A stretch of 64,000 nucleotides of DNA. Origin: a virus. Below the pieces are notes generated by a model, which was given only the letters and a program-made list of their open reading frames with translations, did not search any database and was not told the DNA's origin. This document shows positions 1 through 64,000 of the stretch, piece after piece (within the stretch, counting starts at the first letter, position 1; each line of letters begins with the position of its first letter). Position numbers and translations under genes: made by a program. The stretch is from IMG/VR virus record IMGVR_UViG_3300045971_000528, positions 42,082 to 106,081 of that record; one strand, written 5' to 3'.

Positions 1-83
1 CCACTTGGCGCAGGCCTGCAGTGATGTTGTCCTCACCACCAGCCGAGTACTCGAGGAGCAGGTGCTCCTTGAACGATGGCAAG

Positions 84-821
84 TTAGCTTCCCGCATTGA
101 TCAGCTCGGCCTTCAGGGCGCGGTAGGCGGTGTCGACTTCACCAAGCTGAGTAACGAAGTCGCCATTGAGGGATGCAGCAGAGGTGCTGAAGTTGTCATC
201 AGTCACCTGCATCCAGTTTTCCCAGCGTGGTGAGTGAACGATCTTCTCGATCTCGCCAATTTGAACACCAACCTTGAGCAGCTCTTCAGTGAAGTCGCCG
301 CTGTCGTCGTAGTCCTTGGCTTCAGTCAGACGACCTTCAGCAACCTTGCCACGAACGGTGACAGTGCGACCGTTCTCGTCCTGAATGGTGTGGCTGTCGC
401 CAGAGGAACGGATGATCTTCTTGGCACGAGTGACTGTGGTCTTGCCGCCAACAGTGCTCACGATGTTCTTGCCTTCATCGCCTTGATCAGCGGCGCCAGC
501 CATCGCTTCATCTACGTCGCGATGTGCTTCACCTGCTTCATCGGCCATCAAGTCGACTTCAATGTGCGTCATGTGCTTTTCAACGAGACGCTTGAAATCT
601 TCGAAGGCATTCGCTAGTACATGAGAACTCATGGGACCTGCGAAATGTTCGATTGAGCCACCAACCCCAAGGGCGTCTTCGAGATCAGCTAGACTGTCAT
701 TGACGTAGTCAAGGACGGCATGAAACTGGTGTGATGAGACGCCTTCCTGAATGGCTGGAGCTTGCTCCTGCACTTGAGCCGGGCGGAGGGAAGAGAGTTC
801 TTGCAGACGTGAAAGGGACAT
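84..821 (-). CDS. acidic hypothetical protein, late-promoter driven (possible virion protein)
   Basis: 245-aa ORF; ATAAATA motif at 846-852 upstream. Confidence 0.75.
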   Translation of the reverse strand: MSLSRLQELSSLRPAQVQEQAPAIQEGVSSHQFHAVLDYVNDSLADLEDALGVGGSIEHFAGPMSSHVLANAFEDFKRLVEKHMTHIEVDLMADEAGEAHRDVDEAMAGAADQGDEGKNIVSTVGGKTTVTRAKKIIRSSGDSHTIQDENGRTVTVRGKVAEGRLTEAKDYDDSGDFTEELLKVGVQIGEIEKIVHSPRWENWMQVTDDNFSTSAASLNGDFVTQLGEVDTAYRALKAELINAGS

Positions 822-866
822 GAGAGTCTCCGGATGTTCGTAGCTTATTTATCGTTCCGGACAGCA

Positions 867-888
867 GAATGGGCCCGAAGGCCCATTC
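867..888 (-). terminator. cUUCGg-capped hairpin (terminator or stability element)
   Basis: GAATGGGCC-TTCG-GGCCCATTC on the minus strand, between genes. Confidence 0.65.
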
Positions 889-892
889 ATTT

Positions 893-927
893 TGCGCGCG
901 CTATCTTGAAGCTAATGCTATAAATCG
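893..927. repeat. 35-bp dispersed intergenic repeat, copy 1
   Basis: 31/35 identical to 40462-40496. Confidence 0.8.
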
Positions 928-936
928 GCGGCGGAG

Positions 937-1401
937 TTATGGTGTTGGTTCTTCTTCAGGCGGAAGATCGGTAGGAGCTCCATCCAGGTCTTCGTCTGGC
1001 GGTGTTTCGTCTTCTGGTGCAGGTTCAGCCGGCTCATCGAAGGCGCCTGTGTCCTGCTGCATGCCGGTTCCCCAAGCCTGATGCAGGTCGTCGACCGCAT
1101 TAAACAGCGTCTCGATAGCAGAGTGCACTGCATCAAGAGCACCCATATCTCCGCCAGCCTTGACACCAATGTGGTGCAGCTTGTGTGCCTGACCTGTAGC
1201 ACCTGGTGCATGCTTGAAGATGGACTCGATTTCCTCGAGCTTGTTGCGGGCCTGGTCGATCTTGTCGTAGAAGCGAACGATCTCCGCACGCGACAAAACG
1301 GGGTGCGGCTTTGGGCCCATCCCGTATTCGTCTTGATCTTCAGTGATCGGAGTGGCTGATTCGTGCAGGCTCAGCAGACCCGAGAGGGTTGTGAAGGACA
1401 T
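937..1401 (-). CDS. hypothetical protein with acidic Pro-rich tail
   Basis: 154-aa ORF; TAAATA at 1425-1430. Confidence 0.75.
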   Translation of the reverse strand: MSFTTLSGLLSLHESATPITEDQDEYGMGPKPHPVLSRAEIVRFYDKIDQARNKLEEIESIFKHAPGATGQAHKLHHIGVKAGGDMGALDAVHSAIETLFNAVDDLHQAWGTGMQQDTGAFDEPAEPAPEDETPPDEDLDGAPTDLPPEEEPTP

Positions 1402-1427
1402 AGGAACTCCATGTTGGATGCTCCTAT

Positions 1428-2096
1428 TTATGCCCGGTTCCGCTCATATTGCAGCTCGTCCAGCCATGCCATGAACTCCCGATAGACCTCGATTGCTGGC
1501 TTCGGCGGCTCGAAATCCTGCAGTTCGACGATCCCGATGTTCAGCAACCGCGTCCAGTTGGTGCCACGACTCGGCATCAGGTGGTAGGCCTCGATCGTGA
1601 GGGCGTACATGTCGGCCCACTTGATGATGTCACGGGTTGTGGAATCCGGTTCTGACAGGCCGAGGGATTGCCAGATGGTTTCCATCATGCGCTGCTCGAT
1701 AGCACCGTATGCCTCCTTCATTCCCGGTAGCTGCTTCAGCGGGGTGGGTAGGTCGAGCAAGTAGGCCTCGCTGCCATCATGCACATGCGAATGAAGAAGG
1801 ACGGTACCGGTGATGTAGTGCGCAACCTCACCGTGGAAGTGGGTTTCGTTGTAGAAGCTCTGCCGAAGACCTGTCTCTTTGGGATCCTTCAAGCGCTGAA
1901 CGATCTTGGCGACTGCTGTGGAGTGTTGTCCTACCGTGTAGGGCAGGGTGGTCATGGTGTGACCTGCATACCGAGGCATGCGACTGAGTGCCCACCCCAT
2001 GTCACGATGGTCGATCTGCTCCACCTTCGGATCGAGGAGGTCGATATAGAGACCACTCACGGTCTCGATGCAGTTGGTTCCAACTGGTGTGTTCAT
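1428..2096 (-). CDS. HD-domain phosphohydrolase (YfbR-like deoxynucleotidase)
   Basis: RYAGH..YTVGQHS, HDGSEAY, WAD motifs. Confidence 0.85.
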   Translation of the reverse strand: MNTPVGTNCIETVSGLYIDLLDPKVEQIDHRDMGWALSRMPRYAGHTMTTLPYTVGQHSTAVAKIVQRLKDPKETGLRQSFYNETHFHGEVAHYITGTVLLHSHVHDGSEAYLLDLPTPLKQLPGMKEAYGAIEQRMMETIWQSLGLSEPDSTTRDIIKWADMYALTIEAYHLMPSRGTNWTRLLNIGIVELQDFEPPKPAIEVYREFMAWLDELQYERNRA

Positions 2097-2632
2097 GCCG
2101 TTCTCTTGGTTGTGGCGACTAGACGAATGTCTCCCTTGCCGCCGTAAAGCCGATGCCGGCTGTAGAGCTCCCCATCATCCCAGTAGACAGGACAGCGAAT
2201 GCTCAGGTTCTTGAAATCATGGGCCCAAATAGTGAAGAAGTCTCTTCGAACGAAACTCTCCCACAGGGCTTTCGAGTGCTTCGTGTGGGTCTTGCCTGAT
2301 GCGACCAACATGCCATCATCATTGATGACCGCGCGGTAGAGATCCTTGGCCAATCCCTGCCCACGAAATGCAGGGAAGATCCAGAGCTGCTCGACTTCCC
2401 ATGCAGTCCAGCCGGGTCGCTGCTTGAGCATGAGCCAAGCCATCGGCCTTGGGCCTTTGGATGTCTCTCGGAAGATGGCGTAGTAGACTCGAAACCCAAG
2501 CCCGCAGCAAGGTAGCTGCACCACTCCACGTTTCCCAACAAACCGATTGGGTCCTTGCTGGTGGCGACGCGTGATGATCTTGTAGGTCCATTCCCAGTAT
2601 GGACGCGTGATGCTCTGCTCGAGAATCTGCAC
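2093..2632 (-). CDS. GNAT-family acetyltransferase
   Basis: PAFRGQGLA acetyl-CoA motif. Confidence 0.75.
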   Translation of the reverse strand: MQILEQSITRPYWEWTYKIITRRHQQGPNRFVGKRGVVQLPCCGLGFRVYYAIFRETSKGPRPMAWLMLKQRPGWTAWEVEQLWIFPAFRGQGLAKDLYRAVINDDGMLVASGKTHTKHSKALWESFVRRDFFTIWAHDFKNLSIRCPVYWDDGELYSRHRLYGGKGDIRLVATTKRTA

Positions 2633-2636
2633 TAGC

Positions 2637-2846
2637 TCACCACTTGTTGATGGGGCAGGAAGCTTCGAGCAGCTTCGTCTTCAGATCGAGGAAGCAACCG
2701 CAGAGGTCGCATTGGTGTGTCATTTTGCGATAGTGCGGACATGCTTGGCAGACCTTGACACGTTCGCCCGCCAGTTCACCATCAGCCATGGGTGGCAGCT
2801 CGCCCTTCATAAGCTTGCGTGCGATGTCTTTGAGGGTCAAACTCAT
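2637..2846 (-). CDS. small Cys-rich metal-binding protein
   Basis: CxxC, CxxCGC, CP.nKW pattern. Confidence 0.7.
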   Translation of the reverse strand: MSLTLKDIARKLMKGELPPMADGELAGERVKVCQACPHYRKMTHQCDLCGCFLDLKTKLLEASCPINKW

Positions 2847-3256
2847 GAGCGCCTCTTGTTGCTGGAGAGGAGAGCTTGGAGCTCGTCCTCAGACACGTAC
2901 ACATCGTTGCCTTTGTTGTAGGCAGGCGCCACATTGAACTTCCGCTCGCGTGCAGCCAGTTCGCGAGCCAGCATCTCAGGATCCTCGGCGTACTGGAGCT
3001 CAGGTCGAGCCACAGTTTTGGTGCCACCGTGGCGGATGTACTTCGCTGCATGGTGTGGATGCAGACCTTCGCACCTGTCTGTGAGCATGCGGGGCGGGTT
3101 GCTCTTCGGCTTGATGGCCGTGATTGACGTCTGCCGAATGCCGCTCGACATGGTGCTCACAGACTGTAGCCATGCATTGTATTCGGCTTCAAGCTTCTGC
3201 CATCCCGGCTTGCGCTTCTGCTTGCCTGGTCGAGTGTGTATACGAAGTAGTCCCAT
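2843..3256 (-). CDS. conserved T4-like phage hypothetical protein
   Basis: C-terminal APAYNKG motif recalled from T4-like phage proteins. Confidence 0.6.
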   Translation of the reverse strand: MGLLRIHTRPGKQKRKPGWQKLEAEYNAWLQSVSTMSSGIRQTSITAIKPKSNPPRMLTDRCEGLHPHHAAKYIRHGGTKTVARPELQYAEDPEMLARELAARERKFNVAPAYNKGNDVYVSEDELQALLSSNKRRS

Positions 3257-3293
3257 GATGCCATTGTATCACGACAATGGGTCGGAGCGACCT

Positions 3294-3998
3294 CTACTTG
3301 CGACGTTTGTAGAGGATGAGCGCCAACCCAGCGACCAGCAGCGACAGCGTTGATGGTTCAGGAATGCTGGGTACGACAACTGGAATGTAGATGGGCGGCG
3401 ATGGCTGCCACACAGGCCATCTGTTTGGATAGTCAGGCTCTTGCGGCACGATGCTGTTGGTCTGTGGCAAGGGGGCTGGCGGCACCATTGGAGTATCGGG
3501 CGGGGTCGTAGCACCGCCACCTGGTATTTTGTCGCCAGTTCCTGGTGGAACCCCGGCACCACCACCACCACCACCACCCTTTGATTCTGGTTTCGGTTCA
3601 GGCTTTGGCGCCACGCGCGTGATTTGGCTGAGGTTTCCGCAGATAGTGGGGACAATTACACAATACCCGTCGCTGCAATAGACCATACCACGTTCGAGAG
3701 CATCCGGCTTCCACTTGTCGCGAGTAACGGTAGCGCACATCTGGTTTCGTCCAAAGTGCATCCCACGCAGATCAGTGTACTCGTGCTTGCCCTTGATTTC
3801 AGTCTTCGTAATGTCAACGACTTCATCGAACTTGCGCTTTGCAATCCGCTGTTGCAGCCGATCGCGAGTCTCTTGTGGGATGTCGGTGTAGTGCTGCACT
3901 GCAGACGGCACATCACCCTGAAACCGGTTCGCCCCTGGATTGTCCCAAGAGCATGACGGGGTTGAGATGATAGCGGCGAGAGCGAGGGCACTGAGCAT
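3294..3998 (-). CDS. MHFG-family PEP-CTERM protein
   Basis: signal peptide, GMHFG motif, Cys-rich domain, IPEPSTLSLL-TM-KRRK sorting signal. Confidence 0.9.
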   Translation of the reverse strand: MLSALALAAIISTPSCSWDNPGANRFQGDVPSAVQHYTDIPQETRDRLQQRIAKRKFDEVVDITKTEIKGKHEYTDLRGMHFGRNQMCATVTRDKWKPDALERGMVYCSDGYCVIVPTICGNLSQITRVAPKPEPKPESKGGGGGGGAGVPPGTGDKIPGGGATTPPDTPMVPPAPLPQTNSIVPQEPDYPNRWPVWQPSPPIYIPVVVPSIPEPSTLSLLVAGLALILYKRRK

Positions 3999-4012
3999 GC
4001 CCTATTTATGGC

Positions 4013-4318
4013 TCAGCGCATGTCGTGCCCAGGCTGATTCACGTGTACCGTGTAGTTGTTTTCCGACAACCACGTTCCATCGACCTCTTCAGCATCGATG
4101 CAAGGCACCACAGACTTCCCCGTTTTGTTCTTGAGGATCCTATGGTCGGTCAGATCGTAGATCCAACTTGCCTCAAATGTCAGCCGCTGTGGAAGCGCGG
4201 CACCATTATCGAACCTCGGCCGAGGAAGGATGACATCGTACTCGATCCCGCCAAGACGCCGACCCACTACGTGATAGTAGTGGGTCTTTACACGCACCCT
4301 GACGAGTTCGCGGGTCAC
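4013..4318 (-). CDS. hypothetical protein
   Basis: ORF coupled to upstream gene. Confidence 0.55.
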   Translation of the reverse strand: MTRELVRVRVKTHYYHVVGRRLGGIEYDVILPRPRFDNGAALPQRLTFEASWIYDLTDHRILKNKTGKSVVPCIDAEEVDGTWLSENNYTVHVNQPGHDMR

Positions 4319-4584
4319 GCCTCGACTTGTTCAGGCTGAGCAGCCTTGCCGGCACCACGGAGAATGCGCTTGCCGGCGGTCTTCTCGGCCTTGCCGCCAG
4401 ACGACTCGTGCTCCGCCTTAATCATCTCGGCGATGCGCTTCAGCACTTCGGGATTGTCCCGATAGCCCCACTTCTTGCCATGGGACGGCGTGGTGCGAGC
4501 CGGACCCTTCTCACCGTTCTTGTGCATCAAAGTAATGCTGCGAGCCTTGGCGAGGTTCCGGGCGTTCTTGCTGTTGCGGGACAT
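4315..4584 (-). CDS. basic hypothetical protein
   Basis: 89-aa ORF with GGAG RBS. Confidence 0.65.
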   Translation of the reverse strand: MSRNSKNARNLAKARSITLMHKNGEKGPARTTPSHGKKWGYRDNPEVLKRIAEMIKAEHESSGGKAEKTAGKRILRGAGKAAQPEQVEA

Positions 4585-4628
4585 GTGGTCTCCAGTTGAA
4601 TAGATCTATTGTAAGTCGAGAGCCGGGT

Positions 4629-5735
4629 TTAGCAGGCTCTTTCGTCAGGTTGCAGCATCGAGATCAGAGCACCGATGCGGGCTTGTTCGATGCCCTCACC
4701 GATTTCCTTGCCGCTCATGCCATCGGCCACGAACACGGGTGCCAGTTGAGAAGCCAGCGGTTGCGCGAGGCTGAAGCCACCCACCATTTCGCGGGCAGTG
4801 AATGTCTGCGCTGTGCCCAACTTCGCCGCGCCGTAGCTGATCAGCGTGAACAGCTCCAGGCGCTTTTCATTCTGCCAGCCGATGCGCCGCAGCAATGCAC
4901 TCAAATCGCGGGCGGTATGATTGGCTGTGCGGTTCTGGCTGATGAACTGCGCAAATGCCCAACCTTCGCTACCGCCGACCTGCATCGAGAACGCTTGATC
5001 ACTTTGCGCGATGGCTGTGAACGCCAGCACACGTTCGTCCTTGTTGAAGTTCTGGCGAACCCAACCAGCAACATCGGCGAGTCGCAAGGTGTTCATGCCG
5101 CGGAAGAAGCTGACGTGCTGGGTAACCTTCAGCTCATGCAGCATCTTGAAGAAGCGCATGCAGCCCTTGACCGTGCACGTCTTCAGCACCTTGACAATCT
5201 CGGCAGCGAAGCGCTCCCACGGCAGCTCATTCAGCTCGCCGCGTGCGACCATTTCCTGCGCGAATAACAGCGTGACGTCAGCGACCGTGAAATCCTCGAA
5301 GCGACCGTAGAAGCGAGCCAAACGAACGACGCGCAATGGGTCTTCCTTGAAGGCACTCGACACATGGCGTAGGATGCGCTTGTTGATGTCGTTGATGCCG
5401 TCGAACGGGTCGATGAACTCGCTGGTCTCTTCGTCCATGGCGATCGCATTGATCGTCAAGTCACGACGGCCCAGGTCGTCGGCCAGCGTGACATCTTCGT
5501 CGTAGTGCACCGCGAAACCGTGGTAGCCGGCCCCCGTCTTGCGCTCCGTGCGAGCGAGAGCGTATTCTTCACCCGTCGTGGGATGCAGGAAGACAGGGAA
5601 ATCGGCACCGACTTGTTCGTAGCCCATGGCCAGCATCTCTTGCGGGGATGCACCAACGACTACATAGTCACGGTCCTGGATGGAGTTGCCCATCAACAGG
5701 TCACGAACTGCGCCACCAACGAGGTATTGTTTCAT
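4629..5735 (-). CDS. cca: tRNA nucleotidyltransferase (CCA-adding enzyme)
   Basis: VGGAVRD, DxD, RRDLTINA, EDPLRVVR motifs. Confidence 0.95.
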   Translation of the reverse strand: MKQYLVGGAVRDLLMGNSIQDRDYVVVGASPQEMLAMGYEQVGADFPVFLHPTTGEEYALARTERKTGAGYHGFAVHYDEDVTLADDLGRRDLTINAIAMDEETSEFIDPFDGINDINKRILRHVSSAFKEDPLRVVRLARFYGRFEDFTVADVTLLFAQEMVARGELNELPWERFAAEIVKVLKTCTVKGCMRFFKMLHELKVTQHVSFFRGMNTLRLADVAGWVRQNFNKDERVLAFTAIAQSDQAFSMQVGGSEGWAFAQFISQNRTANHTARDLSALLRRIGWQNEKRLELFTLISYGAAKLGTAQTFTAREMVGGFSLAQPLASQLAPVFVADGMSGKEIGEGIEQARIGALISMLQPDERAC

Positions 5736-5741
5736 GGTGCT

Positions 5742-5770
5742 ATTCTATCACAGCGGGTAGGAATGTACAC
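5742..5770 (-). promoter_or_regulatory. sigma70-like early promoter; representative of a family also at 6509, 33484, 33604, 40015, 42233, 49108, 54216, 56665 and 60555
   Basis: (G/T)TGTAC-N17/18-TAnRAT repeated upstream of operons. Confidence 0.8.
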
Positions 5771-5950
5771 TACGAAAGTGTTACCGCGGCCGATGGATCT
5801 GTTCGTGGGTTTCGATTTTGTGGCACTTACGGCAGATGTGCCGCTCAGACCAGAAGCGGTAACCAGACCGCAGGTCTTGATCCTCGACGGTGTCAAGGTA
5901 CCGCCACTGGTGATTGCACCAGAGCATGCTTTTGATCCAAGCTAGGATGT

Positions 5951-6352
5951 TCATGCCCAGTCCAGCAACATGCCCACGTCTAGTTCGAGAACGATGGCAT
6001 GTCGATCTTGAAGGGTGATGTCAGCCCAGTCCAAACAGGCGGGGTCGATCGCGCCGTCCTTCATGAGCATGTTCAGCGAGATGCGGAGGTTGGTGTCGGT
6101 GATGGCATGACCGTGAATCTCGGAGTCGTAGCCTTCCAGCCGAAGCTGCGCGACTGCATGAATGTCGCTTGGGCTGTCGTCATCATCAGCCTGCATGGAC
6201 ACACCGACCCCGGTGATCTTGCAGTAGCGGGGGAATTCAGACTTGCCGTGCTTGCCGTTGCCATCTTCACCAAACATGAAGATGGTCTTGCCGAGCATGG
6301 CACGTTCAAGCAGGATCCTGCAGTCCTGGCGAAGTTCTTCAAGAATTGTCAT
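5951..6352 (-). CDS. hypothetical protein
   Basis: 133-aa ORF in minus-strand gene run. Confidence 0.65.
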   Translation of the reverse strand: MTILEELRQDCRILLERAMLGKTIFMFGEDGNGKHGKSEFPRYCKITGVGVSMQADDDDSPSDIHAVAQLRLEGYDSEIHGHAITDTNLRISLNMLMKDGAIDPACLDWADITLQDRHAIVLELDVGMLLDWA

Positions 6353-6540
6353 TGAGTTGGCGCTGCAGATCGCGCTTCAGGTTCTGGCGGTTGAAGTCCT
6401 TCGGCCCACGCATACGACCGCCCTTAGCAGCAAGCAACACATCGTTGAGCTGCTTGGCGCGGGGTTTGGGGATATGAATGGTGAAGGTGGTCTTTTGCAT
6501 GATGAATCATTATACATCGGGTACGTGCACATGTACACCG

Positions 6541-6753
6541 TCAAGATGTAACCTCAACTGTTAGATCCCACATAGCGTTTTCGATGTCGAGATCGGCCGC
6601 CAGGATCTTACAGCCCGGAGATTGCTGCTGCGCTTGCGCCACCATCCACTGCCGTTCGTCAGGCAGAACACCAAGCGCCGTACCCATGATGGCATGGTCG
6701 GCGATGATGTCCTCTTGCTCAGGACTACATGGAACTCGAATGGTCGTCATCAC
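6541..6753 (-). CDS. hypothetical protein
   Basis: coupled ORF. Confidence 0.55.
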   Translation of the reverse strand: MMTTIRVPCSPEQEDIIADHAIMGTALGVLPDERQWMVAQAQQQSPGCKILAADLDIENAMWDLTVEVTS

Positions 6754-7703
6754 TCTATCTCGTCAAATGAGGTGGCGCCCTCAGCCCTCTTGGCTGGTGG
6801 GGTATCGATGACAAGAGGTTCAACCTCCCAGAATTGCGTTTCGGTGGCTTGATAGAACTTCCATGTGCCAAGCTCAACGCACGTCATGCGCTCCCAACCA
6901 GTAGCATCCGTGTCGTACGAGCCGTAGGCGCATGTGTCGATGTTCGTCTGCCCGATGATGGTGAGTGGGCGCTGCACGATCGTGTGACCACTGATGATGT
7001 GACTCAACTTGTCGTTGAACATCTTCGGCTTGTTGCCATTGAGGTAGACCGTACGTTTGATCTTCTCGACGTTGGACAGGTTGGCCTTGTAGAAGTTATA
7101 GAAGAGGAAGCGGCCCCACACAATGTGGTCGCCGTCTCGGGTCTGTACATTGTTCAGCGCAAGCACCTTGGCTGGGTCAGCAAGGATCTCATCAGTCACC
7201 TCATGTCCAGGTGGGAACTCGGCGTGGATCACGTGGAACTTCTTGCCATCAGGTCGTTCGATGGTGATGAGGAGCGGAAGCTCCTCAACAAGCGGGAACA
7301 ATTCAAACAAGGCCTTGCTGTCTGCTTCAATGACCGGACGCTTCGATTCGTCTGTGATGAAGCTAGTGCGGTGCTGCCAATCCTTGTAGGCCTGAATGCC
7401 CCATGCCCCGCCATTCTGAACCCAGAACTGGCCCATGTACCCGCCATTGAATGCCTCGAGCATCATCTGCTCGTGGTTGGCAAGCACACAGTGGAACCAC
7501 GACTCGTTCAACAGCTGAAGACAGCGAAGACTGTCAGGCCCGCGATCTACCAGATCGGCAACGCTGACGAGACGATCCTTGGTAGGATCAAACCTAACGC
7601 CAGCCAGCAGATTCACCAAGACCGATAAGGATCCGTGAATGTCCCCAACCACGAAGTCTCTGCCTTCATGGTTGGGTGGTAGGGTCTTGATTGGATTTCG
7701 CAT
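6750..7703 (-). CDS. calcineurin-like metallophosphoesterase (lambda NinI/PphA-type Ser/Thr phosphatase)
   Basis: GDIHG, DLVDRG, NHE, GHT motifs. Confidence 0.92.
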   Translation of the reverse strand: MRNPIKTLPPNHEGRDFVVGDIHGSLSVLVNLLAGVRFDPTKDRLVSVADLVDRGPDSLRCLQLLNESWFHCVLANHEQMMLEAFNGGYMGQFWVQNGGAWGIQAYKDWQHRTSFITDESKRPVIEADSKALFELFPLVEELPLLITIERPDGKKFHVIHAEFPPGHEVTDEILADPAKVLALNNVQTRDGDHIVWGRFLFYNFYKANLSNVEKIKRTVYLNGNKPKMFNDKLSHIISGHTIVQRPLTIIGQTNIDTCAYGSYDTDATGWERMTCVELGTWKFYQATETQFWEVEPLVIDTPPAKRAEGATSFDEIE

Positions 7704-7914
7704 TCGATACTGCCAAAGGTGAGGAGTTGTATTTACACCCTCAACCCCTCGACAATATCGTGCAGTTGGTCAGGATGGTCGATGAGGTATTGTTTGATCG
7801 CGTAGAGGACACACTGGTCCAGCCCGCCGATTTGACCGTTGCAGCGGTCATTGGCGTTCTGGACAACAGTGAGAACCTCCTCGCCCGTGATTGGGTATTC
7901 GAGGAGGTTACGCA

Positions 7915-8727
7915 TCATGCCAGCTTGAAGACGTCGCGGAAGGCGACCTTGACGATGCGGCCCGACAGATTGACCATCACGTCGGCAACGACACGGAAGA
8001 ACTCGGTCAGCAGGTCACCGAAGATGAGGCTGAGAGCGTAGGCCGGCCACAGGAACGTCCAAGCACCCACGTGTTCGGTCAGTTCACCGCGGTTGATCTT
8101 CGGCTCCACGCTCAGCTTGTCTGCACCGAGAACCGTGCCGATGATGCGGTCTTCTTGACATTGAGCGCGGAAGCAAGAATTGGTGATGAAGGACTTGATG
8201 GCATCGACTGCAGTCTGGAAGGCACCCCATTCGGCACCCCGTTCACGAGCTTCGCGGATCAGATCGGCGTGGGAGATGTCAACCCGGCCTTCATTGTCCT
8301 TGAAGCGAACGGATTCGGTCGTCTTCAGCCAGTCAGACCATAGACCAGCCAAATGGCGAGCAGAGCGGCGGATGGTGAGACCGAACTCGAGACACGAGTA
8401 GACCAAGCCAAGGCCGAGGTAGGCAGCCAGCGGCGCCCAGAACGACCAGTTGCGAACGACTTCCCACAGCACGACGCGGTCTTGCGCCTTCGTGATCACC
8501 GTAGCAGCATCCTTGCCGGTACCCATCACGGCATCAACGTGCGCAGGACCAATGAAGGTGAACTCCGGCCAGTAGTACCAAGCCAGTGCCACAAGGCCGA
8601 CACCGATAAGGTACCACTTTGGTTCCTCATTGGTCGTACGTCGGTCGAATGCCGTGGCAACGATGAGCGCCAGGAAAAACGCGCTGATGAGCGCCAGTTC
8701 GAGAAGGCCAAGACCCAGGAAAATCAT
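7915..8727 (-). CDS. multi-pass membrane protein
   Basis: about four hydrophobic segments. Confidence 0.75.
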   Translation of the reverse strand: MIFLGLGLLELALISAFFLALIVATAFDRRTTNEEPKWYLIGVGLVALAWYYWPEFTFIGPAHVDAVMGTGKDAATVITKAQDRVVLWEVVRNWSFWAPLAAYLGLGLVYSCLEFGLTIRRSARHLAGLWSDWLKTTESVRFKDNEGRVDISHADLIREARERGAEWGAFQTAVDAIKSFITNSCFRAQCQEDRIIGTVLGADKLSVEPKINRGELTEHVGAWTFLWPAYALSLIFGDLLTEFFRVVADVMVNLSGRIVKVAFRDVFKLA

Positions 8728-9063
8728 GGAGTTGCTCCAGTTGTTGAGAGTTTATTCTAACACTCTCAACTGTTGGAGCGACCTGGTATCAGGTCCGGTA
8801 GTGCATCCTCGACAAGCGGAAGATGCGTGCCGCCAGGCGTTGGTTCGCCATCATCTGCACAGTCCAGGCCGTCTGCTTGAACTTCTCGTAGTCCTCACGA
8901 CTGAAGCCGAGGGTGCAGAAGTTGCCGTAGTCGTCGACTGCGTTCAGGCGGACCTGTGCAGTCGGCAGTTCGATCTCGCAGCAGGGGCAGGGACCGGGAT
9001 TTGGCTCACGTGGTTGGTCCGTCAGCCAATACTTGTTGGTGTGTTCCCAATCAAAGATGCGAA

Positions 9064-9504
9064 TCATGCCAACCCCTTGTCGAAAAGACAACCACCGTGC
9101 AAGCAGGCAACGCCCGCCGCTTCATTGTGTAGCGCCTCAACCCGCATGCATCCCTTCTTGCAGGGGTGCACCTTCGGCTTGCGATCTTCGCGCTTGCGCA
9201 GGAGAACCACATCACTGACCTTGTAGCAGAGGATGGCAAGCTGGTCGTAGTAGTCCATCGTCATGTCGATGATGGCGCTGATCTGATCGTTCGTGGCCAT
9301 GATGCGCACTGGGATCATGCGCTCGATGAAGAGCTCACCGTCCGGTGCCACCCACTGTCCCTTGGCGGGGGTGAGGATGGTGAGGCCGCCAGAAATCATG
9401 CGAACCTTGGCATCCCAAACCCGGTGGTAGCGGGTCGTATAGGGCTTACCGCCGATGCGACGAACTGTCGGCACCAGAATTTCCCACATGTATGGTGTGT
9501 TCAT
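9064..9504 (-). CDS. hypothetical protein
   Basis: 146-aa coupled ORF. Confidence 0.65.
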   Translation of the reverse strand: MNTPYMWEILVPTVRRIGGKPYTTRYHRVWDAKVRMISGGLTILTPAKGQWVAPDGELFIERMIPVRIMATNDQISAIIDMTMDYYDQLAILCYKVSDVVLLRKREDRKPKVHPCKKGCMRVEALHNEAAGVACLHGGCLFDKGLA

Positions 9505-9962
9505 CTCAGTTTGAGTTCCGCGTATGCTTCATCTTCGTTGATGTCGAGGTCCATGGAGAAGCTTCTGGCCAAAGCCTGCATCTTCTTGTTGGTCCGCAGG
9601 CAGGACACGAAGATCAACTCCGTGCCATCTGCTCGGCAGTCAGCGATGATCTGCGCCATGAGCATCTTGCCCAGCCCCTGTGTACGGTGCGCTTCATCTA
9701 CGGTGAATGCGGCCTCAACACTCTTGCGGCCACTAACGTTGATGTGGCATGCAACAGCCATGGCTGCAAGCTGGCCTTCATGGAAGATGCCATAGGCGGT
9801 GTCTGTCTCGAAATTGAGGATGGTGTCGATGTAGTTCTCGACGCCCCAGTCGCTGAGGGTAGTGCAGAACCGCATGTGACGGTCTTCTGGGCTCAGGCGA
9901 AGGTAGTGTTTTGTGATAGCCGGACGGTCTTCTACCGTCAGCATTTTGAGTGTGTGCGTCAT
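9501..9962 (-). CDS. GNAT-family acetyltransferase
   Basis: VDEAHRTQGLG and N..MQAL motifs. Confidence 0.88.
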   Translation of the reverse strand: MTHTLKMLTVEDRPAITKHYLRLSPEDRHMRFCTTLSDWGVENYIDTILNFETDTAYGIFHEGQLAAMAVACHINVSGRKSVEAAFTVDEAHRTQGLGKMLMAQIIADCRADGTELIFVSCLRTNKKMQALARSFSMDLDINEDEAYAELKLR

Positions 9963-9978
9963 GATGTGTGATGTGTAG

Positions 9979-10053
9979 TGGTCTCTCTGGCAGGAATCGG
10001 ACCTGCGTCTCAGGCTTAGGAGGCCCGCGTATTCTCCACTATACGACAGAGAG
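9979..10053 (-). tRNA. tRNA-Arg(CCT)
   Basis: cloverleaf, loop CTCCTAA, CCA end. Confidence 0.85.
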
Positions 10054-10352
10054 TGTGTCCTATTTACTCACCCACGAGAATCAGATTGAGACAGCCGTCA
10101 TCGTCGGCAACTACCAGGCTGCCGAACTTCCACGTTCTGCCACCAGACCATTCGCCAGTGCGGTCAGTCAGATCGAGCTTCAATCGCTGTTCCGAGCCCA
10201 GTTCGCGTAGCTCCTTGACGGTGCCCTTGGATGGCATGAAGGCGGTCACAAGTAGATCGCCTTTGTGCGCGATCGTGGTGATGCGACTCGCGTGAAGCAT
10301 GATGCGTATGAAGTCCATGGTTGTATTGTATCACAACCATGGACCAAGAATG

Positions 10353-11111
10353 TTACCGCTTGCGCTTCTTCCTGACCGCGGTTACCTTCACAGGTACGTA
10401 GAAGCCAGTGTCGCCCAACATCCGCCGAAGCTCGATCAAGTCTGACCATCGCTCCTTCGTATTGGCTGCACCGAGGATGACGACGGTAACCACCGCCTTG
10501 TTGATCTCGGTGATGACGACCAAGCAGCCGCCAGAAGAGTTGATGAAGCCAGTTTTGGAGAGGTAGAATGACCAACCTTCCTTCGTCAGGAGCGGATTGG
10601 TGCTGTTGCGCTTGCCAACTTCGGTGACTGTACGTGTCGAGATCTCAGCAACATCTGTCTGGTAGAGCTCCTTCGCCAGCAAAGCAAGCTGCCTCGCCGA
10701 GGAGGTGTTCTGCGGGCTCAGACCGGATGGCTCAACGATGGTGGCGTACGACGATTGATTCTCGGGAACTGTTCGGCCAAGAGCAACAGCGGCAACATTG
10801 TCAGAGGAGACGAGAGCAAGCTCCTCGAGCTGCTTGCGAGTGTACATTTGGCCGGGTTTCAGAGCCGAATGCTTGCCACCAGCGGCATCACGGAAGTCGA
10901 ACTTCGAGATGCGAATGAGCTCCAGCGGATCCAGTGGGAGTGAGTTGTTGACAACCACCAGCTTGGAGATAGATGCAATGGGCCGGATGTCGTCAGCGTT
11001 CTTCTCGAGAAGCACGTTACCATCCATGTCCTGCACAAGATACGTCGACGCTGTCAGAGCGAAAGCATGGCCTGTCCAGCAAAGGACAAGTGCAAGCAGA
11101 AACCGGGTCAT
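10353..11111 (-). CDS. D-Ala-D-Ala endo/carboxypeptidase (peptidase S11, PBP7-like)
   Basis: signal peptide; SxxK (SISK), SDN, KTG motifs. Confidence 0.9.
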   Translation of the reverse strand: MTRFLLALVLCWTGHAFALTASTYLVQDMDGNVLLEKNADDIRPIASISKLVVVNNSLPLDPLELIRISKFDFRDAAGGKHSALKPGQMYTRKQLEELALVSSDNVAAVALGRTVPENQSSYATIVEPSGLSPQNTSSARQLALLAKELYQTDVAEISTRTVTEVGKRNSTNPLLTKEGWSFYLSKTGFINSSGGCLVVITEINKAVVTVVILGAANTKERWSDLIELRRMLGDTGFYVPVKVTAVRKKRKR

Positions 11112-11334
11112 CTCTTGTCCAGGTTCCAGAAGGCAGTGTCGACGAGCGCCTGCTGTTCCTTCTCGTTGTACTCACCGTTGCCGCGACGGTGGCTGTAGGA
11201 CCACGTGCCGATCTTGTTGAGCAGCGCAACGACCGCTTGGTGATTCATCGTCACTTCACGATGGAACTGGAGGTCATGAAGAAGCTGCTCGTAGACAGCG
11301 ATCTTCTCTTTCTGGGTGGGGTGTTTTGGTGCAG

Positions 11335-11949
11335 TCATACGATGATGCAGTTGCTTTCCTCGCAGCCCAGGATCTTAGAGCAAGCGAAGTAGTCGTGGCC
11401 GCTGAAGCCATAGTGTGGGTCGGTGAGATAGTGCACGCACTGACTCGAATCAAAGTCAGCACCGTCGTCAATGGCCACGTGACAGTCAATTTCCGGATGG
11501 TCACGCAGGAAAGCTTGAACCTCTAGCCCACGCTTTTCCCACAGTCGTGGTGTGACGCCAACCAGCTCGACCTCAAAGCCGAGCAGCTTCAGGTAGAGAC
11601 CCAGACATTCGAGGTGTTCAGGCGACCCGTACTCGATGTCGCATCGTCCTTCGAGAGCTGGAGACATTTTGCTGAAGTAGACACGGTGCGAAGAGGACAG
11701 CACAACCTTGGCACCTGACCGCTTTGCCAGCCGGTTGAGCAGCGACACTGAGGTTGGGCAGAATGTCTGGAAGGACTGGATGACACCGTAACCGAACTCG
11801 CCGCCCGGGCACTTGCTCAGGAGCTGCATGGTCCAGTCAGCGATCTCTGTCTCGGTGCCGTTGCTGGCTTCCCAATAGGTGCCGGTGCGGGCAAGACAGG
11901 ATGCGATGGAGTTTGCGACTCCATCGATGTCGAGGAAGATCGCCTTCAT
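11335..11949 (-). CDS. HAD-domain phosphatase (RNA-repair type)
   Basis: FLDIDGV, VVLSSS, AIDD motifs. Confidence 0.85.
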   Translation of the reverse strand: MKAIFLDIDGVANSIASCLARTGTYWEASNGTETEIADWTMQLLSKCPGGEFGYGVIQSFQTFCPTSVSLLNRLAKRSGAKVVLSSSHRVYFSKMSPALEGRCDIEYGSPEHLECLGLYLKLLGFEVELVGVTPRLWEKRGLEVQAFLRDHPEIDCHVAIDDGADFDSSQCVHYLTDPHYGFSGHDYFACSKILGCEESNCIIV

Positions 11950-12197
11950 ACCCGTTCTGCAGAGCGCCGTTCGTCAGCCGAGGTGTTGGTAAGCGTCAGC
12001 TTGCCGGAGTCTTCGTCGATGCAGAAGGTGATGACGTCGCCGACAACGTAGTCATGCTCGACCACCCATTCTGGGCTGAACGTCAACAGGAGTTCTCCGC
12101 TCGGCAGCTCATGACACTGGATGGCATCACCGCTGGGGTCGTGTTGGGGATCTTCTGGGAACTGCTCGTTGCTCAGTGTCTGGTCAAATTGCATTGT
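11946..12197 (-). CDS. hypothetical protein
   Basis: ORF after TACAAT promoter; start at internal Met. Confidence 0.5.
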   Translation of the reverse strand, partial: TMQFDQTLSNEQFPEDPQHDPSGDAIQCHELPSGELLLTFSPEWVVEHDYVVGDVITFCIDEDSGKLTLTNTSADERRSAERV

Positions 12198-12265
12198 GCA
12201 TCCTTCTGGTGATTGTTCTATTGTAGCACATCCCGGGCACCACTGGTCTGGCAGATGCAGGTTGA

Positions 12266-12610
12266 TCATTCGAGCCGCCCCATCTCTCGGTCATGATCCT
12301 CTTGATCGACGTCTGCGAGCTCAAGCGATCCGTCCTTCTGTGGGCGCAGTTCGAGCTGGTCAATGTGCATGGGGATGTGGTAGCCCTTGGAGTGGAACTC
12401 GTTGCCATCAGCACCCTTGATGTCGATCCACATGGTCTCTGCATCTCGCTCACCTGAGCTGAGCTTGTTGGGCTCGATGTAGGTCCTGATGACAGTGCAG
12501 AGCTCACGACCATAGTCGTAGAAGATGACGCGCTTGTCCTTGCTGAGCGCTCTGCTCAGGAGTTTGTAGACCAGAGGAACGTCCTCGTCGGCGATTTCGT
12601 ATAGCTTCAT
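12266..12610 (-). CDS. array-A paralog (MKLYEI leader)
   Basis: leader + PLVYKLL..KDKRV domain. Confidence 0.8.
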   Translation of the reverse strand: MKLYEIADEDVPLVYKLLSRALSKDKRVIFYDYGRELCTVIRTYIEPNKLSSGERDAETMWIDIKGADGNEFHSKGYHIPMHIDQLELRPQKDGSLELADVDQEDHDREMGRLE

Positions 12611-12948
12611 GTGATCCCCAATTCGCGCAGCCGACCCCACTTGGGCTTCAGCGTCCAAATGTCACCATCCTTCTCAATCCCGATCAGATGGTCCATGTCT
12701 TCGGTGTCCATTAGAATGAGCGTTTGCTCTCTGAACCCCGTGCCAGGATACCATTTGCCGCGATCGCGGAATGCTTCGGTGTACACCATCTTGTAGCGCT
12801 TGCCATCATGGAAGAATTTGGTGGCGATGCACATTGTGTTGTCGCGGTCTGTAATGCGCAACGCTGTCTGGTCAACGGTCGTTTGGAAGTGCTTCAGTGC
12901 CAGCTTCAGTATGAGGGACCCGATGTCCTCAATTTCATGCAACATCAT
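12607..12948 (-). CDS. array-A paralog (MLHEI leader)
   Basis: leader + divergent domain. Confidence 0.75.
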   Translation of the reverse strand: MMLHEIEDIGSLILKLALKHFQTTVDQTALRITDRDNTMCIATKFFHDGKRYKMVYTEAFRDRGKWYPGTGFREQTLILMDTEDMDHLIGIEKDGDIWTLKPKWGRLRELGIT

Positions 12949-13267
12949 TTGGCATCTCCCATTCGCCCTTCAGCAACCAGCACCAGCCACCGCTCATTTG
13001 GTCGTAGTGCTTCTTCAGTTGGAACGTCTCTAGCCAAGCAGCGTGCGTGAAGTACGTGGTCATTGTTGAGCTACCACCGAAGTCGGACTTGTAGAAGAAC
13101 GTGTAGTCGTTGCTGTCACTGTCGTATTCCGCCTTGAACATCCAACCAAGGACTAGAAATTGATCGTCTTGCTTCACGCTCAGCTTTACTCGCTCGCCCT
13201 TGGCCAGCAGCTTTTGGACGACGGTGAAGATCAGCGGAGTGTCGTCAGAGATTTCATCGAGTCTCAT
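12935..13267 (-). CDS. array-A paralog (MRLDEI leader)
   Basis: PLIF..QKLLAKGERV. Confidence 0.8.
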   Translation of the reverse strand: MRLDEISDDTPLIFTVVQKLLAKGERVKLSVKQDDQFLVLGWMFKAEYDSDSNDYTFFYKSDFGGSSTMTTYFTHAAWLETFQLKKHYDQMSGGWCWLLKGEWEMPNDVA

Positions 13268-13620
13268 AGGTCATGACCCCCGAGATCCGTATTGTTGCCA
13301 GATGCTGGAACATAGAGGGCTGGCACCAGAGGGCCCCACTTGTTTGGATAGTGTTTCTGCCGAATGTCTGCGCGCTGCAAGCGACCGGCTGGCTGTGAAT
13401 ACTGTTTCGAGACATTGGTGTACACGTTGAAGGTGTACACCTCGAAAGGCTTGTCAGGCGTTGGCGCAAATGAATCCACCTCGAAGCTGGTGATGCGACC
13501 CAGTGTAGACTCAGTGCCATCATCTTGGACTATGACCATCAGCACTGGTTCTTCCTTCTTCAGGAGACTGCGCAGCATCTTCACCACGAACGGTTCGGCG
13601 TTGAGTTCGTCGAGTCTCAT
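13264..13620 (-). CDS. array-A paralog (MRLDEL leader)
   Basis: PFVVKML..LKKEEPV. Confidence 0.8.
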   Translation of the reverse strand: MRLDELNAEPFVVKMLRSLLKKEEPVLMVIVQDDGTESTLGRITSFEVDSFAPTPDKPFEVYTFNVYTNVSKQYSQPAGRLQRADIRQKHYPNKWGPLVPALYVPASGNNTDLGGHDL

Positions 13621-13937
13621 ATCAGCCCGCTCTTCTTGAAGGTCCAGTAGAAAGCAGGGCCGTCATCATCCTTGCCCAACTCGATGGTCGATTCATCTGC
13701 TTCTGGGCCAGTGCGCCATGACGTGCCTATTTCACCAGACACTGCAGCCTTCGGCCAAACGATGCCGTACATCGTGCTGCCTGCAGCACGACCGGAAGTG
13801 GTGATGTCAACCACCCGGCGCGGGCGACCAGAAGCACCGATGAAGTAGACGCGATCGCCCTTCTCCAGCTTGCGCTTGATGATGGTCACAGCCAAAGGAT
13901 CCTCGTCGGTGACGTCATTGATCTCATCAAGGCGCAT
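13617..13937 (-). CDS. array-A paralog (MRLDEI leader)
   Basis: PLAV..RKLEKGDRV. Confidence 0.8.
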   Translation of the reverse strand: MRLDEINDVTDEDPLAVTIIKRKLEKGDRVYFIGASGRPRRVVDITTSGRAAGSTMYGIVWPKAAVSGEIGTSWRTGPEADESTIELGKDDDGPAFYWTFKKSGLI

Positions 13938-14262
13938 TGACGACCTCCCACTCTTTGTCGCCGACCTTCTTGATGTCCAACAGACTGTCCAAATCTGGAT
14001 CATGATCCCTTATGCTCAACATCCAGATCTGCGGATTGCGGCTCGTAGACAGATTATACATCAGTGCGTAGCGATCTTCATCCTTTCCTACGTGCGTCAA
14101 CTGACCATGTGCGGGAAAGACAGTCAAAGTGCCAGTGTTGGTAGGGAACCGCTTCTTCTCGATGTTGAGCGTGACTATCTCGCCCTTGTCAATGAGGCGC
14201 TTCATCAGCCCAAGGATCAGCGGATCCTGATGATCTTCTTCGAACAGTTCGGTGACCTTCAT
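13927..14262 (-). CDS. array-A paralog (MKVTEL leader)
   Basis: PLIL..RLIDKGEIV. Confidence 0.8.
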   Translation of the reverse strand: MKVTELFEEDHQDPLILGLMKRLIDKGEIVTLNIEKKRFPTNTGTLTVFPAHGQLTHVGKDEDRYALMYNLSTSRNPQIWMLSIRDHDPDLDSLLDIKKVGDKEWEVVNAP

Positions 14263-14546
14263 CGCATCTCCCAGGAGACGATCTTGCCGTCTTTTCTCTC
14301 GAGTGGATGGAGCATCATGCCTTCTAGCTGTTCAGGTGTCAAGTAGTCAACACCAAAGGTTGGCTCACTGCCGGCCGTGTCTACGATCTCATAGGACAAT
14401 TGATACTGAAACTTCTTGGGAGCGTAGATCAGCGACAGCACCTCACCATAGCCTTGGTAAAAGACAGGCTCGCCCCGATCCTTGAGCTTGTGAACAAGCT
14501 TGTAGATGAGCGGCACATCTGCCTCGTGAATTTCAGTGAGCTTCAA
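14259..14546 (-). CDS. array-A paralog (MKLTEI leader)
   Basis: PLIY..KLKDRGEPV. Confidence 0.8.
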   Translation of the reverse strand: MKLTEIHEADVPLIYKLVHKLKDRGEPVFYQGYGEVLSLIYAPKKFQYQLSYEIVDTAGSEPTFGVDYLTPEQLEGMMLHPLERKDGKIVSWEMR

Positions 14547-14875
14547 TTTTCAATCACCCAGACTTCGTCTTTTGCGTAGTGCTTCAGTTTCAGTTCATCA
14601 TCAACAGTCTCAGCCGGTTCGGCCCAACTGTGGGTCGTCATGCCACCGGGAGAGGTGTAGTAGATGAAGAGATTGCCAACCTCGTACTCGACGCGGTCGA
14701 CTGCGCCATCCTCGTAGTGCCCCTTCTTGCCATTTCGCGTGATGACTTTGTATCCGTTCTCTTCGTCATCCTCCATCCAAAGATGGATGTACAGAGTCGC
14801 CTCATCCTTCAACAGCTTATTTAGGACAGTCAGAAGCAGCGGACGGTGCAGATCCAGTTCTTCAAGCAGCATCAA
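14543..14875 (-). CDS. array-A paralog (MLLEEL leader)
   Basis: PLLL..KLLKDEATL. Confidence 0.8.
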   Translation of the reverse strand: MMLLEELDLHRPLLLTVLNKLLKDEATLYIHLWMEDDEENGYKVITRNGKKGHYEDGAVDRVEYEVGNLFIYYTSPGGMTTHSWAEPAETVDDELKLKHYAKDEVWVIEN

Positions 14876-16101
14876 CGTTTCTCCCGACGCTGCTTTTCCA
14901 GATCTGCCAGGAATTCAGGGGTGTATGTGAAGCACCAGACATCACCCTTCTTCACGAGAGTGAAGCAGTAGTCCATGGCTTTGTAGCTGAACTTCTGGAC
15001 AGGCACCCACCCCTGAGTGGTAGATTGGTACGCGATATTCAGGCCGTCAGACTTTTCCTCAATGCGAGTGATGTCACCGATGAAGCCATGGAAGCCCATG
15101 TCAATCAAGATCTGGTGTCCCTTGTTGTAGAGCTGAAGCAGAAGCGTAGCGACCAGCGGGATCTTCCCATCATCTACCTCTTCTTCCAGCTCCTCTGCTT
15201 GATCAGGATCATAGCGCACCATCCAATGACCCTCATGCTTGTCAAGTGTCATGTGGTTCTCGAGATGTTCCCGATCATAGGTGATGCTTTGCCGATTGTT
15301 GCCATGCGGGCGCATTACCTTAAAGATGTAGCTGCCATCCCACTGATAGAGATCTTCTAGCCATGCTGGTTCACCCATGTCTTCAGTGTCATAGAAGAAC
15401 ATGGCGTCCTCCTTGACCTTTCGCTGCGCCAACAGCTTCCTCACTTGGGTGAAGATGAGTGGATCCTTCTCCAGCTCTTCCCTCACTTTGCGACTACTTT
15501 CGCTGCCAGCATCCTCGATGCGATAGATCTCCCACCCATTGTGGTCACCACGCAGATCCCACAGGTGCATCAAACTGTCGGGAATGGTAAGGCCGTAGTA
15601 CCTACCCGTCTTGAGTTGTTCGAACTCAAAGGCGGTGCGCGCATCCTTGGTACCTTCAGCATGTCGTAAGATCTTCTTCAGCTCGAAGGTCCTCACGCGC
15701 TTGTGTTCCATGCGCTCGTCGTCATCGATAGATTGGTAGAGGACCTGCTCGCCCTTCTTCATTCGTTGTCTTAGAATGGTCGTGAGGATCGGTTCGCGAT
15801 CATCGTCAATGTCTTCAGTGATGTCACGGTCTTCTTGCATCTCCCACTCAAGGTCACCGTTATTGTCACGCTTCATGATCGTCCAGCGATCGGCATTCAG
15901 CTCATTGATGCGTCTAGAAGTAACACCGATACCGGGACACTTGAATTTCAACTGCCAATGGTGGGCATTGAACAACGGATCGTCATGCTGCTCGGTAATT
16001 TTCTCGAGATAGTAGTGCAGCTTTCCCTGGCCAATGTAGACAGTGTTTCCAGTATCGTGCAGCTTCTGTACGACCTTGATGATCAGCGGCATGTCATCCA
16101 T
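14872..16101 (-). CDS. array-A polyprotein with four tandem domains
   Basis: four P(L/I)hh...KG-type units joined by acidic linkers. Confidence 0.8.
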   Translation of the reverse strand: MDDMPLIIKVVQKLHDTGNTVYIGQGKLHYYLEKITEQHDDPLFNAHHWQLKFKCPGIGVTSRRINELNADRWTIMKRDNNGDLEWEMQEDRDITEDIDDDREPILTTILRQRMKKGEQVLYQSIDDDERMEHKRVRTFELKKILRHAEGTKDARTAFEFEQLKTGRYYGLTIPDSLMHLWDLRGDHNGWEIYRIEDAGSESSRKVREELEKDPLIFTQVRKLLAQRKVKEDAMFFYDTEDMGEPAWLEDLYQWDGSYIFKVMRPHGNNRQSITYDREHLENHMTLDKHEGHWMVRYDPDQAEELEEEVDDGKIPLVATLLLQLYNKGHQILIDMGFHGFIGDITRIEEKSDGLNIAYQSTTQGWVPVQKFSYKAMDYCFTLVKKGDVWCFTYTPEFLADLEKQRREKR

Positions 16102-16423
16102 TGCGTACTCTCTTTAGTTCCCAATCATCTGGTGCATCTTCTGTCTTGAGACCGATTCGCGTCTTTTCCAGTGTCCATCTTGTTTCAGCTTCATCTGGGG
16201 TCATACTCACCCCGATGCCACCATGTACATCAATGCTGTAAGCTGGGCCATGATACTCGTCACTGTCCATTGTGCGTGGATGATCAACAACTACCTTGCC
16301 AATCTTGCGCACTTCGAGCAATGCAAAAGACCCCCTCAACCAGATGCGGTCACCCTTAGCCATCAGCTTCCGCATGGTGCTGATGAGCAATGGTTCACGT
16401 TCGGTGATTTCACTGAGGATCAT
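16094..16423 (-). CDS. array-A paralog (MILSEI leader)
   Basis: PLLI..KLMAKGDRI. Confidence 0.8.
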   Translation of the reverse strand: MILSEITEREPLLISTMRKLMAKGDRIWLRGSFALLEVRKIGKVVVDHPRTMDSDEYHGPAYSIDVHGGIGVSMTPDEAETRWTLEKTRIGLKTEDAPDDWELKRVRNG

Positions 16424-16811
16424 TGGTCAGGATCCATGAAGGTGATGGGCTTGCAGGCACAAGGGTAAAGGTGGTGTCAAATTCATCAGCCCAAATAGCT
16501 GCAATTTGATTGCCATTGCCAGGACCACGGGAGTTCGGATCTACGTCGATCTCGTACTCGATCTCGATGAACAATCGGTTCGGATTCTTCACGCTTGGGT
16601 TGCTATCGCCACCACAACGTCGCGCATCGTGCGCCTCGAAGATGCGACCATTGTCGACGCGATACTTATCATGGGTGCCTTCCATTCCCAGATCATTCGA
16701 GGCATCTAGGGTGCAGTCAAGCCACACACGCTCACCCTTCGCAAGCTTGCGGCGAATGATGTTGATGAGGATCGGAGTGTCGGTCGGATCGGTGATCTCG
16801 GTCAGCTTCAT
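16410..16811 (-). CDS. array-A paralog (MKLTEI leader)
   Basis: PILI..RKLAKGERV. Confidence 0.8.
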   Translation of the reverse strand: MKLTEITDPTDTPILINIIRRKLAKGERVWLDCTLDASNDLGMEGTHDKYRVDNGRIFEAHDARRCGGDSNPSVKNPNRLFIEIEYEIDVDPNSRGPGNGNQIAAIWADEFDTTFTLVPASPSPSWILTNDPQ

Positions 16812-17458
16812 TGCTTCTCCAACACGTAGTCTTTGCCATTGTTGATGGGAGACAGGGTGTAGTCGTCAGGATCGATGTACATCTGTTGCATGAAGCTGCT
16901 CGCTGGCACGGGTCGCTTGTCCATGAAGTCGATCTGCACCCCGCCATGCTCATCGTGTTCCATCTTGGAGACCTCGAAGGAGCAAGCACCGTGGTTGTTG
17001 TGGCGACGAATGAAGATCGTGCCGCCCTTGGCATAGATCTTCTTGGCAAGGATAAGCATCAGCGGCATCCCGTCAACTTCCTCCTTGACGACAGATTCGC
17101 TATTGACGAACTCCCAAGTGCTTCGACCCATGTGCTTGAACTGCTTCAGCATGTAGCAGTCCTCGAAGGTATCAGCATTGATCATCAAGTTGGTTTCGCC
17201 CTTGTACTGGGTATCGTCAGGTAGATCCTGTTTCACGTAGGTCAATTCGATCACATTCTCAGTGCCAATCAACCCCTGTATGAGACTGCTCGGGTTTGGT
17301 TTGGTTTCAAGTCGCAGGATCGGACCTTCATGATGGACCTTCATCGCGCGCAGAGGCATGTCAATGGACAGCCATACCTCTTCGCCTTTTGCTAGCCGCT
17401 GCTTCACCAACTTGGCAAGCAGCGGCAGATCTTCTTCGTGGAGTTCAAAGAGCTTCAT
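16808..17458 (-). CDS. array-A two-domain paralog (MKLFEL leader)
   Basis: two units joined by VKEEVD. Confidence 0.8.
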   Translation of the reverse strand: MKLFELHEEDLPLLAKLVKQRLAKGEEVWLSIDMPLRAMKVHHEGPILRLETKPNPSSLIQGLIGTENVIELTYVKQDLPDDTQYKGETNLMINADTFEDCYMLKQFKHMGRSTWEFVNSESVVKEEVDGMPLMLILAKKIYAKGGTIFIRRHNNHGACSFEVSKMEHDEHGGVQIDFMDKRPVPASSFMQQMYIDPDDYTLSPINNGKDYVLEKQ

Positions 17459-18144
17459 GCGCCCGCCGACATGTTACCGGTCACTGCAAGTGCCGGCTTG
17501 CCATCGATCCTAGTGAACTCGCCACAACGCTCGAGGTCATCATCAACGTAGCCAAAGGCCTGTGGTATTCTGCCGCCTGGCGCGATCACCATGAATTCAA
17601 TCTCTTTGCCAGAGGCTTTACCTTCAGTCTTGCGCTGAAAGCTGGTGATCCTGCCCTGCCACTCAAGCTTGTCCTGGTCATCGATGCGCCAGAAAAGATT
17701 GACTTCTTCCCCCTTGTCGAGGAGCTTCTGCAGGACCTTCTCGAGTAGAGAGACATCAACCTCTTCATCAACCTGCTTCACGCGGTTCGTCAGAATCCAG
17801 TGGCCGTCCTCGTCCTTCTTGAAGTCATAGCGATCATCAAAGCTATCAGCACGGACCCATTCTTCCTTGCCGCCAGGGCGGGTCATGTGCTTCCACTTGA
17901 TGAAGAGACGGGGAATATCAAAGGCCTTCTCTGGCGCAGCCAGCGCACCACCCTTACCGATACCACCGACCTTGAGCGGGGCGCCCATCCGAATGCCAAC
18001 GATGTCACCGAAGACGCGATTGGATCCGTTCGATAGCTTGGCCCAGATCTTGACCTCGTCAGTTTTCATGCGCCGCAAGATGATCCGCGCCAACAGGGGC
18101 AGATCATCGTCGAAGTCGGATTCGAGGAGGTGTGATACGAGCAT
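17455..18144 (-). CDS. array-A two-domain paralog, first gene of late operon
   Basis: two units joined by VDEEVD; GTAAATA 4 nt before ATG. Confidence 0.8.
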   Translation of the reverse strand: MLVSHLLESDFDDDLPLLARIILRRMKTDEVKIWAKLSNGSNRVFGDIVGIRMGAPLKVGGIGKGGALAAPEKAFDIPRLFIKWKHMTRPGGKEEWVRADSFDDRYDFKKDEDGHWILTNRVKQVDEEVDVSLLEKVLQKLLDKGEEVNLFWRIDDQDKLEWQGRITSFQRKTEGKASGKEIEFMVIAPGGRIPQAFGYVDDDLERCGEFTRIDGKPALAVTGNMSAGA

Positions 18145-18148
18145 CCCC

Positions 18149-18155
18149 TATTTAC
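18149..18155 (-). promoter_or_regulatory. T4-like late promoter RTAAATA; also at 846, 1425, 4003, 21173, 22052, 23742, 25341, 37169, 37745, 43400, 44361, 44607 (minus) and 38925 (plus)
   Basis: AT-rich motif recurring just upstream of genes in a GC-rich genome; matches T4 late consensus TATAAATA. Confidence 0.75.
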
Positions 18156-18170
18156 GGGGATGCGAGGCTG

Positions 18171-18482
18171 TCAGTCAGCAAGCTTGAAGATGCGGCCGGA
18201 CCAGTAGGTGGCTTGACGGGTGCGGATGTAGCGGCCCATTTCCTTGCCTTCCGTGTAGTAGTCACACGGCTTTCCATCCTTCACCCAGCCACGCACTTCT
18301 TCGGTGAGGCGGACGACCTGGGCAGCTTTGCGGCCCTCGCCACGGACACCGAGGAAGATGCCCTCGTAGGTGCCGATGAAGGAGCTGCGACCACCGGCCA
18401 CAGCCACGATGCGATCGCCAGGTTGGATGGTCTGGCCAAACTTGTTGAGGAAGGACTTCGGTTCGTAGGTGATTTTCTTCAT
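18171..18482 (-). CDS. hypothetical protein
   Basis: 103-aa coupled ORF. Confidence 0.65.
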   Translation of the reverse strand: MKKITYEPKSFLNKFGQTIQPGDRIVAVAGGRSSFIGTYEGIFLGVRGEGRKAAQVVRLTEEVRGWVKDGKPCDYYTEGKEMGRYIRTRQATYWSGRIFKLAD

Positions 18483-18784
18483 GTGCTCTCCGTTTCGGTG
18501 ACGGTCAAGCTACCACAGTGCAGCTCCCACGTCTTAGTTTCTGGATCTTGAATGAGACGCGCCTGCTGCTCGATCTTGTCGATGTCGATCATGCAAGACA
18601 ACCCGCGCCACTCCTGGGTCTGGCGTGCAGCCATATGGTATCTGATAGCCACGCAGTCATTCACAATGTCGATGCGATTGATCACTCGCGGCTTCGGCTT
18701 CAGGTGGTGGTTGATGTAGTCGACTCGGGTGCCCTTCTTGAGAAGGATGTTCACCATCGAGACGAGGATGGGAACCTCGGTCAT
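18479..18784 (-). CDS. array-A domain protein without leader
   Basis: PILV..ILLKKGTRV. Confidence 0.75.
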   Translation of the reverse strand: MTEVPILVSMVNILLKKGTRVDYINHHLKPKPRVINRIDIVNDCVAIRYHMAARQTQEWRGLSCMIDIDKIEQQARLIQDPETKTWELHCGSLTVTETEST

Positions 18785-19116
18785 ATCGGGCCGAGACCGT
18801 ACGACTCAGTCTTCTTCGCGTGGTTGATCTTCAGTTCCCAGATGGTGGGTGCAGTCTGCTTGATGAAGGCGCAGTGCTCGAGTTCTTCGTGTGTGAACAC
18901 TGAAACGTCATGCACGTCGAAGTTGAACTCGTACGTGATGCGGTAGCGAAATTGGATCGGTTGGGCCGCCGGCCATTCGACTGCATCAATTGCCACCAAG
19001 ATTCCACTGCGTCTACCGCCGGCATGTTCGAGATCCACCCGGACGGTTTCGCCTTTGCGAAGTAGACCCTGCAAGATCCCGAAGATCAGCGGATGGGGTG
19101 TACTGAGGGTAGACAT
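18781..19116 (-). CDS. array-A domain protein without leader
   Basis: PLIF..GLLRKGETV. Confidence 0.75.
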   Translation of the reverse strand: MSTLSTPHPLIFGILQGLLRKGETVRVDLEHAGGRRSGILVAIDAVEWPAAQPIQFRYRITYEFNFDVHDVSVFTHEELEHCAFIKQTAPTIWELKINHAKKTESYGLGPI

Positions 19117-19373
19117 GTGAAGTCTCCTATGCGAAGGGTCTTTACCCCGTTGATCTCTACTAGGTCTGCATTTTCCTCCAGGAACTCGACGCTAAACATC
19201 TCATTGCGTCGCTCGGGGGTCTCGTACATGAACTGCACCATCCCGCCCAACCCACCAGGAATGATGGAGACCAAGTCGCCCTTGCCGTTCTTGTCGAACT
19301 TCGACTCGAACACTATCCACTTGCCTTCGTTCAGCAACTTGATAGCGCAGTGGATGGCGAGCGGGAGTTTCAT
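19086..19373 (-). CDS. array-A domain protein without leader
   Basis: PLAI..KLLNEGKWI. Confidence 0.7.
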   Translation of the reverse strand: MKLPLAIHCAIKLLNEGKWIVFESKFDKNGKGDLVSIIPGGLGGMVQFMYETPERRNEMFSVEFLEENADLVEINGVKTLRIGDFTCLPSVHPIR

Positions 19374-19405
19374 GATTGGATTATATCACGTCCACCGGAA
19401 ACGTG

Positions 19406-19759
19406 TTAGATTGTGTGGCCGATCAGATCCTTGACCGTGATGCTGGCATGGCAGAGCGACTGCTCGTAGTGTAGCTTGGTGCGCTTGCCACTGAGCCGCT
19501 CGACGATGTAGTAGGTCTGCTCGCGCTGCAGGGTGTATGGCGTCTCGGGATCTTTCCGATACCACGTCTCGACCCTCATGATGCCCTTGAAGGTGCCTTC
19601 ATCGACAGACGTGGCTCGACCGCACTGGGCGAACGTGACAACTGGATCGCCGACGTTGATCTGTTTGCCGAAGCGACTGTTGACGGACTCCTCGAGGGGT
19701 TCCTTCTGCGAGCCGAACGCGCGCTCGTCGTAGTGGTGACGGTATCCATAGCGGCTCAT
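19406..19759 (-). CDS. hypothetical protein
   Basis: ORF with GGAG RBS before internal Met. Confidence 0.6.
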   Translation of the reverse strand: MSRYGYRHHYDERAFGSQKEPLEESVNSRFGKQINVGDPVVTFAQCGRATSVDEGTFKGIMRVETWYRKDPETPYTLQREQTYYIVERLSGKRTKLHYEQSLCHASITVKDLIGHTI

Positions 19760-20013
19760 GTCGGTTCTCCGATCGTGAGGGTGACAGGTACGGCCTCGTA
19801 GCGGGGCCATGGTGTGAAGCTACCGCGCCCAGCACTGGTGACCTGGCGGTTGAAGTCATCTTGTCGATCGGCATCCTTGTTCTTCTTGCCGACAACCGAG
19901 AAGGCGCTGCCCTTGGTGTAGAGCTTCGGGGTGGCATACTTGCCGTAGCCAGACTCGTATTCCTGGGTGCCTATCTGGCGGATGAAGTAGAACTGTTGCG
20001 TCGCAGCGCTCAT
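19756..20013 (-). CDS. hypothetical protein
   Basis: AGGAG RBS. Confidence 0.65.
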   Translation of the reverse strand: MSAATQQFYFIRQIGTQEYESGYGKYATPKLYTKGSAFSVVGKKNKDADRQDDFNRQVTSAGRGSFTPWPRYEAVPVTLTIGEPT

Positions 20014-20033
20014 GAGGTTCTCCTGTGAGAGGA

Positions 20034-20051
20034 GAGGGGCCGAAGCCCCTC
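20034..20051 (-). terminator. cUUCGg hairpin after vWA gene
   Basis: GAGGGGC-TTCG-GCCCCTC. Confidence 0.65.
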
Positions 20052-20055
20052 GTGA

Positions 20056-21105
20056 TCAGGCGCTCTTGCCTTCCTTGAAGTGCTTGCCGACGGACGGCCA
20101 GTACAACAGGTTGGTGCCGGCGACGACCTTGCGGTTCGTGCTGGTGGACTGGATGAACACGTCCCATTCGCCGAGGTTGTCAGGCGACAGCTTGGCGTCG
20201 ACGCTGGGCAGACCCACCATCTGGCGAGCAGCCGGGCCGGCGAAGACTTCGCCCGTCTTCTGGTTGCGGACGGCGATCAGCTTGTAGCCCTGCACCTTCA
20301 GTTCGCTCTTGGTGAGCTGGTAGAAGGCGGCGCCCTTCAGCATCTTCGTGCCCAGGCGGGCTTCGACGAAGTCACGGATCTGCTGTTCGTGTTCGGCAGG
20401 GCCGACAGGCAGGAGCTGCACTTCGGCGCCGACGTTGACCAGCGCGGCCTTGACGTCTTCGATGTTGACCTCGGCCATGTTGGCGTAGAAGCGCTTCGTC
20501 GACTTCATGCCCTTCGAGCGACCAGTCATGTAGTCGGTGAAGGCGGCAGTGGCTTGCGCTTGCGCGACTTCGACACCACGCTGGGTCTGCTCCCAGGCCA
20601 GGATGTTGCCTTCGTGGACGCCCAGGCGGATGAGATTCTTGACCTCGGTGGCCGGCACGCGGAAGGTGAAGGTCCAGCGGTCAGATGCGATCAGCTCTTC
20701 CATCTTGGCGATGGCGCGGCCGGAACTCCAGCGACGGCTGTGTTCGTCGCGACCGTCGGTCGTCAGCGAAACCAGGAAGGCGGCATCGGGCTCGTTGGCG
20801 CCGGGTTGGCTCAGCAGGTTGTCGATGGCGTCGCCGACTGCATCCCACAGGGGCGTGCCGCCATTGGTGGAGTAGGACGAAACGGGGGTGAGGGCTTGAA
20901 CGGGCTGGCCGTCTACCACGACGCGTACGTCGGTGGTGTGACCGTAGCCGAGCTCCAGGACTGAGACGATCGTCTCTTGACCGGAGGCAGCCGTTGCGGC
21001 TGCGATGGAAGCAATGAGACCGTTGTAGTCGTTCATTGCTGGGCGAGCGATCCGGGTCATGGAGCCGGAGTGGTCGCGGATGAGGGCCATGAAACTCTTG
21101 GACAT
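20056..21105 (-). CDS. von Willebrand factor A (vWA) domain protein
   Basis: MIDAS DHSGS, GGTPL, TDG. Confidence 0.85.
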   Translation of the reverse strand: MSKSFMALIRDHSGSMTRIARPAMNDYNGLIASIAAATAASGQETIVSVLELGYGHTTDVRVVVDGQPVQALTPVSSYSTNGGTPLWDAVGDAIDNLLSQPGANEPDAAFLVSLTTDGRDEHSRRWSSGRAIAKMEELIASDRWTFTFRVPATEVKNLIRLGVHEGNILAWEQTQRGVEVAQAQATAAFTDYMTGRSKGMKSTKRFYANMAEVNIEDVKAALVNVGAEVQLLPVGPAEHEQQIRDFVEARLGTKMLKGAAFYQLTKSELKVQGYKLIAVRNQKTGEVFAGPAARQMVGLPSVDAKLSPDNLGEWDVFIQSTSTNRKVVAGTNLLYWPSVGKHFKEGKSA

Positions 21106-21241
21106 GTTTGCAAATTCCTTCAAAGACAAAGTTGATGTTGGGAACAAAGTTTGCCGTCTTCCGACGGCGTTCTATTTATACCAATCCACTCTGGTATTGT
21201 ATCACACCATCAACCTGACGTGTCAGGCTGATTGTAACGTG

Positions 21242-22030
21242 TTACTTGATGGAGCAGACCTTGGCAGCTTGGGCCATGGTAGGCCACATAGGACCTGTCA
21301 GCTTGGCACCCTTTGGCAGCGGAATGATGATCCCCGTCTGCTTCTGCACCTCAGCAATGCTAGACCTGAAGGTTTGTGGCGTGGCCTTGGAGGCTGCATG
21401 CGGGTAGATGAAGACCAATACCTCGAGGGTCTTCTGATCAACCAGCACCTTGTAGAAGGCTGTGGGAACTACCACCGCATTCTTACCAATCGTGGTAGCA
21501 CCCTTCAGGTCGTAGATGGGACCGACGTAGACAAGGATGTCATCGCCACGGCCAGCTGCCCATGCACGTGAGCGGACCTCAAGAGACTTCCATGCGGCAC
21601 GATTCAGGCCTGGGAGTTGGGGTGCCGCGTTCGACAGGACGTTGCTCTCGAGGGAGAGTTGGTCTGTGGACCGCATGTCAGCGCTGTTGGCCATGTGGCC
21701 AATGTCGTAGCCTGACTTGGCGTAGTCCTTGGTCTCAGCGCGCTTCCCAGCCGGGACAGACGGCTCGGGCTTGAAGCCAGCAGCGCGATCATCGCATCCA
21801 GTGGCTGAAGCAGGAGTCAGGGTGTAGGCGACCCATGCCGGGATCTTGGCCTTGTTGTCATGCGCAAGCGCGTAACCTTCACGACAGATAGGCGTGATGT
21901 CAGACTTGGAGACTTTGGGCTGACCGTAGGGGAGGTGAGCCTTGCAAGCATCCATTGGCATGGATGGCCGAATGCCGGCAGCTGAGGCGGTCAGTGAAAC
22001 GGCAAGAAGCAGGAGGGGCAGCAAGCGCAT
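21242..22030 (-). CDS. secreted DNA/RNA non-specific endonuclease (NucA/EndA family)
   Basis: signal peptide, YDIGH, PQ...LN..W motifs. Confidence 0.9.
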   Translation of the reverse strand: MRLLPLLLLAVSLTASAAGIRPSMPMDACKAHLPYGQPKVSKSDITPICREGYALAHDNKAKIPAWVAYTLTPASATGCDDRAAGFKPEPSVPAGKRAETKDYAKSGYDIGHMANSADMRSTDQLSLESNVLSNAAPQLPGLNRAAWKSLEVRSRAWAAGRGDDILVYVGPIYDLKGATTIGKNAVVVPTAFYKVLVDQKTLEVLVFIYPHAASKATPQTFRSSIAEVQKQTGIIIPLPKGAKLTGPMWPTMAQAAKVCSIK

Positions 22031-22100
22031 GAGGATCCTTGTGGTGTGGGATATTTACAGGCGCTGGGCTCAGTACAATTCAAGATTGCCAGGATACGTG

Positions 22101-22230
22101 CGTGAACAAAAGATAGAAATCGGGGATGACATGGGAATCGAACCCTCTCCTCCGTCCGTCAGGACGGTGTGCAGCCTCTACACCACAGTCGCTATGATGG
22201 CAGCGATAACCAATTTCAAGTCGGTTCACG
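22101..22230 (-). ncRNA. Y-RNA-like element 1 (D-arm, anticodon-like arm and T-arm cargo)
   Basis: shared end-pairing module CCG..GGTTATC..TTTTG. Confidence 0.7.
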
Positions 22231-22232
22231 AC

Positions 22233-22386
22233 TTTCTAAATCAACTGGAGTGGAGACTGCTCTTGCTGCAGGCTTGGCCGTCTCGCTAAAGCGCCCTGAC
22301 CTTACGGTCATTATGCGTCTTCCAACGACCGATCGCTGCTCGCGAGCTTAGAAGGGTACAGATGAAGGTGCCAGTTGATTGAGAAA
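22233..22386 (-). ncRNA. rod-shaped ncRNA with central bubble (6S-like candidate)
   Basis: 16-bp terminal pairing with 1 mismatch, pyrimidine-rich bubble, GNRA-capped tip. Confidence 0.5.
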
Positions 22387-22473
22387 AGCGTGTGAAGACA
22401 GCAAAGGGTTTTTGGAACGGAGGTCGGATGGATGATAACCGTCCCAGATCGGCTGTCTACAAGATCTATTCTA

Positions 22474-22716
22474 TCACTCTTCCGAGCGATTTGCTGCGGC
22501 AATCAGGTCAGCCGCAAAAGAAGGGTCGCGCTTGCTGATGCTGTTGGCATAGGCGATGACGTCTTGCGCAGTCTCAGCCTTGTCGAGCGGCTTCACTTCA
22601 CGGAACTGCTCCGAGATGAAGTCAATGCCACCATCGATTGCATCGATGATCTTGGTGAAGGCGTTAGCCGCCCAGACGGCGCCACGCGGTGCCTTGAACA
22701 TTTCTTCGTGTTCCAT
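22474..22716 (-). CDS. hypothetical protein
   Basis: 80-aa ORF with AGGA RBS. Confidence 0.6.
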   Translation of the reverse strand: MEHEEMFKAPRGAVWAANAFTKIIDAIDGGIDFISEQFREVKPLDKAETAQDVIAYANSISKRDPSFAADLIAAANRSEE

Positions 22717-22718
22717 GA

Positions 22719-22955
22719 TCAGTCCTTCTTCAGAATGAAGGCGTACATCTCGACTGCCTTTGCAGTGAGTTCGTCGATGCCATACATCTTTGGCACGAGC
22801 TTTGACATCTCGTCGACAGTGGCCTTGTTGGCGTTGATCAGGGCTTGCATCATCGTCGTTGCGAAGTCGCAGTTACGGTGAAATTGGGCATCCAGTTGTT
22901 CTTTCGCCATCTGAAGAATTTCGAGGCGAATTTCGTACGGGGTCTTTGAAGACAT
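22719..22955 (-). CDS. conserved phage hypothetical protein
   Basis: TPYEIRLEILQMAK N-terminus. Confidence 0.65.
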   Translation of the reverse strand: MSSKTPYEIRLEILQMAKEQLDAQFHRNCDFATTMMQALINANKATVDEMSKLVPKMYGIDELTAKAVEMYAFILKKD

Positions 22956-23011
22956 TGCGTTTCCTTGCTGTGTCCGCGATTATACTGGCTCGCGGTGTGC
23001 CAGTGCAGGGT

Positions 23012-23737
23012 TCAATGAACCCTTGTCTTGTGCTCGTCGATCAGCGTGACCAACCAGTCCGGTGGATTGGTAGTGTCATCGACCATGCCTGCTGGCAGGG
23101 TGATCTGATAGACCTCAGAGTTCTCACCCTGAACTCGTGCACGAAGCTTCATCATGGCGACCATCTGGTGGTGCTCTGATGAGAAGCGATCGATCTTCAC
23201 GAGGCGCTCAATCTCGAGCATCTTTCGGTAGTTGCCGTCCTTGGTCTCCTTGAACCCCGGACGACCGATGAAGACGAACAGTTCGTTCTCCTCATCTTGC
23301 TTCTCTTGGTCTGGAGTGCGGTTGATCTTCCAGCCGGCTAGCTTGAGTTTGACACCGAGCTTAGCATCAAGGTGCTTTGCAAGTTCGTTCAAATCGATCT
23401 TGTCCTGTAGCTTGCGGATGGCAGGTGCATCCATCTTGGTCATTGCGACAACGATGCTAGTGAGGAGCTGATTCAGAACTTGCCCGTACTCGTAGCGTGT
23501 GGAGTGATCTACGCTTTTGTTGTTTTGCACGTCGATCAGCGGCTTGATGTACGTCAGCAGAACCTCGGGAGAATCGACCGAGTGCTTGTCATACGCCTTG
23601 TTCAGAATGCTAGCGAGCATCTCCTCATCTTCACCCATGGTGCGAAGCACGCGAAGGGTGATGGCAAACTGGTTCCCGTGCCAGATCTTGGTCAAGGGAC
23701 TGAAGTCAGAGGATTCGAGGAGTTGAGCTACACGCAT
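23012..23737 (-). CDS. hypothetical late protein (MRVAQLLE leader)
   Basis: ATAAATA 4 nt before ATG. Confidence 0.7.
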   Translation of the reverse strand: MRVAQLLESSDFSPLTKIWHGNQFAITLRVLRTMGEDEEMLASILNKAYDKHSVDSPEVLLTYIKPLIDVQNNKSVDHSTRYEYGQVLNQLLTSIVVAMTKMDAPAIRKLQDKIDLNELAKHLDAKLGVKLKLAGWKINRTPDQEKQDEENELFVFIGRPGFKETKDGNYRKMLEIERLVKIDRFSSEHHQMVAMMKLRARVQGENSEVYQITLPAGMVDDTTNPPDWLVTLIDEHKTRVH

Positions 23738-23747
23738 GCGATATTTA

Positions 23748-23839
23748 TGGAGGAGACGGCGGGATTCGAACCCGCGGATCCTGTGAGGGACCTCAACCTT
23801 TCCAGGGTTGTGCAATCAGCCGGGCTCTGCCACGTCTCC
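23748..23839 (-). tRNA. tRNA-Ser(GGA)
   Basis: cloverleaf, long V arm, CCA. Confidence 0.92.
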
Positions 23840-23899
23840 AGATTGCTGGGATCGCTTTCACGATCCCGTAACTCTTCGTACACTTGGTACGTGAGCTAT

Positions 23900-24133
23900 T
23901 TACTTGGCGGCGGAAGCTGCCTTTGCCGGTACACGTGGGACCACGGTACTTGGGTGAACGTTCTTCAGATGCAGTGCCTTGGCAGCACTGCGTTCACGCT
24001 GATACTTCTTGACAGCAGCCTTGTTCTTGGCTGCTTGGGAAGCTGCAGTAGTTGGTGCTGAAGCTGCAGGTGCTGCCGCTTGAGCGACGAGTGAAGTGGC
24101 CAAAAGGGAGGCCAGCAAAAATGACTTGATCAT
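23900..24133 (-). CDS. small secreted Ala/Lys-rich protein
   Basis: signal peptide. Confidence 0.65.
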   Translation of the reverse strand: MIKSFLLASLLATSLVAQAAAPAASAPTTAASQAAKNKAAVKKYQRERSAAKALHLKNVHPSTVVPRVPAKAASAAK

Positions 24134-24408
24134 GGAAGATTCCTATTGTTTGGTTGGCAGAGGTGTCTCGCCGCCACCGGCGCGAGTATTTCTACGTTCA
24201 ACGGCAACCTGCACATCGGTCTTGCGGCGATTTCCGACCGCGGCGGTGCGTGGAAATCCGTTGAAGGTTCGGTAAGATGTAAAGCTGACACCACAGAGAA
24301 GCGCGAGAATCGTCAAATCTGCTGGTTTCATCTGTTATCTCCATCCATATGCGTATACCTGCCGGTGATATGGTATTTAGCAGGTTCTGCGCATGAAGCA
24401 CCGTTTGT

Positions 24409-24847
24409 ATTCAAAGTCCTATAGCCGGGGTTCTGTCTAGACCTGTCATTCATCTACGGCTTTCACCGTCCTCGTGGGGTTTCAATCCCAGTCATAGGTG
24501 CAACAACCCGTTCCCTCGGCGAGCAGCGTCAGCGAGAACTGTTTGTCTTGCTCCAGAATCGTTGTGGTGCAAACGGGGCTAGCCGTGTTTCCTTACTGCA
24601 AGTCCGTCATTCACGAGAGTAAACACAGAACATCTCATGACACTTTGGCGAAACAAACAGCCTCGCGCTTTGAAGCGAGTCCCCTCCCACAGAGCGATCA
24701 TCCTTGCTCTTCGGAGCCCCGAACTTCCTCTAGACGGTTAGGTTTGTACCACACGGACTGGTTTCATCGACTTGATAGTCTCCACCAGAGGCTCAGCACA
24801 ATTATCGTTGTCACCTAATTCGTCCAGCGACAGGTCGGACTTTGAAT
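24409..24847 (-). ncRNA. rnpB: RNase P RNA
   Basis: P1 TTCAAAGTCC/GGACTTTGAA, P2 GACCTGTC/GACAGGTC, GAGGAAGTTCGGGGCTCC, GGAGCAAG, AGATGAATGA, ACAGAACCCCGGCTATAG. Confidence 0.9.
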
Positions 24848-25011
24848 TCTTGTCCAATGGATCAAGTGAATGTCGAAGCATCCGATCACGAATGACCTTG
24901 ATCTTCGAACTCCCCTTGTCGCAGTACCAGCAGCTACAATAGATCTTGTGCTTCTGCCGGTTCATCTTGATTCCGCGATCACGGTTCTTTCGATCACTCA
25001 TTGAAGTATCC

Positions 25012-25105
25012 TGGCGGTGATGGTGGGATTCGAACCCACGGGCCGTCTTGCGACGACCTCTTCCTTAGCAGGGAAGCCCGATAAGCCTGGCTCTGGCACA
25101 TCACC
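25012..25105 (-). tRNA. tRNA-Ser(GCT)
   Basis: cloverleaf, CCA. Confidence 0.92.
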
Positions 25106-25110
25106 TTTGT

Positions 25111-25335
25111 TTACTGTCGCGATAGGTGCGACTTGATCGCTGCGCGCATCTTCGGCAGAGAGTCTGCCAAAATGGGCTTGTCATTCAGCCGAATGTAGTA
25201 GTGCCCAGGCTCTCCTGGGACATTCCTGAATCGAATCGTGCCAATGACCTTGTCACCACAACGAGCCTCATAAGTTCCTTCCTCTCGGTCGAGAACTTTG
25301 AGCACGATCTTGTCGGTGATTTCGAGTAGTATCAT
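25111..25335 (-). CDS. small late protein (MILLEI leader)
   Basis: ATAAATA 5 nt before ATG. Confidence 0.65.
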   Translation of the reverse strand: MILLEITDKIVLKVLDREEGTYEARCGDKVIGTIRFRNVPGEPGHYYIRLNDKPILADSLPKMRAAIKSHLSRQ

Positions 25336-25348
25336 GCAGCTATTTATG

Positions 25349-25433
25349 TGGTCCCCTCGGCGAGACTCGAACTCGCACGCCTTTCAGCACCGGATTTTGA
25401 ATCCAGCGCGTCTACCAATTCCGCCACGAGGGG
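25349..25433 (-). tRNA. tRNA-Leu(CAA)
   Basis: cloverleaf, CCA. Confidence 0.92.
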
Positions 25434-25637
25434 TTAGTTCTTGCAGGTGGGTGTCATGCCTTGAGCATCCACCCACTTCGTTAGGTTGCCGGCACGATCC
25501 TTGATCCACTTCTCACCGCTGATGCAGACGACTGAAGCGTTCGCATCGCGCTTGACCTTTGCTGTGGACATTGCGATGATCAACACCGAGATGGGCACGA
25601 TAGCTGCGATCACGGCGATTAGAAGGGTCTTGTTCAT
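25434..25637 (-). CDS. small membrane-anchored protein
   Basis: N-terminal hydrophobic helix. Confidence 0.55.
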   Translation of the reverse strand: MNKTLLIAVIAAIVPISVLIIAMSTAKVKRDANASVVCISGEKWIKDRAGNLTKWVDAQGMTPTCKN

Positions 25638-25649
25638 ACCTTGCCTTGT

Positions 25650-25741
25650 TGGAGGAGATGGTGGGATTCGAACCCACGGCCAGGTTTCCCCAGCTCCGCA
25701 TTTCGAGTGCGGTGCAATAAGCCAGACTCTACCACATCTCC
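25650..25741 (-). tRNA. tRNA-Ser(CGA)
   Basis: cloverleaf, CCA. Confidence 0.92.
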
Positions 25742-26169
25742 ATTGTTTCTCTGAGCCCTTGACGAATGTCCATCACGAGCTTTCCTAGTTTGTTCTCTCC
25801 GATCCCGTTGCAGACTCCCCAGTAGATGTCTCCCCAGGTGTTCGTCTCTTCGAGATACATGTCGCCCGTGTTGAGCAACCAGATCTGTTCTTTGCCGTCC
25901 GCGTACTTTTGGAAGTTCACGTCAGCCATAACGTCATCACGAATTCCTTCGTACCAACCCGGTCGAATGACGACCTCTTGACCAAGGCGGCGTGCATCAC
26001 GTGGCTTCTCAGCGGCTTGGATGACTCGACGATGGTCGAGGTTCAGGGTCTTCGCTGCTTGATACGCGTGTTCAGTCGTGCGGTAGATCTCACCGTCATA
26101 CACCACCTTCTTGAAGTGGAAGTTGGAGAGGAACCGAAATGGACCGAAGAAACCGCGGATTGCTTGCAT
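25729..26169 (-). CDS. NADAR (YbiA-like) family protein
   Basis: FLSNF, EHAYQAAK, DIYWG, GENKLG motifs. Confidence 0.9.
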   Translation of the reverse strand: MQAIRGFFGPFRFLSNFHFKKVVYDGEIYRTTEHAYQAAKTLNLDHRRVIQAAEKPRDARRLGQEVVIRPGWYEGIRDDVMADVNFQKYADGKEQIWLLNTGDMYLEETNTWGDIYWGVCNGIGENKLGKLVMDIRQGLRETMEMW

Positions 26170-26172
26170 AAT

Positions 26173-26248
26173 TGGCTCCACCTCCTGGGCTCGAACCAGG
26201 GACCCACTGATTAACAGTCAGTTGCTCTACCAGCTGAGCTAAGGCGGA
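26173..26248 (-). tRNA. tRNA-Asn(GTT)
   Basis: cloverleaf, CCA. Confidence 0.93.
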
Positions 26249-26257
26249 ATGGAATAT

Positions 26258-26336
26258 TGGGGTGGTTGGTATTGTAGCTGCAGATTCGAACTGCTTGAAA
26301 CCATTCTACACTAAGAGTCAGTCAGTGGCCACCAAC
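26258..26336 (-). ncRNA. minimal tRNA-like RNA (T-arm, CCA end, no cloverleaf)
   Basis: GCAG-TTCGAAT-CTGC; GTTGGT/ACCAAC closing stem. Confidence 0.4.
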
Positions 26337-26392
26337 TTTCTCTGATCGGCCGATCACCTGCCCCTCTTGCGAAGGGACCCACCCGTTTTCTG

Positions 26393-26479
26393 TGGTGCGC
26401 GGGGCGGGACTCGAACCCGCATGCCGGTTAAGGCGTCAGGACCTAAACCTGGTGCGTCTACCAATTTCGCCACCCGCGC
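26393..26479 (-). tRNA. tRNA-Leu(TAG)
   Basis: cloverleaf, CCA. Confidence 0.92.
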
Positions 26480-26485
26480 AGAAAC

Positions 26486-26622
26486 CTTGATCTGAACACC
26501 GACAAAAGGCGATGTCGGAGATTGCCCACCTTTACCAAAGGGCATGGACGAATCGAACGTCCTCGGTTCTATTTCCACAATTGAAGGTAACCAACAATCA
26601 AGCGGTCGGTCTTCAGATCAAG
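26486..26622 (-). ncRNA. Y-RNA-like element 2
   Basis: shared module plus T-arm GGACG-TTCGATT-CGTCC. Confidence 0.7.
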
Positions 26623-26627
26623 ATTCA

Positions 26628-26702
26628 TGGTGCCCCAGGTAGGAATCGAACTCACGACCTACCGCTTACAAGGCGGTTGCTCTACCACTGAGCTACTAGG
26701 GC
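26628..26702 (-). tRNA. tRNA-Thr(TGT)
   Basis: cloverleaf, CCA. Confidence 0.9.
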
Positions 26703-26712
26703 ATTCAAACTT

Positions 26713-26788
26713 TGGAGTGGCGAGCCAGAATCGAACTGAGCTTCTGAAGGGTTGCAGCCTTCCGGATGGACCAATCTCCCACCGCCAC
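26713..26788 (-). tRNA. tRNA-Cys(GCA)
   Basis: loop CTGCAAC, U73, CCA. Confidence 0.8.
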
Positions 26789-26804
26789 ATTATCTGTTAT
26801 TGTA

Positions 26805-27092
26805 TCACACTGTCAGGACTTCGTGTCCTTCAACAGTCAGGTTGTCCTCTTCTTCTGGAAGCGGATCCTTTGGAATCTTCTTGAGCCAGTCCTGAGGAAC
26901 ATGAACTGTCTCGCCAATACCACCGTACTCGGAGATGAGATCACTGCCTTGGCTCTTCACAAGCCAGATGGTGCCATGTTCAGGGTGCCCGATGTAGTCG
27001 ATCTGAACGCACTCGACGATCTTGCCGGTGGAGTGTCCGTCCAAGCTCTTGATGACCACAGCGAGATCACCTGGTTCTAGTGAGTTCGACAT
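26805..27092 (-). CDS. hypothetical protein
   Basis: 95-aa ORF. Confidence 0.6.
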   Translation of the reverse strand: MSNSLEPGDLAVVIKSLDGHSTGKIVECVQIDYIGHPEHGTIWLVKSQGSDLISEYGGIGETVHVPQDWLKKIPKDPLPEEEDNLTVEGHEVLTV

Positions 27093-27304
27093 CAGACGCC
27101 TGTGCGAAGTTCAGTGATGTGAATCTGTTGGCCGGTGAGCTTCTCGCCGATCACTGTGGTGTCGAGAGCAACCTTGTTGATGAGGTGCGTACCTTCACCG
27201 AGCACACTGACGTCTGCACCAAGTTCGCGCAGCGCGCGTGCGATCGCAACCAAGATGTAGCCCTTACGGGAATGATCTGGACCGCTGACTTGAATCTGAA
27301 CCAT
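27092..27304 (-). CDS. hypothetical protein
   Basis: AGGAG RBS. Confidence 0.6.
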   Translation of the reverse strand: MVQIQVSGPDHSRKGYILVAIARALRELGADVSVLGEGTHLINKVALDTTVIGEKLTGQQIHITELRTGV

Positions 27305-27322
27305 CGCTGTCTCCTTGTGGTT

Positions 27323-27414
27323 TGGTAGGACCGCTCGGATTCGAACCGAGATCGTGCGCTAATCTGGCGCTCATGGCTTATAAGGCCACCGCTCTACCGT
27401 TGAGCTACAGTCCC
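27323..27414 (-). tRNA. tRNA-Ile(TAT) with long variable arm
   Basis: loop CTTATAA, CCA. Confidence 0.8.
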
Positions 27415-27459
27415 TTGGACTGTAGGTATTCGTGAAAAATCCATGTCAAAACTCCTTGA

Positions 27460-27533
27460 GGGTTGCGGGACCCTGAATCGAACAGTACTTCCGGGTTATG
27501 AGCCCAGTGTGCGGCCTCCACACTCGTCCCGCG
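27460..27533 (-). tRNA. degenerate initiator-like tRNA-Met(CAT)
   Basis: C1:A72 mismatch, GGG/CCC anticodon stem; mismatched T stem, no CCA. Confidence 0.6.
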
Positions 27534-27543
27534 ATTGATCTTT

Positions 27544-27629
27544 TGGTGCGCCGGGTGGGCCTCGAACCCACAATCCCGGAGGAAGCGGGGCTTAAACCCG
27601 CTGCGTATACCCACTTTCGCCACCGGCGC
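27544..27629 (-). tRNA. tRNA-Leu(TAA)
   Basis: cloverleaf, CCA. Confidence 0.88.
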
Positions 27630-27634
27630 CTTGT

Positions 27635-28033
27635 TCAGGTCTTTGGTAAGCGGACTGTCTTGATGTGAGCTGCTGCAGCCATATCGAATGAAACGATGTG
27701 ATCGTGCAGAATCTCTTCGAGACTCAGAATTGTTTTCTCATTCGACTTCGCCGGCGAAGTCGCAAGCATGTGCATCGCTTGGGCAAGCTCCTTATGGCGA
27801 GCTCGGTGAAGATCAAGACCTGGGCAACCCATGCGCTCCATCAGCGTCTCTTCAACGATGAAGTGCCGGCAGAGCTCACCACAAAAATCAGCGAGCTCGA
27901 TCTGAATGAGATTTTGCGGCACACAAGCAGTAATCATCGCTGCTATGTTCGTAGCCATGATGAGTAGGCTGAAGTGATCAGCGTCCATTTCGAGTACGCC
28001 TGTGGCATACTTGCTTGTCACTTCGGTCATCAT
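27635..28033 (-). CDS. bacteriohemerythrin-like protein
   Basis: MDADH, HF..EE.LM, H...H, HI...D iron ligands. Confidence 0.85.
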   Translation of the reverse strand: MMTEVTSKYATGVLEMDADHFSLLIMATNIAAMITACVPQNLIQIELADFCGELCRHFIVEETLMERMGCPGLDLHRARHKELAQAMHMLATSPAKSNEKTILSLEEILHDHIVSFDMAAAAHIKTVRLPKT

Positions 28034-28063
28034 GGATTTACGCGAACGTCTCCGGTTTTATTT

Positions 28064-28138
28064 TGGTGCCCATGGAGAGAATCGGACTCTCGACCTCCCC
28101 CTTACCAAGGGGGTGCTCTGCCACTGAGCCACATGGGC
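28064..28138 (-). tRNA. tRNA-Thr(GGT)
   Basis: cloverleaf, CCA. Confidence 0.92.
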
Positions 28139-28148
28139 GTTTTTCTAT

Positions 28149-28436
28149 TTAGGCATCCGGGGGTCTATTCAACCTATTTCTGCCGATGTGGTAGCCATCG
28201 CAGTGAATGCACTTGTAGTTGGAGAAGTAGCAGCTGTTCTTCTTGGTCATGGCTGCAGCAGACTTCTCAGCGGTGGCCTTGGTGTTGTACATCACCTTCG
28301 GCTTACCCGATCCCTGAGCAACGTGTGAATTGATGTGGAACAGCCCCCACGCATTGCGAGTGATGAAGAAGTTCCGAAAGAACCGAAGTGGCGGCCCTTG
28401 ATCCAAGAGAGCCAACCAGAGGTTTCTCAGCTTCAT
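28149..28436 (-). CDS. hypothetical protein with C-terminal CxxC...H zinc motif
   Basis: YKCIHCDGYHIG; AAGGA RBS. Confidence 0.65.
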   Translation of the reverse strand: MKLRNLWLALLDQGPPLRFFRNFFITRNAWGLFHINSHVAQGSGKPKVMYNTKATAEKSAAAMTKKNSCYFSNYKCIHCDGYHIGRNRLNRPPDA

Positions 28437-28454
28437 GATTGTTCCTTGATGTAG

Positions 28455-28529
28455 TGGTGGAGACCGCGAGAATCGAACTCGTCTAGACATCCTCGCTGCC
28501 AGCGAGAACCGCAACCCATTGCTGCCCCC
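28455..28529 (-). tRNA. tRNA-Ala(GGC), atypical D arm
   Basis: G3:U70, loop CTGGCAG, CCA. Confidence 0.7.
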
Positions 28530-28670
28530 AAAATTCTGTGAGGAGCTTTGACTCCTCTCGCTAGCCCCTTCCCTAAGGCTTCTCCTCGAGACCGGCCGGG
28601 ACGTCGAGGGTCTTATCGCTTCTCAGTTTAGCTAGACGCCTTTCGGCGGCACCCTTGCGGGATTCTTGTG

Positions 28671-29273
28671 TTAGCGCAATGAAAGGACGCCATCCTTGAA
28701 GTGGAAACCATCAGCCATATTGGCTGGTTTACGCACGAGTTCTCGAAACGTGCGCTGCTCGCCAGAAACCGCAGCGATTCTTTGCTGTCCTGACGGATGG
28801 GTTCCAGATGCACCAGTGACGCTAAGCAGCTTCGTGAGGCCGGGTAGGATATTCAAACCAGCGTCTCGAGCTATTGCGACGCCAAGAAGATCGGCATCGT
28901 ACTCGCGGTTCCAGGTTTCTTGCTCATTCTTTGGTAGCACAGAGAGATCAAGTTGATGTGAGTGGCCCAATGCGCAGTGAGCAAGCTCGTGAGCAACCGC
29001 AGCAGTGAAGGCTTCACCATCCATACCCTTGAGGAAGGTTGATGACACCTGGAGGCGGCAACCATCGGTGTACACAACAAACGGAAATCGCGGTGCTGAC
29101 GAATCTTCCTTGATGGTGAGAGTTGCCGCGGGTACTCTTGGTGCGTAGTGCGCAAGATGCTCTACTACGGTGCGGGCTTCTTCTTGAGGCATCGCCTGTA
29201 TGCACGGCACAGTGAAGGCAGACAAGAGGATGAGCAGCAATCGAGCTGCTCGGGGCTTGATTTGTCGGTCCAT
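28671..29273 (-). CDS. M48-family Zn metallopeptidase, exported
   Basis: HELAH, EYDAD, THP motifs. Confidence 0.85.
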   Translation of the reverse strand: MDRQIKPRAARLLLILLSAFTVPCIQAMPQEEARTVVEHLAHYAPRVPAATLTIKEDSSAPRFPFVVYTDGCRLQVSSTFLKGMDGEAFTAAVAHELAHCALGHSHQLDLSVLPKNEQETWNREYDADLLGVAIARDAGLNILPGLTKLLSVTGASGTHPSGQQRIAAVSGEQRTFRELVRKPANMADGFHFKDGVLSLR

Positions 29274-29485
29274 AGATGCATTATACACCAATGGGGGTCC
29301 GCGTACAGGTTACAGTGTAACAACTGCCTGCATGTTCTCGGCTGCACTTTCCTACCTTGCTCCTGGATTCGTTGAAGCGATCTACGTTCGGGCGGCCTAC
29401 GAAAGTGTATCAGCACGCCTCAAGGCATTTACAACCTAGAGAGACGGAATACGGTAGCGAACCATTTTCCGTCTCTCATTCTGTT

Positions 29486-29560
29486 TGGTCAGGGACCTGG
29501 GAGTTGAACCCAGACTACTCGGCTCCGGACCGAATCGGCTGCCACACGCCTCCGTCCCTG
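29486..29560 (-). tRNA. tRNA-Pro(CGG), atypical (C33)
   Basis: C1:G72, A73, CCA. Confidence 0.65.
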
Positions 29561-29751
29561 TTGTGAGGGGGCTCAAGCCACTGGCCAGTGACTAACGACG
29601 GTATCCTGACAGTTAGAGCCGCGGCCCCACTTGCACATCCCGTTCTCGCTAACTTGAACCACTTTGTTCGGCCCTATCGTAGGCGCATCTTACGATGCCG
29701 AAGTAGCCGATGCTGCGCAAGCATCGATCTTCCTACGCCTAAGGACTTGAT

Positions 29752-29839
29752 TGGTGCGGGTGAGAGGACTCGAACCTCCACGGTCGCAATGACCAACGCC
29801 TTCTGAAGACGCCGCGGCTACCAATTTCGCCACACCCGC
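29752..29839 (-). tRNA. tRNA-Leu(CAG)
   Basis: cloverleaf, CCA. Confidence 0.9.
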
Positions 29840-29970
29840 AATATTCGTGGCCCTTTATTCGGCTTCCGCCTTATTCTCAAACCGGCTTGAACGGATCCTT
29901 AACCCACCCCGGTACCATTGGGTGGAGGAGCGACGGTACTGCATACGCCAACGCTGCAGTTACGACAACT

Positions 29971-30060
29971 TGGTGCCCTGAGTCGGACTCGAACCGACAT
30001 CCACTAGTTTCGTGGCCGACCTTCTCAGGGTCGTGTGTTTACCAATTTCACCACCAGGGC
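29971..30060 (-). tRNA. tRNA-Leu(GAG)
   Basis: cloverleaf, CCA. Confidence 0.9.
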
Positions 30061-30068
30061 AGAATACA

Positions 30069-30226
30069 TTGACAGCAAAGGAGCGAGACGGAGATTCCCT
30101 TTCGGGAAGACTGGTGCGTCTGCCAATTTCGCCACCACCGACAACGTTCATCGGCGGGAAGGACTCGAACCTTCATGCCCTGTTACGGGCGCCTGTTTGA
30201 GATAACCATACTCTATCGGCTGTCAA
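30069..30226 (-). ncRNA. Y-RNA-like element 3 (circularly permuted tRNA-Leu-like cargo)
   Basis: V/T arm, loop-closed acceptor stem, then D arm GGCGAAATTGGCAGACGC. Confidence 0.8.
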
Positions 30227-30305
30227 ATCTTGGTGGTTGACTCCACCTGCTGCTTGGCCTCTGCCGTAGATCAACGGTGACGGTTGCAGCGCCTTGCTAT
30301 TGTCT

Positions 30306-30394
30306 TGGTGTTCATTGGCTGGGAATCGAACCCGTACGGACGGCATCAGTCCGCGTCTACCAACCCAGATCGCCTTAGGGACTGGCCAATGAAC
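30306..30394 (-). ncRNA. tRNA-like RNA with 10-bp acceptor stem and extra arm
   Basis: GTTCATTGGC/GCCAATGAAC + ACCA; TTCGATT loop. Confidence 0.55.
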
Positions 30395-30400
30395 GAATTG

Positions 30401-30480
30401 TGGTAGCGGGGGCGGGATTTGAACCACGCGATCTCTAGCTTATGAGGCTAGCGGGAACGGCCAGGCTTCCCTACCCCGCG
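30401..30480 (-). tRNA. tRNA-Met(CAT)
   Basis: loop CTCATAA, C1 mismatch, CCA. Confidence 0.8.
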
Positions 30481-30794
30481 TCAGATTACTTGAAGTTGAA
30501 ATGGTCCAGCAGATCTGCTGGAATCGTGTCAAAGTGAAACTCAACAACTTCCAGGCCGGTACGAAGATCACGCGTCGAATCATGGATCGACTGGCGTGGG
30601 CCACGTGGCTGAGAGAGGTTGGTCGGTGGGCGCAGATCATCTCCATGGAGAGTCGTATTCACCCAATCGCGAACACCAGCATCACGGCTGGCAGATGAAC
30701 TACCGGTCATTTTCCTGGTCCTTTCACTGTTGAAATTCATGGGGCATGCTGAGCAAAATCCCCGAGGTCCTGCTTCCGCGGCCTCATATTGTTT

Positions 30795-30880
30795 TGGAGC
30801 GGGTGATGAGAATCGAACTCACATGCGACTTGCGTCTGCCGGCTTGGAAGGCCGGTGCCCTGCCAATGGACCACACCCGC
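30795..30880 (-). tRNA. tRNA-Gly(TCC) with long variable arm
   Basis: loop CTTCCAA, U73, CCA. Confidence 0.8.
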
Positions 30881-30889
30881 GTTAGTGTT

Positions 30890-30963
30890 TGGAGCGGAAG
30901 ACCGGAATCGAACCGGCGACTAAACGATGGCAACGTCTCGAGATACCACTTCACCACATCCGC
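30890..30963 (-). tRNA. tRNA-Gly(GCC)
   Basis: cloverleaf, CCA. Confidence 0.8.
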
Positions 30964-31219
30964 ATACGGGGGAATTCCACACCCCTCTCGATGTCAAGGC
31001 TTGCTGTCAGTACGGTTTCCCGTTCTTACCATGACCAGATCCACGAGTGAGACCATGTTCTTCTTGACGTCACGGCTTTCTGTCAAGGTCGCTTCCTTCA
31101 TCCCTCTGCATTTTGAGGGCCGTCCGTACGACTTGCGGTCGTAGAAGCTAACGTGGGGTGAGGGAAGGAGTGCGTGCCTTCATTACTCCACGACCTCCCC
31201 TGGTCGTGGCCTCCGAATT

Positions 31220-31327
31220 TGGAGCGGGATAAGAGACTCGAACTCTCGACCTGAACCTTGTTCTAGACACGTCATTTCTTCGATGCCTAGAGGCAAGGTT
31301 CCGCTCTACCAACTGAGCTAATCCCGC
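31220..31327 (-). tRNA. tRNA-Gly(GCC) with 32-nt hairpin insertion in anticodon loop
   Basis: canonical body; insert at 31260-31291. Confidence 0.8.
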
Positions 31328-31640
31328 ATGGCGCTGACTAGGCTGTCACAGCGCTGTGATGCATTCACCGGCTGGGCATGGGTAACCCATTCTCCTGCAC
31401 CTTCCAGCTGAGGACAGCAGCTGAAAACTGTTCGTGCGTGGTGGCACTTTCGAACGTACCGGCCACATTGCACTAGGGACCGACTGAACTTCAGTCGGGG
31501 ATCCACCACCTTGTTCAGAAGGGAACAAGGAACCTTGATCATTGAACTCAACGACTGCACATCCTGAGAAGGAATTTAACGACTTTGTCAGCAGTCTCGC
31601 GTTATAAAGTGGGGTGTCTCGGTTACTAACCCACACGTTC

Positions 31641-31878
31641 AAAAGGGTTCAACAGGTAGGAATCGAACCTACATCTCCCAGCTCCACGCCAGGGCTCTGA
31701 CCAATATGAGCTACCGTCGAAAGGGGTTGTCTTAGCCAGGATTTCGAAACCTGGACCTCCCGGGTACACCGGGCGTGCTCCCATTACACTACAGACAAAG
31801 GGGTTTGCTTCACGTAGAGTTCGAACTACGTCCTTCCGGTAGAAATCCGGGTGTGCTTGACCTTACACCATCAGCAAA
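31641..31878 (-). ncRNA. three tandem tRNA mimics with aberrant anticodon loops and no CCA
   Basis: D and T arms intact; each ends AACCC(C)TTT. Confidence 0.65.
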
Positions 31879-31881
31879 ACT

Positions 31882-31958
31882 TGGTCGGAGTACAAGGATT
31901 CGAACCTTGGACCCCCTGGTCCCAAACCAGGTGCGCTACCAGACTGCGCTACACTCCG
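31882..31958 (-). tRNA. tRNA-Pro(TGG)
   Basis: cloverleaf, CCA. Confidence 0.93.
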
Positions 31959-31967
31959 ATGAAACTA

Positions 31968-32084
31968 TTGCAAGCAAAAAGCGATGAAGGAGTTGCTCCC
32001 CGACTGGAGCTTGGAATCCCTTTCGAGACTCCATGGAGTCGAACCATGCATCTGTAAGATAACCTTCAACAAGCGGCTTGCGAA
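31968..32084 (-). ncRNA. Y-RNA-like element 4 (YrlA-type T-AS-D order)
   Basis: CATGG-TTCGACT-CCATG, GAAA-capped stem, D-like hairpin. Confidence 0.8.
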
Positions 32085-32093
32085 TTCTATTTA

Positions 32094-32199
32094 TCATAGA
32101 GCCCTTTGTCTGGGCGGCAGGATTCGAACCTGCGATCTATCGGGTCCAGACCGAGGATGTTGGCCAGGCTACACTACGCCCAGACAAAGGACTCTATGA
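32094..32199 (-). ncRNA. tRNA-Pro(TGG)-like body on an extended 23-bp stem, no CCA
   Basis: flanks TCATAGAGTCCTTTGT/ACAAAGGGCTCTATGA pair. Confidence 0.6.
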
Positions 32200-32210
32200 C
32201 TTCAATTCAA

Positions 32211-32268
32211 GAGAACAAAAGGCGTTGAGGGCTGTTTCATAGCCTGATAACCCTCAACAACGGTTCTC
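32211..32268 (-). ncRNA. Y-RNA-like element 5 (minimal, module only)
   Basis: GAGAACCG..GTTGAGGGTTATC..CCCTCAAC..TTTTGTTCTC. Confidence 0.7.
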
Positions 32269-32273
32269 GTATT

Positions 32274-32360
32274 TGGTGCGGGTAAGAGGACTCGAACCTC
32301 CACTCCCTTGCGGGAACAAGCACCTCAAGCTTGCGCGTCTACCAATTCCGCCATACCCGC
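32274..32360 (-). tRNA. tRNA-Leu(GAG)
   Basis: cloverleaf, CCA. Confidence 0.92.
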
Positions 32361-32433
32361 ATGAATCTCTCGAGGACGGTTGCAGCGTCCTCTTCCCTAA
32401 CCGGCTATTTGCAACGACCGGATCGGAGTACCT

Positions 32434-32509
32434 TGGTGGAGGATATCGGTCTCGAACCGATCACCTCAAGCTTGCAAAGCTAGCGCTCTCCCAGATGAGC
32501 TAATCCCCC
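32434..32509 (-). tRNA. tRNA-Ala(TGC)
   Basis: G3:U70, CCA. Confidence 0.9.
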
Positions 32510-32527
32510 AAAAATCTATCTTCAAAC

Positions 32528-32617
32528 TGGCGGGGTCGGTGAGATTCGAACTCACGGGCCGATTTCTCGACCGTCGGTTTTCAAGACCGGTGCGTTAGAC
32601 CGCTCCGCCACGACCCC
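32528..32617 (-). tRNA. tRNA-Ser(TGA)
   Basis: cloverleaf, CCA. Confidence 0.92.
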
Positions 32618-32623
32618 ATTGTC

Positions 32624-32701
32624 TTGCGTCCCGTACAGGATTTGAACCTATGTTGCCGCCCCGAAAAGAGGCAGAGTCCTGAGCCACTAGACGAACGGGA
32701 C
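32624..32701 (-). tRNA. tRNA-Glu-like with expanded anticodon loop, no CCA
   Basis: Glu-type body; 9-nt loop TCTTTTCGG. Confidence 0.55.
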
Positions 32702-32709
32702 AAACAAAT

Positions 32710-32785
32710 TGGTGGAGGCCGGGAGAATCGAACTCCTCTAGTCACAGTGCTTGCAAGGCACCGCCGGATCCCAATCACTGCCCCC
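32710..32785 (-). tRNA. tRNA-Ala(TGC), atypical D arm
   Basis: G3:U70, loop CTTGCAA, CCA. Confidence 0.7.
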
Positions 32786-32789
32786 AATT

Positions 32790-32873
32790 TGGTGTAGTCG
32801 GTTGGATTCGAACCAACGCGTCGTTAGAGACTGTTTTACAGACAGCCGGTTTCAGCCACTCACCCACGACTAC
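32790..32873 (-). tRNA. tRNA-Tyr(GTA)
   Basis: cloverleaf, CCA. Confidence 0.88.
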
Positions 32874-32962
32874 ATAATTGTTCCCCTAGTCAGGGGGTGA
32901 ACCTCAACTCATCACCGTTCCGCGGTACAAACGCGATCCTCCGAGTTGAAACTCATACATCT

Positions 32963-33048
32963 TGGTGGGTAGCCTAGGAGTCGAACCTAGTGTGCCGTAA
33001 GGCGGCGGGGTTACAGCCCGCTGCAGTCGCCAGTGCTGCTCGCTACCC
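32963..33048 (-). tRNA. tRNA-Tyr(GTA)
   Basis: cloverleaf, CCA. Confidence 0.85.
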
Positions 33049-33128
33049 ATGAATTTTCCATTTGGGAATCACACTTACCTTGGCTATCCCTTGCGGGCCC
33101 TCCGAAATGAGGGAGTATGATTACCAAA

Positions 33129-33203
33129 TGGTCGGAACTGTAGGGATCGAACCTACGACCTTCGCCTTGTAAGGGCACCGCTCTACCGCTGAGCTAAGCT
33201 CCG
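33129..33203 (-). tRNA. tRNA-Val(TAC)
   Basis: loop CTTACAA, CCA. Confidence 0.85.
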
Positions 33204-33407
33204 ATGTGGACTGTTGTTAGATGCCATCGGTGCAACAGCACGTCAAGTTCATCTTCTGCCAACAGTCCGTTCTTACGTTGTGCGTGATTACCCACAGACG
33301 ACTCCTCAGTGCTTGCGCACTTACGGTACACGTTTCTGCCTTCGACCTACACGGGCCGGTTATTTCAGGGCGGTCACAAACAGCGTAAGCTGTTGGCAAT
33401 CTTGAAT

Positions 33408-33419
33408 TGTTAAAGAGCA
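33408..33419 (-). promoter_or_regulatory. rrn-type boxA antitermination element
   Basis: exact TGCTCTTTAACA, preceded by a hairpin and two promoters. Confidence 0.85.
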
Positions 33420-33669
33420 CCTACTGCAACCAGTAGGAGGCAGAGACTGAATCCTTGTCTCAGTATCTGCAGTTGTTGAAGCTATTATACAACAGAGCTT
33501 CAACCTTGTACAACATTCTTTTGAAGAGATTTGGCGGTTGACTCGACCGTCTTGGGCCTGTAGGATCCGCGTTTTACGAGACAAACATCTTCAGAAGAAT
33601 GCTATCATATCACACTGGCTAAACTTGTACACACAAACTTTGTTTCAAACTGTAACCTGGAAAGCAACC

Positions 33670-33697
33670 AAGGGCAGAAGCCTTTCGGTTTCTGCCC
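33670..33697. terminator. hairpin between array B and the RNA operon promoters
   Basis: AGGGCAGAA..TTCTGCCCT inverted repeat. Confidence 0.6.
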
Positions 33698-33887
33698 TTG
33701 GGTTGGTAGGTGTTGTCCTACTTTATCCTTGGGCAGCCTCCGCTGGATAGGCTGGCGCGCATACTGCACTACCTGACCCGGTGGTCAGAAGAAGCGAGGA
33801 TGAAGGCAAGCCTAGAGAATTCACGGAAGATACTTCCTTAGTCGATGTTGTAATTCTATATATGCGGCGGGCGGGAAATGCACAAAT

Positions 33888-34283
33888 TCAGGTTCGAACG
33901 TATGGCGCATGTGCCACACACCGATGCACGATCTCGATCATCACCAACGGATTGCTGATGTCGATGTCCGTGTAGTCGCTGGACTGCCGTGGTGGCTGAC
34001 CGGGACCGGTGGTTTCTTGGAAGAAGTAGTAGCGCACGCGGTTGTGCTCCTTCTGGGTCCAATGTTTCTCAGGAGTGACGATGCGGAACTTGCCTTCGGC
34101 GTTGTTGCCCTTGATGAAGTCGCCGTGTGAGTCGCCGCTGCTGAACGTCCAGCCCTCCTTCATCAGAAGTGCACCAAATTCCTGTAGCTTTGGCTTCTTC
34201 TTGGGAGAGGCAGGGCACCGTGTCTCGAGGTAGTCCGAGAAGTCGAGGACCTGCTTGCCCAGGGAAATTTCAAAGAGCTTCAT
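33888..34283 (-). CDS. array-B paralog (MKLFEI leader)
   Basis: VLDFSDYL..LMKEGW. Confidence 0.75.
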   Translation of the reverse strand: MKLFEISLGKQVLDFSDYLETRCPASPKKKPKLQEFGALLMKEGWTFSSGDSHGDFIKGNNAEGKFRIVTPEKHWTQKEHNRVRYYFFQETTGPGQPPRQSSDYTDIDISNPLVMIEIVHRCVAHAPYVRT

Positions 34284-34609
34284 CGTGGTTGATCCAGCTG
34301 TGCAAACACATCATCAATGTTGAGGCCGCGCAGATCACGGAGATCAGCAACGTTCGCTGTGTAGATGCCTGAGAACTTGGCTGCGTATCCGGCCTTCATC
34401 CAATCGTCTCTCAGGTAGATGACATGCTTACCCTTGGTGAAGCAGTTGGTTTTGGACAGTTTGCCGGGGAGCCACTTCCAACCATCCTTGAAGAGCCGGT
34501 GCCCGAACTCGATGAAGAGCCGCTTGTCATCGTCATCGCAAGGACCGTCATCAAGCCAGTCCATGAAGGACATCACGTTGGCGCCAACAGAGACTTCAGC
34601 GAGTAGCAT
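34280..34609 (-). CDS. array-B paralog (MLLAEV leader)
   Basis: VMSFMDWL..LFKDGW. Confidence 0.75.
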   Translation of the reverse strand: MLLAEVSVGANVMSFMDWLDDGPCDDDDKRLFIEFGHRLFKDGWKWLPGKLSKTNCFTKGKHVIYLRDDWMKAGYAAKFSGIYTANVADLRDLRGLNIDDVFAQLDQPR

Positions 34610-35306
34610 ACGGTAGCTCCCCGCTAAAGATCCTGTCAATCTCTTTCATGCCGAACTTGTCAACTGACTTGAGCGCCCAGTGCTTATGGACTCGGCCGTC
34701 CTCTGTCCAGAAGGTTATGCCGCGGCTGTACTTGTGGCCAGTCATGGAGATGCGGTTCTCGCCCTTCTTGAAATGTGGTTCCTCATCGGGTTCATCAGGC
34801 ATCACTTGCACCCACTCATATCCATTCTTGAAGAGCAGATTTGCTACTCGCTGGTACTTGCGAGTGTCAGCAACTTCCTTGCGCATCCTCGAGTCGAGGT
34901 ATTCTGTGAATGCAAGTACGTCTGAGCCGAGCCCCTCTCTGATTGGTGCCGCATCATTGTGCTTGTTGAGGGTGTCGATGATGTCATGATCACGGAAGTA
35001 ACCGAGCGTGTAGGCGCCACCATTGCCAGCGTATGGCCTCATGATCACGCGGTATTGGGGCGGGTTGCCGTGGTAGGACCAGTTGATGATATTCTCACCA
35101 TCATGGAAGCTGCCACGCGGGTAGCCCATTGAGTCCTTGATCCATGACCACTGGAAGTTTGCCTTCAGCAGGCGTGCAGCGATCTTGCTTGCGATTTCGG
35201 GATAGTCTTCGGGCGTAGTGAGAGCAAGCGAAGCAATGTTGTCCTCGATGAAGTCGGCGACTTCCAGCGTTTGGCCACCAAGTGAGTAGATCTCGTGCAG
35301 CTTCAT
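34596..35306 (-). CDS. array-B two-domain paralog (MKLHEI leader)
   Basis: second unit after IREGLG: VLAFTEYL..LFKNGY. Confidence 0.75.
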   Translation of the reverse strand: MKLHEIYSLGGQTLEVADFIEDNIASLALTTPEDYPEIASKIAARLLKANFQWSWIKDSMGYPRGSFHDGENIINWSYHGNPPQYRVIMRPYAGNGGAYTLGYFRDHDIIDTLNKHNDAAPIREGLGSDVLAFTEYLDSRMRKEVADTRKYQRVANLLFKNGYEWVQVMPDEPDEEPHFKKGENRISMTGHKYSRGITFWTEDGRVHKHWALKSVDKFGMKEIDRIFSGELPYATR

Positions 35307-35659
35307 GCCTTGTCCTGCACTTCCTGGAGGTTGTCAGCGAAGTTGGCCAGCATGTCACCTACGTCATACATGTCAGTGGCAAACTCTGGCGGCATTGGTG
35401 ATGGCTGTGGGCGGCGGTAGATGACCTTGACGTTGTGCATGTTCTTGGGCTTCCAGTTGGGCTGTGGCATCATGACGATGTACCAGTCCCTGAAGAAACA
35501 GCCTTCGTAACCCTGCCACTGACCGAACCTCCAGCCCTTCTGGAACAGCTCGTTGGCCAGCTTGTCATAGAGCGGGCGCACCTTCACCCCAATCTTCTTG
35601 TCCTCCATGTAGTCCATGTAGGCCATCACGTGAGCACCAGAAATTTCGTCGAGCCTCAT
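35303..35659 (-). CDS. array-B paralog (MRLDEI leader)
   Basis: VMAYMDYM..LFQKGW. Confidence 0.75.
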   Translation of the reverse strand: MRLDEISGAHVMAYMDYMEDKKIGVKVRPLYDKLANELFQKGWRFGQWQGYEGCFFRDWYIVMMPQPNWKPKNMHNVKVIYRRPQPSPMPPEFATDMYDVGDMLANFADNLQEVQDKA

Positions 35660-36105
35660 TCGTCATCCTCTTGATCGAAGTAGGCTGGATCGGAGTTGTA
35701 CGTCTTGTAGCACCAGATGTTATCGCCATGGGCATAGCCGTGGTCGAGTGAAACGCCATGATCCTCCATGGCCTTGATGGCAGCTGCACGGCAGGATTTC
35801 TCGCTGATCGAGTATGCGTACACGTGGAACTCAGGGGCTTCCTTCATCTCGTGGAAGCCGGCATCGGTGACGGCCATCAACAGCGGGATGTTCGTGAGGG
35901 TGGTGATGGGCACGAGGTAGCCACCGAGCAGCTTGTCGACTACTTTGGAACCTTGGGCGGAGTTTGCAGCATCCTGTGCAGCTTCATGGGATGGGAAGAC
36001 CCAAACATTCTGGATGTTCTTCTGCCAGATAGATCCACGTGGCACAGCAATGAAGCCCTGCATATCGAGAGGATCACGCCAACCCAGAATCTCGAAGACC
36101 TTCAT
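35656..36105 (-). CDS. array-B gene (MKVFEI leader)
   Basis: leader; unrelated body. Confidence 0.7.
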   Translation of the reverse strand: MKVFEILGWRDPLDMQGFIAVPRGSIWQKNIQNVWVFPSHEAAQDAANSAQGSKVVDKLLGGYLVPITTLTNIPLLMAVTDAGFHEMKEAPEFHVYAYSISEKSCRAAAIKAMEDHGVSLDHGYAHGDNIWCYKTYNSDPAYFDQEDDE

Positions 36106-36509
36106 CGAGCGAATGCCTTCGTTAGGTAATCGCTTAGCTGGCTAGCTGCGTGAAGATCCTTGTTGAGCTTATCCCAATCAATGTTGGCAGCTTGCTTGAC
36201 GGTCGTCTTGTCGATCAGCGCATTGATGCCATCATGGAGATCATAGACAATGTTCTCGACATCAGTGAGGAAGATGAACTCGAAGCCTGAGGCATGGCGA
36301 TTCAGGAGCATCGCGATGTTGAAGAACGGCATAGCAAACTCGATCTCGTCATCTTCAATGGTGATGTCGGCACCGGCCTTGATGAGCTTCATGCAGAGTG
36401 TCTGATGATCAGCGATGACCTGGGGATCGACGCCTTGATCATGCAGTTGCTGAAGAGCTTCGCCCACATCTGCTGCGGCACCGCCGCCTGAGACTTCGTC
36501 GAGTTTCAT
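36102..36509 (-). CDS. array-B gene (MKLDEV leader)
   Basis: leader; L..KLIKAG motif. Confidence 0.7.
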   Translation of the reverse strand: MKLDEVSGGGAAADVGEALQQLHDQGVDPQVIADHQTLCMKLIKAGADITIEDDEIEFAMPFFNIAMLLNRHASGFEFIFLTDVENIVYDLHDGINALIDKTTVKQAANIDWDKLNKDLHAASQLSDYLTKAFAR

Positions 36510-37144
36510 AGGTTCGTCAGATCGATGATGTCGAGTCGCTTGAAGACGGCTGACTTGTGGATGCCCTTGAAGAAGCCGCCAGGCATGACAAGCTCTTCTT
36601 CAGCTGACTGACCAGCAGTGTGGTAGAGCAGGCCGAAGAACATCTCGTCCCTGAACTTGTTCCACACCTGCGAGAAGGCGTGCTCGTGTCCAGGATTTTC
36701 GTCGTCGAACTCTTGTCCGGTTGCTTGTTTGAATTCACGGTCCCACACCCCATTGAAAGCTTCTTCACCGATCCAGGCATCATAGCCCATGTAGAGGCCA
36801 TTGTCTTCAGGACGGTAGCCCACGAACACGAGAGACTTGTCATCGACGGGTGATGAGAAGCTGAAGGCGTGATGTGGCTTGCGGGAGCCCTTCACCTTAG
36901 ACAGATCCATCTCGATTTCGACTTCAATGCCGTCAGAGCGCTTCAGCAGACGCATCACTCGGTTTTGGGCATTGTCGATGGCAGGACCATCCTCACCATC
37001 ACCAAAGACCAACTGGCCCTTGTAGGTGAGTGCGTTCTTCTTGGCACGCATGGCCTTGACGTAGGTGTTCTTGTAGAACCTGACGAGGTCACCTAGTTCG
37101 ACTAGGTTAGCTGCGTCTTCCGAGAGCAGTTCATTGATCTTCAT
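36506..37144 (-). CDS. array-B first gene (MKINELLSE leader)
   Basis: GTAAATA at 37169-37175. Confidence 0.75.
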   Translation of the reverse strand: MKINELLSEDAANLVELGDLVRFYKNTYVKAMRAKKNALTYKGQLVFGDGEDGPAIDNAQNRVMRLLKRSDGIEVEIEMDLSKVKGSRKPHHAFSFSSPVDDKSLVFVGYRPEDNGLYMGYDAWIGEEAFNGVWDREFKQATGQEFDDENPGHEHAFSQVWNKFRDEMFFGLLYHTAGQSAEEELVMPGGFFKGIHKSAVFKRLDIIDLTNL

Positions 37145-37187
37145 AGCTGATCCGTAGCATGGATCAGCTATTTACGGACAACCAGTG

Positions 37188-37418
37188 TCAGCCGAAGATC
37201 TTGGTGATGACTGCTTCAGGCACCTGCCAGAGCAGGGTGTCCTGTTCCGTAGTGAGCGACTCAGAGATGGAGATGCCACGGACGATGTCGGTGACAATCT
37301 CGAGAGCCTCTTCTTTGAGGAGATGCGTAGAGACCGATTGATCTTCCAGCCGAAGCTGGAGATTCCGTGATAGATCTGGCGGCAGGCGTCGAAAGATCTC
37401 TACGATGTCCATGTTCAA
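37188..37418 (-). CDS. hypothetical protein
   Basis: coupled ORF. Confidence 0.55.
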   Translation of the reverse strand: MNMDIVEIFRRLPPDLSRNLQLRLEDQSVSTHLLKEEALEIVTDIVRGISISESLTTEQDTLLWQVPEAVITKIFG

Positions 37419-37720
37419 CCCCGAAGTAGCTGATTGGAAGGTGTGGCGAGGATCAAACCGGTGGTCTGTTGAATGTAGCTGTCGGAAACCTCACCGAGGA
37501 TCTTGACAGGGCGCGCCACGAGCGCGTGATCGAGCAGCTCGACTTCTTCTTCGTCGTGCAGAAGCGACCACTTCGAGAAGCCAAGGGTTGGCTGGCCATC
37601 GGCGCCGCGCATCATGTGGATGACGAGCGGGTTCTTGACCTTGTAACCAGTGCCAGTGGCAGCAACCAGGTTGGCAATGAGTTCCTGACCAGTCGTCAGC
37701 ATGAATGAGCGAATGTCCAT
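37415..37720 (-). CDS. Sm-like small protein of T4-like phages
   Basis: LTTGQELIA, KNP, Y.Q.T.GL pattern. Confidence 0.55.
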   Translation of the reverse strand: MDIRSFMLTTGQELIANLVAATGTGYKVKNPLVIHMMRGADGQPTLGFSKWSLLHDEEEVELLDHALVARPVKILGEVSDSYIQQTTGLILATPSNQLLRG

Positions 37721-37747
37721 TGAAATATCCCGGGAGTTTGAAAGTAT

Positions 37748-38158
37748 TTACAGAGCTTCAGGCAGCTGATACATCCGCTGCATGTTGTTCGTGATGAACG
37801 AACGCCAGCCGTCACGGTCCGTCGAGTAGACGTGAAGCAGGTGGGGTTGTTCTGGGCGGCCTGCACCGGCGAACACCGTCGGATCAGACGATGGCAGCAG
37901 CTTCGGATCGAGCGTGCACTCCATGATCGCGTTGGTGCCATCAGCCTTGGTGAACTCGATGACCCACTTGCCGACTTGCAGGTAGCTGCGGATCTGCTCG
38001 CGCTTCTCGAGCTGAGATTCGGTCATGACTGTCGCTGGCTTGGGGATCTTGGGAATCGTTTTGCGGTACGGTGCATTTGGGCCACCGATCTTGGTGTCGG
38101 CAATGGGCACCCCGTTCTGCATGGAGTTGAGGACGGCGATGGTGGATGGCTTGGTCAT
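37748..38158 (-). CDS. SH3/WYL-like beta-barrel protein
   Basis: FTKADGT..M.CT and GWRSF motifs. Confidence 0.65.
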   Translation of the reverse strand: MTKPSTIAVLNSMQNGVPIADTKIGGPNAPYRKTIPKIPKPATVMTESQLEKREQIRSYLQVGKWVIEFTKADGTNAIMECTLDPKLLPSSDPTVFAGAGRPEQPHLLHVYSTDRDGWRSFITNNMQRMYQLPEAL

Positions 38159-38449
38159 TCAGAGTCTCCTCGGGCTTGGGCAGCAGCTTCTTCTGCTTCA
38201 CGATCACAGTCCATAACGCACTTGTCGGCGATATGGTTGGCAAGGGAAATCAAGATCGAACGAACACTCTCACGGCTCATGCACTCGTTCATGCACGTGA
38301 TCTCATGGGTATCTCGATTCACATCGAAGGAGAGTTGGCCGAAGCCACAGCCCTTCCAGGCCCAGTTGAAGTAGGCCTGGCCTTGGAAGATCGTACCGAT
38401 CTCAGGTGGGTTCGCGGCCATCATAGCCCGCCGTTCATCAGGTGTCATC
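38155..38449 (-). CDS. hypothetical protein
   Basis: ORF in gene run; start approximate. Confidence 0.5.
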
Positions 38450-38984
38450 ATAGTTCGTCGATGTTGAGAATGCAGCCCTTGACTTGGAGGTCTGGCCACA
38501 TGAAGGTTTCATTGAACACGGCGTCATCGAGGAGCATCACCTCGCCGACAATACCATGCTCGCGTGTCTTGGAGAACATGTTGCGCATACAGAGACGGAA
38601 GGCTTCGTGTTTGCCCCAAAAGTTGCTCATCTCCTGGAAGTCGACGAGGCTGCGTTGAAGCCCCATCACCTTGCAGCAAACCGGGAGAATGTCTTCGTCG
38701 ACGGTGGGCACTAGACTGAATTGCATGCCGAGCGCCGCCTCCAGCATTGGGCGAACGGCTTGATTAAACTGCTCGCGTTGCGCGACGTTCCAGATGGCGA
38801 AAGAGAAGATGTGCAGGAAGTCTGGCTGAAACTTCGCCATGACCGCCTTGACCTTGTCAATGTTGATGAGCTCCGTCTTCCACCAACCCTCGATCACGGG
38901 CGTGATCACGGTGTCTTCGAGGTCTATAAATAGATGGGAACGAACTTCAGGAGCCCGAGTTGAGTGATCAAATGATGCATCCAT
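38448..38984 (-). CDS. HAD-like hydrolase
   Basis: FIDLEDT, IFS, LLDD motifs. Confidence 0.65.
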   Translation of the reverse strand: MDASFDHSTRAPEVRSHLFIDLEDTVITPVIEGWWKTELINIDKVKAVMAKFQPDFLHIFSFAIWNVAQREQFNQAVRPMLEAALGMQFSLVPTVDEDILPVCCKVMGLQRSLVDFQEMSNFWGKHEAFRLCMRNMFSKTREHGIVGEVMLLDDAVFNETFMWPDLQVKGCILNIDEL

Positions 38985-39670
38985 ATTGTGTCTACATTAC
39001 CTTCTATCATGGTGACCTTCTACCTCCATTTTACATCGGATCGTCGTCAACGTGTAAAGTGGAAGCAGGTTACAATGGCACCGTTTCATCTAAAACGTGG
39101 AAGCGCGTGTGGGAAGATGAACAGCGACTTCACAAAGATCTATTCTACACGATGATCGTGTCAGTGCATCCTACCCGTAATGATGCACTCGAAGCCGAAT
39201 TCGCAGCACAAAAACAGTTCGATGCGGTCAACTCAGATCTATTCATCAACAAGGGGTATGCTCACAAGAAGTTTTGGGGCGAGAACTTCAAACCTGGACA
39301 CCGACACACAGAAGAAACGAAAGCGAAGATGCGAAATCGAGTAGTGACGGAGGAGACACGAAGAAGAATGTCAGAGGCCGGGAAACTAAAAGCGCCAATG
39401 TCAGAGGAGACACGAGCCAAAATGCTTGCACGTGATCCCGCAACCCGTCTTCATTCTACCGAAACAAAAGCAAAGATCAGCAGATCAAACAGAAAACCAA
39501 AGACGGCCGAGGCCGTCAAAAATTCAGTTGCCGCTCGTTTGGCAGTCATGACCCCGGAGTTCAGAGAGAAGTTAGCAGCCAATCGTGGCAAGCATTGGTA
39601 TAACAACGGCACCAAAAGCTTCTTGATGCTTGACACTGAAGCCGATGGTCTGCAGCGTGGTCGCCTTTAG
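38972..39670 (+). mobile_element. free-standing GIY-YIG homing endonuclease with NUMOD3 repeats
   Basis: YCVY..FYIGS; HTEETKAKM-type repeats; AT-richer; own TATAAATA at 38925. Confidence 0.88.
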
Positions 39671-40008
39671 ATCTTCAGGTGCTGCGTCAATCCGTCCAGC
39701 TGCTTCATCTGGGCTTTGGTTGCTTTCTGATCCGTCGGGAGTAGACATTTTTGTGCGAGGGCCTGTGTCATCATTCGGATACCGTTCTCGGACATCTTCG
39801 ATGCCACGATCACTTTGCGCTGGGCGGGCGTCACGTCTTCTTGCGTGAAGAAAACGTACTGGGCCCCGCTGCCCCGTTTGGGGTCAGGGTAGAAGGCCTC
39901 AGTGAAAAGACCCGTCGCCATCGGCGTCAAAGTTGCGCGGTACCAAAGTCGTGTTGAGTTCTGCGGTGTCATGCGGAGCCAGGAAGTGAAGGGGCTCCAT
40001 ACCACCAT
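39667..40008 (-). CDS. hypothetical protein
   Basis: early promoter at 40015-40044. Confidence 0.55.
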   Translation of the reverse strand: MVVWSPFTSWLRMTPQNSTRLWYRATLTPMATGLFTEAFYPDPKRGSGAQYVFFTQEDVTPAQRKVIVASKMSENGIRMMTQALAQKCLLPTDQKATKAQMKQLDGLTQHLKI

Positions 40009-40051
40009 AAGAACATTGTATCACGGTACCGCGCCTTTGTACACAGTCTAG

Positions 40052-40381
40052 TCAGGTTGAAGCTGCTTCTCGTGCCAGCTCCATCTGAATGCCCGCTTCC
40101 TGACGGCTGAGGTGCCGCTCGGTGATCAGCTCAGTTGCTTCAGTGATGAGGCTCTTGTGCTCCTCGCGGAGGTTCTCCATCTTGGCATGCGCGCCATGGT
40201 AGTCAGCGCGGCGTTGCGAGATCCACTTGTAGTCAAACGCGCCATGCTTCGAGAACTCGCGCTGGGCGTTCTTGAAATCGACCTTCACCTTGCGGATGCC
40301 GGCGATCGTGTCGAAATACTGGAGGCGCCATGTAGCAACGTAGGCGAGGTAGGTTTTACGGGAGTTGAATTCGAATTTCAT
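40052..40381 (-). CDS. helical hypothetical protein
   Basis: AAGGA RBS. Confidence 0.7.
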   Translation of the reverse strand: MKFEFNSRKTYLAYVATWRLQYFDTIAGIRKVKVDFKNAQREFSKHGAFDYKWISQRRADYHGAHAKMENLREEHKSLITEATELITERHLSRQEAGIQMELAREAAST

Positions 40382-40461
40382 GATATGGTATCCTTAAGGT
40401 TGGGTGAATGAGTTGTTGGGCAAATTCGGTCACCTTAGGGAGGACCCCGGGCTTGGGTAAA

Positions 40462-40496
40462 TGCGCGCGCTATCTAGCAACTAATGCTATAAGTCG
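40462..40496. repeat. 35-bp dispersed intergenic repeat, copy 2
   Basis: 31/35 identical to 893-927. Confidence 0.8.
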
Positions 40497-40514
40497 CACG
40501 CTGAGTGGTGGTGT

Positions 40515-40976
40515 TCATAGTCCAAGTTCCTTCTTCAGTTTGGTGTACTGCTCGAGCTGGCTTTTGCGGAGCCGCTCGTCAGCCAAGGCCCTCGCCTTGA
40601 GTGCATTGGCGTGTGCTTCGGCTTCGCGGGCTTCACGGAGCTTCTTCTCACGTGCTGCCCGCTCTTCGAAGATCTGCGCCACGAGGGCATCGAACTTCAC
40701 AAGCTCTTCACGTTCCTCGTCAGACCACTTGTCGTCCTCGGCGCTGTAGTCCGAGTGCTGGAGGTTCTGGAAGTTGTCGTCACCGTGACGCTTCCCGTTG
40801 ATCAGGAGAAGCGTGTCAGCAGACGACCACTGGCAGTTTGCCCAAGCACGAGCTGCTTCGTCGAGTTCATCGAACTGTTCGATCTCGCAAGAGCCCTCCG
40901 AGAGGATTCGATCTGGGTCGCCGCAGCAGCCGCGCTCGATCTCGGTGCCTTCGAACTTGATGATGGTGAACTTCAT
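40515..40976 (-). CDS. hypothetical protein, C-terminal coiled coil
   Basis: ATGA-coupled. Confidence 0.7.
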   Translation of the reverse strand: MKFTIIKFEGTEIERGCCGDPDRILSEGSCEIEQFDELDEAARAWANCQWSSADTLLLINGKRHGDDNFQNLQHSDYSAEDDKWSDEEREELVKFDALVAQIFEERAAREKKLREAREAEAHANALKARALADERLRKSQLEQYTKLKKELGL

Positions 40977-41365
40977 GATTGTGCCCCAGTGATACGGTGG
41001 TATTCAGCGATGATCGCGGCCTTCCGAGCTTCTTCAGCGCGGGCAGCTTCTTGACGTTCGGCTTCTTCCTTGTCGGCAACGAACTGCTTCGCAGCAGCGA
41101 TCGGGTCTTCGGCGTTCATCACGCTCAGCGGGATCCGATGTTCGCCGTCCATAGCGCAGCATCGAACTTCGTACGCTGTCTCGATCACGAACTCGTCGCC
41201 GTCCTCGTACGTGCGAGTGATTCGGTCGTGCCCGATCTGGCCTTCACCGAGGGCTTCGAGAATCTTGTCGAGCTCGATAGCGAACTCGTACGATGCCTGC
41301 GCCTTGCGGGCCTTGGCATGGCTGATCTCAGATTCGAGATCGCTGAGTGTGTCGCGGAGGCTCAT
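40973..41365 (-). CDS. hypothetical protein, C-terminal coiled coil
   Basis: ATGA-coupled. Confidence 0.7.
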   Translation of the reverse strand: MSLRDTLSDLESEISHAKARKAQASYEFAIELDKILEALGEGQIGHDRITRTYEDGDEFVIETAYEVRCCAMDGEHRIPLSVMNAEDPIAAAKQFVADKEEAERQEAARAEEARKAAIIAEYHRITGAQS

Positions 41366-41820
41366 GATTGTCCTCCCATGGCGGCGAGCTTCTTGTTCAG
41401 CTCTGCCTGTTGGCGGAGCAGCGCAGCACGGGTCTGTTCGAGTTCCTTCTGTGCCGCCTGGATCTTGCGGGCCTCGATCGTCTTCAGATGACGCTTGAAG
41501 AAGTCGAACTGCTTCTGCTTGAAGAGATCGTGCTGGCCGTCGAGCACCAGCGGGTCGAGTTGAAAGCTGCCGCTGATCTCGTCTTGACCACCCCAGTGAC
41601 CGCGTTCCCAGCAGTTGATCGAACCACCTTCACCCACCTCCATCCAATCCGTGTACTGGAGATAGCGATAGTTCGAGTCCATGCTGTGTGAAAAGCCGGC
41701 AGTGACCGAAGCTTCTCGCATGAGTTGGAGTTGAGTCTCGGCGAAGCCGTGAAGCTTGCCCTCGAGTTCGCTGACTTGGTTCATGAGGTCAGCATGTTGT
41801 TGCAAAAGTGCGTGGCTCAT
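41362..41820 (-). CDS. hypothetical protein, C-terminal coiled coil
   Basis: ATGA overlap with the Pth2 stop. Confidence 0.7.
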   Translation of the reverse strand: MSHALLQQHADLMNQVSELEGKLHGFAETQLQLMREASVTAGFSHSMDSNYRYLQYTDWMEVGEGGSINCWERGHWGGQDEISGSFQLDPLVLDGQHDLFKQKQFDFFKRHLKTIEARKIQAAQKELEQTRAALLRQQAELNKKLAAMGGQS

Positions 41821-42146
41821 TTGATGCTCCAAAGTGGGAGATGTGAAAGGAAGAACTTTTGATCGGCAGTGATCATGCACGAGATCGCAGTGAGACCCCA
41901 GTGTTGGTAGGGTTCATGGAACTCGGCAGTCTTGATGCCCTGTTCGTGCAGCGAATGACGCAGCAACTCGAGTGACTTGGTGTCACGAGCAGACAGGTGG
42001 ATCAAAGACGGGTGATGGTCGTGAGGGCGACCGAACTGGAACGCGTATTCGAGAGCGGCGTGGCCGGCCTGAATAGCCTGGTGCGCGAGTGGGAGATCGC
42101 GGCGGGAGATCGTGTAGAGATAGGACTTGCGGGAAACCTACATCAT
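41817..42146 (-). CDS. Pth2-like peptidyl-tRNA hydrolase with in-frame TAG at codon 3
   Basis: GAGG-N5-ATG ATG TAG then VSRKSYLYTISRRDLPLAHQAIQAGHAALE...FHEP..GLTAIS..LPLW. Confidence 0.8.
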
Positions 42147-42262
42147 GATAGCCTCGTAGTGTGGTGACTTCGTTTACAGCGTGGTGAAGTCGATACCGGT
42201 TCAATGCTGCGGGACTCTTTGTTGACTGTTCTATTCTACCATAGTCAACGCCGAATGTACAA

Positions 42263-42547
42263 CTATTTATGCGAATCCTTCAGGTCGACACCCAGCATTT
42301 TGGCAGCAACCTCGTCGAAAGACATCTCGAGGTCATGGTAGACGATGGTGCTACCATCTTTGCGTGCCTTTTCCGTGAAGAGGTTCATGACCATGTTCGA
42401 CCGATGCTCGCGGCTCGGGTTCACGAGAGGACCCCAGAGCATCATGTCGCCGATCTTGGTGCCTTCAGCAGGCGGCCAGGTGGGCGTGATGCAGACGATG
42501 TCGTGTTCCTTGGCCACAGCCAGCATCTTGTCGAACAGGTTCTTCAT
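42263..42547 (-). CDS. hypothetical protein with RecA/UvsX-like fragment
   Basis: IVYHDLEMSFD..A..LGVD resembles a RecA segment. Confidence 0.5.
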   Translation of the reverse strand: MKNLFDKMLAVAKEHDIVCITPTWPPAEGTKIGDMMLWGPLVNPSREHRSNMVMNLFTEKARKDGSTIVYHDLEMSFDEVAAKMLGVDLKDSHK

Positions 42548-43032
42548 GATCCGGTGCTCAACATGAGGGTGTCAGCCCGGCCCGGCTTCGGCTGGAAATC
42601 CTCGACGAAGATGTGGTGGGTGTCACCACTCGCGTCGATCGCACCGTCAGCAGCGATGTAGAGGTCCTTCCAGGTGGGGCCTTCCACGTCTGCCGTCACA
42701 TGCACGGAGCTGGTGTGGTACTGGAGCTTTGTGATCTTGCCGAACGGATGGTCAGCGAGCAGGTCTTCGACTTCATGCAGACTCCAGATCGCCTTGAGGT
42801 TGTGCTCGATCGCGACCTTGCCGGCACTGTCGATGCTCTTCTCGGCCATTGCATCGTCCTGCTCGTACGCGTTCTTCAGCCCCTTATTCAGGAGGTCGAT
42901 CGCCTTCTGGAGACGGGCGGCCATCTTCGGATGCACGACGCCTTCCATCGACTGCAGAATGCCGTGCAGCTCGCACTTGGCATTGTGGACATCAGCGAAC
43001 TCAGAAGGAGTCAGAGTGGGAGAGATGTTCAT
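42544..43032 (-). CDS. hypothetical protein
   Basis: AAGGA RBS. Confidence 0.7.
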   Translation of the reverse strand: MNISPTLTPSEFADVHNAKCELHGILQSMEGVVHPKMAARLQKAIDLLNKGLKNAYEQDDAMAEKSIDSAGKVAIEHNLKAIWSLHEVEDLLADHPFGKITKLQYHTSSVHVTADVEGPTWKDLYIAADGAIDASGDTHHIFVEDFQPKPGRADTLMLSTGS

Positions 43033-43045
43033 GCCTGTCCTTGAT

Positions 43046-43120
43046 TGGTGCGCCCGGCGGGAATCGAACCCGCGCCAAAGGATTTAGAATCCCCTACTCT
43101 AACCGCTGAGCTACGAGCGC
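43046..43120 (-). tRNA. amber suppressor tRNA (anticodon CTA)
   Basis: stem GGGGA/TCCTT, loop TTCTAAA, CCA; own TATAAT just upstream. Confidence 0.8.
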
Positions 43121-43182
43121 GTATTTGGTGCATGTAGCCATTATACCATAAGCGCCGAATCCGGACAACAAGAAGTGTAACG

Positions 43183-43374
43183 TCAGAAGCTGATCTTCCC
43201 GGTGGCCCACATGACAGCAAGAGTCGGCACCAGAATGTGCTCGAAGATCTCGTACAGCGTCATGAACGTGAGAAGCACTGCAAAGAGCGGGTTGGTCTCA
43301 GCCTTCGTGGCGAGCCAACGGAAGAAGCGAGCGTGTGTAGCAGCAATCTGCTGGGCAATTTTGACGATGAACAT
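43183..43374 (-). CDS. small membrane protein
   Basis: GGAGG RBS, hydrophobic. Confidence 0.6.
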   Translation of the reverse strand: MFIVKIAQQIAATHARFFRWLATKAETNPLFAVLLTFMTLYEIFEHILVPTLAVMWATGKISF

Positions 43375-43430
43375 AAGAACCTCCAATGAGAATGATTCTT
43401 ATTTACAGAGAACATCTAGCGGAAACAACA

Positions 43431-43448
43431 ACGGACCCGAAGGTCCGT
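43431..43448 (-). terminator. cUUCGg terminator after tmRNA
   Basis: ACGGACC-TTCG-GGTCCGT followed by T-rich tract. Confidence 0.7.
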
Positions 43449-43454
43449 GTCGGA

Positions 43455-43740
43455 TGACTCAGCGAACTGAGTCACCTACCGTTTGATGACAAGGACCGGG
43501 TGTCCTCGCAAAGCTTACGCCGCTAGGCGCAGTCCTTCGAAGTTAGCATCGTTTGCAGATACTTGGTTTTGCTTGATTTACGGTCATCGCCTACCGAGCG
43601 CAAGAAAAGTTACTAGTCTGTCGGTCGATTACCAGATCACCCCCATCAGAAGAACACCCGCAGATGCGCTTATGGTGGAGGTGGGGGGATTTGAACCCCC
43701 GTGTCGCCAGCATTTCTCAGTCCTCGTTTACGCTGTTATT
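43455..43740 (-). ncRNA. ssrA: circularly permuted (two-piece) tmRNA, tag ANDANFEGLRLAA
   Basis: T arm and CCA (ending 43673) precede 5' GGGGGTG (43644); G3:U wobble; tag at 43515-43556; outer ends approximate. Confidence 0.92.
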
Positions 43741-44356
43741 GGAAGCCTGGGTTCAGGCGTCCCAATTTCAAATTCTTCGTCCTCTCGTCAGTGATGGCAA
43801 GCAGAAAATTGGTAGTTGAATCATTATACCACCTTTTCCCGTACGTGCCATTCTTTTTGCACTTTTTGTTTTCGATCCATTCGCTTGACAAAATCCATCC
43901 AACAGGTTGATCACCACGAACAAACCTCCTTCGGTCGCCATCAGCATCTCGATAGATGCTCGTACCAAATGCAGAATTTGTATCGCCTTGCTGGTGGTTG
44001 ATCGATGCGTATGTGTTCTTCCGTTTAGCAACCGCTTCTGGTGTGGAAGCCTGGGCCGTGGCATATTCTTGGTTCTTCGTATTTAGTTTCCAATTAGCAG
44101 ATGTCGGCTTTTTCCAGGGTTGATTTGCAGCGACTGCCTTATGACCACCTAGTCTTTGCAGCTCATGCACTAATTCTGACTTCGAGATAATTCCTGCCAA
44201 ACCTTTCCAAGCCAACTTGTCCTCTACTCTACCGTGCGTTTCATAGAGCAGCCGGTGTGCTTCGGCGTGTTCAGCAACGGTGAGCAGTTCTATGTTGTCT
44301 GGAGAATCTGTTCCACCAGCATGTGTGGGAATTTTGTGATGACGATGTTTCAACAT
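43736..44356 (-). mobile_element. HNH homing endonuclease
   Basis: HHKIP..GG.D..DN..L...EH...H; AT-rich; TATAAATA 4 nt before ATG. Confidence 0.88.
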
Positions 44357-44614
44357 CGTCTATTTATACGGAATCGAACCTATGTCCTATGGTGTCAGGA
44401 TGTTGCCGATATCCTCGAGCTGTTTGCGGATGTTATCGAACATGTCTTCAACGGCCTTCTGTTCATCGGGCGTCATCGGTTCGACGTGCCCATCGATGAT
44501 GATGATTCCGTATTCGACCTCAGTCTTGTACGAAACACCTGGTGATGTCAGTGGCTTCTTCCCGCGCTTCGATATGATTTTCAAGGACAGCTCCCGTATG
44601 CTGCCTTATTTATC

Positions 44615-44928
44615 TCACCAACGGTCGCGGAGGTCCGCAAAGCTGGTATCGGGAACAAACTTGTACCGCTTGATGTGCTCGGCGCAGATGGCCTTCAATG
44701 CCTTCTGCATGTCCGCTGGCCAGCCCTCACGATCGAACTGGTCAGTGTAGATCCACCGCATGAGATTGTTCTGCAGAAGCTGGGTGCCCCACTCTCCCAC
44801 GATCTGCTTGTAGATCCGCGGGTACATGGCTTTCACCACGAGCAGCGGATTGAGATCAGTGTGGGGCATGTCGAGGCCGGACGGTTCAGTGTCCTCAAAA
44901 CCCGGCAGCTGCGGAAAATCCATGCTCA
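44615..44928 (-). CDS. hypothetical protein
   Basis: coupled ORF; start approximate. Confidence 0.55.
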
Positions 44929-44930
44929 TG

Positions 44931-45410
44931 TCATCCTCGCTTGTCCCTCTTCGCCTGCTGGGCTGCGTGCTTCTCACAGTAGGTCTTGAGCCAGTTCTTG
45001 CCGCCGCACTCGCCGGGTGCACCACACGCTTCACACGTGTGGGATGCCTTTATCTCGGCAGTTCGAATGTAGTTGCCGATGGCGCTGTAGAACGCCTCCT
45101 CGTCTGGCGCTTTGCCTGCCTTCGACTGCGTGTAGAAGCGCAAGCCACCAAACTTCTCCTTGATCTGTTGCGCTTGGCATGAAGATCCTGGGCACAGCTC
45201 CAACAAGCCTGTGATGCCGATGAACGCTTCTTCCAGGATCGGCCACCAACCTGGCCCGACCAGCGTGCCGAGATCTCGGCCCTTGAAGATCAACGGATAC
45301 TTGGCTTTGATCAGTTTCCACTCGGCTTCGATGATGTCCCAATGCCCATGGTCGTCGAGTACATCGCGGCTGACGGCAGCCTCGTAGGCGGTGATGGCGG
45401 CTTGGCTCAT
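44931..45410 (-). CDS. conserved phage protein with zinc ribbon
   Basis: QIKEKFGGLRFY and CEACG..C motifs. Confidence 0.75.
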   Translation of the reverse strand: MSQAAITAYEAAVSRDVLDDHGHWDIIEAEWKLIKAKYPLIFKGRDLGTLVGPGWWPILEEAFIGITGLLELCPGSSCQAQQIKEKFGGLRFYTQSKAGKAPDEEAFYSAIGNYIRTAEIKASHTCEACGAPGECGGKNWLKTYCEKHAAQQAKRDKRG

Positions 45411-45666
45411 AGGTGAAATGCCTTTTGAAGTAGAAGCACGACTGCGTCGCGCATGGTTTGTTTGAAGAGGGTGGTGCTGAAGTCGGCGGTCTTGAGTGTC
45501 TCGACCATACCGCGGATCTCGTCTTGCCGGTACTTCAATCGAGCGGTCTCCATCAGCTCCATCATGCCTTCACCACTCTGTGCCCACTCTTCCTTGACGC
45601 GCAAGATGTAGTCACGGCTGGATTCGCCGAACTGGACTTCGGGAAGTCGACTGAGTAGACGAATGT

Positions 45667-46020
45667 TCATTGCTTGTCCGTCCACTGGTTGTAGAGCTTC
45701 CAGCCCAGCACCACCTTCAAGCGCTGGTCGATGCTGGTCGTTGAGCGGCCAAGTTGCCACGCGCAGTGGGCAAGGTCGACGTCCATGAGGTGACCACCAT
45801 TCCCGCCAGCCCGCTGCGTAGCAATGTGCTTGAGCACATCATCTTCGGCCGGACTCCAGCGTGCGCCGAGGCGCGGACGATCGGTCCACGGCGGCATGGC
45901 TGGGTTCAGACCAAGCTGCGGGAACAACCAGGTCTCGGCCTTCTTTAGCGCACGTTGGCGCTGGATCTGCGCATAGACATGCGCTGTGGGATTGAATTGG
46001 GGGCGATAGCGGTAGGTCAT
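45667..46020 (-). CDS. hypothetical protein with Myb/HTH-like motif
   Basis: RWSPAEDD..LGRSTTSI..RL. Confidence 0.55.
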   Translation of the reverse strand: MTYRYRPQFNPTAHVYAQIQRQRALKKAETWLFPQLGLNPAMPPWTDRPRLGARWSPAEDDVLKHIATQRAGGNGGHLMDVDLAHCAWQLGRSTTSIDQRLKVVLGWKLYNQWTDKQ

Positions 46021-47033
46021 GTCAGGTAGTCCACGATTTGCTTGACGCGTTGTTCGACTGTGCCACCCACGTAGAGCGGGTGAAGACCACGATGTTTGAG
46101 CATTGTACCATACCAGAGCCAGGCACGGTCACGGAACTCAGGACTCTCCCGCGTTCCGTCCTGCTCGAATGGGATCTCGTTGCCGCACATGATGTAGTGG
46201 CTGTACGGCCGTTCGGAGAGTTCGCGAAGGCGCGGCGAAACGTGGCTGTTGAAGAGCTCCTTGCTGTACCACATCGTGGTCAGTGGAGTCGTGTCGCACA
46301 CCAAGAACCCCTTCGCTTGACGTGCGATCTTCCGTTCCTCGTCAACCTGCACTTCCGCGATCTTCAGCATGTCGTTGTAGCAAAGTTGGTCCGTCCCTCC
46401 GATTCGCTCGGTTAGTGTACGTCCATATTCGGGCACCCAGGCTGTGCCCAGGGCGTCAGCAAGCGCCTTGGCCAGTGTCGTTTTGCCACTGGATTCACCA
46501 CCCAGGATGGCGATTCGGGGCACCAAGCTGGCCTGCACGAATTGGCTGACGTTTGGAATCTGGCCTGGAATACCGCGCCGTGCTTCGGTGCCGCTGATGG
46601 GGAATACCTTGCGTTCCAAATCTACGCAGATGTGATCCACCTGGTGCGACACGAAGAACCGGTCTTGGTAGTAGTCCATCGCGAACTTCGCAAACCCGTC
46701 GCCGTATTCCTCGCTCGTGAAGATGGCGTTGACTACCGCATCACAGCTGTCGATGCAGAAATTCAGGCAGAACTGGCGATGGTAGTCAGCGTCCTCGTGA
46801 TCGAACGGAATGTAGTTCGGCTCGAGCACGTAGATCTCGACATGCTTCAGGTGGCCAAAGGAGGTGTTCAGCCAGAAGCGCCGCTCATCAGCGTGGCAAC
46901 CAGGATGTACGAGGTCGGTGTAGCTGAGCACGATAAGCCGCTCGCATTGGCCAGCCGCCGTGCTGATGAGGTACTCGTGACCAACCGTGAGTGGGCAGAA
47001 CTTGCCGACGACGAGACCGGTTCCGTACATCAT
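46017..47033 (-). CDS. nadR: NadR-type NMN adenylyltransferase / ribosylnicotinamide kinase
   Basis: GKFCPLTVGH, ISGT, GGESSGKTT, EYGR, QDGTR. Confidence 0.92.
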   Translation of the reverse strand: MMYGTGLVVGKFCPLTVGHEYLISTAAGQCERLIVLSYTDLVHPGCHADERRFWLNTSFGHLKHVEIYVLEPNYIPFDHEDADYHRQFCLNFCIDSCDAVVNAIFTSEEYGDGFAKFAMDYYQDRFFVSHQVDHICVDLERKVFPISGTEARRGIPGQIPNVSQFVQASLVPRIAILGGESSGKTTLAKALADALGTAWVPEYGRTLTERIGGTDQLCYNDMLKIAEVQVDEERKIARQAKGFLVCDTTPLTTMWYSKELFNSHVSPRLRELSERPYSHYIMCGNEIPFEQDGTRESPEFRDRAWLWYGTMLKHRGLHPLYVGGTVEQRVKQIVDYLT

Positions 47034-47746
47034 TCCACCTTCATGTTCTGAACGCGCTCGTTCACGATCTTGTTGATCCAGGCTTCGTTCGCCTCAGAGA
47101 GCGGCACCGTCTTCCCATCTTCCTGATCATCGAACAGATCGAGCCAGTGGCGCCATGCAACGATCGCGTTCACCCAGCAGACAGCGTAGAGAGCGGCCGA
47201 CAGGTACAGCTCACGATAGAAGTAGAGCGGCACAGACAGCGTGTTGACGAGCAACCACACTGGCCAGTTCTCGATCTTGCGGCGCATCAGGAGCAGCTGA
47301 CCGACGATGCTGAATGTGAGCACTAAGCTGTCGATACCGGGTGACCATGCATCAGTGAACGTGTTGAGCAAGTAGCTGTAGCCGGCGGCGACGAGGATGG
47401 CAATTCCAGCCATGATCGCAAGGGTCTTCGGTTCAGTCTTCGTGATCGGCAGTTCACCATTGCCATTGCGCTGGTCATCGCCGACAGTCAGGAGACCGCC
47501 AGTGTTCTCGATTGACATTCTGGACTTCTTGACCCATGCCACCCAGCCGATGATGCCGGTAGCGACGAAGAAGATCTGCAACGTGGCGTCAGCGTAGAGC
47601 TTGGCGTCGAAGAACACCTTGCCGTAGAGGACGCAAGCGAGGATGCCGATCCACCACGTGTGGATGTTGTTGCGACCGGCGAGGATGATGCAGGCAGCAG
47701 TCGTGATGACTGCTGCCCATTCGTAGTAGGTGGTACCGAGGAACAT
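47030..47746 (-). CDS. pnuC: nicotinamide riboside transporter
   Basis: multi-TM, LYAD..LQ, KIENW.W; coupled to nadR. Confidence 0.92.
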   Translation of the reverse strand: MFLGTTYYEWAAVITTAACIILAGRNNIHTWWIGILACVLYGKVFFDAKLYADATLQIFFVATGIIGWVAWVKKSRMSIENTGGLLTVGDDQRNGNGELPITKTEPKTLAIMAGIAILVAAGYSYLLNTFTDAWSPGIDSLVLTFSIVGQLLLMRRKIENWPVWLLVNTLSVPLYFYRELYLSAALYAVCWVNAIVAWRHWLDLFDDQEDGKTVPLSEANEAWINKIVNERVQNMKVE

Positions 47747-47756
47747 GGTGCGTCTT

Positions 47757-48107
47757 TCAGATGATTTCAGGATTGAAGTACTTGACGGTGACGTCGTGTA
47801 GACCGGCGTGGTACACTTCGCCCTTGACGCCGACCGAGGTTTCCCAGCCGTCGAACTGAAGAACCCAGACTTCGTCTGAGCGCTCAATCATCACGCGACA
47901 GTGCTGACCCCATTCTTCCCACGTCGCGGCAGTGCTCGGCATGAAGCGAAGCAACTGGTAGTCCTGCACCATCGGCGCCCAAAACGTGATGTCTGGAAAC
48001 CGCATTTGCAGCGCAGCGAATGCACGAAGGAACGACTCGTTCAGGGCGCCATCAGTGACGGTGCCCTTGGTCGGGATCGCGATGAAAACCAGTTTCCGCT
48101 TGCTCAT
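47757..48107 (-). CDS. DUF1937 / nucleoside deoxyribosyltransferase-like protein
   Basis: FIAIP, GWETSVGVKGE. Confidence 0.75.
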   Translation of the reverse strand: MSKRKLVFIAIPTKGTVTDGALNESFLRAFAALQMRFPDITFWAPMVQDYQLLRFMPSTAATWEEWGQHCRVMIERSDEVWVLQFDGWETSVGVKGEVYHAGLHDVTVKYFNPEII

Positions 48108-48108
48108 G

Positions 48109-48360
48109 TCAGACCTCGACGTGTTTGACGATCGTGTGAATCTTTTGCTTCAAGAGCCGCTCTTTGTGCGTCTGTCTGATGCAGTACTTGAGCGTGTCTT
48201 CGGCCTCTTCCAACGTATCGCCAGGACCCACGAACGAATTCGTGCCGATGTAATGGAAGCCGACGTCTTGCCAGAAGAAACCGTAGACCTTCATCTGCGT
48301 TCTGAACACGGTGGTTCCGTCGCCGTGGTCAGTTCGTCGGATGCGAAATTCGTGGCTCAT
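48109..48360 (-). CDS. hypothetical protein
   Basis: coupled ORF. Confidence 0.55.
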   Translation of the reverse strand: MSHEFRIRRTDHGDGTTVFRTQMKVYGFFWQDVGFHYIGTNSFVGPGDTLEEAEDTLKYCIRQTHKERLLKQKIHTIVKHVEV

Positions 48361-48500
48361 GGGTTTCTCGGTTGGCGCGATTCGAACGGGGTGCCTTTGT
48401 CCCAGATGATGTCATCGTCCTGGGGCTTTCGCTCGGGCTGAGCGGGTGGGGACTCGAAGGGCGTACCCTTGTCCCACACCCTCTTGTCGTCCTGTTCCAC
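48357..48500 (-). CDS. 47-aa peptide with duplicated WDKGTPFES motif
   Basis: repeat conserved in amino acids despite synonymous changes. Confidence 0.55.
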   Translation of the reverse strand: MEQDDKRVWDKGTPFESPPAQPERKPQDDDIIWDKGTPFESRQPRNP

Positions 48501-48502
48501 GA

Positions 48503-49084
48503 TCAGAACGAGTAGAACAGCATCGTGACGACGCCTTGCTGGGTCGTGCCGTACTGCCAGATGCGCGAGTACCCGACACGAGCCGTGACCTTCTCGGTCA
48601 GCGTGACGTCCACGCCGAACTGTACCCTGTTCTGGCTCGCGATGCCGTACTTGTTCAGGCCCTTCATGTGCGAAACGCTGACATAGCCATTGGCCGCCTT
48701 GCACAGCGGGAAGCCAGCTTCGACGGAACCGAGGGCGTAGTGGCCGGTGGCCGCGGTACCATCAGGCTGCTCGATGTTGCGCATGTCGCCGAGGGCCAGA
48801 CGTGGAAGCAGCGTGACCTTGCCGAGGGTGATCACCGGCGTGGTGTAGCCGACCTCGAAGCCGTTCAGATTGTCGACGTAGCCAGGGCCGGAAGCACGAA
48901 CGCCTTGGGCGTAGCCGTCGATCGTGCCATACTTGCCACCGTACGAGAGGCCGGTGGCCCAATACGTGGAGCGATCACTCGTGCCGTTGTACCGGTGGTA
49001 ATCGACTTCGGCGATGGCCGTGACTTGGGCGAAAGAGGAAGTGGCCAAAACGGCCAAAGCCAGAGCTGAGAAGATCTTCTTCAT
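48503..49084 (-). CDS. outer-membrane beta-barrel protein
   Basis: signal peptide, amphipathic strands, terminal YxF. Confidence 0.8.
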   Translation of the reverse strand: MKKIFSALALAVLATSSFAQVTAIAEVDYHRYNGTSDRSTYWATGLSYGGKYGTIDGYAQGVRASGPGYVDNLNGFEVGYTTPVITLGKVTLLPRLALGDMRNIEQPDGTAATGHYALGSVEAGFPLCKAANGYVSVSHMKGLNKYGIASQNRVQFGVDVTLTEKVTARVGYSRIWQYGTTQQGVVTMLFYSF

Positions 49085-49147
49085 GGTGTACCTTGTTGAG
49101 ATGAATGATTGTATACCAGGGTGTCCGAAATGTACACCCTGAACTTG

Positions 49148-49459
49148 TTACCGACGTGAGAACTTGAAGTTCGCTTCGTACGTCTCGCAGTACGCAGGTT
49201 TGTCGTACTCGACCTTCCAGCCAGCCTTCTCGTAGAACGGTTCGAAGTCGAGCCAACCACTCGAGTAGATCAGGCTCTTGTGCAAGCCTGGGCTTGCGGC
49301 ACAGATCCGATCACAGATGTCCTTCTGAAGGAGCGTGACATACCCGCTCTTCGTCATCTTCTCGGCGAGCATGTTGTTCACCGTCTCGATGACGACATCG
49401 GGGATGTTCGTGATCTTCAGATCGAGGGCGCCTTGTGGGCTGATAGGTTCAACGGCCAT
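49148..49459 (-). CDS. conserved phage hypothetical protein
   Basis: YEKAGWKVEYDKPAY. Confidence 0.7.
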   Translation of the reverse strand: MAVEPISPQGALDLKITNIPDVVIETVNNMLAEKMTKSGYVTLLQKDICDRICAASPGLHKSLIYSSGWLDFEPFYEKAGWKVEYDKPAYCETYEANFKFSRR

Positions 49460-49469
49460 GATGGTCTCC

Positions 49470-50993
49470 TTAGACAGCCGCAGATTCGCGGACCTGGTCG
49501 ATGTTCACCTTGTTGTACAGGCGGCCAGTGTGCAGCACGAGGCGATGCACGTCTTCCCAACCTTCCGGCACTTTGGCGTTGTCCAGGCGGAACGGCTTTG
49601 TTTCGCGGGTCTTCAGGCTGCGGATGGTGGTCATCACGCCTTCTTTGGACTTCTTGCCTGGATCGGTGATCGGGTCCTTGGCAATGCCTTCCCACTTCTC
49701 CATCATGGCACCACCGTGGGCTCCGACGACCAGCTTCTCGACCAGAATGGCAGAGCCTTTTTGCGCCCACTTCAGCGTATCGCGGTTCACCTTCTGAAGC
49801 AGCGCACCGCCGGAGCCGAACACGACCGACGAAGCGACGAAGCCCATGGCCAGGATGTTGCCGATCAGCGTGAGCATGTTCAGGCGGTCCACGCCGTCAC
49901 CTTGGATGATGCCGACGTTGTTGATGACCTTGTAGCCCTTCTCGTTCACGGTGAAACCGAACGACTCGGCTTGCAGGCGGACCAGCCAAGGCACGATCTC
50001 CATCATGTCGCCACTGTCAGGGCGGAACACGACCTTCGCCTTCGACTCGATGATGTCCTCGCGGAAGCCGCCTTCGGCACGAGGGGCGCACAGGCGCTGA
50101 GCACAGCGCTTCGTGTCCTTGCCGTCGATCACGATCGACAGGATCGAACCTTCCACTGCGTTCGCGAGCATCGCCTTGATGTACTCGCCTTCACCTTCCA
50201 CGTCCAGACCGAACGAGCACTCGACGCTGTGCTCGGTGGCGAACACCGAGAACGCCGACATCGGGCTGTCGTAGTAGAAGTTCATGGCCAGCACACCTTC
50301 GACGGTGTCCGAGCCCATGTAGTTCACCAAGTGCGCAGCACCGCCGACTTCGGCTTGTTCACCGCAGGAGACACCGCGACCGCCGAAGTCGTGCAGCGAG
50401 AACGGCAGGAGTTCCATTGGAGCACCGCTGATCTCGTAGAACCGCTTCATCTCGATCTTGCTGTCACGGTCCAGGGACGCGATCGTCGACGGGTACCAGA
50501 CACCACGGAGGATCACGGTCTCGAACCCGCTGGACATCCAGAACAGGTCTTCGTCGAGCACAGTCACCGAGTACACGGGATCGCCACCGGACAGAACGGT
50601 GCCGTCCGGAGCAGCGCGAACGATCAGCGGAGGGAACCCGCCGTACACGTTCACGACCTTCTCCCACGAAGCGCGGTCGAACAGCGGCCGGCCGAAGTGG
50701 GCGATCGCGAACTGCTCAGCAGCGTCGATGTGGGCCATCGTGATCGGCTTCGAGAAGAACTTCGCGAACAGCATCTGAATGCCGAACACGGTGATCTTGA
50801 TGGCGCTCGGCACACGGGCTTCGCCGTAGCTGGTCATGCCCTTCACGCGCTTCAGCTTCTTGAGCTGCTTGAACATGAAGGGGTGGGTGAACTTGTACGA
50901 GTCGGTACGGCAGATCAGGGAGATCTGGAGTTCATCGAGGGCCGTCCATTGAATGTCGGACGGTTGCGGGGTGAAGATGTTCATCAGAGACAT
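49470..50993 (-). CDS. nadV: nicotinamide phosphoribosyltransferase (NAMPT)
   Basis: TDSYK, HDFG.RG, ATEHS, RPDSG, QGDG, KDPITDPGKKSK. Confidence 0.95.
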   Translation of the reverse strand: MSLMNIFTPQPSDIQWTALDELQISLICRTDSYKFTHPFMFKQLKKLKRVKGMTSYGEARVPSAIKITVFGIQMLFAKFFSKPITMAHIDAAEQFAIAHFGRPLFDRASWEKVVNVYGGFPPLIVRAAPDGTVLSGGDPVYSVTVLDEDLFWMSSGFETVILRGVWYPSTIASLDRDSKIEMKRFYEISGAPMELLPFSLHDFGGRGVSCGEQAEVGGAAHLVNYMGSDTVEGVLAMNFYYDSPMSAFSVFATEHSVECSFGLDVEGEGEYIKAMLANAVEGSILSIVIDGKDTKRCAQRLCAPRAEGGFREDIIESKAKVVFRPDSGDMMEIVPWLVRLQAESFGFTVNEKGYKVINNVGIIQGDGVDRLNMLTLIGNILAMGFVASSVVFGSGGALLQKVNRDTLKWAQKGSAILVEKLVVGAHGGAMMEKWEGIAKDPITDPGKKSKEGVMTTIRSLKTRETKPFRLDNAKVPEGWEDVHRLVLHTGRLYNKVNIDQVRESAAV

Positions 50994-51041
50994 TGCAAGC
51001 TCCTTGCAGTTAAAGCCGAACTCGGTGTTCGGCGGTTGGAA

Positions 51042-52235
51042 TTACTGGTCGATCTGGGCTTCTGCCCAACCGATGATGCGGTCGTGATCCTCGAAGATGA
51101 GATGCGTGTTGGAAGAGACCCACTCGAGACGCTTCCACTCGGCGGCGAATGTCTCGACTGTTTCCTTGCCGTTGGATTCGTAGGCAGGGACGAGTTGTCC
51201 TGACACCTTCGGCAGTGGCTTCGTGTCGTCGAGGCGCATCAGGTACGCTACCGTGATGATGCGCCCGCGCTCCGAGCGGTTGGGGTCGTCGAAGATCTCC
51301 TTGCCGCGGATGGCGCCGTCGAGCATCTTCTTGGTGATCTCTTCAGCGTTCTTGCCCGTCGTCAGGCGAATGCCGGTTTCTTCCAGCGCTTCGCGAACAG
51401 CGGCAGCACGAATGCGCTCATGCTGGTTCACGTAGCCGCCAGGCAGGGCCCAGAGACCGTAGCCCGGCTGGTTGGCCCGCTGGATCATGAGCACGTGACC
51501 CGACTGGATGATGACGGCGTCGGCGGTGTTGAAGGTGACGGGGTGCGGGGAGCCGGCCCACTTCTCCTTGCCTTCCTTGATGAAGGCATTCTGCACCCGC
51601 AGGGCGCCGAGTTCCTCAGGCTGCTTGCGAATGAAGGAGGTGATGAAACCTACCGTGGTTTTGGGCAGCTTCTGTTGCAAGACCGCAAGGTCGGCATCGC
51701 TGAACTGCACACCATTTGTAGTGATCAGAATGTCGCTTTCATAGAGCACACGACGAACACTGGTGGCGCTGAGGTCGGCGTCGGTGCCAGGCTTGTGCTG
51801 CAGCGCAGGGACGAGATCCTTGTTCCAGTGAGGGAAGGCCTCGAGGTACCAGGTGGTGTCATCACGGTCAGAGCCGGTGATGGTCACGTCGGTGAGGATC
51901 TCGTTGCGTGCGAGACAGAACTTGTTCATCGCGTTGTGCACGGTGGCTTGCACTGACTTGATCCACATGTTGTTGGATGCGAAGTCGCGCATGGGCAGCA
52001 CAACGAGATTGCCGATGGTGTCGGTTTGGAGAGACCAGTCGGTCTTCCATGTTTCGATCATGTCTTTCCGTTCCGCGTACGTGAACGGGTTCTTGGGCAT
52101 GCGAGGCTGAAAAGCCGAGCCCACGAGAACGATGACGAGCTTGTATTTCTTGAGTGCCTGTTCCAGCACGTAGGCATGGCCTAGGTGGAAAGGGTTGAAG
52201 CGTCCGATGTAGACGCCGACGTCCGTGTTTGCCAT
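51042..52235 (-). CDS. bifunctional NMN adenylyltransferase / Nudix hydrolase (NadM-Nudix)
   Basis: GRFNPFHLGH, SAT..R, Nudix box GG..E...AAVREALEETG. Confidence 0.93.
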   Translation of the reverse strand: MANTDVGVYIGRFNPFHLGHAYVLEQALKKYKLVIVLVGSAFQPRMPKNPFTYAERKDMIETWKTDWSLQTDTIGNLVVLPMRDFASNNMWIKSVQATVHNAMNKFCLARNEILTDVTITGSDRDDTTWYLEAFPHWNKDLVPALQHKPGTDADLSATSVRRVLYESDILITTNGVQFSDADLAVLQQKLPKTTVGFITSFIRKQPEELGALRVQNAFIKEGKEKWAGSPHPVTFNTADAVIIQSGHVLMIQRANQPGYGLWALPGGYVNQHERIRAAAVREALEETGIRLTTGKNAEEITKKMLDGAIRGKEIFDDPNRSERGRIITVAYLMRLDDTKPLPKVSGQLVPAYESNGKETVETFAAEWKRLEWVSSNTHLIFEDHDRIIGWAEAQIDQ

Positions 52236-52342
52236 GTCGAGCTCCTCGATTAGCGGGTTGTGCAGTGTCGGATCGTTTCCGTCTGCTTGGTATTTATTGC
52301 ATTCTACACCAGTTGCGCACTGGTGTATGGCGTTCGTTCAGG

Positions 52343-52759
52343 TCATTGGTAGACCATGAAGTAGTTCGCCTCGAGGTGCTGTGGCAGGATGCCGCAGGCC
52401 TTGCCTTCGGACTGTTCCTTGCACTGGAGGTATGCACCCTTGACCGCTTCGCCGACCGTCGGGCTCAGGCTCATGCCGATGGCGCCGCCATCTTCCGAGT
52501 GGCTGATGGCAAACCATCCAGCCCGGTCTACGTTCATCACGAGCTTGCATGGTCCCGGGAATTCCTTGGCGTTCTTCGCCTGGAATTCCTTGCAGTTCTT
52601 GAGCGCGCTCTGGGCCGCCTGGGCCGCATCGTCAGCACGCACGGTGAAGAAATACCGGATGTCATTCTTGTTCACCAGGGCGGTGAGGGCAATGCCAGTA
52701 CCGGCAAAAGATGCGGAGGCGGCAAGCGCCAGCGAAACGGCAAGCAAAATCTTCTTCAT
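52343..52759 (-). CDS. secreted Cys-containing protein (DUF4189-like)
   Basis: signal peptide; two A...AL..C...C units. Confidence 0.6.
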   Translation of the reverse strand: MKKILLAVSLALAASASFAGTGIALTALVNKNDIRYFFTVRADDAAQAAQSALKNCKEFQAKNAKEFPGPCKLVMNVDRAGWFAISHSEDGGAIGMSLSPTVGEAVKGAYLQCKEQSEGKACGILPQHLEANYFMVYQ

Positions 52760-52817
52760 GACAAGCTCCTTGGGGATCGCCCCCACTGTGGTTGCCTCAG
52801 GGCCGCTGAGGCGCCGG

Positions 52818-53249
52818 TTATTCGTTGGTTGCGATTTTCAGTTCGATCGCCTTCTTGATCAGCTTCTCTAATGTCTGCTGATTTGGAAACGCGCGATACA
52901 CTGGCGTCTCTCTCGGTTGGACCAGAAATGTCAGGTACGTCTTGATCTTGTTGTCTTCAAACCGCACGATCAAGCGGCTGTATATCGAATCGTCGCAGGC
53001 ATCCTTGACAAGGCGCAGGTCGGCGTATCGCATCATCACCGCCCGATCAAACTGGATGTTGGCTATCCAGCATTCACCGGTAGATTGATCGGCATGCAGG
53101 CCGAGATTGAAGCAAGCGTCCTGCTTCTCTGGCACCACCAACTTCAATGTCGGCCAGCTATGCTCCGCCAACACCTCATCGATGTGGGCAGCTTGGGCTG
53201 TGGCGGTGATTGTGCAGAGAAGCAGAGCGGCGAGTGGCTTCATGATCAT
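52818..53249 (-). CDS. exported hypothetical protein
   Basis: signal peptide. Confidence 0.6.
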   Translation of the reverse strand: MIMKPLAALLLCTITATAQAAHIDEVLAEHSWPTLKLVVPEKQDACFNLGLHADQSTGECWIANIQFDRAVMMRYADLRLVKDACDDSIYSRLIVRFEDNKIKTYLTFLVQPRETPVYRAFPNQQTLEKLIKKAIELKIATNE

Positions 53250-53626
53250 TGTAGGTTGGTTGCTATGATGTCATTATACCATGTTTGCCGCTGAGAAGTA
53301 GTTACGAGGTGTAACGACTCACCTGCCGGCCTGGGCCATCACTGCTGCGGAGAACTCCTCGATGAGCGAGGCGAGCGAGGCGTCGTCGAGATCAGCCAAG
53401 TAGATCTTCGGCAGACCCTGAATGCCGTCTTGTTTGCGGCCCGCAGGCATGTCCAAGTAGACAAATTCGGGCACTTCGAAAGGCTTGATGGGGAGGGAAA
53501 GGGTGGCCATGTCAGGTCCTTAGAAAATGGGGTAGAAGAGATCGCGCATCTGTTGATCGATGCGCCGGCGCCAGCCGATGCGCGGGCCACCACAGAAGCG
53601 GCAGCGAGCGCGGTACATGGCACGGG

Positions 53627-54181
53627 TCATGCTGTGGCCTTCTGCACTGGCACACGGCGAACAGTGGCGCCGCTCGAGGTCTTGATGATCTCGACGCCCG
53701 TGTCAGTCGGCTTCTTGACAGCGGTGCGCTTCACGCCGGCCACGCCCTTGGCGATGGCTTCGCGGGCCTTGACGACGACGTCAGACGTGGATTCGGCAGG
53801 CTTGTTGTTGCCGCGATTGGCCTTGGAACGGATGCCGCTCTTGTTGGTGAGACGGCCACCGACGATCCAGGACAGCTCCATCAGTTCCTTCTTGACCGAG
53901 CGGAAGTTGCTCGAGGCCTTGACGGACTGGGCTTCCAGCACCAATAGCTTCTCGTTGGGCTTGATGAAGTCGGGGTTGACGAAGTTGTAGAGGCGCGGGA
54001 CCTTGAACTCGACGGGCCCGAGTTGATCGGTGTCACTGACGACGATGGCAACGTCGAGCCACTGGGTGTGGTGGTCAGCAGGACGGTGGTCCTTCCAGAA
54101 GCCGTCCTTCATCTGCGGAATCAGCACGGCCGCGAGGAGGTGGGCCTGGACAGCGGAGGAGACGTAAAGGGTTTTGGACAT
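53627..54181 (-). CDS. early hypothetical protein with basic tail
   Basis: promoter at 54216-54245, GGAG RBS. Confidence 0.7.
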   Translation of the reverse strand: MSKTLYVSSAVQAHLLAAVLIPQMKDGFWKDHRPADHHTQWLDVAIVVSDTDQLGPVEFKVPRLYNFVNPDFIKPNEKLLVLEAQSVKASSNFRSVKKELMELSWIVGGRLTNKSGIRSKANRGNNKPAESTSDVVVKAREAIAKGVAGVKRTAVKKPTDTGVEIIKTSSGATVRRVPVQKATA

Positions 54182-54244
54182 GGTGGATAGAACTCCGTTA
54201 GGAAGAGGTTAAGACATTGTATCACGAATCAGCCAGGTTGTACA

Positions 54245-55072
54245 CTACGAAAGTGTAACCTGCGCCTTTTCGCTGGAGAGGTAGGCGTACAGCGGGTTGT
54301 CAGCAAAGTGCTTCAGATCGAACCGAGGCAGGCGACGCCATGACTTCTTGGGCCAGTAGACGAGCTTGTTCCACTTCAGCTCGATGGCCCAGATGACGCG
54401 GTTGGTGTGCACCTTGAAAGCGTCGAAGCCGCTGAGATCTGACAGCTTGAAGAGGCGTTCCTTCGAGATGTCATCTTCGTAGATGTTCGAGTAGTAGAGC
54501 AGTTTGCCGTCCTGCCGCACGAAGCCAGCAAGCGGGCCGTCCCAGTAGTTCGTAGACCAGCAGTGCGTGACTTCGTTCCACATGAACACGGGATAGAAGC
54601 GCTTGTCGAGATCAACGACCTCGGCTACCCAGGTCTCGTACATCAGCGGCGGAACCTGTGTGCGGATGTACTTGATGCTGGGGATGGAGAGCTTCTTGAG
54701 GAAGCGCTCCGGCAGATACCACATGGGATGGTAGTTGCCGGCATCGTCGCTCCAACCGTCCTTCATTGGATCGCAGACCTCGGTATCACCCGTCTCGTCG
54801 TCCTTGATGGTGAGAACACCGTCTTGGTCGATGGAGATGGTGACGAGCGGCACATAGTCGGTGGGCGTCAATACCTCGAACACCATGACAACGTTACCAT
54901 CGACATCGACAAATGTCCGCCACATGTCGCGCAGACGTGCATTCGAACCGTACCCGAACTCGCTCTCGCGAAGATCAGCGAGTGCGTCGATCTGCATCTC
55001 CGTCGCCATCTTCATCATCGCAACCTGGTACGTCAGCTTCCAGGCTTCAGCGAGGCGTTCGAGGTAGTTCAT
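54245..55072 (-). CDS. hypothetical protein
   Basis: 275-aa coupled ORF. Confidence 0.7.
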   Translation of the reverse strand: MNYLERLAEAWKLTYQVAMMKMATEMQIDALADLRESEFGYGSNARLRDMWRTFVDVDGNVVMVFEVLTPTDYVPLVTISIDQDGVLTIKDDETGDTEVCDPMKDGWSDDAGNYHPMWYLPERFLKKLSIPSIKYIRTQVPPLMYETWVAEVVDLDKRFYPVFMWNEVTHCWSTNYWDGPLAGFVRQDGKLLYYSNIYEDDISKERLFKLSDLSGFDAFKVHTNRVIWAIELKWNKLVYWPKKSWRRLPRFDLKHFADNPLYAYLSSEKAQVTLS

Positions 55073-55428
55073 TACCAGCTCACCGTGGTGCTGTCACCTT
55101 CGCGCTGATCGGAGTAAGTCTTGACGGTGAAATTCACCGCCTCGAGTCGCTTCTTGATCAGTTCGCGGTGCTTGAACGGCATGTCAACGCATACGTTGCG
55201 TTCACCTGCATTGGCCGCGGCCCTCACAAGCTCGAGGATGGTTTGCGTTTCCTGCTGGGCAATCTGACCATGAATGTCGAGCGCCTTCTCGGTCAGCTTA
55301 CGTGCATCGTTTGCGGTGAATGGGGTGGATGGTGAGCGTGGCATTTGAGTGGCCTTTGGTAATGGACACAGGTTTCGATCAGGCGGTTCGTACGCTGGGT
55401 ACGGATCCCGTTGTGCGCAGCCGCTCAT
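55072..55428 (-). CDS. hypothetical protein
   Basis: C-terminal part of ORF 55072..55917, GAGG RBS; start approximate. Confidence 0.55.
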   Translation of the reverse strand: MSGCAQRDPYPAYEPPDRNLCPLPKATQMPRSPSTPFTANDARKLTEKALDIHGQIAQQETQTILELVRAAANAGERNVCVDMPFKHRELIKKRLEAVNFTVKTYSDQREGDSTTVSW

Positions 55429-56351
55429 CACTTCCTCTTGGTTTCGCGCTTGATCGCGGCCAGAGCGGCCGGGTGCACGGGCCAGGTGAAGTTGTCGATC
55501 TCGAGCGGATCGACGTTCCGCCACTTCGGGTGACCGGTCGCGCCCATCTTCTCGACGTTCTTCGTGATGCACGAGACCAGATTGCCGATCTCGGCCTGGT
55601 ACTGTTGCTTGAACGCGTACGTCATCATGGCGAACTTCACCTTGTACGTCTGCGTCGTGCCTTGCTGCCACGGGTACACACCACTCGGCACCAGCGTCTT
55701 CGTGTAGTACTTGAAGCCGTCGAGGGCCGGGTGGCTGATCGGGATCAGGCGAATGCCGGTGGCCTTCGCGAGCAAGCCGATCGGAGCACCTTCGACGAAG
55801 AACCCAGCGTCGAGCTGCCCGTTCTGAATCGCCTTCAGGCCATCTTCCTTCTTGGAGACAGCGAACGCTTGCCACTGAATGCCGGTCTTGGCAGCGATCA
55901 CCTTCGTGGTCACCCACGTGCCAGTGCCTTCAGCGCTGACATACACCTTCTTGCCAGCCAGATCGGCGAGCGAACGGATCGGCGAGTTCGCCGGCACGAC
56001 CAGGTGCAGTTCTGCGCTGATCAGCGGGAACACCATCTGAATGCGCTTCATCATGTCCGGGTCGATGCCTTGCTGGTACACCGCGGCATCTTCCTGCGTG
56101 TACCCCATCTGCACGAGCTTGTCGGACGAGATGCGGGCGATGTTGTCCAGCGAACCCTCGCTGTCGACGACGCGAACACCCGGGCAGGTCTTCGCGATGT
56201 CCTCGATCATCAGGTGCGTCGTACTGCCCGGCTGGCCAGCGGCGATGCCGATTGTGGTCTGGGCCATCGACTCGGAAGGAGCACCGAGAACGAAGACCCC
56301 GGCGAAACTGACAGCAACGGCTGTCATGCGAAACTTCATGTGCGGCATCAT
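55428..56351 (-). CDS. TAXI-family solute-binding protein
   Basis: S.GS.DN, Q.D, E.HLVV..NS.I.S..DL.GK, HP.A. Confidence 0.85.
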   Translation of the reverse strand: MMPHMKFRMTAVAVSFAGVFVLGAPSESMAQTTIGIAAGQPGSTTHLMIEDIAKTCPGVRVVDSEGSLDNIARISSDKLVQMGYTQEDAAVYQQGIDPDMMKRIQMVFPLISAELHLVVPANSPIRSLADLAGKKVYVSAEGTGTWVTTKVIAAKTGIQWQAFAVSKKEDGLKAIQNGQLDAGFFVEGAPIGLLAKATGIRLIPISHPALDGFKYYTKTLVPSGVYPWQQGTTQTYKVKFAMMTYAFKQQYQAEIGNLVSCITKNVEKMGATGHPKWRNVDPLEIDNFTWPVHPAALAAIKRETKRK

Positions 56352-56358
56352 GTTCAGC

Positions 56359-56634
56359 TCACTTCAGAAGGTTGTTCAGACCGGCATCAGGCGCCGCTGG
56401 CTGAAGAACGGGTTGACCAGCTGGCTTCGCTGGTGCCTGCGCCACTGGGGCGGCTTGCTGGACAGGAGCAACGGGGGCTTGAGTCGATTCGGCAGGCACC
56501 GAAGTTGCTGGGGCTGCCACGACTTCAGGCGTCTTGGGCCGACTGTCGAGGAACTTGCTGGCGCCGAAGACCGCGAGACCGACGATTGCCAGAAGCGCGA
56601 GGATCTTGGGAAGAGGTTTGACGTTGGAAAGCAT
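56359..56634 (-). CDS. membrane anchor + Ala/Pro linker protein
   Basis: LSNVKPLP-TM shared with 58766..60499. Confidence 0.7.
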   Translation of the reverse strand: MLSNVKPLPKILALLAIVGLAVFGASKFLDSRPKTPEVVAAPATSVPAESTQAPVAPVQQAAPVAQAPAKPAGQPVLQPAAPDAGLNNLLK

Positions 56635-56707
56635 TGGCGTGGTGTCCTTTGGTTGCGATGATGTATTGTAGTCTATGTGCGCAGGTTAGTACACCCACAA
56701 ACGCAGG

Positions 56708-57514
56708 TTAGAGGGTCTTGAAGAGTTCTTGCAGTTCCTGCACCATCGGCCAGAATGCAGAGTTGTGCATGATGTCGGGGTCCCAAGCAAGACCACGTTC
56801 GATCAAGTTGTAACGCTTGATCACCGTGGCACCAGGCTTGTCCTTCTCACGACCAAGAACCCAGATCTCGTCAGCCAATCGCACGGCACTTTCAAGATCA
56901 TGGGTGGTGAAGATGACGGTGTTGAGGCAGTCTGCAGTCGAGACCTTCAGGATCGTCTCGCACACACGAGCCTTCGCGATGATGTCGAGACCAGAGAACG
57001 GCTCGTCCATCAACAGGAAGTGCTCAGAGCAGAGCAACTGCTGGATGATGGCAACACGCTGCCGCTGCCCACCCGACAGTTCGACTGGGTACGCATCCTT
57101 CTTGTCGCTCAGCCCGAAGTGATGTAGGAACGCTTCAGCCTCGGCTTTCGTGTCACCTGCGCTCTTCCTGTGAGCCCCAGCCAACATGAGGTTGCTCCAC
57201 ACAGTCCGGTGGTTGAGCAGCGGATATGCTTGCTGGACGACACCCACGTCACCGGCTCGGACGGGCAGCTTCACTTCGTTGAGCAGCACCTGACCAGTCG
57301 TCGGCTGTTGGAGACCGGCGATGCAGCGGAACAACTGTGTCTTGCCGATGCCAGACGGGCCGAGCAGGGCAACGACTTGACCTTGCACCAGATCTGGGCG
57401 GATGATGTCGTCGACTTCGACGTTGATGTCACGCAAGATGACCTTGTCGCCATACGAGAGGTTGAGGCCGGCGATCGTGAGCAGGCGTTCTTGCTTGGTG
57501 TACGGGACGTTCAC
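56708..57514 (-). CDS. ABC transporter ATP-binding protein (SsuB/TauB-like)
   Basis: GPSGIGKT, LSGGQRQR, LLMDEPF, H-loop. Confidence 0.95.
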   Translation of the reverse strand: MNVPYTKQERLLTIAGLNLSYGDKVILRDINVEVDDIIRPDLVQGQVVALLGPSGIGKTQLFRCIAGLQQPTTGQVLLNEVKLPVRAGDVGVVQQAYPLLNHRTVWSNLMLAGAHRKSAGDTKAEAEAFLHHFGLSDKKDAYPVELSGGQRQRVAIIQQLLCSEHFLLMDEPFSGLDIIAKARVCETILKVSTADCLNTVIFTTHDLESAVRLADEIWVLGREKDKPGATVIKRYNLIERGLAWDPDIMHNSAFWPMVQELQELFKTL

Positions 57515-57725
57515 TTCGTCTCCTTCGGCGCTTGATCAAGCTCGTCGTAGAGAGCTGCAACGGCGACGTAGATGTTCTCGCCGTACTTTGCTCGACACTC
57601 ACGAACCTTCGTGAAACACTCTTCGCTGCCAATCGATTGTACGCCGAGAAGCCAAAGCAACTCATCAGCTGTTTCCCAGGCGGCGAGTGGGTAGCACTCT
57701 TCGAGGACGTCGATGATGTTCTCGT

Positions 57726-58511
57726 TCACTTGTCGCTCCGGTTCAGACGCGTCCAGGGGCAGAGAGCCAGCCGCAGGTACGTGAGACCCACATCCTGCAA
57801 GATGCCGTAGGAAAGGATGGTCAGTTGGATGGCGAACACTGCAGCCAAGTTGAAGTACTTGTTCTGGTTCAAGAGCAGCGAGCCGATGCCACCGTCAGAT
57901 CGAGTGATGCCTTCAACCATGGCCAGCATCGTCCAACCAACTGCGGCATTCTGACGGATGAGGTCGAGCATCTCGCCTGACTTGCCACGCACCATCAGCT
58001 CCCACGTGAGACCCCAACCAGACAGGCCGAGCGAGCGTGCGTAGTCAATCTCGGATTGCGGTGTGGCCTTCACTGCATCGATCATCGAGCGAGACAGGAA
58101 GACGGTCATGCCGAACGTAAGCAGCGACAGCTTGAGCGAGTGCTGCGAGTCCGTCCACAGCGTGAAGAGGTAGGTGAGACCGGCGAAGCCAAGGAACCGC
58201 AGTGCCGCGATCGTGGTAGTGATCGGCTTCGAGATATCGGTGGTGCTCAGCGCGGCAATGATCCAACCGAGAATGCCGGATAGCAAGATCGCTTCGGCAA
58301 TGATCTCGGCAGATGAGGCAAGTTCCCGCAGCAGACCTTGCTCGAGTGCCAGCTTGTTCCAAGCCTCGAGGATGGCGAGCGGTGAGGGAATGCCAGTTGT
58401 TAGCGGGGCGACGGTCCAGAGGCCAAGCAGAATGACGAGCTGACCGGCCGCAAGAAACTTGACGCTGAAGCGCCGCCCCATGGAAAACGGTGTAACGAGT
58501 GCAGTGATCAT
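57726..58511 (-). CDS. ABC transporter permease
   Basis: six TM segments, EAA-like loop (YARSLG). Confidence 0.88.
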   Translation of the reverse strand: MITALVTPFSMGRRFSVKFLAAGQLVILLGLWTVAPLTTGIPSPLAILEAWNKLALEQGLLRELASSAEIIAEAILLSGILGWIIAALSTTDISKPITTTIAALRFLGFAGLTYLFTLWTDSQHSLKLSLLTFGMTVFLSRSMIDAVKATPQSEIDYARSLGLSGWGLTWELMVRGKSGEMLDLIRQNAAVGWTMLAMVEGITRSDGGIGSLLLNQNKYFNLAAVFAIQLTILSYGILQDVGLTYLRLALCPWTRLNRSDK

Positions 58512-58765
58512 GACTTCTTGGTCTTGTAGAAACGGATGACTGTGACGCCATTCGCGCGCAACGAATCGTCAATGGCCTTGATCGCTGCCTCAGCCTGTTC
58601 GTACGAATGGAACTCGAGCAGTTGGCTGGTTACGCTGGGTGGGTATGAGCCGCTCCCGCCAACCCTGTACGCGACCATCACTTTGAAGTCCATGTTTCTT
58701 CCTTTGAGGAGGACCCGTAGGATCCTCTTGAAAGGAGAGGGCCGAAGCCCTCTCACATGGCCTGC

Positions 58766-60499
58766 TTACTTGCGCAGCAGGATTTCGACGCGGCGGTTCT
58801 GGGCGTTGGTGCCGATGGGCATCGTGTCGCCGTAACCACGGGTCGTGACGCGCTCGGCCGGGAAGCTGGTCGGAGCATTCGTCATCAGGAACTTCTTCAC
58901 AGCTTCGGCACGGGCCTTGCTGAGCTCGAGGTTGCTGGTCGGGCTGCCGACGGTGTCGGTGTGGCCATTGATCTGCAGCGACAGCGAGGTCACAGCAGCT
59001 TGGTCCAGCACGTCATTCAGCGCAGCCATTGCCTTCGGTGTGAACGTTGCCTTGCCGGTCTCGAACTCGATGGACACGGACTTGGAAGCCACGGTCACGG
59101 TCGATGCGCCATTGAAGGTCGGCGTCACGGCCTTGCCGGCATCGCCAGTGGCGGTCAGCAGCTCTTGCATGTAGCTGGTGTCGATCACGTCTTCGTACTT
59201 CTGCAGGCCGCCAGGCATGATGTCGGGGAAGTACTGGACAGCGATCTTGCCATACACGGTGTAGACCTTCTTGAAGAGGTTGTCAGCGCCGTTCAGGCCG
59301 AAGAGGTAGGCGGAGTCGGCCAAGCTGTTGGTCGTGGAACCACCCAGGGCGATCGGCTTGCCATTCGGGCCGGCTTCGACGGTGCCACGGAAGAGTGAGG
59401 CCCAGTAGCTGGCGTCTTGCTCGCCGAAGATCTTGGCTTCTTCAGCAGCGGCCACCATCAGTGCGGCATTGTCGGTGCGGACCTTCTCGCCACCTTCGAA
59501 CGTGGCAGCCAAGAAGGCCTTCACGACGTCGCGGTGCTTGGACATCCACTCCTTGTTGCCGATGACCAGTGCGGACATCTGCCATGCGTAGTCCTTGGTC
59601 GAAGCCAGAACGCGGATCGACTTGCCACCGGCCTTGAACTGGTTGAACACGTTCGTGTCGCCCGGGGTCCAGGTCGCGGTGCCGGTCACGCACACCTTCT
59701 GCATCTTGCCAGTGCCGGCCACGGTGCGGTCTTCACAGGCGCCGCCTTGGAAGTTCTTCTGCATCGAGGCGATGAAGGCCTGGTCAGCTTCGACGAAGTC
59801 CTTGGCGTTCGTGAGGTTCAGCGCGTTGGGGTCGTAGATCTTCGTGTCGGCGTTCACGGGGATACCGTTGTCGGCGGCCCACTTCACGCAGATGTTGATG
59901 TCGCCGTCACCGAGCACGCCCTTGACGAGAGCACCACGGGGTTCCACACCATCGGCGATGATGCACTTGTCTTCGCCGCGGCTGTAACCGATACCAGCGA
60001 TGCCGGCAACGTGCGAGCCGAAGGGCTTGAGTGCGGCATTGGCGCCGATCGAGAAGGCCGGGTAGCCGTCACCCATGATCACGACGAAGTGCACGCCTTG
60101 AGCCGGATCCTTCGCGAAGGAGGCCAGATCGGCGGTCATCTTGCTGTAGTCGTCTTCACGCTTGATGTCGACAGTCAGGCCCTTGGCCTTGTAGAGACCG
60201 GCCGACTTGGCGTAGGCTGCACCAGCAACGGCGTTCCAGGCCAGGACCTTGACACGCAGCTCTTGCGGGGCAACGGCAGGCGCGTTGATGACGGCACCAT
60301 GGCTCATGGCGATCGCTTCGGCCGGTGTGGTCGGCAGATCGATCTTGTCCGGCACGGCGATGGCGACGGTCGGCTTCGGCGCAACATAGGCGCCCAGCTT
60401 GGTGTTGTCGATGGCCCACTTGGCTCCACCGATGATGGCTCCCACACCCACCAGAAGGATGAGTGCTCGCGGGAGCGGTTTGACGTTACTCAGAAACAT
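58766..60499 (-). CDS. ABC substrate-binding protein fused to C-terminal OmpA peptidoglycan-binding domain
   Basis: N-terminal TM, SRGED motif, GHTD..N..LS..RA, GYG, NRRVEI. Confidence 0.88.
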   Translation of the reverse strand: MFLSNVKPLPRALILLVGVGAIIGGAKWAIDNTKLGAYVAPKPTVAIAVPDKIDLPTTPAEAIAMSHGAVINAPAVAPQELRVKVLAWNAVAGAAYAKSAGLYKAKGLTVDIKREDDYSKMTADLASFAKDPAQGVHFVVIMGDGYPAFSIGANAALKPFGSHVAGIAGIGYSRGEDKCIIADGVEPRGALVKGVLGDGDINICVKWAADNGIPVNADTKIYDPNALNLTNAKDFVEADQAFIASMQKNFQGGACEDRTVAGTGKMQKVCVTGTATWTPGDTNVFNQFKAGGKSIRVLASTKDYAWQMSALVIGNKEWMSKHRDVVKAFLAATFEGGEKVRTDNAALMVAAAEEAKIFGEQDASYWASLFRGTVEAGPNGKPIALGGSTTNSLADSAYLFGLNGADNLFKKVYTVYGKIAVQYFPDIMPGGLQKYEDVIDTSYMQELLTATGDAGKAVTPTFNGASTVTVASKSVSIEFETGKATFTPKAMAALNDVLDQAAVTSLSLQINGHTDTVGSPTSNLELSKARAEAVKKFLMTNAPTSFPAERVTTRGYGDTMPIGTNAQNRRVEILLRK

Positions 60500-60665
60500 G
60501 ATGTACCTTTCAGTTGCGGTTGATGATGGTCAGCTCGTTTTAGGCGAGTATGTCATTCTAGTCTATCGGCTCAGGTTAGTACAATGATGATGCAGGTCAC
60601 ACGCAGGTTGCACTAACCGGAGACGACAGAGGGCGACCGAAGCCGCCCTCCTTGATGTGCGCTGC

Positions 60666-61721
60666 TTACTTCTTGTTCAGCAGTTGGGCGTAGTCGACTG
60701 CAGCCGGGGCACCGATGTTCACCATCATCGGTGCAACGCTCGACTGCTCGAGCAGCTGTGCCTTGCCGGCGGAGCCGAGCAGGATGCTGTCGGCCTTCTG
60801 CTCCCAAGCTTGCAGACGCTTGAGACCTTCGGCTTCGTACACGCCGTTCTGCAGATCCAGACCGTCGATGAAGGGCTTGGCTTCCTCGATGAAGCTCTCG
60901 ATCTCGCCGACCTTCATGGCCAGGTCGTTCACCTGAAATTCCATGGCTTGGTCGTAGAGCTGCTTCTCGAAGGAGCTGCCGCTCATGATGGCCTTGGCCG
61001 CCTTGATCACGCTGTAGCTGGCCATGATGCCGTCGCGACGGATCTCTTGGGCCTCGACCTCGTTGGTCGTGTCCTCGATGAGGGTGCCGGTCACTTCATA
61101 CAGCTTGTTGGCTGCACGGAGGTGGGCCTCGAGCATCGTCTTCAGTGGCAGCATCGTCTCGTTGGTCAGCTTCTCGAGGCGAACTGCTTGCTTGGCATTG
61201 ACACGCATTGCTGCTTCATTGCTGCGGTTCTTTGCCTCTTGAGCGATTGCGAATGCCTTGTCGGCGCGAGTGTTGATGGTCGCGATCTTGCCATCGAGCA
61301 CCTTGATCTGCCCCCTCAGCTTGTCGCGAGCTTCGCCGATTTCTTCACGACGACTGATCATGCGCTTCACAAACGTCTTCATGATGCCGATCGGATCGAT
61401 CTCGACGAACCAGCCCGTCAACTTGCGCATGACACCTTGGAAGATGTACGAGCACAGCATCTGAAACCGTGCGTTCGTGACGGTGTAGCCGATCACGAAC
61501 AGGAAGAGACCGAGGAACGTCAGCAGCACCGTGTTCGCAGCGATGCCGACCAACCCGCTGACGATGCCAGCCAAATTGGTGACGACGCCGAGAATCGGAC
61601 CGCTGAAGAACGCGAGAGCGCCGATACCGCCCGCAATCGCGAGCATGCCGGTCTTGCCTTCGGGACGAGCCCAGAAGGACTTGATGGTCTGGCCAGTGTT
61701 GCCCGGCAGATCGAGAGACAT
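60666..61721 (-). CDS. membrane-anchored coiled-coil protein (PspA-like)
   Basis: two TM segments, DP motif then long coiled coil. Confidence 0.65.
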   Translation of the reverse strand: MSLDLPGNTGQTIKSFWARPEGKTGMLAIAGGIGALAFFSGPILGVVTNLAGIVSGLVGIAANTVLLTFLGLFLFVIGYTVTNARFQMLCSYIFQGVMRKLTGWFVEIDPIGIMKTFVKRMISRREEIGEARDKLRGQIKVLDGKIATINTRADKAFAIAQEAKNRSNEAAMRVNAKQAVRLEKLTNETMLPLKTMLEAHLRAANKLYEVTGTLIEDTTNEVEAQEIRRDGIMASYSVIKAAKAIMSGSSFEKQLYDQAMEFQVNDLAMKVGEIESFIEEAKPFIDGLDLQNGVYEAEGLKRLQAWEQKADSILLGSAGKAQLLEQSSVAPMMVNIGAPAAVDYAQLLNKK

Positions 61722-61741
61722 GATGATTCCCTTTCGTGATG

Positions 61742-62410
61742 TCAGCCGAGTGCCGACAGGATGGTGGACTTGTGACTCTGCAGTTCTTGCTTGACGACTT
61801 GCGCCGCCATCTTGAACTGTGCAGTTGCTTGTTCGATCTCGAGACGCTTTGTGGCTGCCTCGGCAGTTGCCTGAGCAACGTCCTGCTGGAACGTGCCGAT
61901 CTGTGCACTGAGCTCGGCGATGCGAGCTTGCAGCTGTTCGATCTGCTGCGTGTTGGAAGTGATCGCCGACGTTGCAGCGGCTGCACGACGCTCTTGACCA
62001 CCCACTTCTTCAGCGGCCTTCTTGTCGATGGCTTGCTTGAAGCGAGCTTCTTCGCCATCGACGTCGGCCAAGTGGATGTCCACGGCTTCAGCGACTTGAC
62101 GTGTGGTACGACCATCGCCGGCCGTAGCGAAAGCCGCCTTGAAGCGGGTCACCGGGTCGGGGATGATCGAGGCCAGCTTGTCAGCTGCAGTGAGCAGCTG
62201 TGTCAGCGCTGTGTTGCGGCTCAGCACTACCTTGCGGATGGCAGCCACAAACTCGGGGCTGACTTGCGGTGTAGCGTAGGCAGACCCTGCCAATGCCACA
62301 CTGCCACCGATCGGCTGCATCACCGGCGCGGGGGCCGCTGGCTTTGCGGCTTCATCGCCCTTGTTTGGGTCGATGAGGACTGCCTCTGCAATCTTGTCGT
62401 ACCATGCCAT
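61742..62410 (-). CDS. coiled-coil protein, paralog of 62420..63004
   Basis: F.A.IR, DP..R..AA shared. Confidence 0.7.
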   Translation of the reverse strand: MAWYDKIAEAVLIDPNKGDEAAKPAAPAPVMQPIGGSVALAGSAYATPQVSPEFVAAIRKVVLSRNTALTQLLTAADKLASIIPDPVTRFKAAFATAGDGRTTRQVAEAVDIHLADVDGEEARFKQAIDKKAAEEVGGQERRAAAATSAITSNTQQIEQLQARIAELSAQIGTFQQDVAQATAEAATKRLEIEQATAQFKMAAQVVKQELQSHKSTILSALG

Positions 62411-62419
62411 GATGATGTC

Positions 62420-63004
62420 CTACTTGTTAAAGGCGGAGATGATCGACATCTGCCTACGTTGAAAATCGGTGCGAACTTCTCGCGCTGCTTGCCTGACTCG
62501 TTCCTGCACTGCAAAGACCGCGGTCTGGTTCTCAGCAATTTCGCCACGGAGGTGAGTGATGTCATCGTTGCACTGGGCAACGGTGTCCTTCAACTCCTCG
62601 ATGACGCGTTCTGCTTCGATGATTGCCTGTTCGCGCTCTCTGATCTTGCGTTGCAGTTCCTCACGGTCTGCACGCAGATCCTGCGTAGCAGCTTTGGTAA
62701 GGATCCGCTCCTGTGCATCGATGTCGCCGATGTGCTCGACCACCGCCGCGTCCAGCTCCTGGAACGTGATGGTCTCGCCAAGGGCGGTGATCGCAGCTTG
62801 TAGCCGAAGCTTCGGATCTGCGAACAACCCCTTCATTCGTTGGGCTGCATCGTAGATACGGGACAGCATCGTGCTTCGAGTACCGCCCGCTTGGCGAATG
62901 ATCGCAGCGAAGTCCTGCACTGGAACAACCACATCCGTCAGGGTGGGCACCTCGAGAGGTGCCGCATCCGTAGGAGGGCCGAAGATGTTTGCTTCAGCAG
63001 TCAT
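62420..63004 (-). CDS. coiled-coil protein, paralog of 61742..62410
   Basis: shared motifs. Confidence 0.7.
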   Translation of the reverse strand: MTAEANIFGPPTDAAPLEVPTLTDVVVPVQDFAAIIRQAGGTRSTMLSRIYDAAQRMKGLFADPKLRLQAAITALGETITFQELDAAVVEHIGDIDAQERILTKAATQDLRADREELQRKIREREQAIIEAERVIEELKDTVAQCNDDITHLRGEIAENQTAVFAVQERVRQAAREVRTDFQRRQMSIISAFNK

Positions 63005-63008
63005 GTGC

Positions 63009-63611
63009 TCAGTTCGCAGGGCGCAGTTGGATGCCGGTGTCGCGCTTCGTCTCGAAGGTCTGGTGTGCCTTCTCGGTCGTCACGATGGTGCACATCTTCT
63101 CGATGTCCAGCTTCGGGTAGCCAGCGAACTTGAGCATGAAGCCCGACCACACGTTGCCGCGCAGCGTCTCGTAGTTCCGGCACTGGTCCAGCAACTGTGT
63201 CTGCGAGTTCTGGAACTGGTTGCGGAAGGCCTCGATCACTTGCTGGATCTTGGTGTACATCGACGGGTCCAGCGACACATTGGCTTCCTTCAGCCACTGC
63301 ACGGTGGCTTGGGAACCGTTGGCGCCGTAGCGGCCTTGAATGGCGGCGGTCACGATCTTCTGCAGATCGGCGGCATACATGCCCGGGACTTGGGCGATTT
63401 CCATCACCTTCTGGGTGCCGTTGGCGTAGACGTTCTCGTTGTCGGCGTACTTGGCCTTGATGGCTACTTCGAGCCGGTTGCCTTGGTTGGCGGCACTGAC
63501 GTACGTGCCGATTGCCATTGCTGCGACGACGCCGACAACCGAGAGACCGATGATGACTGGGACCAGAGAGCCCCCACGTTGAGGGAGGGACTTGTTGCCG
63601 ATGACTGCCAT
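63009..63611 (-). CDS. LemA-like membrane protein
   Basis: N-terminal TM, N....E, IEA.RN.F...Q. Confidence 0.7.
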   Translation of the reverse strand: MAVIGNKSLPQRGGSLVPVIIGLSVVGVVAAMAIGTYVSAANQGNRLEVAIKAKYADNENVYANGTQKVMEIAQVPGMYAADLQKIVTAAIQGRYGANGSQATVQWLKEANVSLDPSMYTKIQQVIEAFRNQFQNSQTQLLDQCRNYETLRGNVWSGFMLKFAGYPKLDIEKMCTIVTTEKAHQTFETKRDTGIQLRPAN

Positions 63612-63671
63612 TTTGAGGCTCCTTGATGAGGTATGTGATTGTAGATCATTTGGCTGAGGTTGAACACCTAA

Positions 63672-64000
63672 CTACTCAGGTTCACCGAAATAGTTCTGCA
63701 ACGACTTGATGCCGTCAGCGAGGTTGTCCAGCAGCGCAACATCATGCCGCTGGCACATGACCTCGATGTTACCACGCCGCCAGAAGTCGGGCTCGGCCAC
63801 GACGATGATGTGGAATCCGGCGGCGCATGCGATGCCGAGTTCCATCAGCGAGATCGGCGAGAGCGTGTTGCCTTGGAAGTAGAAGAAGATCAGGTCGCTG
63901 ATGTTGACTTGGTCGAGTTCCCAGTTGACCTGCTCGACGAAGACGGGGTTGTCAAGCGATTGCTTCCAGCTCGAGTCCCAGGCGGAACGGCGAGGATTGA
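63672..64000 (-). CDS. nucleoside 2-deoxyribosyltransferase-like protein (5' truncated by window)
   Basis: NPRR, QVNWE, SPISLMELG, FWRRGN read on the minus strand. Confidence 0.8.
   Translation of the reverse strand, partial: NPRRSAWDSSWKQSLDNPVFVEQVNWELDQVNISDLIFFYFQGNTLSPISLMELGIACAAGFHIIVVAEPDFWRRGNIEVMCQRHDVALLDNLADGIKSLQNYFGEPE

What the first reader, a model, noticed from the sequence alone, without database searches (positions are those of the whole stretch)
40515..43150. Amber-gated peptidyl-tRNA hydrolase operon with its own CUA suppressor tRNA
Seen: after a good RBS (GAGG, 5-nt spacer) the frame at 42146 reads ATG ATG TAG. It then continues for 106 sense codons as an intact Pth2-fold protein (RRDL..QAIQAGHAALE..FHEP..LTAI..LPLW). 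The first alternative start (TTG, 42005) lies after the conserved QxxH motif, so active enzyme needs readthrough; the ORF track found only the fragment. About 900 bp upstream is a CCA-ended tRNA with loop TT-CTA-AA behind its own promoter. The Pth2 stop overlaps the next gene (ATGA), and three coiled-coil genes follow by ATGA coupling. Known: very short minigenes cause peptidyl-tRNA drop-off, and Pth recycles those tRNAs. Inference: a translational switch that makes Pth2 (and perhaps the coupled genes) only when suppression out-competes RF1, i.e. a sensor of termination failure or a timing device, sitting next to the tmRNA.
Basis: partly seen in the sequence, partly recalled or inferred. Interest (0 to 1): 0.92.

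Follow-up and report, generated by a model that had tools for sequence, protein, structure and literature searches.

The report
Suppressor tRNA gates phage Pth2-like gene
A giant phage that otherwise uses the normal genetic code keeps a UAG stop as the third codon of a small tRNA-hydrolase-like gene, next to its own UAG-reading tRNA. Dozens of related phages, including cultured ones, keep the same arrangement, so this looks like a natural tRNA-operated translation switch that I found described in no paper.

Summary
On the minus strand a GAGG ribosome-binding site is followed by ATG ATG TAG (TAG at 42138-42140). Then come 106 sense codons of a protein with a PTH2 fold. The tRNA(CUA) lies 0.9 kb upstream and the tmRNA beside it.

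The TAG is neither an error nor a private mutation:
- ATG, 1-6 codons, then an in-frame stop precedes this gene in 26 of 29 related viral loci and in six cultured jumbo phages. In some of these the gene is unannotated or called truncated.
- The two loci whose gate is TGA carry tRNA(UCA) instead of tRNA(CUA).
- A second neighbouring gene (HD-like, about 190 aa) has the same gate with the same covariation. It is fused to the Pth2-like domain in Xanthomonas phage XacN1.
- Three complete relatives are not recoded. Conserved genes hold no in-frame stops, and TAG and TGA still terminate genes.
- The open frame behind the gate is under purifying selection (dN/dS about 0.1-0.2), and the base after the stop is always a purine.

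The best reading is a translational gate that depends on the suppressor tRNA. Why the phage has it is inferred, not shown; I favour feedback on suppressor activity.

This scan found the same module before on other DNA. I found no paper describing it, and the XacN1 paper says the targets of its suppressor tRNAs are unknown.

The parts
43452..43785 (-). tmRNA gene at the upstream edge of the module
   Evidence: Rfam beta_tmRNA 90.5 bits. ARAGORN tmRNA at 43432-43765. A tmRNA lies upstream of the suppressor tRNA in 15 of the 29 related loci.
43140..43168 (-). Promoter-like site in front of the tRNA (TTGTCC, 17 nt, TATAAT, with TG)
   Evidence: Consensus scan, 10 of 12 matches. This is a consensus match only.
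43046..43120 (-). Amber-suppressor tRNA: anticodon CUA, loop UUCUAAA, discriminator A73, CCA encoded
   Evidence: ARAGORN. Rfam tRNA 68.8 bits. It is the only suppressor among the 57 tRNAs of the 106-kb record.
42263..43032 (-). Two ORFs (162 aa and 94 aa, ATGA overlap) between the tRNA and the gated gene; function unknown
   Evidence: ORF list. No Pfam or PHROG family.
42233..42261 (-). Promoter-like site in front of the gated gene (TGTACA, 17 nt, TAGAAT, with TG). It shares the motif ATTCGGCG..ATGGTAkAAT with the tRNA's site.
   Evidence: and direct reading.
42141..42155 (-). Ribosome-binding site GAGG, 5-nt spacer and the two-codon leader ATG ATG
   Evidence: An RBS followed by ATG and 1-6 codons is present in 26 of 29 related loci.
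42138..42140 (-). The gate: in-frame TAG at codon 3, followed by a purine (G)
   Evidence: Conserved stop in relatives. Covaries with the tRNA anticodon. A purine at +4 in 42 of 42 distinct gates.
41817..42137 (-). Pth2-fold ORF behind the gate (106 codons plus TGA)
   Evidence: 43 close homologs. 27 of 62 relatives match PF01981. Profile against PDB 2zv3, E 2e-6. AlphaFold model pLDDT 91; Foldseek TM 0.7-0.8 to Bit1, MJ0051 and AF2095. dN/dS 0.08-0.22.
40515..41820 (-). Three small ORFs (152, 130 and 153 aa) joined to the gated gene and to each other by ATGA overlaps. They are specific to this phage.
   Evidence: No family hits. Relatives carry the HD-like gene 2 here instead.

Best explanation
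The TAG at codon 3 is a selected translational gate read by the phage's own amber-suppressor tRNA.

How it works. Ribosomes start at the ATG behind the GAGG site. At the UAG, release factor 1 ends translation after two residues and no protein results. If charged tRNA(CUA) wins the competition, one amino acid of unknown identity is inserted and the 109-residue Pth2-fold protein is made. Output therefore follows the ratio of suppressor to release factor.

Shown by comparison: the gate is conserved, its stop type matches the neighbouring suppressor tRNA, and the genomes otherwise use the standard code.

Inferred:
- The gated proteins act on the suppressor tRNA or on products of its action. These proteins are the Pth2-like hydrolase here and, in relatives, also an HD phosphohydrolase like the C-terminal part of CCA-adding enzymes. 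Both would work at the 3' end of tRNA.
- If so, the gate couples their dose to suppressor activity. I favour a negative-feedback governor that keeps readthrough of real stop codons tolerable (about 35%).
- Second choice is demand-coupled clean-up beside the tmRNA (about 20-25%).
- Third is a plain feed-forward AND gate or delay (about 25-30%).
- The ATGA overlaps may pass the gate's state on to the three downstream ORFs.
For: 1. Conservation. ATG, 1-6 codons, then a stop precedes the domain in 26 of 29 viral loci from many metagenomes. The same holds in two MAG contigs and in cultured phages RsoM2USA, Serratia BF, Pectobacterium CBB, Acinetobacter ME3, XacN1 and Xoo-sp13.
2. Covariation. In the window and 19 related loci a TAG gate lies with tRNA(CUA) in the same locus. 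Both TGA-gated loci (L026, L030) carry tRNA(UCA) and no CUA. There is no mismatched pair. Complete genomes hold only the matching suppressor type: G001 and G003 CUA, G002 UCA.
3. A second gene, 0.3-1.6 kb downstream in relatives, has the same gate: TAG in 18 loci, TGA in L030. It is fused to the Pth2-like domain behind ATG AAG TAG in XacN1 and Xoo-sp13.
4. The genomes are not recoded. Among 12-15 thousand conserved best-frame codons per genome, only noise-level in-frame stops were found. Conserved ORFs end in TAA/TGA/TAG 62/53/12, 70/51/4 and 42/54/8.
5. Selection. dN/dS is 0.08-0.22 while dS is 0.7-2.3, yet the stop is kept.
6. The base after the gate is a purine in 42 of 42 distinct gates, against about half at real terminators. 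From established knowledge, that context favours nonsense suppression.
7. No canonical start codon follows the gate.
8. Distant relatives keep an ungated Pth2-like gene right beside a tRNA(CUA), which ties the enzyme to the tRNA itself.
Against: - Nothing here is experimental. Whether the tRNA is made, charged, and with which amino acid is unknown. Its body resembles no single isoacceptor.
- One 94%-complete relative (G010) has both TAG gates but no recognisable CUA tRNA.
- The cognate stop still ends many conserved phage genes (TGA ends 54 of 104 in the UCA-type phage), so a strong suppressor should be costly. I saw no clear excess of back-up stops.
- The TGA-type loci number only two, and the short-protein tree cannot prove two independent switches.
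- In XacN1, and in L026 (GTG), a start codon follows soon after the gate, so gating may be partial there.
- The Lys of the canonical Pth2 motif is not conserved, so hydrolase activity is unproven.
Confidence: 0.8

Rival explanations
1. The phage uses a recoded genetic code (TAG read as an amino acid throughout, 'code 15'), and this TAG is just one of many sense TAGs.
For: A phage-encoded tRNA(CUA) is typical of recoded phages (preprint 10.1101/2021.08.26.457843). The window's record is only about 29% complete, so late genes are unseen. Database homologs show Q at the gate position, probably from code-15 gene calls.
Against: Three complete relatives show no credible in-frame TAG or TGA in 12-15 thousand conserved codons. 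They still use TAG (4-12 ORFs) and TGA (51-54 ORFs) as terminators. Pattern scans find only the two gated genes per genome. A freely used sense codon would not stay at one position across dS above 1.
Confidence: 0.03
2. The ATG-x-stop is a tiny leader ORF, and the Pth2-like frame is translated by reinitiation or a non-canonical start just behind the stop. The suppressor tRNA is not needed for it.
For: ATT or ATC follows the stop in many loci, GTG in L026, and an ATG four codons later in XacN1. G010 has gates but no detectable suppressor.
Against: The codon after the stop is often AAC, ACA, ACC or GTT (as in the window), none of which is a start codon. The leader is always in frame with the domain. 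Reinitiation does not explain why the stop type follows the tRNA anticodon in two genes at once.
Confidence: 0.08
3. The gate is real but is read by background readthrough or a host suppressor, simply to keep expression very low. The phage suppressor tRNA has another main job, such as extending or disturbing host or phage proteins.
For: The cognate stop ends many genes, so the tRNA must have wider effects if it is active. No other target has been identified in the literature (PMC5852040). G010 lacks a visible suppressor.
Against: Covariation of stop type with anticodon and tight physical linkage in more than 20 loci. UAG is a poorly leaky stop (established knowledge). The purine at +4 fits tRNA-mediated suppression.
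Confidence: 0.08
4. Sequencing error, private nonsense mutation or decaying pseudogene.
For: Only the probable source run covers the TAG itself.
Against: The same early stop occurs in 26 of 29 independent loci and in six cultured phage genomes. There is strong purifying selection behind it, and the fold is predicted with high confidence.
Confidence: 0.01

Closest known systems
Stop-codon-recoded phages with their own suppressor tRNAs (code 15 TAG=Gln, code 4 TGA=Trp; crAss-like, Lak and others; Borges et al. preprint 10.1101/2021.08.26.457843)
   Same: A phage-encoded suppressor tRNA makes genes with in-frame stops translatable. Those authors also propose it as a post-transcriptional regulator.
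   Different: Here the genome is standard-code: no in-frame stops in conserved genes, and the cognate stop is still a terminator. Only one or two genes are affected. The stop sits at a fixed place, codon 2-7 (later in a few gene-2 leaders), and has been held there over long divergence. The gated genes are themselves tRNA-related and lie next to the tRNA. That preprint mentions neither peptidyl-tRNA hydrolase nor tmRNA.
prfB (release factor 2) autoregulation through an early in-frame UGA (established knowledge)
   Same: An early, conserved in-frame stop in a translation-factor gene makes its synthesis depend on how well that stop is decoded.
   Different: prfB needs a +1 frameshift and senses its own product. 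Whether the product feeds back on decoding is untested.
Synthetic suppressor-tRNA feed-forward 'leak dampener' (Nucleic Acids Res 2020, PMC7969014; seen, title and abstract only)
   Same: An engineered circuit that uses a suppressor tRNA in a coherent feed-forward loop to remove leaky expression. From my own knowledge, the target gene there carries early amber codons and is made only when the suppressor tRNA is co-expressed. That is the same logic as this module.
   Different: That circuit is man-made. This one is natural, conserved in a phage clade, and gates enzymes that probably act on tRNA.
Archaeal and eukaryotic peptidyl-tRNA hydrolase 2 (PF01981; PDB 2zv3, 1q7s, 3erj)
   Same: Same alpha/beta fold (TM 0.7-0.8). 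The Q..H..A motif in the first helix is conserved.
   Different: A distant branch: the window protein is below Pfam's cut-off. The motif Lys is replaced. The family is phage-borne.
Phage lambda bar minigenes and peptidyl-tRNA drop-off (established knowledge)
   Same: A ribosome-binding site followed by a 2-4-codon ORF and a stop, the kind of sequence that yields very short peptidyl-tRNAs handled by Pth.
   Different: Here the frame continues into a conserved protein, and the stop type follows a suppressor tRNA. Drop-off or toxicity was not tested.

Membership tests
PTH2 peptidyl-tRNA hydrolase (PF01981) | PTH2 alpha/beta fold | tested here: met
   AlphaFold model pLDDT 91.4. Foldseek best hits are 1q7s, 2zv3, 3erj, 1wn2 and 1rlk, with probability 1.00 and TM 0.70-0.80.
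PTH2 peptidyl-tRNA hydrolase (PF01981) | Sequence match above Pfam's gathering score | tested here: not met
   The window protein scores 12.9 bits against a cut-off of 23. 27 of 62 relatives match at E<=0.01, best 6e-8. The family profile matches 2zv3 at E 2e-6.
PTH2 peptidyl-tRNA hydrolase (PF01981) | Catalytic motif residues (the Lys of G-K..Q..H-A and the acidic residue before the T-A strand; assignment from my own knowledge) | tested here: inconclusive
   Gln26 and His29 are invariant. The Lys position aligns with Gln or His. E78 of FHEP is invariant.
PTH2 peptidyl-tRNA hydrolase (PF01981) | Hydrolysis of peptidyl-tRNA | not testable with these tools
   Needs an enzyme assay.
Stop-codon-recoded phage (code 15 / code 4) | Phage-encoded suppressor tRNA for the recoded stop | tested here: met
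   tRNA(CUA) at 43046-43120.
Stop-codon-recoded phage (code 15 / code 4) | Many genes with in-frame copies of the recoded stop | tested here: not met
   No credible in-frame stop in 12-15 thousand conserved codons of three complete relatives, or in 2.5 thousand of the window's record apart from the gate. Only the two gated genes fit the gate pattern.
Stop-codon-recoded phage (code 15 / code 4) | The recoded stop is no longer used as a terminator | tested here: not met
   TAG ends 12 of 127 and 4 of 125 conserved ORFs in the CUA-type genomes. TGA ends 54 of 104 in the UCA-type genome.
prfB-type autoregulatory in-frame stop | Early in-frame stop conserved across homologs | tested here: met
prfB-type autoregulatory in-frame stop | Passage by +1 frameshift | tested here: not met
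   The leader ATG and the domain are in the same frame in all loci.
prfB-type autoregulatory in-frame stop | The gene product changes decoding of its own gate | not testable with these tools
   Needs biochemistry or genetics.
Functional elongator suppressor tRNA | Cloverleaf with 7-nt anticodon loop, U33, anticodon CUA, purine 37, T-loop GTTCGA, 3' CCA | tested here: met
   ARAGORN and Rfam. Sequence read: loop UUCUAAA, T-loop GGTTCGATTCC, CCA encoded.
Functional elongator suppressor tRNA | Aminoacylation, and which amino acid | tested here: inconclusive
   The nearest bodies are Arg, Phe or Lys at 0.74-0.78 identity, with no consistent isotype across 30 suppressors. The tRNA lacks A20 and C35, the Arg identity elements (my own knowledge).

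The most novel reading that the evidence does not exclude
The suppressor tRNA and the one or two gated tRNA-3'-end hydrolases form a self-contained autoregulatory circuit. It would be a natural tRNA-operated homeostat that sets how much stop-codon readthrough an infected standard-code cell experiences, with the gate acting as its sensor. This would name the long-sought targets of suppressor tRNAs in standard-code jumbo phages such as XacN1.
Probability: 0.3. Interest if true: 0.92.

Novelty: new variant of a known kind. Interest (0 to 1): 0.82.

Why it matters
Many jumbo phages with the standard code carry suppressor tRNAs whose purpose is unexplained. The XacN1 paper states that no target genes could be identified (PMC5852040), and the RsoM2USA paper names none (PMC8504454). 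This module supplies concrete, conserved targets. Gene callers miss or truncate them, and the gene is unannotated in Serratia phage BF and RsoM2USA.

It would also be a natural example of a tRNA used as a translational regulator of specific genes, the same logic as synthetic amber-codon circuits. It links stop-codon suppression, tmRNA rescue and enzymes of the tRNA 3' end in one phage cassette. It may also be a stepping stone towards full stop-codon recoding.

Because cultured phages on tractable hosts carry it, the idea can be tested directly.

Tried and rejected
- Megablast of the region against cultured phage records gave no match. Only the protein-level search found relatives.
- A codon-usage score for in-frame stops was too weak to discriminate. 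A first comparative screen was swamped by off-frame alignments. Both were replaced by the best-frame test.
- Back-up stops behind cognate terminators gave no clear signal, and n is small.
- tRNA isotype by similarity gave no consistent nearest isoacceptor.
- The Pth2-like tree is too poorly resolved to count TAG-to-TGA switches. The best tree separates L026 and L030, but one origin is not excluded.
- I looked for a UUA tRNA for the TAA-gated locus L097 and a CUA tRNA for L019/L020. None was found in the fragments or in the 94%-complete G010. An odd tRNA-like element with an insertion in G010 could not be resolved.
- The gene-2 homolog is not present in the window's 106-kb record.
- The genome-contig scan found only short MAG contigs carrying the same TAG gate, probably binned phage DNA.
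- Sequencing runs: no RNA holder is listed. Two DNA runs were laid as contigs. The probable source run is identical, and the second run does not cover the TAG.
- The search for related loci could not use the broad alignment A2.
Full report
**1. What is in the window**

All features below lie on the minus strand.
- A tmRNA lies at 43452-43785 (Rfam beta_tmRNA, 90.5 bits; ARAGORN).
- It is followed by a promoter-like site at 43168-43140.
- Next is a 75-nt tRNA at 43046-43120 with anticodon loop UUCUAAA (anticodon CUA), discriminator A73 and an encoded CCA.
- Two overlapping ORFs of 162 and 94 aa follow.
- A second promoter-like site sits at 42261-42233. It shares a motif with the one before the tRNA.
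- Then come GAGG, a 5-nt spacer and ATG ATG TAG, with the TAG at 42138-42140.
- Behind the TAG are 106 sense codons ending in a TGA. That TGA overlaps the ATG of the next ORF.
- Three small ORFs follow, each joined by an ATGA overlap.
- No ATG, GTG or TTG lies between the TAG and the TTG at 42005, which is behind the conserved Q..H motif.

The window is the right-hand 64 kb of a 106-kb IMG/VR virus record, estimated about 29% complete. It is a fragment of a jumbo phage with 57 tRNA genes and a tmRNA.

**2. The protein**

Read through the TAG, the 109-aa product has 43 close homologs of 75-139 aa with no Pfam annotation. A library-wide search finds 339 representatives at E<=0.001.
- The window protein itself is below Pfam's PTH2 cut-off.
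- However, 27 of 62 relatives match PF01981.
- The family profile matches archaeal Pth2 structures, 2zv3 at E 2e-6.
- An AlphaFold model (pLDDT 91) superposes on Bit1/PTRH2, MJ0051 and AF2095 with TM 0.7-0.8.

So it is a distant, phage-borne branch of the PTH2 fold. Gln26 and His29 are invariant, but the Lys of the canonical motif is replaced. I therefore call it Pth2-like and leave the substrate open.

**3. The early stop is conserved**

A scan of viral contigs returned 29 related loci, many from contigs of 230-360 kb.
- In 26 of them the conserved domain is preceded, in frame, by a good ribosome-binding site, ATG (GTG in L029), 1-6 codons and a stop. The stop is TAG in 24 loci and TGA in 2.
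- Three identical loci (L023-25) start directly at the domain.
- In one (L027) no start codon is visible before its in-frame TAG.

The same layout is present in two MAG contigs and in cultured phages:
- Ralstonia phage RsoM2USA and Serratia phage BF, where the gene lies in an unannotated gap.
- Pectobacterium phage CBB and Acinetobacter phage ME3, where the annotated CDS starts behind the gate.
- Xanthomonas phages XacN1 and Xoo-sp13.

Pairwise dN/dS of the frame behind the gate is 0.08-0.22 while dS is 0.7-2.3. The protein is therefore under purifying selection, and the stop has been held while synonymous sites saturated. Database homologs show Q exactly at the gate position. Since no locus I could read has CAG there, I take these as code-15 gene calls of TAG. 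This is an inference.

**4. The stop type follows the tRNA**

- In the window and 19 related loci a TAG gate lies with one or two tRNA(CUA) genes in the same locus.
- The two TGA-gated loci (L026, L030) carry tRNA(UCA) and no CUA. No mismatched pair occurs.
- Whole-genome scans show one suppressor type only: CUA in G001 and G003, UCA in G002. It is always beside the gated genes.
- The base after the gate is a purine in 42 of 42 distinct gates, against about half at genuine terminators. From established knowledge this context favours nonsense suppression.
- The short tree places the two TGA loci apart but cannot exclude a single origin.

**5. A second gated gene**

Screening conserved ORFs that lack a start codon behind their upstream stop gave two hits beside the Pth2-like gene. 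One is a separate release-factor-like gene (section 9). The other lies 0.3-1.6 kb downstream of the Pth2-like gene and is about 190 aa long.
- It carries the same gate, usually ATG ACG TAG. The stop is TAG in 18 loci and TGA in L030, the UCA-type phage.
- In L012 and L023 the leader before its TAG is longer, 11 and 13 codons by my reading of the sequence.
- It has an HD signature (H..HD..H..D).
- Its profile and model match the C-terminal part of class II tRNA nucleotidyltransferases (3wfo-3wfs) and then HD phosphohydrolases.
- In XacN1 and Xoo-sp13 this protein and the Pth2-like domain are fused in one ORF behind ATG AAG TAG. That argues they work together.
- The window's record lacks this gene and has the three small ORFs in its place.

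**6. The genomes are not recoded**

I fetched three complete relatives. For every codon I compared six-frame conservation and kept only the best frame.
- Among 12-15 thousand conserved codons per genome, the few in-frame stops are off-frame noise of all three kinds. The only real one recovered is the window's gate.
- Conserved ORFs end in TAA/TGA/TAG 62/53/12 (G001), 70/51/4 (G003) and 42/54/8 (G002, the UCA type).
- A pattern scan for RBS, ATG, a short leader and a stop followed by a long ORF finds only the two gated genes as credible cases.

These phages therefore use the standard code and reserve suppression for one or two genes, as far as can be seen.

**7. How it most likely works**

Shown by comparison: full-length protein needs decoding of the stop, and the decoder is the neighbouring suppressor tRNA. 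Termination at codon 3 costs only a dipeptide, which may be why the gate sits so early.

The purpose is inferred. Three facts point to enzymes that act on the suppressor tRNA or on what it produces:
- Both gated proteins look like enzymes of the tRNA 3' end.
- Distant relatives keep an ungated Pth2-like gene right next to a tRNA(CUA).
- The cognate stop still ends many phage genes, so suppression must be kept in bounds.

A gate then makes enzyme dose follow suppressor activity. I favour a negative-feedback governor. Demand-coupled clean-up beside the tmRNA, or a simple feed-forward AND gate or delay as in a synthetic circuit (PMC7969014), remain open.

**8. Exceptions and weak points**

- G010 (94% complete) has both TAG gates but no recognisable CUA tRNA. 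An odd tRNA-like element with an insertion could not be resolved.
- L097 has a TAA gate without a visible UUA tRNA in its 33-kb fragment.
- The amino acid inserted is unknown. The tRNA bodies resemble no single isotype, except that L026's UCA tRNA is nearest to Trp.
- No expression data could be obtained.

**9. What is known, and earlier notes of this scan**

Recoded phages with suppressor tRNAs are well described, but I found no paper on this standard-code gate. The XacN1 paper explicitly reports that no target of its CUA tRNAs could be found.

Earlier notes of this scan describe the same module on other DNA, including UGA and UAA forms. I reached my reading, before opening them, and my results agree.

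New here, as far as those notes show:
- The HD-like second gated gene with matching covariation.
- Its fusion to the Pth2-like domain in XacN1.
- The purine at +4.
- The whole-genome test against recoding in a UCA-type phage.

A short release-factor-like gene with a conserved in-frame TGA in G001 and G002 was noticed but not pursued.

Noticed in passing
G001:C1:302599-303444 (-) and G002:C1:286572-287258 (+) (relatives, not the window): A short release-factor-like gene (GGQ motif; tripeptide PPT as in RF1) has a conserved in-frame TGA about 35 codons in, with conservation on both sides. It occurs in a CUA-type phage as well as a UCA-type one, so what reads this TGA in G001 is open.
   Followed up: partly
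L088 (Xanthomonas phage XacN1, AP018399 ORF364) and L091 (Xoo-sp13): The HD-like gene and the Pth2-like domain are fused in one ORF, preceded by RBS and ATG AAG TAG. The annotated start is an ATG four codons behind the TAG. The XacN1 authors reported finding no target for the phage's CUA tRNAs.
   Followed up: partly
L086 (Ralstonia phage RsoM2USA) about 5001-5340; L087 (Serratia phage BF) about 4985-5303: The gated Pth2-like gene lies in an unannotated gap of both GenBank records. BF has an annotated tRNA-Sup 3.2 kb downstream.
   Followed up: yes
G010 (contig of L020), 120875-121005 = L117:875-1005: A tRNA-like element has a matching acceptor stem, D-arm, T-loop and CCA, but about 60 extra bases after the D-arm. 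Neither ARAGORN nor Rfam calls it. This genome has TAG gates but no recognisable CUA tRNA.
   Followed up: partly
L097:5940-5961: A relative with an ochre gate (ATG TTG CCA CAC ACG TAA) before the Pth2-like domain. No UUA tRNA was found in the 33-kb fragment.
   Followed up: partly
L100, L101, L103, L104: More distant Pth2-like genes that seem to start at a normal ATG, yet have a tRNA(CUA) 0.02-0.7 kb downstream (L103 also has ATG TTT TAG 20 codons upstream).
   Followed up: partly
window 9979-33203 (-): An array of 29 tRNA genes, all on the minus strand. It includes three tRNA-Pro(UGG), a 92-nt tRNA called Ile(UAU) and several long tRNAs. The whole 106-kb record has 57 tRNA genes and a tmRNA.
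   Followed up: no
window 43432-43785 (-): ARAGORN predicts an unusual tmRNA tag peptide (21 residues ending ..SKDCA), unlike the ANDxxxxxAA tags of relatives. Rfam's standard beta_tmRNA model and its permuted tmRNA model both match the region.
   Followed up: no
window 42233-42256 and 43140-43165 (-): The promoter-like sites before the tRNA and before the gated gene share the motif ATTCGGCG..ATGGTAkAAT, which suggests common transcriptional control.
   Followed up: partly
L102:5925-5960: An ATG AAA TCC CAA (M K S Q) leader like those of the family lies out of frame with the Pth2-like domain. This could be a frameshift, an assembly indel or a different start.
   Followed up: no
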